Positions 1 to 36,146 of a DNA stretch of 36,146 bases are shown here, one piece after another. The notes under the pieces are model-generated. The model was not told where the DNA came from, ran no database searches, and saw only the letters and a list, made by a program, of their open reading frames with translations. Every line of letters begins with the position of its first letter. Within the stretch, counting starts at the first letter, position 1. The DNA comes from Candidatus Pacearchaeota archaeon (GTDB lineage: Archaea; Nanobdellota; Nanobdellia; Pacearchaeales; GW2011-AR1). The stretch covers positions 1-36,146 of the forward strand of contig JAGVXK010000010.1 of assembly GCA_018303825.1 (NCBI GenBank). The letters are read 5' to 3'. The position numbers and the translations under genes are program-made.

Positions 1-34
1 ATTAAATATATATTCTATCGATGATTAATATTAA

Positions 35-1021
35 TTATAACCCGTTGTGATTCAATAGTTTAAGCCACCAGGTGACATTTCTCTTATACCATTCAATTGC
101 CTTGTCAATTCCCTGCTCAAATCCTGTTTCCTGCTTCCATCCAAGAGAATTAATTTTGCTTAAGTCAAGGCTGTATCTTCTGTCATTGAACGGCCTGTCA
201 GGCACATGTAAAATATAATCCTCTGTTTTCCCGAGCTTATTTATCAGCATTTTTGTCAGTTCAAGGTTGCTTATTTCATCATGAGTTCCAATGTTATAAA
301 TTTCTCCTATTTCTCCTTTGTTGAAAACTGCATCCAATGCAGTTGAGACATCATCAACATAAATATATGTTCTGATATTTTTCCCTTCTCCATGCAAAGG
401 AACTTTTCTATCCAAGATGAGATTGCATATAAACCTTGAAATAATTTTTTCAGGATACTGATGAGGACCATAAACATTATTTCCTCTTGTTATGATAATT
501 GGAAGCTTATAAGTCGTGTAATATCCCCTTACTATCATTTCTGCTGCAGCCTTAGAAGCAGAATAAGGGTTGTTTGGAACCAGTTTTGCATCTTCTTTGA
601 AGCTTCCTTCTGTAATATCTCCATAAACCTCATCAGTGCTGACATGAATGAATCTTTTTATCTTGTTCAAATGAGCTGCTTTGTTCAAATGAGCTGCTTC
701 CATCAAGACATGAGTTCCATAAGCATTTGTCTTTGTGAATTCAAGAGAATTGCCAATAGAATTATCAACATGGCTCTCAGCAGCGAGATGAAAGACAACA
801 TCAGTATCTTTCAAAATATAGGTCAGGAAATTCAAGTCACATACATCTCCTCTTACAAATTTATAATTTTGTTTGTCCCTGATTTCCAGGATATTTTCCA
901 GATTTCCAGCATATGTCAGCTTATCAAAAACAGTAAATTCATGTTCAGGATATTTTTTTACCATATATCTTGCAAAATTGCTTCCTATAAATCCCGCACC
1001 ACCTGTAATGAGCATCTTCAT
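35..1021 (-). CDS. rfbB: dTDP-glucose 4,6-dehydratase (RmlB/RfbB)
   Basis: GGAGFIG Rossmann motif, DKLTYAGN, HLAAESHVDNS, STDEVYG, YSASK (YxxxK). GAGGTGA Shine-Dalgarno-like motif at 1026-1032. Confidence 0.92.
   Translation of the reverse strand: MKMLITGGAGFIGSNFARYMVKKYPEHEFTVFDKLTYAGNLENILEIRDKQNYKFVRGDVCDLNFLTYILKDTDVVFHLAAESHVDNSIGNSLEFTKTNAYGTHVLMEAAHLNKAAHLNKIKRFIHVSTDEVYGDITEGSFKEDAKLVPNNPYSASKAAAEMIVRGYYTTYKLPIIITRGNNVYGPHQYPEKIISRFICNLILDRKVPLHGEGKNIRTYIYVDDVSTALDAVFNKGEIGEIYNIGTHDEISNLELTKMLINKLGKTEDYILHVPDRPFNDRRYSLDLSKINSLGWKQETGFEQGIDKAIEWYKRNVTWWLKLLNHNGL
663..698. repeat. Perfect 18-bp tandem duplication inside rfbB
   Basis: ttgttcaaatgagctgct occurs at 663-680 and 681-698, giving AAHLNK-AAHLNK in the protein. 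Confidence 0.95.
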
Positions 1022-1929
1022 TTTTTCACCTCTAATTCTTCCAATCCTTCTTTCATTTTTATTAATCCTTCCCTTAATTTAATCTTGCTTATATCTAGAT
1101 AAAAACTGAAATCATCTCTTGCAACTCCTTCCACTTGTATTTCTTGATTATATTTAAAAACATCCTTAACTTTTCTTGCTATGTCAATCATCTTTATTCC
1201 ATCTCCGCTTCCGACATTGAATGCTTCACCATAATGGCTTTTTTCCGGAATTAAAAGAAGCAAGGCGTCAATAAAATCATCAACATAAAGCACATCTTTA
1301 AGCCTGTTAACATCTCCATTTATTTGCATTTTTCCAAACAAAGCAGAATAAACTAATCCATTAACTAACCCCTTTCTATTAACAAGATTTTCAGAAGGTC
1401 CGTACAGGTTTGCAACTCTTAAACAGATAGTTTTCAATCCTCCCTTTTCATTAAACAGTCGATAATGGTTTTCCGAAAGAACTCTTTCCAATCCATAAGC
1501 CGTTGTTGGCTTCATTTCAGCATCTTCGTTTATTGGCAATTCAGACTCTAGAGAGTATTGCAATCTTGAGCCAACATGCACCAAAATAGGATTGATTTTT
1601 TCCTTAACGCAGAAATTAAGGATGTCAAAATTTAATGTACTGAGAGCATGCTGCCTTGTCACATCTTGCCTGCTTGGAGATATCAAATTAAAAACAATAT
1701 CTGCATTTCTTAAATAGGGTCCTAATTTTATAAAATCTTCGAATGGGTCAAAATAATCTACATCCAGATGCTGATATGCATCCTGTTCATCTTTTCTTGC
1801 CCTGCTGACAACGCTTGGCTTTGCATGAAGCCAAAATAATCTTTTAAGAAGGTTTTCCCCGATAAAACCGAAGCCCCCGAGAAGGAGCACTTTCTTCTCA
1901 TGATAGAATTCCGTATCTATTTTAGTCAT
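1018..1929 (-). CDS. NAD-dependent epimerase/dehydratase (extended SDR)
   Basis: GGFGFIG, LRVANLYGP, LYVDDFIDA. The catalytic motif reads YGLER instead of YxxxK. Stop overlaps the rfbB start (ATGA). Confidence 0.82.
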   Translation of the reverse strand: MTKIDTEFYHEKKVLLLGGFGFIGENLLKRLFWLHAKPSVVSRARKDEQDAYQHLDVDYFDPFEDFIKLGPYLRNADIVFNLISPSRQDVTRQHALSTLNFDILNFCVKEKINPILVHVGSRLQYSLESELPINEDAEMKPTTAYGLERVLSENHYRLFNEKGGLKTICLRVANLYGPSENLVNRKGLVNGLVYSALFGKMQINGDVNRLKDVLYVDDFIDALLLLIPEKSHYGEAFNVGSGDGIKMIDIARKVKDVFKYNQEIQVEGVARDDFSFYLDISKIKLREGLIKMKEGLEELEVKK

Positions 1930-1949
1930 TTCTTCCCAAATAAAATCCA

Positions 1950-1959
1950 GTTTATAAAC
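1950..1959. promoter_or_regulatory. Palindromic TATA box (GTTTATAAAC) in the divergent intergenic region
   Basis: Perfect 10-bp palindrome 21-30 nt upstream of the ATG at 1929, the spacing expected for a leaderless archaeal transcript. Confidence 0.55.
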
Positions 1960-2044
1960 ATTATATACTCTTCATAATATATCTTAAAATCAGGCAATCT
2001 TTCAAATAAATAGATTTATTAAAACCCCTTTTCATCCAAAGATT

Positions 2045-3028
2045 ATGGAGATAGGCATGCAATTAATGGATTCCTGGATTGCCTTATTGAAGGAATCAAA
2101 AGGGAGTGTTTATCAAAGCCCCGAATGGGCAAAATCCCTTGAAATGGATGGCAAGAAGCCTACACTGATAGTAATAGAAGAATCTGGTCAGTTAAAAGCA
2201 AGCCTCCTTGCATTCGAACAGGAAATAATAACTCCTCTTGGAAAGAAAAAAATCTTATTCTCTGAGGGTACTCCACTGTTCAAAGACGAGCAGTCAGGCT
2301 TGGAAATCCTCTCCAAATTCAGGCAGGAAAGCAAAAAATACTTTTATGGGCTTATCCGTCCTACAGTTATTAACCAAAAAAAAGACATTTTTGAAAAAGC
2401 AGGGTATAAAACAGTCTCAGACAGCACAATCCTTGTTTCTCTGGAGAAAGATAAGGAATTTTTGTGGAATTCTCTTGAGAAGAAGTCTGCAAGATGGGGT
2501 GTCAAGACAGCTGAGAAAAACAATCTAGAATTTCAGGAGCTAAAAACAGAAAGCGAAATAAGTGAATTCTATAAATTATACAAGAAAACCGCTCACGATG
2601 GTGGTTTCAAGGAAAAGTCTCCGGATTTCTTGAAAGAATTGACAAAGTCAAGGGAAAGAGCAAGATTATTTTTGATAAAAAAAGAAAATAAAATAATCGC
2701 AGGTGGAATTATCTTAATAGATAATGATTATACAATACTTAATTTGACAGCGGCGAGCGATGAAGGCTATAAACTGCAGGCAATGCCTTTTCTTTACTGG
2801 AATCTGATTCTTTTCTCGAAATCTCTTGGTAAGGCTTACTTTGACTTGGGTGGTTATGACAAAAATGCAAAGCAAGGGGAAAAAATATACAACATAAATA
2901 AATTCAAAGAAAACTTCGGGGGAGATATTGTAGAACAGCCACATTGCTCAACCAATTCAAAATATACATTAATACGAAGCCTGATGAAAAGGTTTAAGAT
3001 AATTAAAAGGTTTTACAAGAAGAAGTAA
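2045..3028 (+). CDS. FemAB/FemABX-like GNAT-fold protein (peptidoglycan-bridge glycyltransferase-like)
   Basis: N-terminal YQSPEWA, RWGVKTAEKNNLEF, LLYW-like FLYWNLI, YFDLGG and INKFKENFGG C-terminal signature typical of the FemAB/BioF2-like families. Confidence 0.75.
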   Translation: MEIGMQLMDSWIALLKESKGSVYQSPEWAKSLEMDGKKPTLIVIEESGQLKASLLAFEQEIITPLGKKKILFSEGTPLFKDEQSGLEILSKFRQESKKYFYGLIRPTVINQKKDIFEKAGYKTVSDSTILVSLEKDKEFLWNSLEKKSARWGVKTAEKNNLEFQELKTESEISEFYKLYKKTAHDGGFKEKSPDFLKELTKSRERARLFLIKKENKIIAGGIILIDNDYTILNLTAASDEGYKLQAMPFLYWNLILFSKSLGKAYFDLGGYDKNAKQGEKIYNINKFKENFGGDIVEQPHCSTNSKYTLIRSLMKRFKIIKRFYKKK

Positions 3029-3126
3029 AGTAAATAAAAATTAAAGAACAAAACTAATAATAAAATAAATAGAAAAGATATAAATTAAATAAACAACAAG
3101 ATAATAAAATCAATCAAAAATATAAA

Positions 3127-4191
3127 ATGAAAAATAAAATCGCTAATAAGAATCCGAGAGTTCTGATGATTGGACTTACTGTTCCAGAGGAAGGAGGCAG
3201 CGAGAGGCATATTTATGAAATCTCCTCAAGAATGTCAAACTGCACTGTTCTCACTCAAAAAGGCTCTTTATGCAAGAACAAAATAGAAATTCCAGTCATA
3301 AGAAAATCCTTATTTTTAAGAAATATTTCTTTTGCATTGATGTGCTATCTTTACATGTTTAAACTCCTTCTTTTCAAGAAAGAATTTGATGTGATTCATA
3401 TTCATGAGAATCTTCTTTATTTTCTTGCTCCGATTTTAGGAATAAGATATGAAACTGTCATCACAGTGCATGGATTCCAGGGATTCAAGTTCCATGATAG
3501 GAAATATCTCTGGTTTTTCTTTAAGTGGGCATTATTGAGAGCAGATAAAATAATAACTCACGGATTTTATGAAACGCAATTGCTTAAAAAATTGCATAAT
3601 GATGTCAATAACATTCCAGATGGTGTTGACTTGGACATATACAAGAGAATAACTCCTAAAATAGAGAAAAAAATCTCCTTTGTAGGAAGAGTCCACGAAC
3701 AAAAAGGAATAATTTATCTTCTTGATGCTTTTGAGATTGTTTCAAGGAGATTTCCAGATTACAAGTTTGAGATAATAGCAAAGAAAAATGATTTCCAGAG
3801 AGAATTGGCAAGGAAACACACTAACAAAAGGATAATTTGGAGGGGATTCATCTTAGATAGGAGGCAATTGTTCAAAGAAATAGCTTCCTCTGAGATTCTT
3901 ATCTATCCCTCTCTATGGGAAGCAGTTCCTTGGCCAGCCCTGTTAGAGGGCCTTGCTTCAGGAAGGCCTGTTATTGCCTCTGTCATTTACGGCCTTGACA
4001 GATACTTCAAAAACAACAAAGAAATTCTTTTTGTTAAGCCAAAAAACTCGAATGAGATAGCAAATTCAGTAATCAAGCTCATAAAGAACAAAAAACTGGC
4101 AAGTAAAATAGGAAAAAACGCCAAAAAAACCCTTGAAGGATATGGCTTGGATGTTGCCGCCAGAAAGATTTATAATTATTATTCTTCTTAG
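3127..4191 (+). CDS. Glycosyltransferase family 4
   Basis: GGSERH, FVGRVHEQKG, EAVPWPALLEGLASGRPVIAS (GT-B C-terminal motif). Confidence 0.88.
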   Translation: MKNKIANKNPRVLMIGLTVPEEGGSERHIYEISSRMSNCTVLTQKGSLCKNKIEIPVIRKSLFLRNISFALMCYLYMFKLLLFKKEFDVIHIHENLLYFLAPILGIRYETVITVHGFQGFKFHDRKYLWFFFKWALLRADKIITHGFYETQLLKKLHNDVNNIPDGVDLDIYKRITPKIEKKISFVGRVHEQKGIIYLLDAFEIVSRRFPDYKFEIIAKKNDFQRELARKHTNKRIIWRGFILDRRQLFKEIASSEILIYPSLWEAVPWPALLEGLASGRPVIASVIYGLDRYFKNNKEILFVKPKNSNEIANSVIKLIKNKKLASKIGKNAKKTLEGYGLDVAARKIYNYYSS

Positions 4192-4197
4192 ACTTGA

Positions 4198-4938
4198 ATG
4201 AAATTCTGCTTTACAATTGATACAGAAAAAGATTACAAGACTGGAAGCTATGAATCTCTTGTTTCTGGATTCAGGAAGCTACAGCCCATATTGGCGAAGC
4301 ATCATATAAGACCCACTTTGTTTGTTACCTGCGATTGCATAGAAAAATATCCCAAACTATTCAATGAATTCAAGAAGAGGGGGTGGGAAATCTCCCTTCA
4401 TGGCTACAGGCATCTAAGATTTGACGAAATGAACAAGAAGCAGAAGGAGGAAAATCTTAATAAGGCGATAAAGTGCTTTAAAAAATACCTTAAAACTTCT
4501 CCAATAGGATTAAGAGCTCCGCAATTCTCTTCAGATTATGAATTAATTCTTCTTGCAAACAAGAAAGGCTTTTCCTATGACTCATCGATAGTCCAATTTC
4601 CCCCATCACAGTTTATTTTCTTCAGAAGCAAGCTTCCCTTATTTCTAAAACAGATGAAATTTAAGAGTTTGATAAAAAAGAACAACTTAAAGATTAAGGA
4701 AATTCCCTCCTCCTCATTCATCCTTCCAATAAGTGTCTTTAGTTTGAGAAAATTGCCTTTCTTCATATTCAGAATTCTTGCCAGGCTCTCAATTATGATA
4801 AGAAAAGACTCCTCTCTTGTCTTCCTTTCCCACAGCTATGAGTTTAATGATAAAGTAATAGCAAAAATAGACAAGTTTCTTAATCTATATAAAGACTCAT
4901 TCTTCATAACAATGAGCGAGCTTTCAAAACTCCAATAA
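4198..4938 (+). CDS. Polysaccharide deacetylase (NodB/CE4-like)
   Basis: TIDTE, TLFVT, EISLHGYRH, GLRAPQF, YDSS motifs. Confidence 0.85.
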   Translation: MKFCFTIDTEKDYKTGSYESLVSGFRKLQPILAKHHIRPTLFVTCDCIEKYPKLFNEFKKRGWEISLHGYRHLRFDEMNKKQKEENLNKAIKCFKKYLKTSPIGLRAPQFSSDYELILLANKKGFSYDSSIVQFPPSQFIFFRSKLPLFLKQMKFKSLIKKNNLKIKEIPSSSFILPISVFSLRKLPFFIFRILARLSIMIRKDSSLVFLSHSYEFNDKVIAKIDKFLNLYKDSFFITMSELSKLQ

Positions 4939-4982
4939 AAAACATAAATAAAATAAAAATAGAATAAAGTTAAAGACATAGG

Positions 4983-6200
4983 ATGATAAAACAAAATATT
5001 AAGACAAACATGAAAAAAATTAAAAATAAAAATCAAAAGAAAATCCTGTTCACTTGCACATATTCCTCTGGAATTTCAGGAGTTTGGAACAGAGTTTATA
5101 ATGTTTCCAGAGAATTAATAAAAAGAAGCTGGGAAGTTTATGTTTTTTCCTCTAATCTTGAGGCAGGAACACTAAAAGAAGTAAAAAGTGAAGAAATAGT
5201 CGATGGTATTCATTGCTTCAGATTCAAAGTTAAATCAAGGTTTGGAAGTAAAAATGCTTATGGCTATAATTCGAACGAATTAAACAGAGCATTTGATAAA
5301 ATAAATCCTAACATAGTTGACTGTCAGACTTTTAGGCACCTAGAGGGTAATGTTGTTGCAAAGAGATGCGCAGAACTGAAGATTCCCTGCTTTCTCACTA
5401 CCCATGCCTCATTTGTAAACGTAAAAGTTCGGGGCCTCTGGCTTTCTACACTAACAAACATGTATGATGTCCTTTTTGCGAGGGCTCAATTAAGAAGATT
5501 CAAAAAAATAATAGCTATAACAAAATGGGAATATCCTTATCTGCACAAACTGGGAATAGAAAACAATAAGATTGAATATGTTCCGAATGGAATACCAAAG
5601 GAATTTTTCATAAAAAAACAAAGAATCACAAAAGCAAAAGGAAAAGTGAAAAAAATACTTTTTTTTGGAAGGATAGCTCCTGTAAAAGACATCGAAACCC
5701 TAATAAAAGCCTTTTCAGTCATCCAAAAAAACAGAGAATCAGGAGATTACAGGGACATTAAGCTAGATATTATAGGTCCCTCGGAAATATCTTACAAAAA
5801 CAAACTCTTAAAGTTAATCAATGAATTAAAAGTCAAGAATATTTCATTTAAAGGTGCGGTATACAAAGTAAATGATAAAGTAAAAACTTATCAAAGTGCG
5901 GGTATATTTGTCCTGCCTTCAAAAAGAGAAGGGATGCCTCAATCACTTATAGAATCCATGTCATCTGGAAATATTGTCATCGCTTCAGATATTATAGCAT
6001 GCAAAGAGCTTGTTAGAAACGGAGAAAATGGATTTTTGTTTGAGCAGGGCGATGCATCAGACCTTGCTAATAAAATTGAATACATAATAAAAAATTACAG
6101 AAAGCTCAATGAAATATCTAAGAGTGCAATCTCATTTTCTTCCAATTTTAAATGGGATAAAATAGTGGACAAACTTGAAAATCTGTATATAAATGCTTAA
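4983..6200 (+). CDS. Glycosyltransferase family 4 (true start may be a downstream ATG)
   Basis: FFGRIAPVKD, FVLPSKREGMPQSLIESMSSG, VRNGENGFL. Confidence 0.9.
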   Translation: MIKQNIKTNMKKIKNKNQKKILFTCTYSSGISGVWNRVYNVSRELIKRSWEVYVFSSNLEAGTLKEVKSEEIVDGIHCFRFKVKSRFGSKNAYGYNSNELNRAFDKINPNIVDCQTFRHLEGNVVAKRCAELKIPCFLTTHASFVNVKVRGLWLSTLTNMYDVLFARAQLRRFKKIIAITKWEYPYLHKLGIENNKIEYVPNGIPKEFFIKKQRITKAKGKVKKILFFGRIAPVKDIETLIKAFSVIQKNRESGDYRDIKLDIIGPSEISYKNKLLKLINELKVKNISFKGAVYKVNDKVKTYQSAGIFVLPSKREGMPQSLIESMSSGNIVIASDIIACKELVRNGENGFLFEQGDASDLANKIEYIIKNYRKLNEISKSAISFSSNFKWDKIVDKLENLYINA

Positions 6201-6224
6201 ATAAGAACCATTTTCCAGTCTAAT

Positions 6225-7577
6225 ATGAGGATATCTATATTCGGACTTGGTTATGTGGGAATTGTAAGTGCTGCCTGCCTTTCTCATCTTGGACACACCA
6301 TTATTGGAGTTGATATCGCCAAATATAAAGTTGATTTAATAAACAAAGGAATTTTGCCGATTAAAGAGAAAAATCTTGACAAATTAATCTCTAAAGCTAT
6401 GAGGGAAAAGCTCTTGAAGGCCACAACAAGCACAAAAGATGCAATTCTAAGCTCAGATATTTCATTTATATGCGTTGGCACACCCCCAAAAAGAAATGGT
6501 GACTTAGATCTTTCAGCACTTGAATCAGTTTGCGGGGAAATTGGCTCAGCTTTAAGGGCAAAGGGAAGCAAAGAAGGAAGATTAAATCATATCATTGTAA
6601 TAAGAAGCACGATGTTTCCCGGTTCTTTAAGTATTCTAAAAAATATTCTTGAGAAATCTTCTGGAAAAAAAGAAGGCCTAGATTTTTATCTTGCAACAAA
6701 CCCAGAATTTCTTCGAGAAGGCTCAGCAATAAAAGATTTCTTCAAAGCACCATATATTGTTGTTGGCTCTGAAAATAAGGAAGTGGGAAAAAAAGTTTTT
6801 TCGATTTACTCTGGAATCCATACAAAGAAATTTATAGTAAAGCCAGAAATAGCTCAGATGATAAAATATGCAAGCAACTCATTCCATGCATTAAAAGTTA
6901 CTTTTGCAAATGAAATAGGCTCTGTATGCAAAGAACTTGGAATCGATGGGAAAAAACTCATGGGATTATTCTGCGAGGATAATCAGTTGAACATTTCAAG
7001 CTATTACCTCAAGCCCGGATTTGCCTATGGAGGAAGTTGCCTTCCAAAAGACCTTGCAGCATTGAAAAATAATGCAAATAATTTAAAGTTAAACACTCCA
7101 TTGCTGGATTCTATATCCTTAAGCAATTTAGAGCACATAAAAAGAGGCATAAGCCTTATAGAATCAAAAAAGAAAAAGAAAATAGGTATTTTAGGAATTA
7201 CTTTTAAGGCAGACACAGATGATATAAGAGGAAATCCTATTCTTTATATCATAAACACTCTGTTAAATAAAGATTATAAAATAAAAATCTTTGATCCCTT
7301 AATAAGTGATTTAAATCTAAAGAATATTTCAAATAGTTATAGAAAGGAAGTTTATGACCTTGTCTGCAGGGAAAATCTCAAGGATAAGATTGTTGATATC
7401 AGCAATCTCTTCTCAGATATAGATTCTGTACTTAAACAAGACATCATAATCGTTTCAAACCAGGACAAGTCTCTCAAGAAATACTTAATCAATTTAAATG
7501 AAAATCAATCAATTATCGATTTGCAGGGAATTTTTATAAAAGAAAAGTTCAAGTCAAAGTATATCTCTCTTAATTAA
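6225..7577 (+). CDS. algD: Nucleotide-sugar dehydrogenase, GDP-mannose 6-dehydrogenase (AlgD)-like
   Basis: MRISIFGLGYVG, FICVGTP..NGDLDL, NPEFLRE, KVTFANEIG, LNISSYYLKPGFAYGGSCLPKD and FKADTDDIR follow the Pseudomonas AlgD pattern as recalled. Donor specificity is not proven. Confidence 0.75.
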   Translation: MRISIFGLGYVGIVSAACLSHLGHTIIGVDIAKYKVDLINKGILPIKEKNLDKLISKAMREKLLKATTSTKDAILSSDISFICVGTPPKRNGDLDLSALESVCGEIGSALRAKGSKEGRLNHIIVIRSTMFPGSLSILKNILEKSSGKKEGLDFYLATNPEFLREGSAIKDFFKAPYIVVGSENKEVGKKVFSIYSGIHTKKFIVKPEIAQMIKYASNSFHALKVTFANEIGSVCKELGIDGKKLMGLFCEDNQLNISSYYLKPGFAYGGSCLPKDLAALKNNANNLKLNTPLLDSISLSNLEHIKRGISLIESKKKKKIGILGITFKADTDDIRGNPILYIINTLLNKDYKIKIFDPLISDLNLKNISNSYRKEVYDLVCRENLKDKIVDISNLFSDIDSVLKQDIIIVSNQDKSLKKYLINLNENQSIIDLQGIFIKEKFKSKYISLN

Positions 7578-7607
7578 CTTAATAAACCTGAAATCCTAGA
7601 AACAAAG

Positions 7608-8474
7608 ATGATAACCTTGGGTATTCCAACCTTTAATGAAGAAAGAGTAATTGCAAATGCAATAAAATCAGCTCTTTCACAGCTGTCGAAGAAGGATGAA
7701 TTGATTGTAGTTGCTTCAGGCTGCACTGATAATACTGTCCCCGAAATAAGAAAATTAATGAAGAAAGACAGAAGGATAGAGCTTATAATTGAAAGCGAAA
7801 GAAAAGGAAAAGCCTCTGCTCTTAACTTAATAATAAAAAATGCAAAAGGCGATATAATTGTCCAGACAGATGGTGATGCCATTTTGGAAAAAAACGCAAT
7901 TCAATATCTTCTTGGCCATTTTGAAAACAAAAAAGTTGGCGCTGTATCTGGAAATCCAATTCCACTCATCCCAAAAAGCAATTTATTTTATGATTGGACT
8001 ATAATGAGCTACAAAAAAAGCGGAGAAATAAGAGAAAGGCAATATCATGAAGGCAATTTTTGGCATCTTTCAGGATATCTTCTTGCCTTTAGGAAAAAAG
8101 CCTTACAAGCTGTTCCATTTGCAAAAGGGGCAGTAGACGCTTGGATGGGAAGGATAGTAAGGGAAAATGGTTATACTCTCGCATATGAGCCAAGAGCAAA
8201 AGTTTATGTCAAAGCTCCCCTCACGATTAGGGATTTTGTAAATCAAAAAGCCAGAGTCAGAGCAGGATATTATCTTCTTCCTAAAGGACCAAGGACAATG
8301 CGCGAAGAAATCTTCTATCTCCCAAAAGAATTATTTAAAGTGCCGGTAGAAAGATGGACTCAATTCATTCTTTCCGGTTTTATATATGCATACAGCTGGT
8401 TTAAAGGATATTATCTTGCCAAGACAAACGCATCATTAAGCAAGATTTGGAAAATACCCTATTCAACAAAATAA
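7608..8474 (+). CDS. Glycosyltransferase family 2
   Basis: IPTFNEE, SGCTDNT, GKASALN, DxD motif (TDGDA). Confidence 0.88.
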   Translation: MITLGIPTFNEERVIANAIKSALSQLSKKDELIVVASGCTDNTVPEIRKLMKKDRRIELIIESERKGKASALNLIIKNAKGDIIVQTDGDAILEKNAIQYLLGHFENKKVGAVSGNPIPLIPKSNLFYDWTIMSYKKSGEIRERQYHEGNFWHLSGYLLAFRKKALQAVPFAKGAVDAWMGRIVRENGYTLAYEPRAKVYVKAPLTIRDFVNQKARVRAGYYLLPKGPRTMREEIFYLPKELFKVPVERWTQFILSGFIYAYSWFKGYYLAKTNASLSKIWKIPYSTK

Positions 8475-8507
8475 AAGCTTTTAAACTAGTTTTGACCAAT
8501 TAAAACA

Positions 8508-9120
8508 ATGAAGTTAAATATAGGTTGCGAAAATGAATACAAAAAAGGATGGGTTAACTTAGATGTCAACAAGGAAGTAAAAGCAGATGTATACTTTGAC
8601 TTGAGCAAATTGCCGGACAAAAAGCTGCCATTTAAGGACAGTCAATTTGATGAAATCCTATGCAGCCATGTGCTTGAGCATGTAGATGATGTTGAGGGCG
8701 TGATGAATGAGATTTATAGGATAGGGGGGGGGAGGATGCAAGATTTACATAGCCGCCCCATATGCCTCAAATCCATTCGGTTTATCCCAATTAGACCACA
8801 AACGGCCCGGATTTAGCTATTTCACTTTTGGAGAATGGTGGTGCAATAAGGGTCTGTATCCTATTTTTAGAACATTAAAGAGAAAAATAATATTTACTAG
8901 GACAAGATTGCTTTTCTTAAACAAAATAATAAATCCCTTGATAAATGCTTCTCCAGAATTTTATGAAAGATTTATGAGTTATTTAATTCCTGCTTCTGAA
9001 ATTTTGTTTATACTCCAAGTTATAAAGGACAAAGATATAATAAACAAAAGGACGGCGGAGATAAAAGAACATGAGGCAGAATATACTATAGACACATACG
9101 AACATATAAAAAACGACTGA
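8508..9120 (+). pseudogene. Class I SAM-dependent methyltransferase (Methyltransf_11-like), frameshifted at a G9 tract
   Basis: LNIGCE...GWVNLD, LPFKDSQFDEILCSHVLEHV...EIYRI in frame 8508. The +1 frame is open from 8734 (GCKIYIAAPY...) to the TGA at 9120. Removing one G gives one 203-aa ORF. Confidence 0.85.
8724..8732 (+). repeat. G9 homopolymer at the frameshift site
   Basis: ata-ggggggggg-aggatgc. It is the longest G/C run I noticed in this AT-rich window. Confidence 0.95.
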
Positions 9121-9297
9121 TTATTACATAAGCTTGTGTTAACTTAAAAGGTGATGACTAATTTTCCCTTCAGTATTTTATGAAATATCTTAAACGAACT
9201 TTAATAGTTTATCGTCGTTATTTTGAGGTTTATCACCAATTAGTTTAACAATACCTTACATAACAACAAATAAAAACCCCATTTATTTAAGTCTATA

Positions 9298-10800
9298 ATG
9301 GCTAATAGCGAAGAGGCTGTAATAAAAAAAAGAACTGATAAAGTGAAGAATTGGCTTAGAAATAAGAACCATATTATTCTCTTGGTAATTTTGATTCTTG
9401 CGATTTTTCTGCGATGGCACTACTTTGTTCAAACAAACACCCAGCCATTGTGGTACGATGAAGGAGATTATCTGTCAACAGCAAAATCCTGGGCTTATAA
9501 CATTCCATATGACTTAAATGAGCACCGTCCTCCCTTGTTCCAGTTTCTTGCAGCATTAGCATTCATGCTTAATCTTGGTGAGAACTTCATCCGTCTCTTT
9601 CTTGTCCTGCTCCCATCTGTCATTTTAGTTCTCTGTGTTTACTATCTTGGGAAAGAGATGTTCGATGAAAAAATTGCTCTCATTGCATCATTTTTCATGG
9701 CAGTTTCATGGACTCTTCTTTTTTGGACAACAAGAGTTCAACCAGACTTCTTCTCCCTCTCTTTTTCAGTCTTATCTTTCCTATTCATGTGGAAATATTG
9801 GAAGAATGAAAAGACAAAATTTGCAGTTTACGCTGGAATTTTTGCTGCATTAGGATTCCACTTTAAAGTCTCTGGGCTGTTGGTTCCAATTATCTTTATG
9901 GTCTTCATTTTCATAAAAGACAGATTTTTAGGATTTAAGAACAAAAATTATTATTATTTTGCAATTTCATTCCTTTTAGTCTTAGTTCCTTATTTCATTT
10001 GGAGTAAGCTTACATTTGGAACTTCGACTGCCTTCCGCTCAGGATATTCAAATGCAATTGTAAATGTCTCTCCATTTGCCTGGAAGGCCCTAGCTTATTT
10101 TAAAATATTAACTGATAATATTACTTTCATTCTCTTCATAATCGGTCTCGTGTTAGCACTAAAATTTGTCCTATATCTCGATGTTTTAGTAAAAGACAGA
10201 AAGAAATGCATTGAGGCAGACCTTTTTGCAGTTCTTTCGTTAATAATCATCTGGGCATTCTACATATTTTACATAAGAGGAATAGAAGATAGATGGGTCT
10301 TTTTAGGTTTGCCATTTATTTTCTTTCTAGTTGGCAGGGCATCAATGTTTATTTATAATTTTGTTAAGAAATATAATAAAGGCATAACTGCAGCAATAGT
10401 TATTGCGTTAATTCTCTTTGGAGGCTATCTTCAATATAAACAAGCAGACCCATTGATAAAGAGCAAATCTACAACATATCTTCCAGTCAAACAGGCAGCC
10501 CTATGGATGAAGGATAATTCTATCTCTGGAGACAAAATCCTCACGATTTCAACCACCCAGACATTTTATTATGCAGAAAGGCAGATACTTCTTTACTCTG
10601 AGATAAATGAGTCTGATTTCCTTCCATTTATAGATAAAGAAAAGCCCAAATTTCTTGAAGTGTCTGTATTCGAAGCTCATCCTTCCTGGATAAATGACTG
10701 GATAAACTCCAATGGTGACAGGTTGAAAATCGTCCAGGCTTATTTTGCTGACATCCAGAAGAAACAGCCAGTCCTGATAATTTATGAGATAAATTATTGA
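9298..10800 (+). CDS. GT-C fold membrane glycosyltransferase (ArnT/PMT_2, GT39/GT83-like)
   Basis: About 11 hydrophobic segments, WYDEGDY acidic first-loop motif, HRPPLF, soluble C-terminal domain. Confidence 0.78.
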   Translation: MANSEEAVIKKRTDKVKNWLRNKNHIILLVILILAIFLRWHYFVQTNTQPLWYDEGDYLSTAKSWAYNIPYDLNEHRPPLFQFLAALAFMLNLGENFIRLFLVLLPSVILVLCVYYLGKEMFDEKIALIASFFMAVSWTLLFWTTRVQPDFFSLSFSVLSFLFMWKYWKNEKTKFAVYAGIFAALGFHFKVSGLLVPIIFMVFIFIKDRFLGFKNKNYYYFAISFLLVLVPYFIWSKLTFGTSTAFRSGYSNAIVNVSPFAWKALAYFKILTDNITFILFIIGLVLALKFVLYLDVLVKDRKKCIEADLFAVLSLIIIWAFYIFYIRGIEDRWVFLGLPFIFFLVGRASMFIYNFVKKYNKGITAAIVIALILFGGYLQYKQADPLIKSKSTTYLPVKQAALWMKDNSISGDKILTISTTQTFYYAERQILLYSEINESDFLPFIDKEKPKFLEVSVFEAHPSWINDWINSNGDRLKIVQAYFADIQKKQPVLIIYEINY

Positions 10801-10852
10801 TATAGAATAGAGCACCATATTCTTTTTATACCATCTAAATATGAGATTTTTG

Positions 10853-11950
10853 ATGAAACTGGCAATTATTTTAGGAACAAGGCCAGAGATAATCAAGATG
10901 GCTCCTATCATAAGAGAATGTGAAAAGAGAAAGATGGATTATTTTGTCTTGCACACTGGGCAGCATTACTCGAAAGAGCTAGATGAACAAATTTTCCTAG
11001 ATTTAGAACTTCCAAAACCCAAGTACAACCTTGGTGTCGGCTCACAACCTTATAGAAAACAAGTCGGAATAATGACTCGGGAAATAGAAAAGATTTTTGA
11101 AAAGGAATTGCCAAATCTTGTCTTAGTGCAAGGAGATACAATTTCTGTTCTAGCGGGAGCATTAGCCGCAAAAAAGTTGAATATAAAAGTAGGTCATCAT
11201 GAAGCAGGATTAAGAAGTCATGATACTTCAATGCTTGAGGAAGTAAATAGAGTCATAGTAGATCATATATCAGACTTTTTATTTACTCCGACACCAGATG
11301 CGCTTAAGAATCTGCATCAGGAAGGCAAGGAGCCAAGCAGAATCTTCTTCACAGGAAATACAATAGTTGATGCATTAAATCAGAACATAGAAATAGCGAG
11401 AAATAAAAGCAAAATACTTGAAAAGTTAGGATTGAGATCTAAATCATATATTTTAGTAACTGCTCATAGGGCAGAGAATGTTGATAAGCCCGAAAAGTTA
11501 AAAGATATTATAAATGGACTTTCTTTAATATACAAGGAATTCGCAATTCCCTTAGTTTTCCCAATTCATCCTAGGACATTGGCAAGAATGAAAGAGAACA
11601 ACATAGAATCTCCTAAAGGACTATTTCTTTTAGAGCCAGTAGGCTTCCTTGATTTTCTAATTTTAGAGCAGAACGCAAAATTAGTGATAACAGATTCAGG
11701 TGGAGTTCAGGAAGAATGCTTTGTTTTGAAGGTTCCATGTGTTACAATAAGAGAAAATACTGAACGACCTGAGACAATCGAGTATGGAATGAATATTCTT
11801 GCGGGAACAAATCCAGATAAAATGCTTCTTGCAGCTAAGGAAATGTTCAGTAAAAGCATAAATCCAGGTTCAAATGGATGGGAAAATCCATTTGGAGACG
11901 GAAAAGCCGCAGAAAGAATTCTCGATATTCTCATGGAAAAGACAAAGTAA
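10853..11950 (+). CDS. wecB: UDP-N-acetylglucosamine 2-epimerase (non-hydrolysing)
   Basis: GTRPEIIK, HTGQHY, VQGDT, HEAGLRS, TAHRAEN, TDSGGVQEE, RENTERPE, NPFGDG. Confidence 0.95.
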   Translation: MKLAIILGTRPEIIKMAPIIRECEKRKMDYFVLHTGQHYSKELDEQIFLDLELPKPKYNLGVGSQPYRKQVGIMTREIEKIFEKELPNLVLVQGDTISVLAGALAAKKLNIKVGHHEAGLRSHDTSMLEEVNRVIVDHISDFLFTPTPDALKNLHQEGKEPSRIFFTGNTIVDALNQNIEIARNKSKILEKLGLRSKSYILVTAHRAENVDKPEKLKDIINGLSLIYKEFAIPLVFPIHPRTLARMKENNIESPKGLFLLEPVGFLDFLILEQNAKLVITDSGGVQEECFVLKVPCVTIRENTERPETIEYGMNILAGTNPDKMLLAAKEMFSKSINPGSNGWENPFGDGKAAERILDILMEKTK

Positions 11951-12065
11951 GAGTCAAAATAAACATATTGATTAATATTAGATATATATTACCAATGATA
12001 AATATGCTTTAACATCACTATATTACTTGCATATTTATAACAGCAACTATTTTATTTATTATTTA

Positions 12066-13232
12066 CTATTTTTTTGTATATTCATCAGTCTTATTTATAA
12101 AACTCTTATATTGCTCATCTTCAGTAAATTTCTTCACAGATTCAATTATTCTTTTCTTGTTCTTTTTCTTGAAACCTTCGTCCAGAATCTTCTTCACTTT
12201 TTCTGTAAAATCATCAAGATTATATGGTTTAGCAAGATAACCATTGACTTTATCGATGACATATTCATTTGGTCCTGCATCGTCATTCCAGGCAACAACT
12301 GGAGTCCCGCATGCCATGGCTTCAATTGGGACAAGCCCGAATGCTTCTTCCTGAGAAGCAAACAAGAATGCCTCGCTCTTTGAATATAAATCGACTAATT
12401 CAACCTGTGTTACAAGCCCAATTAATTTTAATTTATCTTTAACTTTAAATTTTTCAGCAGTATCTAGCAATTTCTGTTTATATTTTTCTTCTATCTGCCC
12501 GGCAATGACAAAATCCAAATCTTTGTTATTTAATTTTGCAAAAACTTCAACAAGCCAGTCTTGTTTCTTGTCCGGGACAATCCTTCCTGCCGTAAGAATG
12601 AATTTTTTGTTTACATTATATTTCTTCAATGTCTTTTCAGGGCTTTTTGCAGGCTTAAAGACAGAATTCAACGGAGGATATGATATAATTGAATCAACAT
12701 TGTATCTTTCTCTTATTTCTTTTCTTGTAAAGTCGCTGTTTGCGATAACTAATTTGTTTTTAATCCATTTTTTGTCAAGCATTCTTAAAATTGGCGCTAA
12801 AAATAGGCTGAAAAAGAAAGTTGCCTTTCTTTTTCCGTCATTTGCCCATTCCCACCTTTTCTTTAATGGAAAATAAATGAACTCCATTGGAAGATAATAG
12901 AATGCCTTCTTGCATTTTATTTTCCTTGATGTGAAAATAGACGGAAATGAATATGCAATTACTAGGTCATATTGATTTTTTCTTTTTTCCAAATCATTAA
13001 ATCCAATCAATCCGGAAAATACCTGGAATGGTTCGCCTCCAGATTTGAATTTGCATGTTTGTTCAATCTTCAGTCCTTTAAGAAAAGCATACTCCGCAGT
13101 CTTTTGATTCACATAATTAAATAAAAGAGTAACATCATGTCCTGCTCGGGTAAGCCAGTTTGCATGGGTTCCCATTACTCTTTCTACGCCGCCAACTTCG
13201 CTTAGATAATCATATATTAATGCTATTTTCAT
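12066..13232 (-). CDS. Glycosyltransferase family 4
   Basis: GGVERV, AGRIVPDKK, EEAFGLVPIEAMACGTPVV, DKVNGYL. Confidence 0.9.
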   Translation of the reverse strand: MKIALIYDYLSEVGGVERVMGTHANWLTRAGHDVTLLFNYVNQKTAEYAFLKGLKIEQTCKFKSGGEPFQVFSGLIGFNDLEKRKNQYDLVIAYSFPSIFTSRKIKCKKAFYYLPMEFIYFPLKKRWEWANDGKRKATFFFSLFLAPILRMLDKKWIKNKLVIANSDFTRKEIRERYNVDSIISYPPLNSVFKPAKSPEKTLKKYNVNKKFILTAGRIVPDKKQDWLVEVFAKLNNKDLDFVIAGQIEEKYKQKLLDTAEKFKVKDKLKLIGLVTQVELVDLYSKSEAFLFASQEEAFGLVPIEAMACGTPVVAWNDDAGPNEYVIDKVNGYLAKPYNLDDFTEKVKKILDEGFKKKNKKRIIESVKKFTEDEQYKSFINKTDEYTKK

Positions 13233-13251
13233 TTTCTTGTTTTATTCTTAG

Positions 13252-14202
13252 TTATCTCTTAACTCTAAGAGTCCAGCCCTCCTTTGTATTAAATTTTTTC
13301 ATATTTGAATATATTGTCGCAATTCCTGTCAGGAAAATCCAGAATATCATCATGAATCCCACATTGATGCCAAGTTTCCATGAATTTTTCAGGATATATA
13401 AAATCGCAGAGAGATAATATTTTTCTTTTATATTGTGCTCATCTTTTATCTGCTCTCTTGCTCTTGCTGTTCTTATTTTCTGTTTAAATAAATCTCTTAT
13501 TGAAACCTCATTGTAAACAGGAGCCATTTTTGGATTATATCTCTCTTCCGATATCACAACATCATAATCTTGGGAGATTATATCTTTTGTTCTTTCAAAA
13601 TCATCGCTTAGTGATGTGTTCTCCTTATAAAGTTTTTTTCTGAATATATTTGTTATGAACAAGGCGGGCTCTTTTACATATAAAAGGCCTTTTCTTCTTT
13701 CCGCAAACTTCTTTTTTTGGAATTTATACCATAAATATGAGCTATACGCAACCATCCTATATCCGAGATTTGAATTTTTCATTATATCCTCTTCCCATTC
13801 TAATGGGAGAGATTCGGAAATTCCCCCCATCTTTGGATTATCAAATAATGCAATGAATTTTTCCAAGCTTTCCCTGTCTTTTGTCTTGAAAATCCAGTCG
13901 GCATCATTTATTATTATGATTTCTCCCTTTGCCTTTTTGATAATGCTGTTTATTACTGCATTCTTTCCCTGTCTCAAATTCATGATATAATATTTGAATT
14001 TCTTGTTTTCCATGCAAAAATCTCTCACTATTTCTACTGTCCTGTCTGTGCACCCATCAAGCCCAATAAGAACCTCATAATCTTTATACGGCAGCCTTAG
14101 CAGATTGTCTAATGTCTTTGCTATTATTTTTTCTTCATTATGTGCAGCAATAAGAAAAGATATTTTTCTTTGTTTCATTTTGGCTTTCATCTTAATTTCC
14201 AC
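13252..14202 (-). CDS. Glycosyltransferase family 2 (start could be a downstream ATG)
   Basis: IAAHNEE, LDGCTDRT, GKNAVIN, INDAD, SDDF, Q..R.AR motifs and a C-terminal hydrophobic segment. Confidence 0.85.
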   Translation of the reverse strand: MEIKMKAKMKQRKISFLIAAHNEEKIIAKTLDNLLRLPYKDYEVLIGLDGCTDRTVEIVRDFCMENKKFKYYIMNLRQGKNAVINSIIKKAKGEIIIINDADWIFKTKDRESLEKFIALFDNPKMGGISESLPLEWEEDIMKNSNLGYRMVAYSSYLWYKFQKKKFAERRKGLLYVKEPALFITNIFRKKLYKENTSLSDDFERTKDIISQDYDVVISEERYNPKMAPVYNEVSIRDLFKQKIRTARAREQIKDEHNIKEKYYLSAILYILKNSWKLGINVGFMMIFWIFLTGIATIYSNMKKFNTKEGWTLRVKR

Positions 14203-14969
14203 ACCCTATTAAGCATCTTGTCATATATTCTCGTCATTGACTTAAATGGAGAATTTAATAATCTTAATCTAAGAATTCCTAGGGCCATCCATGGCCCTGC
14301 CCTCATGAAATTTATTTTTGCATGAGTTTTATCGCTCCATTTTGTAGGAATTTCCTCAACATGAAGACCTTCTTTTCTCATTGAATATATTAAATCAACA
14401 TCAAAAGCCCATTTTGACATTGTTAATTTTCTTAATGTTCTCTCAAGGGCATTTCTTTTAAACAGTTTTGCCCCGCATTGTGTGTCTCTATAAGGCATCA
14501 TTAACAAAGCCCTGATGTATGCATTGAAAATTCTCGATACCACGATTCTTGCAAGTGTTTGTTTAGGTTCTACTATTGATTTTTTAAGATACCTGCTTGC
14601 AATGACTCCATCATATTTGCTTATTTTAACTATTAAGTCATAAAATGCCTCTGGTTTTGTTGAACAGTCAGCATCAACGAACCCAATAAGGTTATTATCT
14701 CTCTTTAATGCATCCTTAAATCCTTCTATAACTGCATAACCTTTTCCTCCTTTAGTTAAATCAAGATATCTTATGTTTTTATTCTTCTTTGCATAGCTCT
14801 TAACGATTTCAAGGGTCCTATCAGTCGTATTGTTGATAACAATCAAGATTTCATAGTCAATTTCCCCAATCTTGTTCAGAAACTCAAAGTAAGGAGAGTA
14901 TAATTCCAGAGTGTGCCCTATCCTTTTTTCCTCATTATAGGCAGGAACGATTATCGACACTTTTTTCAT
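14187..14969 (-). CDS. GT2 dolichol/polyprenol-phosphate hexosyltransferase (DPM1/ALG5-like)
   Basis: IVPAYNEEKRI, GGKGYAV, FVDAD, IASRY, DTQCGAKLF, WAFDVDL, EIPTKW. Confidence 0.88.
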   Translation of the reverse strand: MKKVSIIVPAYNEEKRIGHTLELYSPYFEFLNKIGEIDYEILIVINNTTDRTLEIVKSYAKKNKNIRYLDLTKGGKGYAVIEGFKDALKRDNNLIGFVDADCSTKPEAFYDLIVKISKYDGVIASRYLKKSIVEPKQTLARIVVSRIFNAYIRALLMMPYRDTQCGAKLFKRNALERTLRKLTMSKWAFDVDLIYSMRKEGLHVEEIPTKWSDKTHAKINFMRAGPWMALGILRLRLLNSPFKSMTRIYDKMLNRVWKLR

Positions 14970-14999
14970 GTTTAGCTAAACTTATACCTCTTTTAAAAG

Positions 15000-16235
15000 T
15001 TATTTGTTCAGCAGAATAATAGACCCAAATAGGAAAAGAGCGCTAGATGTCAATAGGGCTAAAGAAAACTGCATAATATTTGAATGATATACTAAAAATA
15101 AGACAATCTGGATTAATGCAAAGAATAAGAAATAGAAGGATTCTTTCTTATTAATTTTATATCTTGATAGGCTATAGAGGACAATAATGTATGAAATAGA
15201 AAGAAGGCTAAATGCAAGGCCAATTATAAATAAAACACCTGATGCTCCAAGATATTTATCAGAGCCGAGAGATAATATTTTTATGATAAACTCTGGAAAT
15301 ATAAAGTATAAAATTAGAGCTATAGCAGAAATTAATGAAACAAAAATTATTGATTTCTTAAATATATTTCTTGTGTTTGTGCCCTTTTCAAATTTTTCAG
15401 AAGCCAATGGAAACATAGCCTTCCCAACAGAAATATTTGAAAATATTATTGCTTTTCCAATCAAAGAGACAAACGCATATTGGCCTGCAATTTCAGGGCT
15501 AAAAAGAATTCTCGCAAATAATATGTCTAAGCTGTACATAAGCACTATGGCGGTCATGATAACAAGCCCAGGGATATTGTAATTGTAAATTCCAGCATAT
15601 CTTTGGCCTATTCTCTTGGCTACAGTAATATGTTTTATAAAAATGAAAGAAAAGAGATATCCTGCAATTGCTCCGACTAAGACGCCTAAAATTCCGCCAT
15701 AAACTCTAAGCCCAATAAGAACAAATCCAACTCCAAAAATTAACCTGACTAACGTTTCAAGAACAAGATTATATCCAAGAACAGCAAACTTCTTATCTCC
15801 CTGCAATATTCCTCTTGTGATTGGCGAAAGGAATGATGTGAATATCAATGTTCCAGTCAGCAAGATAATAAGAAAATTTATTTTTAGCAGGTTAGAGAGA
15901 AAGATTCCAACGATTAGGAATGAAATAAATATTAAAACAGAGAAAGAGACTGCCTTGCCTGTGCTTTTCAAGAGAAGGTCTTTTGTTTTTCCAAATTCTT
16001 TTTTTACATTAAATTTGCTCGTATATCTTGAAATAACTGTTTGAATTGCCTCACTTGGAATGGCAATAATGTAAATTAATGTCATCATTGCAGCAAAAAC
16101 CCCGTAATCAGCAAGACTCAGCATCTTTGCCATGGCTATTTGAAATAAATAATTAATGAGATTAAACAAGCCAAACAGAAGAATTAGAATAATACTTCCC
16201 TTAATAAATTCGTCTTTTAGGTTAAAATTTTTCAT
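15000..16235 (-). CDS. Oligosaccharide flippase (Wzx/MOP family)
   Basis: About 12 TM segments, MLSLADYGVF, RGILQG..KF, YSLDILFAR...AGQY, MFP. Confidence 0.85.
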   Translation of the reverse strand: MKNFNLKDEFIKGSIILILLFGLFNLINYLFQIAMAKMLSLADYGVFAAMMTLIYIIAIPSEAIQTVISRYTSKFNVKKEFGKTKDLLLKSTGKAVSFSVLIFISFLIVGIFLSNLLKINFLIILLTGTLIFTSFLSPITRGILQGDKKFAVLGYNLVLETLVRLIFGVGFVLIGLRVYGGILGVLVGAIAGYLFSFIFIKHITVAKRIGQRYAGIYNYNIPGLVIMTAIVLMYSLDILFARILFSPEIAGQYAFVSLIGKAIIFSNISVGKAMFPLASEKFEKGTNTRNIFKKSIIFVSLISAIALILYFIFPEFIIKILSLGSDKYLGASGVLFIIGLAFSLLSISYIIVLYSLSRYKINKKESFYFLFFALIQIVLFLVYHSNIMQFSLALLTSSALFLFGSIILLNK

Positions 16236-17255
16236 TTATCCCCCAAATATCCCGGCTTTAAATATCAAAAATCCAATCAAGATTATTATCATTTGGAATG
16301 CCCAGATTGAATAAACCACTCTTCTTTCTGTTGGTTTGATATTCATTTTTTGCATAATCCATATAGAAACATGCGTTAATCCGTATAGCTTGTTATATTT
16401 TAATGAAAGAGAGCCGTCTTTTTCCGGTTTTCCGAAACTCTGTTTCAATAGCTTTCCTCTTGATTTCAATGCAAATTCGATTATGTATGGAACAAAGAAG
16501 AATATTGCTATTTTTTCAAAGTTTCCAAGTATGGCCATTATCGCTATCAATCCTCCGACAGGATAAGTCAGAACATCTCCCGGGAATGTGCTTGCAGGAG
16601 CAAAATTATAAACAAGAAAGGCCAGAAGTGCAAGAACCATGCATAATCCTGCTATTGACAGCCACGAATTTCCGGTAAAAAAGGCGACAATGCTTAGTGC
16701 AAAAAGAATTATTGCCCCCTGTCCTGCTTCCAAGCCGTTAAATCCTGCAAGAAAGTTGAACGTTGTAGTCGCTCCAATAATTCCAATAGGTATCAGTATC
16801 AAAGGATAAATAAGTCCAAGATTAAATGAACCAATAAACGGAAGCGCAATATTCCCATTTCCAGCATTTATTACTATTAAGGGTATAGAAGAAATTGCAA
16901 CAAGGATTATCCTTGATCTTCTGGATAATCCTCCATGCTGCCATCCTAACAGGTCATCAATCAAACCAATTCCAGCGAGCATAAGCACAACAACAAGAGC
17001 AGAAATTAATTCTATTAGAAATGAAGAAGATTTAAGATAAAATACCCTGTAAGCAATAAAAATAAGCACTCCGATAATAAAAGCCAGCACAGGAATAATG
17101 CCTCCTGAACCTGCAACTTTATCTGATTTTAACTTATTCATATCATCCCATAAAAGCCCAATCTGTTTTGCCTTTCTTATCCACAATGGAATAAGGAACA
17201 AGCTAATGAAAAAGCTCACCATTATCGGCAAAGTCAGAATTTTATCTATTATCAT
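16236..17255 (-). CDS. aglH: UDP-GlcNAc:dolichol-phosphate GlcNAc-1-phosphate transferase (AglH/GPT, MraY-like GT4 Pfam family)
   Basis: GLIDDLL, NFLAGFNGLEAG, FPGDVLTY. Start placed at ATG 17255, behind a GAGGTGA SD-like motif (17258-17264) that overlaps the aglB stop. Confidence 0.82.
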   Translation of the reverse strand: MIIDKILTLPIMVSFFISLFLIPLWIRKAKQIGLLWDDMNKLKSDKVAGSGGIIPVLAFIIGVLIFIAYRVFYLKSSSFLIELISALVVVLMLAGIGLIDDLLGWQHGGLSRRSRIILVAISSIPLIVINAGNGNIALPFIGSFNLGLIYPLILIPIGIIGATTTFNFLAGFNGLEAGQGAIILFALSIVAFFTGNSWLSIAGLCMVLALLAFLVYNFAPASTFPGDVLTYPVGGLIAIMAILGNFEKIAIFFFVPYIIEFALKSRGKLLKQSFGKPEKDGSLSLKYNKLYGLTHVSIWIMQKMNIKPTERRVVYSIWAFQMIIILIGFLIFKAGIFGG

Positions 17256-17257
17256 TT

Positions 17258-20044
17258 TCACCTCGCTATAGTCAGATTCACATCGGGATATTCTAGCAGT
17301 AAATATTCCTGTTTTATCTGCATTCCAGAAGGATATTTAATTTCCCATATTCTCATCGGCCCTCTGAATCCCTGATAGTAAACAAAATCCATTCCAGCAG
17401 GAAGGGCATTCTGTGCTTTCATTGATGCGACAAGGAAATCATCTTCAGTATGCACCAGTTTGAAATAATCATCATTTGTTTTATACAAATACAATCTTGC
17501 AAGCTGCGAGTTGACTGTCTTATCGCTTAGATACAGCATTGCCCCGCTTCGGTCAATCCTACTTTCCCTGTCATTCTGTATTAATTCAGGATAGATAAAT
17601 ACACCGTGTCCAATTCCAGAGCCAAAATCATAGAACTTTCCATTGTCATAAGCATATCTCATAGGTATTCTATATTGCTGGTTTTGATAAACAAAAATAG
17701 CAATTGGCTGTCCTATCACTCCGCTTGAATCTCTTGCTATTACCACTGCTCCGACTCCTGATTTTCCTCCTGGAAGATAAATTTTGCTGTCATTTGATTC
17801 ATATACCACATCATTCCACCTTTCCAAACTAAATCCTCCGGTGTAAAGAGAAACAGTTGAGTTCTTTTGTTCAACTGTCTGCTTCTCATCTTTTAGGAAA
17901 CTTGGAACATAACTCGCCCTGTCATAATTTACATCACTTCCGATGCTGGAGAATGCTCCATACTTTCCTATATCTGTAGAATCAATCAGAAAGTGAGTTG
18001 TTTTATGCGCATATAAGAATTCTGCAGCTTCATAACTACTGGTTCCGGTAAGAGCATACCTTCCCATCAAATGGTCCCAATAAGGTATTGAGTTTCCCCC
18101 ATCTAATACTGTTGCCCTCTCTCCAATAGACTGCAGCCAGTATCCATAATCCCACCAGTGTCCGAACACCGCATTCTCATTTGTGTTAGTCCTGACCCAA
18201 GCCATTGCTTTCTGCCATTGCTGAGTATATGAATATGGCCCATAGTTCTTGGCAGTTCCAGCACTCTGCTGATAGAAGTAATATGCAGAGAATATGCTTG
18301 CAGCCAAAACAAGGGCAAATATTATCCATAGCATAAGTTTCCTGCCTTCATCCCTGCTCTTTGCATCCTCTTTCGTTCCTTTTGCATCACTGAACAATGA
18401 AACTATGAAATAAGCAACAATGATGGATGTCGGAGGAACTAACATCATAACGACTCTTACCGCCCCCCTTGCAGATATCACAGAAAGGAAGAACAGTGAG
18501 AATAGTAATATCAGGCCAAAGTTAATTTCTTTTAGTTTTTCTTGCTCACTTCTCTTAAATGTCTGGTAATAGTAGTATCCAAATGTTCCGACAAGAGCCA
18601 GAACTCCAATTATGTACAATCCTATGCTTGCAAGGTTAGTTCCGTTGAATATGCTGTCTCCCGAGTATCTGCTGAATACAATCGCAAACAAGAATATGAT
18701 ATAGCTGATTGTAAGATAAATTTTCTCTTTCTTTTGGAATACACTAATCATATGGTTATATAAGTAAACAGAGCCGATGAAGAACAGCCAGAAGAAAATA
18801 GGGATTTTTCCTATGTATGGACCAAAGCTATCCGTCCACTCCTTGAAGTATGGCTGCCTGTTTTCCGCAACAGTAATACCGATTCTGTCTGCAACAGGAG
18901 TTATCAATAAATGAGTTATATCATCAATCTTGTCAATTATATATCTTGGACCAAATATTATTGTGATTAAAATAGCTCCGAGAACAGCTGTAACAATCAA
19001 AGAGATTATTGGCTTAGGAATTTTTGCCCATTTTGGACCATCAAAATACTTTTTTAGTTTAGTATTAAATATCGCATAGTCGACAATTATTACAGCAAAA
19101 ATTACCAACGGGAATAATGTAGTTGTGGAATTAAGCAGAGCACTTATAGAATACCTTTCTGACAATAATCCTGTTACAAGAAAGAATGAGAAAAGCCATA
19201 AAGCAAAAACATAAATTTTATTCTTACTAATTTGCCCTATGAACAAGCCGATTATCGCTGCAAAGGAAACAGTCAATGGAATATAAGTGAATCCGCCCCA
19301 GACAAATGCCATTCCTGCTGTTGATAATCCTGCAAGTATTGCAAAAGGAATCTCCCCTTTCAATGACTTTGACTTCCAAGCTTTTACAAAAAGATAGAAT
19401 GTGAGGAACATGAAGAAGAATCCAGACGCCTCTTTCTCCGGAATTCCCGCTATTGTTCTTGGAAGAATTACTGGTAAAACCGACAGGAACAAAGATGAAA
19501 TCAATGCAATTATCCCGGATTTCGCCTCCCCTTGGCTGTCAAGGAATATCTCTCTTACAAAAAAGAAAAATGCAATAACTGTAAGAGCAAAAATGAAAAC
19601 AGGATATAATACTGCAGACTGCTCAACACTTCCACTTATTCCAATGGCACTTGCCAGTTTATGGAACCAGGCAATCAAATAAGGATGCAAAAGAACTTCT
19701 CTTCCAGTGTTGAATCCATTTGGAGAATATCTCATTGCATCTATCGCGGCCAAGCTCCCATTCTTCACAATCTCCTTCGCCCATCTCAGGAATAAGAAAG
19801 GATCCAGGTCAGGGCCAAGAGTCCAACCCCCTGTTGTAATATCTTTAAGTATTGGCAGATTCCTTGTCCTGATATAAACAGACAGCCAGACAACAATTGC
19901 AAGCCCTATGTAAGTGAGCCATTCATATTTTTTCTTAACAAAATTAATAACTTCTTTTCCCCTTTCCTCAACAAGCTTTTCCTCCTCTTTCTCGCTCTTC
20001 TTCTCGCTTGCAGCGTCAACTTTCCCACCAGCCATCTCAACCAT
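17258..20044 (-). CDS. aglB: Oligosaccharyltransferase AglB (STT3 family)
   Basis: DLDPFLFLR, EKEA, TVAEN, WWDYGYW, DGGN, DxxK motif (DIGKY); multi-TM N-terminus with a soluble C-terminal domain. Start is ATG 20044 or 20035. Confidence 0.96.
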   Translation of the reverse strand: MVEMAGGKVDAASEKKSEKEEEKLVEERGKEVINFVKKKYEWLTYIGLAIVVWLSVYIRTRNLPILKDITTGGWTLGPDLDPFLFLRWAKEIVKNGSLAAIDAMRYSPNGFNTGREVLLHPYLIAWFHKLASAIGISGSVEQSAVLYPVFIFALTVIAFFFFVREIFLDSQGEAKSGIIALISSLFLSVLPVILPRTIAGIPEKEASGFFFMFLTFYLFVKAWKSKSLKGEIPFAILAGLSTAGMAFVWGGFTYIPLTVSFAAIIGLFIGQISKNKIYVFALWLFSFFLVTGLLSERYSISALLNSTTTLFPLVIFAVIIVDYAIFNTKLKKYFDGPKWAKIPKPIISLIVTAVLGAILITIIFGPRYIIDKIDDITHLLITPVADRIGITVAENRQPYFKEWTDSFGPYIGKIPIFFWLFFIGSVYLYNHMISVFQKKEKIYLTISYIIFLFAIVFSRYSGDSIFNGTNLASIGLYIIGVLALVGTFGYYYYQTFKRSEQEKLKEINFGLILLFSLFFLSVISARGAVRVVMMLVPPTSIIVAYFIVSLFSDAKGTKEDAKSRDEGRKLMLWIIFALVLAASIFSAYYFYQQSAGTAKNYGPYSYTQQWQKAMAWVRTNTNENAVFGHWWDYGYWLQSIGERATVLDGGNSIPYWDHLMGRYALTGTSSYEAAEFLYAHKTTHFLIDSTDIGKYGAFSSIGSDVNYDRASYVPSFLKDEKQTVEQKNSTVSLYTGGFSLERWNDVVYESNDSKIYLPGGKSGVGAVVIARDSSGVIGQPIAIFVYQNQQYRIPMRYAYDNGKFYDFGSGIGHGVFIYPELIQNDRESRIDRSGAMLYLSDKTVNSQLARLYLYKTNDDYFKLVHTEDDFLVASMKAQNALPAGMDFVYYQGFRGPMRIWEIKYPSGMQIKQEYLLLEYPDVNLTIAR

Positions 20045-20252
20045 ATCTATCCCCAATTATTCTGCACATTGCCATCCCTTTATCCATTAATTTATCCATA
20101 ATTATTATTTCCCATGCCATTATTTTATCTATATTAACATTTATATTTTTATTAGCTATTTCAACCATCTTTAATCTATATCCTTCACCATTTTAACCAT
20201 CTCTCATTAGAGAAATTTCACTTTATAAATCTTAACAAGTCGTGGTTAATTT

Positions 20253-21104
20253 TTAAAACAGCAAGGGCGTGACATAAACTTCTATTAATGCTGCAATCAA
20301 AAGAACAATAATTGAAAGAACAATAAGGTTTAAAGAATCCTGCAAAACTTCCCAAAATTTATCTTTTCCAAACTCATGCTTTATCACAGCAACAGAGACA
20401 AGGCCTCCGGCAAGAGCAACTATGAAATAAGATGCTATTTCTGGAATTCCATGAATCATATACCTTGCTAGACCAATAGGAAGATATGCTAAGTCTGATT
20501 TTGTGAATATCCCTATAGCGGCAGCTATTACGGAAGCATTCCAGGCAAGGACAAATATAGCTCCTGCCCCAAAAATGAATGAAAAAGCAAGCGTAAAGAT
20601 AAGAACATAAATATTATTGGTAAAAATCATGAATAATCTGTTTGCTCCAACAGCATTTCCCGTAAAAGAGGTTTGTTTTATTCCATATTCCGCGGCGCAG
20701 CTGTCTATATTTCCTGGACGGTTTATTTGGCAATATGTTTTTACTTGAAAATTCAAAGTAGGAGTGTCAAGAACCATATTCCAGAAAGAAAATGCGACTA
20801 AAAATCCAAAAAACAGCCAAAGAAAAGCATAAATTGCATTTCTGTGCTTGTTCAGCAGAGATATGCTTTTATTATTTTCATCTATTCTCTTCTCTTCTAA
20901 CTTTAATGTATAAAAAATAAAGGGCATGGAAAACATGACGGTAAATGTAACAACAAGAATTCCAGATGCTTCTTTCAGCACAGGATCAGACGCGAAAATA
21001 AAGTGAACAAGACCAATGGAAAGTGAGGCATAAACCAATCCAATAAAGAAAAGCTCCCACGGCTCTCTCTCAGCTCTTTTAGGATTAATCAACATTTCCA
21101 GCAT
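20253..21104 (-). CDS. SpoIIM/DUF95-family membrane protein
   Basis: IFTNNIYV, NASVIAAAIG, YMIHGIPEIASY, AALIEVYVTP. Confidence 0.8.
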   Translation of the reverse strand: MLEMLINPKRAEREPWELFFIGLVYASLSIGLVHFIFASDPVLKEASGILVVTFTVMFSMPFIFYTLKLEEKRIDENNKSISLLNKHRNAIYAFLWLFFGFLVAFSFWNMVLDTPTLNFQVKTYCQINRPGNIDSCAAEYGIKQTSFTGNAVGANRLFMIFTNNIYVLIFTLAFSFIFGAGAIFVLAWNASVIAAAIGIFTKSDLAYLPIGLARYMIHGIPEIASYFIVALAGGLVSVAVIKHEFGKDKFWEVLQDSLNLIVLSIIVLLIAALIEVYVTPLLF

Positions 21105-21196
21105 ATTTTCTTTCCTCTTTTAGATACCAATATCTCCCATTTCCCACTTAAATACCTTTTGCATAATTTTATATAAGATAAAATAATAACCCATTT

Positions 21197-22039
21197 ATGA
21201 GAGTGAGATACCTTTTTTCATCGAGGAAGACAAGGCAGATAGACCCATTCAATCAGCATAAAATTGCTGTTCCTAAACAAGTTTCAGAGATAATCAGGAT
21301 TTCAGATGTGGTCCTTGAAGTCCTGGATGCAAGATTTCTTGATGAGACAAGAAATAAAGAAATGGAAGTGATAATAAAAGAATTGAACAAGAAAGTAATT
21401 TATGTTTTGAATAAGGCGGACCTTGTAGATATAGTAAAGTTAAAGGAAGAAGCGGAAAGGAAAGAATTATTTCCATATGTTATAATCTCAGCTAAAAAAG
21501 GAATAGGAAAAGGAACTTTAATTGAAAGAATAAAGATTGAAGCGAAGAGAAATATAAAAGACAAAACATTTAAGATAGCGCACATAGGAATTATAGGCTA
21601 TCCTAATACTGGAAAGAGCACTTTGATTAATTTTCTAACCGGAAGAAAAGCAGCTGGAACAAGCAGGCAAGCAGGATTCACAAAAGGAAAGAAGCAAATC
21701 AGATTAAGCAAGGGAATTCTCCTTCTTGACACTCCAGGAGTTCTTCCAGAAAAGGAAAATTCGCAAGTAAGCACTAAAGATTTGAAAAAGTATGGAAGAA
21801 TAAGCGTAGAAACTTATGATAAAGTGAGAGACCCAGAATTAATAGTAGATAGTCTTGTCAAGGCAAATCCTGGCCTGTTCGAAAGTTATTACAAAATTGA
21901 CGCGAGAGGTGATTCAGAGATATTAATTGAGCAGTTAGGAAGAAGAAATCACTTTTTAATAAAAGGAAATCTTGTTGACACTCAGAGAACATCAAGATTA
22001 ATCATTAAAGACTGGCAGGAAAGCAAAGTCAAGAAATAA
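21197..22039 (+). CDS. Circularly permuted ribosome-biogenesis GTPase (RbgA/YlqF family)
   Basis: G4 (NKAD) precedes G1 (GYPNTGKS) and G3 (DTPG); EVLDAR. Confidence 0.9.
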   Translation: MRVRYLFSSRKTRQIDPFNQHKIAVPKQVSEIIRISDVVLEVLDARFLDETRNKEMEVIIKELNKKVIYVLNKADLVDIVKLKEEAERKELFPYVIISAKKGIGKGTLIERIKIEAKRNIKDKTFKIAHIGIIGYPNTGKSTLINFLTGRKAAGTSRQAGFTKGKKQIRLSKGILLLDTPGVLPEKENSQVSTKDLKKYGRISVETYDKVRDPELIVDSLVKANPGLFESYYKIDARGDSEILIEQLGRRNHFLIKGNLVDTQRTSRLIIKDWQESKVKK

Positions 22040-22091
22040 AAACATCATAAAAAGCAAAGTTTAAAAATTGCTGGGGGTATTTAGCTGTACC

Positions 22092-23315
22092 ATGGTCAAA
22101 TCTCATCTCAAATCTAGAGTTAAATCAAAGGAAACGTTCATTCTTACCATTAATGGCGGTTCTTCAAGCATTAAGTTTGCCCTTTTTGAAACCTCTAGTT
22201 TAACAAGGGTTCTTGAAGGCAAAATAGACAGGATTGGATTAAAGGACGCAACATTAACATTTAGTGGAAAAGACAAGAAAGACAATGTTTCCCAGAATAT
22301 TTCTGCTGGAACATACAAAGCGGCGGTTGATGTCTTGATATCATTTTTAGAAAAAAAGCTTGGAAAGAATGCAATGAACAATATGGTTGCTGTTGGACAT
22401 AGAATTGTTCATGGGGGACTAAAATACAACAAACCTGAGGAAGTTGATAAAGAAATGCTTGCTGAATTGCACAATATAAAATCATTTTCTCCAGAACATC
22501 TCCCAGGAGAAATACTTTTAATGGAAACTTTCAGTAAAAAGTTTCCCGGATTAAAGCAAATAGCTTGTTTTGACACTGCATTCCATAGGGAAATGCCAAA
22601 AGTAGCACATATATTGCCGATTCCAAGAAAATATTATGATAAGGGCATTAGGCGTTATGGATTTCATGGAATTTCATATTCTTTTCTAATGGATGAACTT
22701 TCAAGAATCTCAGGAAAAGAATATCTTGGAAAAATAATAATCGCTCACTTAGGAAATGGATGCAGTCTTGCTGCTGTCAATAAGGGTAAGTCAGTTGATA
22801 CAAGCATGGGCTTTACTCCAACTGCTGGAATTCCAATGAGCACCCGTTCAGGCGATATAGATCCAGGATTGGTTTGGTATTTAGCAAGAACTGAGAGAAT
22901 AGATGCAGAGCAATTCAATAAAATGATAAATTCCCAGTCTGGACTTTTTGGTGTTTCTGAAATAAGTTCAGACATGAGAGACCTACTTGAGAAAGAGGAA
23001 AAAGATAAAGACGAAAGGGCAAAAGAGGCAATTGATTTATTCTGCTATCAAATAAGAAAGTTCATTGGCTCATATTCTGCTGCAATGAATGGCCTCGATA
23101 CTTTAATTTTCAGTGCTGGAATAGGAGAAAACGCCCCAAAGATAAGAAAAAGAATCTGTCAGCATTTTGGATTTTTAGGAATTGAGTTGGATGAAAAGAA
23201 GAATAATGCAAACTCTGAGATTATCTCGTCAAAAGAAAGCAAAGTAATAGTTAGAGTAATAAAGACAGATGAGGAATTGATGATTGCCAAGATCATCTCC
23301 TCATTTATTAAATAA
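22092..23315 (+). CDS. ackA: Acetate kinase
   Basis: INGGSSSIKF, GHRIVHGG, FDTAFH, RRYGFHGISY, HLGNG.S, SMGFTP..G, TRSGDIDP, AGIGEN, TDEELMIA. Confidence 0.95.
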   Translation: MVKSHLKSRVKSKETFILTINGGSSSIKFALFETSSLTRVLEGKIDRIGLKDATLTFSGKDKKDNVSQNISAGTYKAAVDVLISFLEKKLGKNAMNNMVAVGHRIVHGGLKYNKPEEVDKEMLAELHNIKSFSPEHLPGEILLMETFSKKFPGLKQIACFDTAFHREMPKVAHILPIPRKYYDKGIRRYGFHGISYSFLMDELSRISGKEYLGKIIIAHLGNGCSLAAVNKGKSVDTSMGFTPTAGIPMSTRSGDIDPGLVWYLARTERIDAEQFNKMINSQSGLFGVSEISSDMRDLLEKEEKDKDERAKEAIDLFCYQIRKFIGSYSAAMNGLDTLIFSAGIGENAPKIRKRICQHFGFLGIELDEKKNNANSEIISSKESKVIVRVIKTDEELMIAKIISSFIK

Positions 23316-23330
23316 AAACACAAGATTTAA

Positions 23331-25739
23331 ATGAAACAAAAAAATAACAATAAGATGAAGAAGACTGAAAAGTCAAAGCAGGCGGGAATTTCAGCGGATT
23401 TATTAGAAAAGATGGATGCTTATTGGCGCGCAGCTAATTATCTTTCTGTAGGGCAGATATATCTTCTTAATAATCCATTGTTAAAAGAAAAATTAAAAAT
23501 TGAGCATGTCAAGCCCCGCTTGCTAGGGCATTGGGGCACAACTCCTGGATTGAATTTTATCTATGTTCATCTTAATAGATTGATAAAAGAAAAGAATTTG
23601 AACATGATTTACATAGCGGGACCTGGACATGGCGGCCCAGGATTAGTTGCTAATGCCTATCTAGAAGGAACATATACAGAATATTATCCAAAAATAACCC
23701 AAGATGAAAAAGGTATGCAAAAATTATTCAAGCAATTCTCATTTCCGGGAGGAATTCCAAGCCATGTTGCTCCAGAAACACCAGGTTCAATCCATGAGGG
23801 GGGAGAATTGGGATATTCTTTATCGCATGCATTTGGGGCAGCATTTGACAATCCTGATTTGATTGTTGCCTGTGTTATCGGAGATGGGGAAGCAGAAACA
23901 GGTCCATTAGCAACTGCCTGGCATTCAAATAAATTCCTAAATCCTGTAAAAGACGGGGCAGTTCTTCCTATTTTGCATTTAAATGGCTACAAAATAGCAA
24001 ATCCAACAATTCTTGCCAGGATTAATAAAGACGAATTGATAAAGTTGTTTGAAGGATATGGTTACAAGCCTTATTTTGTTGAAGGAAGTAATCCTAAAAC
24101 AATGCATCAGCTAATGGCTCAAACCCTAGATTTAGTAATAGCGGAGATAAAGCAAATCCAAAAGAATGCAAGAGATAATAACAAGCAGGAAAGACAGCTC
24201 TGGCCGATGATTATCTTAAGAAGTCCAAAAGGATGGACAGGTCCGAAGAAAGTTGATGGAAAACTAACCGAGAATTTTTGGAGGTCACATCAGGTTCCAT
24301 TATCTAATATCGCAACACAGCCAGCACATTTAGAACTATTGGAAAAATGGCTTAAGAGTTATAAGCTGGAGGAATTATTTGACAAAAAAGGAAAGCTTAT
24401 CCCAGAATTAGCATCATTAGCTCCCAAAGGAAAGTTTAGAATGAGCGACAATCCGGTTGCGAATGGGGGAATTCTCCGAGAGGATTTAAAAATGCCCGAT
24501 TTCAAGAGTTATGCAATTTTAATTCCTAAGCCCGCAGCAGTTGAGGCAGAAGCAACAAAAGTTACTGGAAGATTTTTAAGAGATGTGATAAAAATGAATC
24601 CTAAGAACTTCCGCCTTTTTGGCCCTGATGAAACATCTTCAAATAGATTAGATGCTGTTTTTGAAGCGACAAAGAAAGTCTGGCTTGCAAATTATCTTCC
24701 TGAGGATAAAGATGGAAGCCTGCTTGCTCCGGATGGAAGAGTTATGGAAATCCTAAGCGAGCACACCTGCGAAGGATGGCTTGAAGGTTATCTCTTGACT
24801 GGAAGACACGGTTTCTTTTCCTGTTATGAAGCTTTTATCCATATAATTGATTCAATGTTCAATCAGCATGCCAAATGGCTTCATGTCTGCAAGAAAAATA
24901 TTAAATGGAGAAAGCCAATTTCATCATTAAATATCTTATTAAGTTCACATGTTTGGAGGCAGGACCATAATGGATTTTCCCATCAGGACCCTGGTTTCAT
25001 AGATCATGTTGTAAATAAAAAGGCAGATGTTGTCCGAGTTTATCTTCCGGCTGATGCAAATACTCTCCTTTCCGTTGCTGATCACTGCTTGAAAAGCAAA
25101 GATTATGTAAATATCATTGTTGCAGGAAAACAGCCGGCTTTGCAATATCTTTCAATAGATGAAGCAATCAAGCATTGCGAAAAAGGAGCATCAATTTGGG
25201 AATGGGCAAGCAATGATAAGGGAAATCCGGATGTAGTTATTGCCTGTGCCGGAGATGTTCCAACAATGGAAGCTCTAGCTGCGATTTCAATATTAAGAAA
25301 GCAATTTCCCAAATTAAAAGTCAGGTTTGTAAATGTCGTAGATTTAATGGTTCTTCAAACCAAGAGTGAGCACCCCCATGGAATGCTAGATGCAGATTTT
25401 GATAAAATATTCACTAAAAACAAGCCAATAATATTTGCCTTCCACGGTTATCCTTGGCTGATTCACAGATTAACATACAGAAGAGCAAACCATGATAACA
25501 TTCATGTTAAAGGATACAAAGAGGAAGGAACAACCACAACTCCATTTGACATGGTTGTCCTGAATGACTTAGACAGGTTCCATCTTGTCAAAGATGTTAT
25601 AAGAAGAGTTCCAAAATTGAAATCATCAGGGAAAGCAGTAAGCAAAATGATGGAGGACAAACTATCAGCACATAAGAAATACATCCAGCAATATGGCAAG
25701 GACATGCCCGAAATAACAAGCTGGAAATGGACTGAATGA
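23331..25739 (+). CDS. xfp: Phosphoketolase (xylulose-5-P/fructose-6-P phosphoketolase family)
   Basis: [29 protein letters not shown] (TPP binding), [30 protein letters not shown]. Confidence 0.96.
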
Positions 25740-25748
25740 TTAAATCAA

Positions 25749-26315
25749 TTAGTTTGTAATTTCTTCTAACAATTCTGGAAATTCCTCTGTTCTCATGTCT
25801 TCTAAAGTATAATGCCCGTGCCCCGCAAGTTCTATTATCTTTCCACCAAGATATTTGTGATAAATTTGCAGGCTCTTCTTGCCATCCTCTTCTTCATCAT
25901 CTGCAGTAAACATTGTAATTTTTCTCACTCTTGACTTAATTGTTTCATCTATAGGGTATCCGTAAAAAGTTTTTCTGAACTCATCATTCATGTCTGGAAT
26001 TTTCCAGGGAGCCACAAGTATTAGTTTTTTAACTTCTTTTTTTGTTTCTCCCAACCAGCGAACCAAAAAGGCGCAACCACAGCTGTGTCCTACTAAAATA
26101 GTATCTTTATTTATATCACATTTTTCGAATTCTTTCTTAAATTTTGTATATTCAGGTTTCCAGGGATTTGGCATAAGCGGTGTTTCCGTTTTTATGTTCA
26201 GAGAAATTAATTTCTTTTTAGTCCAAGGAATCCAATGTTTGTTATATGTTCTTGTTTTGGTATCCATTGCCTTTTCTTCATCAGAAGGACATCCATGAAT
26301 TATAATACAGTTCAT
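25749..26315 (-). CDS. RBBP9/YdeN-family alpha/beta hydrolase
   Basis: IIIHG, LVGHSCG nucleophile elbow, LILVAP, C-terminal GHY. Confidence 0.85.
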   Translation of the reverse strand: MNCIIIHGCPSDEEKAMDTKTRTYNKHWIPWTKKKLISLNIKTETPLMPNPWKPEYTKFKKEFEKCDINKDTILVGHSCGCAFLVRWLGETKKEVKKLILVAPWKIPDMNDEFRKTFYGYPIDETIKSRVRKITMFTADDEEEDGKKSLQIYHKYLGGKIIELAGHGHYTLEDMRTEEFPELLEEITN

Positions 26316-26334
26316 TTTCTTATTTTTCAGCAAG

Positions 26335-26418
26335 TGCGGGGAAGAGGATTCGAACCTCCGAAGGCACTAAGCCGGCAGCTCTTGAGGCTGCCCCATTTGA
26401 CCGCTTTGGTATCCCCGC
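26335..26418 (-). tRNA. tRNA-Leu(CAA), long variable arm, no encoded CCA
   Basis: Reverse complement GCGGGGA...GCAGC-CTCAAGA-GCTGC...GGAGGTTCGAATCCTC-TTCCCCGC-A. TATA-like TTTTATAG 21-28 nt upstream. Confidence 0.96.
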
Positions 26419-26611
26419 ATACACTTTGTCTATGATTCCTATAAAATCACGTGTTATAAAAAGCTATTGCTTTTTATCCCCATTAATAGTTCTATTCTTT
26501 AATTCATATAAATAATTTAATAGACATCAAATATTCTATGAAATCCAGTTGTTGTTTAATATAACAATTTTTTTTTGTTTTTAATATTCATACTATCTGG
26601 ACTTTTATTTA

Positions 26612-27235
26612 TCAAGAAAGTTTCTCAAGAATTTTTTCTACTATTGTTTCAGGAGTAAGATCGTCCGTACTAATCACCAAATCAGCTTCTTTTTCCTGCT
26701 CGAAATAATCAAAACCGTAAATTCTCTTCCATTCTATTCTTTCCTTTCCCTCTCGCTCAACCATCTTGTCTTTTGTTTCATCAAGTTCCAAAGAATCTCT
26801 TTCACATGCCCGGTCTATCCTCTTTTCAACTGGGGCTTTAAGCCAAACCTTTAAGTCAGCATTTTTTATCATTCTAATGGATAGCTTTCCTTCCATCACA
26901 ACATTACCATTTTCAGCTATTTTCAATTGAAGCTCATCTATCACATTGTGCAATTCCTTGCTTTTTCCAACTTCAGTTTTCCAGAAATCAAAAGCAGCAT
27001 GTGTTTCATTCTTTGAATCCATGTCAGGCATGACAAGTCCTTTTTTATCACACAATTCTTTGAATAAAGGATAATATTTCTTATTCTTGTAGGTTCCTCT
27101 TCCAATATCTTTGAATAATTGCCCCATGCTGAAATATTCAATTCCAAGTTTTTTAGAAATAAGCTGTGCAACAGTTGTGTTTCCCGCGCCAGGCTGTCCA
27201 GAAATAACTACTGTTCTCCCTTTTTTCTCAGCCAT
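26612..27235 (-). CDS. cmk: Archaeal-type cytidylate kinase with a variant P-loop
   Basis: VVISGQPGAGNTT, VVMEGKLS, DLKVWLKAP..KR..R, R...IYG.D, DLVISTD. Carries a central insertion. Confidence 0.8.
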   Translation of the reverse strand: MAEKKGRTVVISGQPGAGNTTVAQLISKKLGIEYFSMGQLFKDIGRGTYKNKKYYPLFKELCDKKGLVMPDMDSKNETHAAFDFWKTEVGKSKELHNVIDELQLKIAENGNVVMEGKLSIRMIKNADLKVWLKAPVEKRIDRACERDSLELDETKDKMVEREGKERIEWKRIYGFDYFEQEKEADLVISTDDLTPETIVEKILEKLS

Positions 27236-27422
27236 AACAATTAATTTTTTCAGACTATTAAAACTTTATGCCTCTCGAAAGCAATGTTTCATATGTAGGA
27301 TAAAACCCAATTATATATTTGCACCAATAGTCTATCTAGAGTATAATCTTATTATTTAACCAATAAGGGTGGCCATTCAATATCTAAAATAATATATTAA
27401 TTTGACATTAAAGGAAAAAATC

Positions 27423-27536
27423 GAAGACAGCATTGCTGTTTCGCCTCTTGACGGAGACTAGCGCAGGCAACGTAGCAAGCTTAGCTTCTGGGTTCGGAAT
27501 GTTACCAGGCGTTTCCTTGTTACTGTGGCCGTCTTC
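27423..27536 (-). rRNA. rrf: 5S rRNA, not adjacent to 16S/23S
   Basis: Reverse complement has helix I GAAGACGGC/GCTGTCTTC, the conserved CATTCCGAACCCAGAAGCTAAGC, and loop-E-like CTAGT/GCGAAAC; 114 nt. Confidence 0.93.
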
Positions 27537-27557
27537 ATTTTTTATGTTTTCAATATA

Positions 27558-27566
27558 CTATTTAAA
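27558..27566 (-). promoter_or_regulatory. TATA box of the 5S rRNA gene
   Basis: TTTAAATAG on the minus strand 22-30 nt upstream of the 5S 5' end; sits in the divergent 5S/rnp4 spacer. Confidence 0.6.
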
Positions 27567-27587
27567 CCTTGTTATTTTATTGTAATT

Positions 27588-27848
27588 ATGGCAAAGTCAG
27601 AGAAGCAGGAAGCAATAGCAAAAATATTAAAATTCTTTTCAAGAAAAAGGTTTTCACAGGAAGAATTAAAGAAAACCCGCAAGTTGGCAATGAAAAACAA
27701 GCTCAAACTAAGCCGGTTAAGGCAGTTTTACTGCCAATCTTGCTTCTCCCAATTAAAAGGACAAACAAGAATAGGTAAAAAAGAGAGATTATTATATAAA
27801 ACAGTAATATGCAGGAAGTGCAAGCATCCGAATAAGTTCAAAATCTAA
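27588..27848 (+). CDS. rnp4: RNase P protein subunit Rpp21 (Rnp4/Rpr2 zinc ribbon)
   Basis: LAMKNKLKL..., CQSC and CRKC zinc ligands; basic 86-aa protein. The ORF-track GTG start at 27525 overlaps the 5S gene, so ATG 27588 is used. Confidence 0.78.
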   Translation: MAKSEKQEAIAKILKFFSRKRFSQEELKKTRKLAMKNKLKLSRLRQFYCQSCFSQLKGQTRIGKKERLLYKTVICRKCKHPNKFKI

Positions 27849-27884
27849 TAACATTTAAAAGGCAATTCCCTTTATGTTTTTAAT

Positions 27885-27955
27885 GGACATGTAGCACAAT
27901 GGGAGTGTACACGATTGAAGCTCGTGCCGTGGGGGTTCGATTCCCCCCTTGTCCA
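27885..27955 (+). tRNA. tRNA-Phe(GAA), no encoded CCA
   Basis: GGACATG / D arm GCAC-AATGGGA-GTGT / CACGA-TTGAAGC-TCGTG / GGGGG-TTCGATT-CCCCC / CTTGTCC-A. TTTAAAA about 25-31 nt upstream. Confidence 0.92.
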
Positions 27956-28001
27956 TTTTCATTACAGCAATTCTTATAAATGTCAGATATTAGAATAATC
28001 T

Positions 28002-28214
28002 ATGGATGATGACAATAAATGTTATTATGTTAGTGCAAATGAATTATTTATAAATCCAAGATACACATCTATACGGGAAGATGTTCGAGCACAGATTAGA
28101 AAGGAAAAGGAAAAAGAAGAACCAATTCCACTTTGTGCTACTCATGTCGGACAGCAAGCTTTTCTCTGGGCGGAATTAGGTCACAAGATTTTTGGCGCAG
28201 AGGGAAGAGATTAG
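28002..28214 (+). CDS. Hypothetical protein (70 aa)
   Basis: ATG-started ORF with a TATA-like CTTATAAAT about 20-30 nt upstream. No recognisable motif. Confidence 0.5.
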   Translation: MDDDNKCYYVSANELFINPRYTSIREDVRAQIRKEKEKEEPIPLCATHVGQQAFLWAELGHKIFGAEGRD

Positions 28215-28247
28215 TTAGTAAAATTCTCCGAAAATATTTATATAAAA

Positions 28248-28676
28248 TTATCTTTGTCCCGGCGGCGGGAGGAACTTTTCAGGATTATTGGGCTGCCTAC
28301 TAGGTCTTTGAGGATTATTAGGTCTATTAGGCATTGGCCTATTTGGCATGTTAGGCCTGTTCGGTGCATTTGGTTGTCTGTAATGAGGCTGATTTCTGGG
28401 CATTTGCTGGAAATTCCATCTAGGTGCTGGTTGATAAATATGAGGTCTTTGATAAAACTGGGGTCTTGGATGAAAATGCCAGTCATTATGTCTAATCCTA
28501 TATTCCGGAAGAATTATAACACTCCCGTAACAGGCAGGACCTCGCACTTCATATATCTCTGTAATTATTCTAGGTCTGGAGTAAACAACTCTTTCTGGAA
28601 CTATCGCACACCCAGAAAGGATTGCAAGGGCTGTCCCCCCTATCAAGCCAGCAAGCTTTTTACCCAATCTATCCAT
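28248..28676 (-). CDS. Putative lipoprotein with a Pro/Asn/Arg/Gln-rich low-complexity tail
   Basis: MDRLGKK, hydrophobic stretch, LSG-C lipobox; C-terminal PNRP/PNNP repeats. Confidence 0.7.
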   Translation of the reverse strand: MDRLGKKLAGLIGGTALAILSGCAIVPERVVYSRPRIITEIYEVRGPACYGSVIILPEYRIRHNDWHFHPRPQFYQRPHIYQPAPRWNFQQMPRNQPHYRQPNAPNRPNMPNRPMPNRPNNPQRPSRQPNNPEKFLPPPGQR

Positions 28677-28736
28677 CAAAAATAAAGGCATGAGAAATAT
28701 ATAAAATTAAGTATTAATTTTTTAGTGAAGATAACT

Positions 28737-29594
28737 TAAACAATCCGCCCCTACTTTTCAGCATTATTTTACACACAGATTTTTGGGTACAAACAATCAT
28801 TTGATTATTTGGAAAAGATTAAAAAGTAGTCATTAACCTAGAAACTATGGAAAAATGGAATACTTCATTGGTTATTGTTGGTCCATCAACTTCTGGTAAG
28901 ACTGAACTAGCATTTACAATTGCAGAGACATTAAGTGGGGAGGTTATTAATGCTGATAAATATTATCTTGTAAGAGGATTTCCAACTATGACTGGATTGC
29001 CTAATTTTTCTTCCCATCCTACAGTCAAATCTCATTTATATGCGGAACTTGACCCTACTGAAGACACACTTAATTTAGTAGATTATGCAAATAGAGTAAC
29101 TAGAATTGAATCTGAAATCAAAGGTAGGGGAAACCTTGAGATTATTGAAGGTTCTTATCATAGGTTTATTAGAAGTCTTTTAGATTCTGGAAGATCTTAT
29201 AATTGCATAGGAATTAAATGGTCTGGAAATTTAGAATCGCGAGTAAGAAAACGGGTTGAAGATGTAGTTTTTCATGAAGAACAAGGTATAGATGAAGTTA
29301 GACGAGGTCTAATGAATGGATGGCGTGATACTTATGTTATGAAGCATGGTTCTGCAATCCGCCCTATTGTTGAATACCTAGATGGAAAGATAAGTTTAGA
29401 TCTAGCAAAAGAAAAAATAGTTTATGAAGTTCTTGCAACTGCATACAAAGCATATAGAAAATTCTTAGAGTTTCCTGAAATAACTTGGCTAGAAAATAGT
29501 CCGGATCAATCAGAAAGATTGACGAGGGAAGTAATGGAATCAATTAGAAGAACAAATAATCATTAGGTTATATGTTTTAGGGGCAGGTTATTTA
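28737..29594. repeat. Imperfect 17-bp inverted repeats (28737-28753 and 29578-29594) flanking the IPT gene
   Basis: taaacaatccgccccta versus reverse complement taaataacctgccccta: 14 of 17 match and all three mismatches are C/T transitions. Confidence 0.4.
28847..29566 (+). CDS. Isopentenyl/dimethylallyltransferase, IPT/MiaA superfamily, short 239-aa form
   Basis: VIVGPSTSGKT P-loop, EVINAD, HLYAELDP, IIEGS, RVRKRVE, I.EYLDGKIS, C-terminal W; lacks the central insertion of about 310-aa MiaA proteins. Confidence 0.85.
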   Translation: MEKWNTSLVIVGPSTSGKTELAFTIAETLSGEVINADKYYLVRGFPTMTGLPNFSSHPTVKSHLYAELDPTEDTLNLVDYANRVTRIESEIKGRGNLEIIEGSYHRFIRSLLDSGRSYNCIGIKWSGNLESRVRKRVEDVVFHEEQGIDEVRRGLMNGWRDTYVMKHGSAIRPIVEYLDGKISLDLAKEKIVYEVLATAYKAYRKFLEFPEITWLENSPDQSERLTREVMESIRRTNNH

Positions 29595-29638
29595 GACCAA
29601 ATAACCCCTTAGTTTATTTATCCTTTAAAATAAAAAGT

Positions 29639-29964
29639 GTGAGTCGGGATTAGGCCAGATTCTGTCGAACTCTGTTCCATTTCTGGACAGACAGTTCGTG
29701 CTGACATCTGTCTATGCGTGCGGCTATGGCACTTGCATCAGCGAAGTCGCCCGTTTCATCCTTTCTCTTTCTTCTCAGATTCCCTCAAGGTTCATTTCTC
29801 TGAAAGAGCGGTGTCGTTTCTGTTGCGGAGCTCTCCCTCGCGAGAGCCTACTTTTCAATAGGTCGCTTCTTAATGATGTCCGGACCTTCCTCAGAAATAA
29901 AATTCATTTCTTTTGAACTTTTGCCAATTTAATGGCTATTTCCGTAGTCAGCTTCCCGACTCAC
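29639..29964 (-). ncRNA. rnpB: RNase P RNA
   Basis: P1 GTGAGTCGGGA/TCCCGACTCAC; P2 GCTGAC/GTCAGC; P4 AGG(U)CCGGA/TCTGGCCT with the bulged U; conserved GAGGAAGGTCC, GCAACAGAAAC, GATGAAAC, TAGACAGAT, ACAGAA. Confidence 0.95.
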
Positions 29965-29985
29965 GAAAACAATTATTTATTCTGC

Positions 29986-29993
29986 CTTATAAG
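29986..29993 (-). promoter_or_regulatory. TATA box of rnpB (CTTATAAG)
   Basis: Located 22-29 nt upstream of the RNA 5' end, with a purine-rich BRE-like AAAAGG before it. A divergent TTTATAAG lies at 30027-30034. Confidence 0.6.
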
Positions 29994-30043
29994 CCTTTTG
30001 GTTATATATCTTGGAAAATAATGATATTTATAAGCTCACCATA

Positions 30044-30889
30044 ATGGAAAGATTAATGAAAAAGATTCTTTTTTCCGGATTGGCAGCCTTGTTGGTATCT
30101 GCTTGTGTTTCTGCCCAAGAGCTAAAGGTTGCAGTTTATGGAGATAATAGAGAAGGAACGAATATACACAGTAAAATTATTTCAAAAATTAATGAATATA
30201 ATCCAAGGGATGTTTTTAATACTGGTGATGCTGTTAAATATGGAAGAAGACATGAATGGAGAGCCTTCAATGAAGCTATTTTTCCAATAGATGATGTTGA
30301 CACTGACTATCATCTTGCCTTTGGGAATCATGACAAAAATAAATCTCTTTTTGGTGAACAACAGGGCCCATTAGAAAGATTTTGGCATCTCCCAGAGAAA
30401 CCAACTTTTTATTCTTTTGACAGGGGCAGAACGCATTTTATCATTCTGGATACTAACATTATTTCAGAAGGCAAAAAGCAGGAGCAATGGCTGGAAAAAG
30501 ATTTGAAAGAAAATAATAGCAAGGATTATATCTTTGTTTTTATGCATCACCCCCCAATAGGAGACGATGAACATGGAAAAAGGGATGATAAGTACACAGA
30601 CTTATCAATAAGATTTGCAGAAGTTCTTAGAAAATATCATCCAAGTGCTGTTTTTACAGGTCATCAGCATCATTACAGAAAGCTAGATGTTAATGGAGTT
30701 ACATACATAATCACCGGTGGTGGTGGGGCACCACTAAGAGTTAGAGTGCCTCAGGAAGTGGATGAAGGCAGCACAAGAACTAATCATTATGTCCTAGGAA
30801 AAATAGATAGAAATGCCCAGTTCAGGGTTCTTGGCTTGAATGATAGACTTATTGATAGTTTCTCAATTGAAAAAAGAAATGTTAAATAA
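30044..30889 (+). CDS. Exported calcineurin-like metallophosphoesterase (purple acid phosphatase-like)
   Basis: Signal peptide with VSA-C lipobox-like motif; GDNR, TGD, GNHD, HHP, GHQH metal ligands. Start is ATG 30044 or 30056. Confidence 0.88.
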   Translation: MERLMKKILFSGLAALLVSACVSAQELKVAVYGDNREGTNIHSKIISKINEYNPRDVFNTGDAVKYGRRHEWRAFNEAIFPIDDVDTDYHLAFGNHDKNKSLFGEQQGPLERFWHLPEKPTFYSFDRGRTHFIILDTNIISEGKKQEQWLEKDLKENNSKDYIFVFMHHPPIGDDEHGKRDDKYTDLSIRFAEVLRKYHPSAVFTGHQHHYRKLDVNGVTYIITGGGGAPLRVRVPQEVDEGSTRTNHYVLGKIDRNAQFRVLGLNDRLIDSFSIEKRNVK

Positions 30890-30937
30890 AGCAATACTTT
30901 TAATCAATTAAATTATAGACTAATGTGATTAACTTGA

Positions 30938-31135
30938 TTATGCTTTCTTAAACTTCGTAATTTCAGGCAGCATGTCTGCATGCCCTAACAAAGCAGCCCT
31001 GCAGCAATATCTCTCAACTTTAAGCTCATCAAGGACCTTTCCAGGGTCTTCCCCAGCTTCTACTCTTTTCTTATATTCATCCCAGAGCTGGCCTATCGGC
31101 TTGCCACAGCCGAAGCATCTAATTGGTATGATCAT
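30938..31135 (-). CDS. rpoN: DNA-directed RNA polymerase subunit N (Rpo10)
   Basis: [14 protein letters not shown] ... RYCCR zinc-binding signature. Confidence 0.97.
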
Positions 31136-31189
31136 ATTATTTGTTGTTTTTGATGATTTTTAAACCTTACTAAGCTGTTCAATTATCAA

Positions 31190-31230
31190 ACTTAACATTG
31201 TTGACAGTTACTTAACATTGTTGACAGTTA
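31190..31230. repeat. Perfect 20-bp tandem duplication in the rpoN/ABC divergent spacer
   Basis: cttaacattgttgacagtta at 31191-31210 and 31211-31230; the preceding a at 31190 also matches. Confidence 0.95.
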
Positions 31231-31320
31231 TATTCTCCTTCAGTAAGTTAGGTTTAATGGAAAAATTCATTATTTTTATACATTATTATGTGATTTGTTC
31301 TCCTAAATCTTTTCAATAAA

Positions 31321-31348
31321 ATGTTAAGATTTAAAGTTTACTTAACAT
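31321..31348. promoter_or_regulatory. 8-bp inverted repeat bracketing a TTTAAA box upstream of the ABC ATPase
   Basis: atgttaag-(atttaaagttta)-cttaacat; the same 8-mer begins each unit of the 20-bp tandem repeat. Confidence 0.5.
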
Positions 31349-31381
31349 AAGCAGAAAGTTTATTAATTAACCTTATCAATT

Positions 31382-32104
31382 ATGACTATGAATCCCGGAT
31401 TGATAGAATTGAAAGAAGTGGCAAAGTATTATCACATGGGAGAAAGCATAGTGAAAGCTGTTGATGGAATGAATATAAAAGTTCATGATGGAGACTTTGT
31501 AGCAATTATGGGGTCTTCCGGAAGCGGGAAATCAACGGCCATGAACCTTGTTGGTTCTCTTGATCTGGCAACTAAAGGAGATATCTATCTTGATGGAATA
31601 AACATTGAAACCCTTGATGAATCAGACCTGGCACAGATAAGAGGAAAAAAGATTGGATTCATCTTCCAGCAGTTTAATTTAATTCCTAATCTGACAGCAA
31701 AGGAAAACGTAATGCTTCCGATGATGTTCCAAGGAGTTTCAGCCGATGATAGAAGTTCAAGAGCTGAAAAATTGCTTAAATTAGTCGAATTAAGCGACAG
31801 AATGGACCATTATCCTGGACAGCTATCTGGAGGAGAACAACAAAGAGTCGCAATTGCCCGTGCTCTTGCCAATGACCCTGATGTTATACTTGCGGATGAG
31901 CCAACCGGCAATTTAGATACAAAAACTGGAGAAAAGGTAATGGCTTTTCTTGAAGATTTTAATAAAAAAGGAAAAACAATTATTATGGTCACCCATGATC
32001 CAAAACTTGCGCATGAGCATGCAAAGATTATATATCAAATTAAGGACGGGAAAGTAGAAAGGAAATTAAAGAAAGTCAATAAGAAATGGAAGCCATTTAG
32101 ATAA
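31382..32104 (+). CDS. ABC transporter ATP-binding protein (LolD/MacB/SalX-like)
   Basis: [47 protein letters not shown]. Confidence 0.95.
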
Positions 32105-32338
32105 TGTTCAGATTTGCCGATTATATGGTTATTAAATAAGCCATACTTTATAAATGTCGTTGTTAGGAATAAGTTTTCTGAGCATTTATTACTCTTTAAA
32201 GTCTTTTCGGCGCTCGGTGATGTCAAAGATTCGGATGGTAAACTCGCAAAGAAATAAATCAAAATAACAAAAAGAAGAGATAGTTTTCAACAAGATTTAA
32301 TAAAGCTGGAAAGGTACATCATATTATAGCTCAATAAG

Positions 32339-33559
32339 ATGATAAAAGATTACATTATTTTAGCATTTAGAAATCTGAAAAGGCGCGGACTAAGAAGCTA
32401 CCTTACTCTTCTGGGAATTTTTATAGGGATTGCTGTTGTTGTAGCTCTAATTGGTCTTGGAGACGGATTGAGAATGGCTGTTAATTCCCAGTTTGGTGTC
32501 TCCACTACTCAGGTTTTAACTGTTCAGGCAGGAGGTCTTTCCGGCTATGGTCTTCCAGGAACAGGGGTTGTTAATTCTTTAACTAAAGATGATGTTACAG
32601 CGATAGAAAAAATCAGCGGTGTTGAGATAGCAATTCCAAGAAATATAGAAACTGTTAAGGTGGAATTCAACAAAAAATTAATTGTCGGATATGCTGCTTC
32701 ATTGCCGAAGGGCGAAGATAGAGAAGCGATTTATGAAACCCTGGATTTGACAATTCAGTACGGGCAAAATCTGAAAGATTCTGACACATTTATGGTTGTT
32801 TTGGGGAATGATTTTAGCCAAAAAGAAAAGAGTGGTTTTGACAAGGCTGTTAAGGTAGGAGATAAGCTGATAATTCAAGGAAAGGAATTCAGGGTAGCTG
32901 GAATGATGGAGAAAAAAGGAAGCTTTATCCTTGACAGGGTAATTCTAATGGATGAGGATGAATTAAGAAGCATAACAACCAATGATGAAAACGTCGACAT
33001 AATAGCTGTCAAGGTAAGAAACAAGGATGACATAGAAAAGGTAAAATCAGATATAGAAAATTTGTTAAGGGAAAGAAGAAATGTAAAAAAAGGCGAGGAG
33101 GATTTTCAAGTTTCAACTCCACAGGCGATGCTTACGACTGTCAACCAGGTTCTTCTCGGAGTTCAGATATTCATAGTCATAATAGCTCTAATCTCAATTA
33201 TAGTTGGAGCGATAGGAATTGTCAATACAATGACTACTTCTGTCCTGGAAAGGAAAAAGGAAATCGGCATAATGAAAGCAATAGGCGCAAGAAACAGCGA
33301 TATCTTCCTGCAATTTTTGATTGAAGCCGGTCTTTTAGGCCTTCTTGGCGGCTTTCTTGGCATTATCTTCGGCAGTCTTATCAGTTATCTTGGGGTTAAT
33401 GGGATAAACTCTTTTATTGGAAGCACAATAAGGCCAAAGATTGATTTTATGCTCATTGGATTTTCTTTATTGGGCAGTTTTCTTGTCGGAGCAGTTTCTG
33501 GGCTAACTCCCGCAATGAGAGCTGCAAGACTAAGACCAGTGGAGGTTTTGAGACAATGA
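32339..33559 (+). CDS. ABC transporter permease (MacB/FtsX/SalY family)
   Basis: R.YLTLLGIFIG, large extracytoplasmic domain, VLERKKEIGIMKAIGA, PAMRAARLRPVEVLR. Confidence 0.93.
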   Translation: MIKDYIILAFRNLKRRGLRSYLTLLGIFIGIAVVVALIGLGDGLRMAVNSQFGVSTTQVLTVQAGGLSGYGLPGTGVVNSLTKDDVTAIEKISGVEIAIPRNIETVKVEFNKKLIVGYAASLPKGEDREAIYETLDLTIQYGQNLKDSDTFMVVLGNDFSQKEKSGFDKAVKVGDKLIIQGKEFRVAGMMEKKGSFILDRVILMDEDELRSITTNDENVDIIAVKVRNKDDIEKVKSDIENLLRERRNVKKGEEDFQVSTPQAMLTTVNQVLLGVQIFIVIIALISIIVGAIGIVNTMTTSVLERKKEIGIMKAIGARNSDIFLQFLIEAGLLGLLGGFLGIIFGSLISYLGVNGINSFIGSTIRPKIDFMLIGFSLLGSFLVGAVSGLTPAMRAARLRPVEVLRQ

Positions 33560-34764
33560 TCCGAAAAGAGATAATAAATTACTCTTTGAGAAATCTTGTT
33601 CATAAAAAATCAAGAAGCATTTTAACAATATTTTCCATTCTCATTGGAATCACAGCAATATTTATTTTTATCAGTTTTGGTCTTGGTCTTTATAACTATG
33701 TAAATGATTTCAAGACTTCTTCTTCTGCAGACAAGATAACAGTCATGCCAAAAGGGATGAGCGCCCCAGGAATGGATGAAAGTTTTGCTCTCACTGATAA
33801 AGATATTTCTGCAATCGAAAAAACATCTGGTGTTTACCAGGCAACAGGATTGTATTCAAAAGTTGCTGAAGTAAAACAAAGCAGCATAATAAGGTATGTT
33901 TTTCTTTTAGGTTTTGACCCTGATAAGCCATTGATAATGGAGCTATCCAACGTTAAGGTAATCGAAGGAAGAATGTTAAAGTCAGGGGATGATGGCAAAG
34001 TAATCTTGGGATACAACTATAGGATTGAAAACAAGATATTTTCAAAAGCTTATTCTTTGAACGATGAAATAGAAATCCAAGGGAAGAAATTAAAGATAAT
34101 TGGATTTATGCAGGAAGTTGGCTCTCCACAAGACGATTCCCAGATTTATACTACAACTGATTTTCTTCCAAGTTTATATCCGGTAGCAAAAGTTAACTAC
34201 GCGATGGCCGTAGCAAGAGTAGATATTTCAAATATAAAACAAGTTGTGGAAAATGTCGAAAAGGAATTAAGAAAAGAACGAGGATTGGAAGAAGGAAAGG
34301 AAGATTTCTTTGTCCAATCATTCCAGGAAATGCTTGATACCTATGCAACTGCCTTAAATGTAATTATTTATTTTGTTGTTTTGATTGCTCTTGTTTCTGT
34401 TATTGTTTCTGCCATTAATACTGCAAATACTATGGTTACCTCTGTCTTAGAAAGAGTAAAGGAAATCGGAGTAATTAAGTCAATCGGAGCAAGGAACTCT
34501 GAGATATTCTTTATTTTCCTGTTTGAATCTGGATTTTTAGGTTTTGTCGGAGGAGTTATCGGAGTAATCATCGGATTTAACTTTACCCTTGTTACCGGAG
34601 CGTTCTTGGCAAAACTTGGGTGGTCCTTTCTTGCTCCTAGTTATTCCGTTTATCTTTTCCTGGGTTGCATTTTATTTGCAACATTAACAGGAGCCATCTC
34701 AGGCGCTGTTCCGGCCTATCAAGCCTCAAAGATTCGTCCCGTTGATGCATTAAGATACGAATAA
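33556..34764 (+). CDS. Second ABC transporter permease (MacB/FtsX/SalY family)
   Basis: RSILTIFSILIG, VLERVKEIGVIKSIGA, PAYQASKIRPVDALRYE; GTGA/ATGA-type overlap with the previous gene. Confidence 0.93.
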   Translation: MIRKEIINYSLRNLVHKKSRSILTIFSILIGITAIFIFISFGLGLYNYVNDFKTSSSADKITVMPKGMSAPGMDESFALTDKDISAIEKTSGVYQATGLYSKVAEVKQSSIIRYVFLLGFDPDKPLIMELSNVKVIEGRMLKSGDDGKVILGYNYRIENKIFSKAYSLNDEIEIQGKKLKIIGFMQEVGSPQDDSQIYTTTDFLPSLYPVAKVNYAMAVARVDISNIKQVVENVEKELRKERGLEEGKEDFFVQSFQEMLDTYATALNVIIYFVVLIALVSVIVSAINTANTMVTSVLERVKEIGVIKSIGARNSEIFFIFLFESGFLGFVGGVIGVIIGFNFTLVTGAFLAKLGWSFLAPSYSVYLFLGCILFATLTGAISGAVPAYQASKIRPVDALRYE

Positions 34765-34776
34765 AATTTAAAGGAG

Positions 34777-34995
34777 TTAAGAGTAAACACCATATTCTAG
34801 TCTTCCTATCAAATCAGAAATATCTTTTTGTCTTCCTTTTATGCAGAACTCGTATGGGGTTTCGTTCCCAAGGCCAAGAACTGGAGAATTGAACCATCTC
34901 TCGCATTCATCTTTATCTCCAAGAAACTCAATTGCTCTATTCAATAATTCTTTTCCGGCAACCTTTTTGATTTTAGTTATAAAATAATATTTCAT
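34777..34995 (-). CDS. Xre/MbcA/ParS antitoxin C-terminal domain protein (DUF2384-like), 72 aa
   Basis: RAIEFLGD...ERWFNSP..GLGNETP...G....LIGRLEYGVYS family signature. Confidence 0.8.
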   Translation of the reverse strand: MKYYFITKIKKVAGKELLNRAIEFLGDKDECERWFNSPVLGLGNETPYEFCIKGRQKDISDLIGRLEYGVYS

Positions 34996-35048
34996 AACAA
35001 GTGAAAGATTATCTAATATATAAACTAGATCGAGGCATGCTATCATAA

Positions 35049-35924
35049 TTAACGAAGTCTTTTCAGATGATCAATTTTCTTCTGCTTCTGCCTTCTTCTG
35101 TGCCAGAATATTCCAACAACTGCAAGAATTATAATGATAAGAATGACTAATCCAGTATAGCTTTTCTTATCTTTAACTCTTCCCTCGAAATCACTTGGAT
35201 TAAACATAACACTCTTTTTTATCTGATGCCTTATGTTTACCTTATCATTGTACGAAATCATTAGGCTAATTTGTCCTGCCCTTGGAATAGCTTCAAAAGT
35301 AAAGGTGGTATCATCATTCTTATCTAAGCTTCCAACAATGTTCCTTCTACTTCCTTTGATGTCTAAATTTGTCTGAACCGGAACATCAATTGTCAAGGCT
35401 TCAATATCATTGTCTCCAACATTCAGAATTTCAAAAGTAATTATGTTTGTTTTTGCATCATAATCTTTAACAGATACTTCAAAATCTGTTGTAGTATCTT
35501 TAACTTCAATATCAAAATTCTTGCTGAGAGATACAGGATTTTGTGTTCCGGCATTATATGCATAACCTATTTCTAAAGTATTATTCCCATTCAATGCATT
35601 CTTATTAACTATGACTTTGTATGGTATAATCCACTGATTCTTGTAATCAGAATAATAAGTTCCTGTTTTTATTGTATTAATGGCACTTGTTCCAGGGTCA
35701 AGGGAAAATGGGAATTTCTGCACTAATTCAAAGCTTGCCATTCCGCATTCTGGGCTTTCAACCCCAGAAACCTGGAAAACTAATTTTACATATTCCCCCG
35801 GGATTGCAGGATATGGGTCTTGGCTAACAAGCTTTGCACCCAAAACACAGGAAGCACTGGCAAAACCAATCAATGTTATTAACAACGCCATTGATGTAAT
35901 AAGTAATGTTATTTTATTCTTCAT
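35049..35924 (-). CDS. COG1361-like S-layer/cell-surface protein with signal peptide and C-terminal TM anchor
   Basis: N-terminal signal, QDPYPAIPGEYVKL.F, ILNVG..D, C-terminal hydrophobic helix plus RRRQKQKK; neighbours a SalXY-type ABC transporter. Confidence 0.72.
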   Translation of the reverse strand: MKNKITLLITSMALLITLIGFASASCVLGAKLVSQDPYPAIPGEYVKLVFQVSGVESPECGMASFELVQKFPFSLDPGTSAINTIKTGTYYSDYKNQWIIPYKVIVNKNALNGNNTLEIGYAYNAGTQNPVSLSKNFDIEVKDTTTDFEVSVKDYDAKTNIITFEILNVGDNDIEALTIDVPVQTNLDIKGSRRNIVGSLDKNDDTTFTFEAIPRAGQISLMISYNDKVNIRHQIKKSVMFNPSDFEGRVKDKKSYTGLVILIIIILAVVGIFWHRRRQKQKKIDHLKRLR

Positions 35925-36023
35925 GGTTATCCATATTCTCTATGCTTTAAAAACCTTTTTCTAAATATATCAAAATATATCATTTTTGCATAAGCTCTCT
36001 CTGATTTAAATGTTAGCAAGAAA

Positions 36024-36113
36024 TCCGTTAAGCTTTAGCTAACGGACGAATTGCGTACTTATTTATTCTAAAAAATATTACTTTCAGGGAGAGTTTGTTG
36101 CAACTCCCTGAAA
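36024..36113. other. Two GC-richer hairpins in the terminal intergenic region
   Basis: tccgtta(a)gc-ttta-gctaacgga (36024-36046) and tttcagggag-N12-ctccctgaaa (36082-36113). Confidence 0.45.
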
Positions 36114-36146
36114 AATAAACAGATGTAGTTGTAACTTTCTCGAACT

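Follow-up and report, generated by a model that had tools for sequence, protein, structure and literature searches.

The isopentenyltransferase gene and its locus

The window, that is, the whole stretch of 36,146 nucleotides analysed here from a Candidatus Pacearchaeota archaeon, is archaeal, to judge from its archaeal RNase P RNA, 5S rRNA and RpoN. At 28847..29566 on the forward strand it carries a coding sequence with an ATG start for a 239-aa isopentenyltransferase (IPT), whose translation contains the motifs GPSTSGKT, INADK, HLYAELDP and IIEGSY. The product belongs to the isopentenyltransferase superfamily and matches the Pfam IPPT profile PF01715 above its cut-off (E = 1.1e-7; 32.3 bits against a cut-off of 23.6), with the best stretch covering only residues 43-113. 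Both the open reading frame and the superfamily proposed in the first-pass annotation of this DNA are thus borne out.

The gene shares a ~1.7-kb segment (27957..29638) with a 147-aa Pro/Asn/Gln-rich lipoprotein-like open reading frame on the reverse strand (28248-28691). The segment is bounded on the left by tRNA-Phe(GAA), which has G37 (27884..27956, forward strand), and on the right by the archaeal RNase P RNA (29639..29964, reverse strand; Rfam RF00373, 134.9 bits, E = 6e-38), which is convergent with the IPT gene. In four relatives without the IPT (G281, G402, G241 and G409), the RNase P RNA and tRNA-Phe genes are co-oriented and lie 4 to ~800 nt apart; we therefore infer that the segment is an insertion. 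A search for an integration scar found no att-like repeat and no direct repeat of the tRNA-Phe 3' end. Farther on lies a gene for a phosphoesterase (30011/30044-30889), a Metallophos protein with a signal-like N-terminus, which had been suggested to dephosphorylate the IPT product. Proximity is all that joins the two genes: they are neither co-oriented nor adjacent, the oppositely oriented RNase P RNA gene separates them, and no homologous phosphoesterase recurs near other loci of the IPT family, so this partnership was rejected.

In a phylogenetic tree, the 239-aa protein and its relatives form a separate and diverse family of ~230-260-aa proteins (the short-IPT family). Within the phylum, 6 of 401 genomes have the family; none of the 57 other genomes (27+30) searched in the window's own taxonomic family does. 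It is also found in Verrucomicrobia, one Saccharibacteria MAG and one Pseudobdellovibrionaceae MAG. The IPT gene is accessory and horizontally acquired, and its insertion would have taken place between tRNA-Phe and the RNase P RNA.

Relationship to MiaA and to adenylate isopentenyltransferases

The protein had been likened to Agrobacterium Tzs/Ipt (Tmr) (PF01745; 2ze5), and this holds in part. Tzs/Ipt are likewise ~240 aa long, with a two-domain core and no insertion, and share with it a basic residue after the catalytic Asp (R34 in Tzs, K38 here), the Glu of the E-G pair in IIEG, the Gly of the T/S-G pair and a conserved Arg. The likeness is local only, however, and overall the protein is MiaA-like. 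Against PF01745 it scores 13.7 bits, below the gathering cut-off of 20, so that in the comparison proposed earlier IPPT passes and IPT fails. In a phmmer search of the PDB, MiaA 2qgn was found at E = 2e-12 and Tzs at E = 0.12, and the short-IPT family profile matches MiaA 2qgn with 177 bits over both core halves, hop HlAIPT (3a8t) with 100 bits and Tzs with 54 bits. The AF2 model of the protein (pLDDT 96.6), compared by Foldseek, fits MiaA cores with TM scores of 0.82-0.88 (0.86 for MiaA versus 0.67 for Tzs). By profile, predicted fold and Pfam alike, the short IPT is a MiaA-like core, and MiaA (PF01715/TIGR00174; PDB 2qgn, 3d3q, 2zm5 and 3foz) is its best match.

It is not a canonical MiaA. 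The protein scores 56.5 bits against TIGR00174 (MiaA), below the equivalog cut-off of 148.65 bits. In the tree, canonical MiaA is a 99*-supported clade, and the query belongs to a 99*-supported clade of its own outside it; nesting within the canonical tRNA-IPTs, the placement that would have contradicted the earlier assignment, was thus not found. The nearest outgroup clade (P0007, P0008 and P0009; 47-51% identity) lies inside the query's 99*-supported clade, whereas Tzs/Ipt are on a separate long branch (1.48) that is not adjacent to the query. A third point of comparison is HlAIPT, a plant enzyme of ~330 aa that comes from the IPPT/MiaA lineage and yet uses free nucleotides.

In structure, the protein differs from MiaA by the absence of the central insertion. 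Query residues 8-112 align with MiaA 6-109 and residues 121-218 with MiaA 195-290 (phmmer against the PDB); at the junction (residues ~112-121; 29180..29209, forward strand), where query 112/114 equals MiaA ~110 and query 119/121 equals MiaA ~187/195, the ~80-aa swinging domain of MiaA is missing. The insertion columns contain 7 residues in the query and 10 in Tzs, versus a median of 80 in canonical MiaA, and the domain is absent throughout the short-IPT family. In MiaA this domain bears the tRNA-binding Arg167 and Arg170 and clamps the anticodon arm. The earlier claim that the protein has no central tRNA-gripping insertion is therefore upheld, also by the fit of the AF2 model to the MiaA core. 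The family differs from MiaA in charge as well: its median pI is 6.3 (6.1 for the query; 5.6 for Tzs), as against 8.5 for canonical MiaA and 8.55 for the MiaA core alone.

Catalytic and acceptor-site residues

Residue states were read from an alignment of 135 sequences, which includes 63 short-IPT family members, 69 canonical MiaA and Tzs/Ipt. The P-loop G12-P-S14-T-S-G17-K18-T19 (28880..28903, forward strand) is the predicted prenyl-diphosphate site and corresponds to E. coli MiaA T19, K23 and T24: T19 is replaced by S14 (Thr in 47 family members and Ser in 11), K23 is K18 (63/63) and T24 is T19. The catalytic base Asp37, followed by Lys38 (28955..28960, forward strand), corresponds to MiaA D42, and Asp is found there in 61 of the 63 family members. 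Arg136 (29252..29254, forward strand), a predicted binder of the donor diphosphate, equals MiaA Arg217 and Tzs Arg138; Arg is conserved at this position in 60/63 of the family, in 66/69 MiaA and in both Tzs and Ipt. The roles of the P-loop residues and Arg217 in binding the diphosphate of the prenyl donor are taken from PMC8234997. Loss of catalytic residues, which would have pointed away from an isopentenyltransferase, is not seen: S14/K18/T19, D37 and R136 are all kept, and the P-loop, the Asp and the Arg are common to MiaA and the short IPT.

In the same alignment, tRNA-contact residues of the acceptor site are swapped for residues of adenylate-IPT type. MiaA S43 is replaced by Lys38 (family K41/R5/S6, that is, K/R in 46/63; Ser in 60/69 canonical MiaA; R34 in Tzs), and the INSDK of hop AIPT aligns directly with the query INADK. 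The residue after the Asp is basic in adenylate IPTs (HlAIPT K63, Tzs R34), where it binds the nucleotide phosphate, and Ser in tRNA-IPT (S47) (PMC2836551). The motif E101-G-S-Y104-H-R106-F107 (29147..29167, forward strand) corresponds to V-G-G-T-x-L-Y in MiaA and E-G-G-S-I-S-L in Tzs. Its Glu101, at the position of MiaA V105, is shared by 60/63 of the family, Tzs and Ipt (MiaA V41/A16/E5) and, like Gly50, is common to the query and Tzs/Ipt. In K201-A-Y-R204-K205-F206 (29447..29464, forward strand), the counterpart of R-Q-x-T-W-F in MiaA, Lys205 stands in place of the A36-stacking Trp (E. coli W285). The family has K20/R15 here (K/R in 35/63) and Trp is never among its commonest residues, whereas Trp is present in 59/69 MiaA; Tzs has D221, Ipt has Lys and HlAIPT has K275. 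In agreement with the published equivalence of HlAIPT K275, Tzs D221 and Mod5 W299 (PMC2836551), the "k" of the family profile falls on the Trp of Mod5 KW. The MiaA tRNA-binding residues K56 and K280 are Leu51 and Tyr200 in the query, and the conserved MiaA pair T275-R276 is Val-Leu.

The acceptor site also departs from both characterised adenylate types. Lys38 and Lys205 match Lys63 and Lys275 of HlAIPT, which bind the beta/gamma phosphates, but Ser129 and Ser131 of the plant pocket are replaced by Tyr104 and Arg106. The latter residue, at the position of HlAIPT S131 and Mod5 Y114, is R9/K1/Q1 in the query clade. Tzs differs by Asp221 instead of Lys205 and by Ser99/Ser101 at Tyr104/Arg106. 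The loop with HlAIPT K220, Tzs D171 and Mod5 Q256 is unreliable in sequence alignment, so the comparison with the plant Lys cluster covers K63 and K275 only.

On these grounds the active enzyme would be a MiaA-type catalytic core alone, in which the P-loop domain and the C-terminal helical domain form the reaction channel. DMAPP, or possibly HMBPP, would be held by Ser14, Lys18, Thr19 and Arg136, and Asp37 would deprotonate the N6 of an adenine entering from the other side of the channel, as the conserved residues suggest. At the channel mouth, Lys38, Arg106 and Lys205 would lie at the positions that hold the nucleotide phosphates in the adenylate IPTs of plants and Agrobacterium. Because the insertion is gone, the tRNA contacts of the core are replaced and the mouth is basic, the acceptor may be a free adenine nucleotide, with the basic residues mildly favouring ADP/ATP. 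The enzyme would in that case make an N6-isopentenyl-adenine nucleotide, which might serve the cell as a signal, an effector, an intermediate of salvage or an antiviral nucleotide.

The acceptor of the short IPT and alternative explanations

We consider it about an even chance that the short IPT is a free adenine-nucleotide N6-prenyltransferase. Prenylation of free adenylates had been proposed at the outset, partly from a supposed kinship with Tzs and from the lack of a tRNA substrate. The first of these holds only locally and the second fails; the proposal is favoured by the absent tRNA clamp, by Glu101, Lys38 and Lys205 of adenylate type, and by the operon in the nearest outgroup clade. In the GC-rich relatives with P0007, P0008 and P0009, the IPT gene is the first of an operon that also encodes a FolE2/MptA-like GTP cyclohydrolase, a 246-aa protein and an adenylate-kinase-like protein. 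Of these, the 246-aa protein resembles HPRT, with a profile match of E = 6e-7 along the whole of HPRT and with top Foldseek matches that are all HPRT/PyrR; the IPT gene of this clade thus sits in a purine-nucleotide operon. Other short-IPT genes are found near GGGPS, a bona fide IspH and UPPS, and these neighbors support a prenyl-diphosphate donor.

Several observations speak against a free adenylate as the acceptor. Overall, no characterised adenylate IPT is as near to the protein in sequence and fold as the tRNA-IPTs are, and the basic residues of the channel mouth would suit an RNA backbone just as well. Tyr104 and Arg106 take the place of Ser129 and Ser131. In the query genome, which is 85.7% complete, searches found none of the nucleotide-operon partners of the relatives, no HMG-CoA reductase, IDI-2 or IspH for a DMAPP route, and no match to LOG (PF03641), for which a genome search had been recommended. 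As for related proteins, a SLOG/LOG-superfamily gene (SLOG cluster-4) lies in divergent orientation beside the IPT in one Woesearchaeota contig, and the query genome has a weak SLOG gene (C5:33054-33686). Co-occurrence with the IPT was discarded, since PF18306 occurs in 3 of the 6 IPT-positive genomes, against 153 of 401 in the phylum as a whole, and is thus not enriched (the count takes in the unpublished genomes G244, G322 and G360).

The strongest competing explanation, which we regard as possible but rather unlikely, is a minimal, bacterial-derived tRNA A37 N6-isopentenyltransferase that modifies A36A37A38 tRNA-Ser without the swinging domain, possibly with a helper protein. Among characterised proteins, MiaA enzymes come closest to the short IPT in profile and fold, and a candidate substrate is at hand. 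Both tRNAs of the window that had been cited, Leu CAA and Phe GAA, do have G37; yet the genome search for A36A37A38 tRNAs that had been advised found tRNA-Ser(CGA) on another contig (C14, 1591-1672), so the argument that the genome has no MiaA substrate fails. The IPT-positive genome G204 has A36A37A38 in both Ser(CGA) and Ser(UGA). The motif in tRNA-Ser(CGA) is also found, however, in at least seven relatives without the IPT, from the same family of genomes; being equally present with and without the gene, it is uninformative as to co-evolution, and no tRNA feature tracks the IPT. Gene order is similarly divided. In G224 the IPT follows NcsA and a ThiF/UbaA-like E1, both tRNA-thiolation genes, in one operon; a same-strand tRNA gene lies 11-142 nt upstream of the IPT in 5 of ~21 distinct loci; and TruD and aminoacyl-tRNA synthetase genes are neighbors in some. 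But the tRNAs adjoining IPT genes (Gly GCC, Pro GGG, Arg UCG, Ala UGC, and Phe GAA with G37) include no MiaA-type substrate, and a search for a MiaB-type partner found none. All characterised tRNA-IPTs, moreover, keep the insertion domain with which they clamp the anticodon arm, and it has been argued that flipping of A37 needs this domain (PMC2836551). The loss of K56, K280, W285 and T275/R276, and the near-neutral to acidic pI of the family, unlike that of MiaA cores, also argue against action on tRNA.

It is less probable, in our view, that the acceptor is some other adenine-containing molecule, such as a cofactor, a modified purine nucleotide of a lineage-specific pathway, another RNA position or an antiviral nucleotide. 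The neighborhoods are indeed heterogeneous: among 26 loci, a search for conserved neighbors revealed nothing common beyond lineage-specific operons. In one context a MoaA/viperin-like radical SAM gene lies 4 nt downstream of the IPT; such enzymes, like the FolE2-like cyclohydrolase, have purine or pyrimidine triphosphates as substrates and resemble systems that produce modified nucleotides. The gene is patchy, accessory and inserted, as conflict or niche genes typically are, and the Tyr104/Arg106 of the query clade depart from the family at the Ser129/Ser131 positions. On the other hand, the residues for adenine-N6 chemistry are standard, no pathway-defining partner is adjacent in the query genome, and a PADLOC scan of the IPT against defence families gave weak P-loop matches only, none of them meaningful. 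It is very improbable that the gene, once transferred, has decayed or lost its function: it is the sole copy among 58 genomes searched in the window's own taxonomic family and stands alone, without the partners of related loci or a detected DMAPP source, but its reading frame is intact with all catalytic residues, its AF2 model is very confident, other metagenomes contain intact close homologs of 55-78% identity, and the query clade has 54 invariant columns.

A free-nucleotide acceptor would have consequences beyond this genome. According to a published survey, Archaea lack genes with IPPT/IPT domains (PMC6071968). If the short IPTs use free nucleotides, they would provide an independent route to cytokinin-type nucleotides, derived from neither the Tzs nor the plant lineage, and mark a small-molecule function in reduced, host-dependent microbes; that the product serves as a signal in a host-dependent archaeon is speculation. 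A broader and doubtful extension is that they constitute an uncharacterised third IPT lineage, which gene transfer would have carried among microbes that depend on hosts or are predatory (DPANN, Saccharibacteria and Pseudobdellovibrionaceae) and some Verrucomicrobia. The N6-prenylated ADP/ATP or AMP made by this lineage would be a signal that diffuses, an effector aimed at a host or an antiviral nucleotide; if true, cytokinin-type nucleotide biosynthesis would thereby be known from Archaea for the first time. Should the family act on tRNA instead, the swinging domain would be dispensable and i6A, regarded as a bacterial and eukaryotic modification, would have been introduced into Archaea. Whichever the acceptor, DPANN archaea do carry genes of the IPT superfamily, which make up a distinct, uncharacterised family of short proteins.

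A short isopentenyltransferase and its family

The ORF at 28847-29566 (+) is real, encoding 239 aa from an ATG start with the motifs GPSTSGKT, INADK, HLYAELDP and IIEGSY all present. The first-pass annotation is confirmed in this observation, and its interpretation, an adenylate isopentenyltransferase (IPT) of the Agrobacterium Tzs/Ipt kind, is borne out only in part. The protein passes Pfam IPPT PF01715 (32.3 bits; cut-off 23.6), fails IPT PF01745, the Tzs family (13.7 bits; cut-off 20), and scores far under the cut-off of the NCBIfam miaA equivalog (56.5 against 148.65 bits). It aligns with the Bacillus halodurans MiaA structure in two pieces, residues 8-112 with MiaA 6-109 and 121-218 with MiaA 195-290, and the ~85 MiaA residues between them (the insertion or "swinging" domain) are absent, as the first reading had held. 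A family profile built from 64 short homologues matches B. halodurans MiaA over both halves with 177 bits, and E. coli MiaA, yeast Mod5, the hop adenylate IPT (HlAIPT) and Tzs with 133, 108, 100 and 54 bits, respectively. AlphaFold gives a model of very high confidence (pLDDT 96.6, pTM 0.92), whose TM-scores are 0.82-0.88 against MiaA cores, 0.72 against the hop IPT and 0.67 against Tzs. By database scores, profile, structure alignment and TM-scores the protein is a MiaA-type core without the insertion, and it does not belong to the Tzs family. The likeness of IIEGS to the LILEGGS of Tzs/Ipt is real and is one of several such positions, but it is no sign of overall Tzs kinship.

When 1.84 billion representative proteins were searched exhaustively, ~65 one-piece full-length matches came up (226-263 aa, E 1e-82 to 1e-10), and canonical ~310-aa MiaA ranked only below them, as two-piece alignments. 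In a maximum-likelihood tree canonical MiaA forms a single 99* clade, Tzs/Ipt form a long separate branch, and the short proteins are a diverse set outside both; our protein lies in a 99* clade of 11, together with homologues P0002-P0010 and P0014. Named records of carriers include several Woesearchaeota and Nanoarchaeia MAGs, an "uncultured Methanosarcinales" MAG, Limisphaerales and other Verrucomicrobia, a Saccharibacteria MAG and a Pseudobdellovibrionaceae MAG. Some of these proteins are labelled "isopentenyl transferase family protein" or "hypothetical protein" at NCBI, and a literature search on the short form found no paper. The profile also picks up canonical MiaA (E 1e-51). Across the 401 genomes sampled from the phylum it matches in only six (E <= 1e-10), and because it detects both forms, the rest of this sample carries neither. 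It matched in 0 of 27 other genomes of the window's own family, and then in 0 of 30 further ones. A 2018 survey reported IPPT and IPT domains to be absent from Archaea (PMC6071968). A free-nucleotide and a tRNA acceptor alike would change the textbook statement about Archaea.

Acceptor-site residues and candidate tRNA substrates

Residues were compared in an alignment of 135 sequences (63 short, 69 canonical MiaA, Tzs, Ipt and E. coli MiaA), with position roles taken from PMC8234997 and PMC2836551. The chemistry residues are kept: T19, K23, T24, D42 and R217 of E. coli MiaA correspond to S14, K18, T19, D37 and R136. With these in place, a non-functional remnant is very improbable. The tRNA-specific residues are altered. 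The serine after the catalytic Asp (E. coli S43, Mod5 S47; S in 60/69 MiaA) is K38, the short family having K in 41/63 and R in 5/63, Tzs R34 and HlAIPT K63. The tryptophan that stacks on A36 (E. coli W285, Mod5 W299; W in 59/69 MiaA) is K205, with K in 20 and R in 15 of the short family, K275 in HlAIPT and D221 in Tzs; here the alignment agrees with the published structural equivalence of Tzs D221 and the tRNA-IPT Trp, a point in favor of its accuracy at this position. The position of Mod5 Y114 and HlAIPT S131 holds R106. Tyr and Leu replace the tRNA-binding lysines at E. coli K280 (Y200) and K56 (L51; K in 54/69 MiaA), and V-L replaces T275-R276. At E. coli V105 the protein has E101, as do 60/63 of the short family (E also in Tzs and Ipt), and at A55 it has G50, as Tzs has G. 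The median pI is 6.3 in the short family, 8.5 in MiaA and 8.55 in the MiaA core alone, against 6.1 in our protein and 5.6 in Tzs.

The acceptor-site residues and the pI are our main grounds for favoring a free-nucleotide acceptor: at roughly even odds, the protein would be an active member of a distinct short family that prenylates free adenine nucleotides at N6. The first-pass annotation had argued from two tRNAs that a MiaA-type substrate is lacking, and this does not hold for the whole genome. Among its 36 detectable tRNAs, the UNN readers Phe, Leu(CAA), Leu(UAA), Cys, Trp and Ser(GGA) carry G37, and Tyr and Ser(UGA) were not recovered; tRNA-Ser(CGA) (contig C14:1591-1672) has A36A37A38. 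The same tRNA-Ser(CGA) occurs in at least seven same-family genomes without IPT and in the IPT-positive genome G204, so that the tRNA data favor neither side on a tRNA role. In many genomes of this archaeal family without any IPT (comparison loci L017, L024-L028 and L031), Ser(CGA), often with Ser(UGA) or Ser(GGA), carries A36A37A38. A minimal tRNA i6A37 enzyme is possible though less likely; no MiaB/UPF0004 domain was found in the genome. Action on another adenine-containing acceptor is less probable still. For the favored free-nucleotide acceptor, the LOG search suggested earlier found no LOG (PF03641) in the genome.

Several tRNA genes of this genome (contigs C4, C12, C13, C21 and C22) contain long introns of 13-75 nt, including Lys CUU, Leu UAA, a tRNA with anticodon UAU, Thr UGU and a probable Trp CCA; ARAGORN at its default settings did not detect these genes.

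Gene neighborhoods of the short family

No neighbor is common to the whole short family in the loci compared, and the informative contexts are specific to lineages. The nearest outgroup in the clade, P0007, P0008 and P0009, is 47-51% identical to our protein and lies on contigs that are probably bacterial, given their 54-62% GC and an RtcR-type sigma-54 activator on one. Here IPT heads a four-gene operon (L001:165-3446; L004:4973-8165; L005:1681-4873), followed in turn by genes for a FolE2/MptA-like GTP cyclohydrolase, a 246-aa protein and an adenylate-kinase-like protein; the cyclohydrolase gene overlaps the stop codon of IPT. The profile of the 246-aa protein matches the HPRT 4rqa (E 6e-7) over its full length and takes in the C-terminal GY..D...LP.IG.L.P motif, and its best Foldseek matches are all HPRT or PyrR, from a model that is only moderate (pLDDT 60 overall, 75-92 in the core). 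It is a homolog of purine phosphoribosyltransferases and has only 4 homologs of its own kind among 5.8 billion proteins. All three partners of IPT handle free purine bases or nucleotides, and the operon is an uncharacterized purine-nucleotide pathway. On a 28%-GC DPANN contig (L002:1367-4978) the gene order is GGGPS (PcrB), the short IPT, a 159-aa protein of unrecognized family, IspH and UPPS, a context that fits a prenyl-diphosphate donor. This IspH/LytB is bona fide (TIGR00216, 270 bits; cut-off 188). An archaeon would not be expected to carry IspH, which catalyzes the final step of the bacterial MEP pathway.

Elsewhere in the family, a radical SAM gene with weak MoaA and viperin similarity starts 4 nt after IPT, a SLOG cluster-4 gene is divergent from it, and a tRNA-thiolation-like pair (NcsA and a ThiF-like E1) lies upstream of it in genome G224. 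A link between SLOG cluster-4 and IPT was rejected, as these proteins show no enrichment (3/6 IPT-positive genomes, 153/401 genomes of the phylum, including the unpublished G244, G322 and G360). The window's genome encodes a 210-aa SLOG cluster-4 (LOG-superfamily) protein (C5:33054-33686; 31 bits, barely over the Pfam cut-off), which is not linked to IPT; of 30 same-family genomes, only one has a close homolog of it.

Of ~21 distinct loci, five have a co-oriented tRNA gene 11-142 nt upstream of the short IPT: L003/L009 (G204), L008/L072 (G030), L012 (G205), L062 and L066. Locus L009 is on GCA_028714095.1 (Candidatus Nanoarchaeia archaeon), of the same class as the window's genome. With only ~40 tRNA genes per megabase, this adjacency is far above chance. 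The adjoining tRNAs (Gly GCC, Pro GGG, Arg UCG, Ala UGC and one intron-containing tRNA) include no MiaA-type substrate, and the adjacency may reflect foreign DNA inserted beside tRNA genes or use of the tRNA promoter.

Genomic setting and prenyl donor supply

The source organism is a DPANN archaeon with an assembly of 805,733 bases in 23 contigs (~35% GC; completeness 85.7%, contamination 0.03%). The window itself is archaeal, since it carries an archaeal RNase P RNA (29639-29964, -; Rfam RF00373, 134.9 bits), 5S rRNA (27422-27536, -), tRNA-Leu(CAA) (26334-26418, -), tRNA-Phe(GAA) (27884-27956, +) and RpoN (30938-31135, -). In four relatives without IPT, RNase P RNA and tRNA-Phe are co-oriented neighbors 4 to ~800 nt apart, with RNase P RNA directly upstream (gap of 4 nt in genome G402). 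In the window the two are convergent with 1.68 kb between them, tRNA-Phe lying 890 nt upstream of IPT. This segment holds IPT and a 147-aa lipoprotein-like ORF (28248-28691, -) with a lipobox-like N-terminus (ILSGC), a Pro/Asn/Gln/Arg-rich tail and no Pfam or PADLOC match. We read the segment as an insertion; a search for an att-like repeat there found none.

Genes for a polyprenyl synthase (C18:15845-16507) and UPPS (C2:33943-34608) are present in the genome. Neither the nucleotide-operon partners nor HMG-CoA reductase, type-2 IPP isomerase (IDI-2), IspH or GGGPS were detected in it. Non-detection of the precursor-pathway enzymes, which at 85.7% completeness does not amount to proof of absence, suggests scavenging of DMAPP or IPP. 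Any function proposed for IPT has to be read with this undetected donor route in mind. Scavenging of isoprenoid precursors is usual for DPANN. The window also carries an acetate kinase gene followed by a full-length phosphoketolase (XFP) gene (22068-25739, +), a pair that is a compact ATP-yielding module leading from pentose/hexose-phosphate to acetate in a very small genome.

Follow-up and report, generated by a model that had tools for sequence, protein, structure and literature searches.

The window examined here is a 36,146-nucleotide stretch of DNA from a Candidatus Pacearchaeota archaeon, and its minus strand carries the gene for the RNA of ribonuclease P (RNase P) at 29639-29964. In a cmscan search, this segment matches the archaeal Rfam family RF00373 (RNaseP_arch) untruncated over model positions 1-288, scoring 134.9 bits where the gathering cut-off is 84 (E = 6e-38). 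The preliminary description of this DNA had read an RNase P RNA from the letters and named Infernal scans as a check, and the scan places the gene at the same coordinates. It is the sole RNase P match found in the whole window by the Rfam scan, and the only copy in the 0.8-Mb host genome. That genome (G000) is 86% complete, and gene absences in it are therefore provisional. Of 41 relatives, 36 have an RNase P RNA, as do 108 of the 121 genomes sampled across the class. Two other genomes have two matches each, G134 (C21:4022-4279 and C22:1746-2003) and G019 (on C60 and C5), which could be true duplicates or bin redundancy. The window also encodes a full-length phosphoketolase at 23331-25739 (plus strand; XFP N-terminal, central and C-terminal domains, E = 1e-181), here in a very small genome. 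The features of the gene, together with a protein gene close to it, are as follows.

29986..29991, minus strand: putative TATA-like box TTATAA, at about -28 to -23, read from the sequence
29639..29964, minus strand: RNase P RNA gene, 326 nt, from P1 to P1', covering the full RF00373 model, with P1 closing the molecule at both ends
29892..29944, minus strand: forked P3, from RNAalifold on an unguided alignment of 22 homologs
29937-29944 and 29892-29899, minus strand: outer stem of P3, from RNAalifold
29923-29936, minus strand: hairpin P3a with loop UUAAAU, from RNAalifold
29900-29920, minus strand: hairpin P3b, from RNAalifold
29879..29892, minus strand: CR-I and the 5' strand of P4 with its bulged U, from the Rfam alignment; pairing with 29650-29665 read from the sequence
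29847-29862, minus strand: P8, from the Rfam alignment and covariation
29833-29846, minus strand: P9 with a GCGA loop, from the Rfam alignment and covariation
29751..29823, minus strand: CR-II, P12 and CR-III, the T-loop anchor of the S domain, at high posterior probability against the Rfam consensus
29718..29735, minus strand: J5/15 (CAA, the "A anchor") and the capped P15, from the Rfam alignment and covariation
29666..29698, minus strand: P19 hairpin between P2' and the 3' strand of P4, a 30-nt insert relative to the Rfam model, with covariation
29650..29665, minus strand: CR-V and the 3' strand of P4, from the Rfam alignment and sequence reading
29626..29637, minus strand: oligo-U tract CUUUUUAUUUU directly after P1', read from the sequence
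27588..27848, plus strand: divergent Rpp21 of 86 aa with a CxxC...CxxC zinc ribbon, from an order-specific profile (E = 1.6e-5)

The gene is flanked by candidate expression signals. A purine-rich AAAAGG stretch precedes the TTATAA box, and boxes resembling YTTAAAAA lie at the same distance upstream of the homologs. At the other end, the oligo-U tract is likely an archaeal terminator.

Taken as a single sequence, the RNA folds more stably than its shuffled versions (MFE z-score -4.6), and its conserved core is complete. CR-I to CR-V and the P4 pseudoknot align to RF00373 at high posterior probability. P1 has 11 bp, P2 pairs GCUGAC with GUCAGC, and P4 pairs AGG(U)CCGGA with UCUGGCCU and has its bulged U intact, all as read from the sequence. 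P5, P7, P10/11, P12, CR-II, CR-III and CR-IV are present as well, P12 carries an AUGA/CUGA signature resembling a K-turn, and CR-II and CR-III are kept in all homologs. P8 (CCUAU/GUAGG) and P9 (CUCUC-GCGA-GGGAG) were both recovered, with compensatory changes, from an unguided alignment of 14 homologs with RNAalifold. Each of the helices that had been proposed from hand-folding (P1, P2, P3, P4, P5, P7-P12, P15 and P19) can be read in the RNA strand, and the S domain, which had been called intact, does contain P10/11, P12, CR-II and CR-III. The RNA departs from the Rfam consensus in the loop of P3, which has 41 nt versus 3 in the model, in the segment distal to P15, which has 5 nt versus about 35, and in 30 extra nt that follow the 3' strand of P2 ahead of CR-V.

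For the study of these departures, 30 order-level homologs were extracted and 5' ends that Infernal had clipped were corrected. Sub-regions of the homologs were then aligned by MAFFT without structural guidance, and the alignments were passed to RNAalifold. Invariant pairs proposed by RNAalifold, namely GC...GC around P15, GGU/ACC at P4/P5 and CUUC/GAGG around P3, were discarded as uninformative or spurious.

In the window RNA, J5/15 is CAA and P15 is GUGC-CAUAGCC-GCAC, a stem of 4 bp closed by a 7-nt loop. The capped P15 had been described beforehand with the loop CATAGCC at 29718-29732, which matches the sequence exactly, and covariation had been suggested as its check. In an alignment of 29 homologs, the P15 core (three pairs) is 100% paired, and each pair shows compensatory changes. 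For the nine P19 pairs, pairing is about 97% and compensatory changes occur in 9/9. Jointly, 97.9% of the cells for P15 and P19 are paired, 12/12 pairs are compensatory, and the covariation score is 0.951 versus 0.282.

The capped P15 leaves little space for the elements that normally surround it. Only 15-16 nt separate J5/15 from CR-IV in the window RNA, so P16 and P17 cannot fit. L15 contains no GGU, and J5/7 (AUUAAGA) has no partner for a P6. An alternative pairing that restores P6, P16 and P17 is ruled out by this 15-16 nt space and by the lack of a complement to J5/7 in L15, and the earlier claim that the molecule has no room for these helices and no GGU is thus upheld. The same segment measures 6-16 nt in 28 of 30 order-level loci and at most 16 nt in 26 of the 29 loci sampled at class level, which come from about 25 families. 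Exceptions at class level are L036 (59 nt, P15-P17-like), L041 (about 55 nt) and L046 (29 nt). A short capped P15 is therefore the norm of the class rather than a peculiarity of one genome.

Variation around this norm can be seen within the order. At L025 (1501-1648, minus strand), P15 is re-expanded to 56 nt and contains internal hairpins. Many order homologs (for example L006, L008, L010, L013, L015 and L017, and also L020-L022, L024-L027, L029 and L030) have an additional hairpin in J5/7, where P5.1 is found in bacterial type B and where the window RNA has AUUAAGA only.

The 41-nt loop that the Rfam model would assign to P3 is structured. P3 consists of an 8-bp outer stem from which two hairpins branch, P3a (GCCA/UGGC) and P3b (AAGUUCA/UGAAUUU). 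This branching into two hairpins, first noticed by eye, was recovered by the unguided alignment, in which 89.9% of cells are paired compared to 65.1% in shuffles and compensatory change is seen in 16 of 17 pairs. For covariation, the observed score of 0.709 compares with 0.277 in shuffles, none of 500 of which scored as high, and controls in which the partner strand was slid by 1-3 columns scored 0.235 or less. In addition, loop nucleotides are conserved in P3a (consensus UUAAAU) and, towards the 3' end, in P3b (AU), which argues for a specific contact. The forked P3 is found in 22 or more genera of the Pacearchaeales, in the family of the window and several sister families. A simple P3 hairpin is found in families f2, f5 and f8, at locus L027, and in class-level RNAs outside the order. 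At L018 (1417-1534, plus strand), two further hairpins follow the forked P3. The periphery of the RNA is thus changing rapidly within one family (L025, L018).

How this RNA relates to the recognised archaeal types depends on how strictly those types are defined. Type A requires L15, P16, P17 and P6, and type T is without most of the S domain (PMC3001054, PMC4919922, PMC7191817). In PMC3001054, which cites Harris 2001, type M is defined by the loss of P8 together with the loss of P6, P16, P17 and L15, and the definition is the same in PMC4919922 and PMC7191817. The window RNA has no L15 internal loop, P16, P17 or P6 pseudoknot, as type A would; it shows the loss of P6, P16, P17 and L15 that characterises type M, but not the loss of P8; and it contains P11, P12, CR-II and CR-III, all of which are missing in type T. 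The preliminary description was thus formally right that the RNA fits none of types A, M and T by their strict definitions.

It does not follow that the architecture was unrecognised. Chan et al. (2012) described a "novel type M variant" in Archaeoglobus profundus, A. veneficus and Ferroglobus placidus, in which P8 is present and L15, P16, P17 and P6 are absent (PMC3579882), and this is also the combination found in the window RNA. Moreover, according to a survey from 2026 that covered 298 RNase P RNAs of archaea, P6, and often all of P16/P17, were deleted independently in multiple archaeal lineages, the loss of P8 is a separate event, and P19 is sporadically lost (PMC12974513). A prior description of the fold, which had been named as something that would overturn the original claim, therefore exists for the P15/P8 part. 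No description of a bifurcated P3 in archaeal RNase P was found in the literature, and the sole P3 expansion mentioned is a eukaryote-type internal loop and helix (PMC12974513).

From this, two views of the molecule may be taken. It might represent a discrete fourth archaeal type beside A, M and T, defined by a capped P15, P8, P19 and a forked P3, since each of the strict definitions is violated and the fork is undescribed in the literature found and conserved, with covariation, in 22 or more genera. We consider this unlikely, because the P15/P8 combination and the recurrent loss of P6/P16/P17 have both been published, and the features vary continuously within the order: P3 is simple in f2, f5, f8 and L027, the P5.1-like hairpin is variable, and P15 is re-expanded at L025. 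Such variation leaves no discrete type, and the fork alone as new. The window RNA instead belongs to the described "type M with P8" grade, which is standard in the Nanoarchaeia. As this is a grade and not a clade, membership states architecture and not descent. The forked P3 is apparently a clade-specific elaboration that has so far gone undescribed. The reading preferred here, with a probability of about 0.88, is that a DPANN archaeon of Pacearchaeota type (Nanoarchaeia) has in this gene its single and functional RNase P RNA, of the type M-with-P8 grade and with P3b inserted in a sub-lineage.

The tRNA genes of the host are in keeping with an RNA of this kind, as had been noted before: ARAGORN finds CCA encoded in 0/32 of them.

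The protein subunits are harder to recognise. Pfam searches of the host genome find only a weak and short Rpp30, a protein of 148 aa that matches positions 68-211 of the 214 in the model. The gene (L031:1498-1944, minus strand, corresponding to G000 C22:73487-73930) encodes about 150 aa in the host family versus about 210 aa in sister families, and the host-family proteins match no more of the Pfam model than its C-terminal two thirds. Pop5, with about 90 aa, is short as well. An 84-aa ORF upstream of Rpp30, considered as its missing N-terminus or as Pop5, is actually an ASCH/DUF3850 protein. The apparent absence of Pop5 from the host genome by Pfam was overturned by a family profile, which finds it with E = 3e-27. 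Similarly, PF04032 misses Rpp21 across the host family (0/13), and the loss that this implied is refuted by matches to the order-specific profile, both in the window and in 3 of 4 other family genomes. The gene in the window, at 27588-27848, lies between 5S rRNA and tRNA-Phe genes, 1.8 kb from the RNase P RNA gene; hhalign assigns it to Rpp21 with 96.4% probability (E = 1e-9), and the zinc ribbon is intact. The 5S rRNA gene (27422-27536, minus strand; Rfam, 50.4 bits) stands alone, with no adjacent 23S rRNA gene, and overlaps the start listed for the 107-aa ORF in which Rpp21 lies. With L7Ae, which is also present, four of the five archaeal holoenzyme proteins were found in the host genome (Pop5, Rpp30, Rpp21 and L7Ae). 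Because Pfam misses both Pop5 and Rpp21 in the host family, inventories of "missing" subunits in DPANN archaea need lineage-specific profiles.

The gene might also be in decay or without function, tRNA 5' ends being supplied instead by leaderless transcription, as in Nanoarchaeum equitans, or by a protein-only enzyme. N. equitans shows that RNase P can be lost in DPANN archaea (PMC4919922), the host genome is tiny, and the fifth protein, Rpp29, was not found in it. This explanation is nevertheless very improbable, as the five conserved regions and the bulged U of P4 are intact, the helices covary across dozens of genera, the protein-only RNase P HARP was not found in the host genome, and the four protein subunits are retained.

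Rpp29 (PF01868) is found by Pfam in 101 of the 121 class genomes (about 83%) and in 0 of 13 from the host family, which are 91-100% complete except for G000 at 86%. Within the order, clear Rpp29 matches are confined to families f2, f5 and f8. An order-level Rpp29 profile built from these matches found nothing credible in 41 host-family genomes, and a class-level HMM built from 24 sequences gave a best E-value of 0.76 against all six-frame ORFs of G000. Genomic context points the same way. The Rpp29 slot has been identified by Samanta et al. as the best conserved locus of an RNase P protein (PMC4919917), and in G036 the gene occupies the canonical order uL29-SUI1-Rpp29-uS17. In 6/6 host-family genomes inspected, SUI1 adjoins uS17 and the slot is empty:

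G000 C23:24857-28057 (L083), and L201-L205: empty Rpp29 slot, with SUI1 and uS17 adjacent

Orphan ORFs lie between uS17 and uL14 in two of these loci, one of 99 aa (L083:1734-2033, plus strand, corresponding to G000 C23:26590-26889) and one of 116 aa (L204:1752-2102). They have no Pfam match and are dissimilar to each other. The 99-aa ORF was rejected as a displaced Rpp29, with an hhalign probability of 0.1% and no conservation in 40 relatives, and its counterpart by position in G085, the 116-aa ORF, is related neither to Rpp29 nor to the 99-aa ORF. Since three profiles are negative and the operon slot is empty, Rpp29 has likely been lost in truth from the host family.

The distribution of the fork resembles that of the loss. 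P3 is simple in 5/5 Rpp29-positive relatives with an RNase P RNA locus, and the fork is found in nearly all Rpp29-negative relatives of the order, which suggests a compensatory link between the two. RNA would then have compensated for protein, the loss of Rpp29 having led to the gain of P3b or the gain to the loss. The structure from M. jannaschii has Rpp30 on P2-P3 and fastened to Rpp29 (PMC6565675). P3b could possibly have taken over part of the role of Rpp29 in tying the Pop5-Rpp30 module to the remaining enzyme, a proposal that we regard as doubtful. Several observations make the exchange as a whole improbable, even with Rpp29 undetected by three profiles and its slot empty in all six genomes. 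A single split in the tree may account for the pattern, which could then be one event and no correlation. In L027 (G039, family f4), Rpp29 and the fork are both missing, and five genomes outside the order in which Rpp29 was undetected have a simple P3. Furthermore, Rpp29 of M. jannaschii touches the ends of P1 and P9 and not P3 (PMC6565675), and a very divergent Rpp29 might lie elsewhere in the genome, Pfam having also missed Rpp21 and Pop5.

A broader version, in which a sub-lineage of the Pacearchaeales has remodelled its RNase P by losing Rpp29, shortening Rpp30 and Pop5, gaining P3b and, through P19, acting as a monomer, with the fork replacing a protein contact, is tentative at best. This version would treat Rpp29 as a latch between the Pop5-Rpp30 and Rpp21-L7Ae modules, and if it were true, the fork would reverse the usual trend of RNase P evolution, in which proteins replace RNA.

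For the preferred reading, a functional RNA of the type M-with-P8 grade, a scheme of catalytic activity, protein dependence and protein binding sites may be proposed from the identity, helices, covariation, distribution and gene inventory observed in this analysis. The RNA would remove 5' leaders from pre-tRNA by means of P4 (CR-I/CR-V, with the bulged U), together with CR-IV and a 3-nt J5/15, the "A anchor". Its S domain is complete, with a P7-P10 cruciform that includes P8 and with the CR-II/CR-III T-loops, and its C domain is of the type M kind, in which P15 is a short capped hairpin and L15, P16, P17 and P6 are absent. Without these elements the RNA cannot base-pair with a substrate's 3'-RCCA, and it should therefore rely on two RNA anchors and on proteins. 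In the holoenzyme of M. jannaschii, the anchors are the central A of the 3-nt L5-15 and the T-loops of CR-II/CR-III, and the short capped P15 does not pair with RCCA (PMC6565675). The C domain would have Pop5 and the short Rpp30 as its partners, the S domain Rpp21 and L7Ae. An engineered P19 in M. jannaschii prevents the dimer that the natural enzyme forms (PMC6565675), and the natural P19 of the window RNA therefore predicts a monomer. The class-wide loss of P6/P16/P17 was probably independent of the losses in Methanococcales and Archaeoglobales. Within the order, one sub-lineage has in addition inserted P3b, turning P3 into a three-way junction with conserved loop nucleotides. P19 is kept.

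RNase P is a standard model of how a ribozyme trades RNA structure for protein. The loss of the RCCA-reading module, in the manner of type M, is the default in a huge uncultured class of archaea, and this blurs the A/M/T typology. The forked P3, with its conserved loops, is a clade-specific expansion of RNA on a helix that Rpp30 contacts. In addition, the host lineage is flagged by the apparent disappearance of an otherwise near-universal gene, Rpp29, from the most conserved locus of an RNase P protein. If the fork and the loss of Rpp29 are linked, these small and simple enzymes would be suited to reconstitution and cryo-EM.

Among known systems, the eukaryal nuclear RNase P and MRP RNAs share with the window RNA an enlarged P3, P19 and the absence of pairing between L15 and RCCA. 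The P3 domain of the eukaryal RNAs is bound by Pop6/Pop7 and Pop1. The catalytic domain had been called eukaryote-like in the preliminary description, and P19 and the enlarged P3 do recall the eukaryal RNAs; however, eukaryal P3 is not forked but runs from helix to internal loop to helix, whereas P3 in the window RNA is a three-way junction with two hairpins, so that the likeness is one of analogy only. Type A RNAs, represented by Pyrococcus and Methanothermobacter and forming the bulk of RF00373, have the same helix order, P8, P9 and S domain as the window RNA, and both are without P13, P14 and P18. In the window RNA, 15 nt stand in place of the L15 internal loop, P16, P17 and P6 pseudoknot of type A.

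The type M RNA of M. jannaschii (PDB 6K0A/6K0B; PMC6565675) resembles the window RNA in its short P15 with a small loop, in the absence of RCCA pairing, in the 3-nt J5/15 A anchor and in the T-loop anchor of CR-II/CR-III, and M. jannaschii and the host have the Pop5, Rpp30, Rpp21 and L7Ae families in common. M. jannaschii, however, is without P8 and P19, has a dimeric holoenzyme and possesses Rpp29 (PMC6565675), while the window RNA has P8, P19 and a forked P3, and its host an Rpp30 of about 150 aa and no Rpp29 that could be found.

The closest parallel in architecture is the type M variant of the Archaeoglobaceae, which, like the window RNA, has no L15, P16, P17 or P6 and has a capped P15, P8 and a full S domain. 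The window RNA has a P19 supported by covariation and a forked P3, in a comparison made with the published description of the Archaeoglobaceae variant. Because the two lineages are unrelated, one belonging to the Euryarchaeota and the other to the DPANN archaea, their resemblance is probably convergent.
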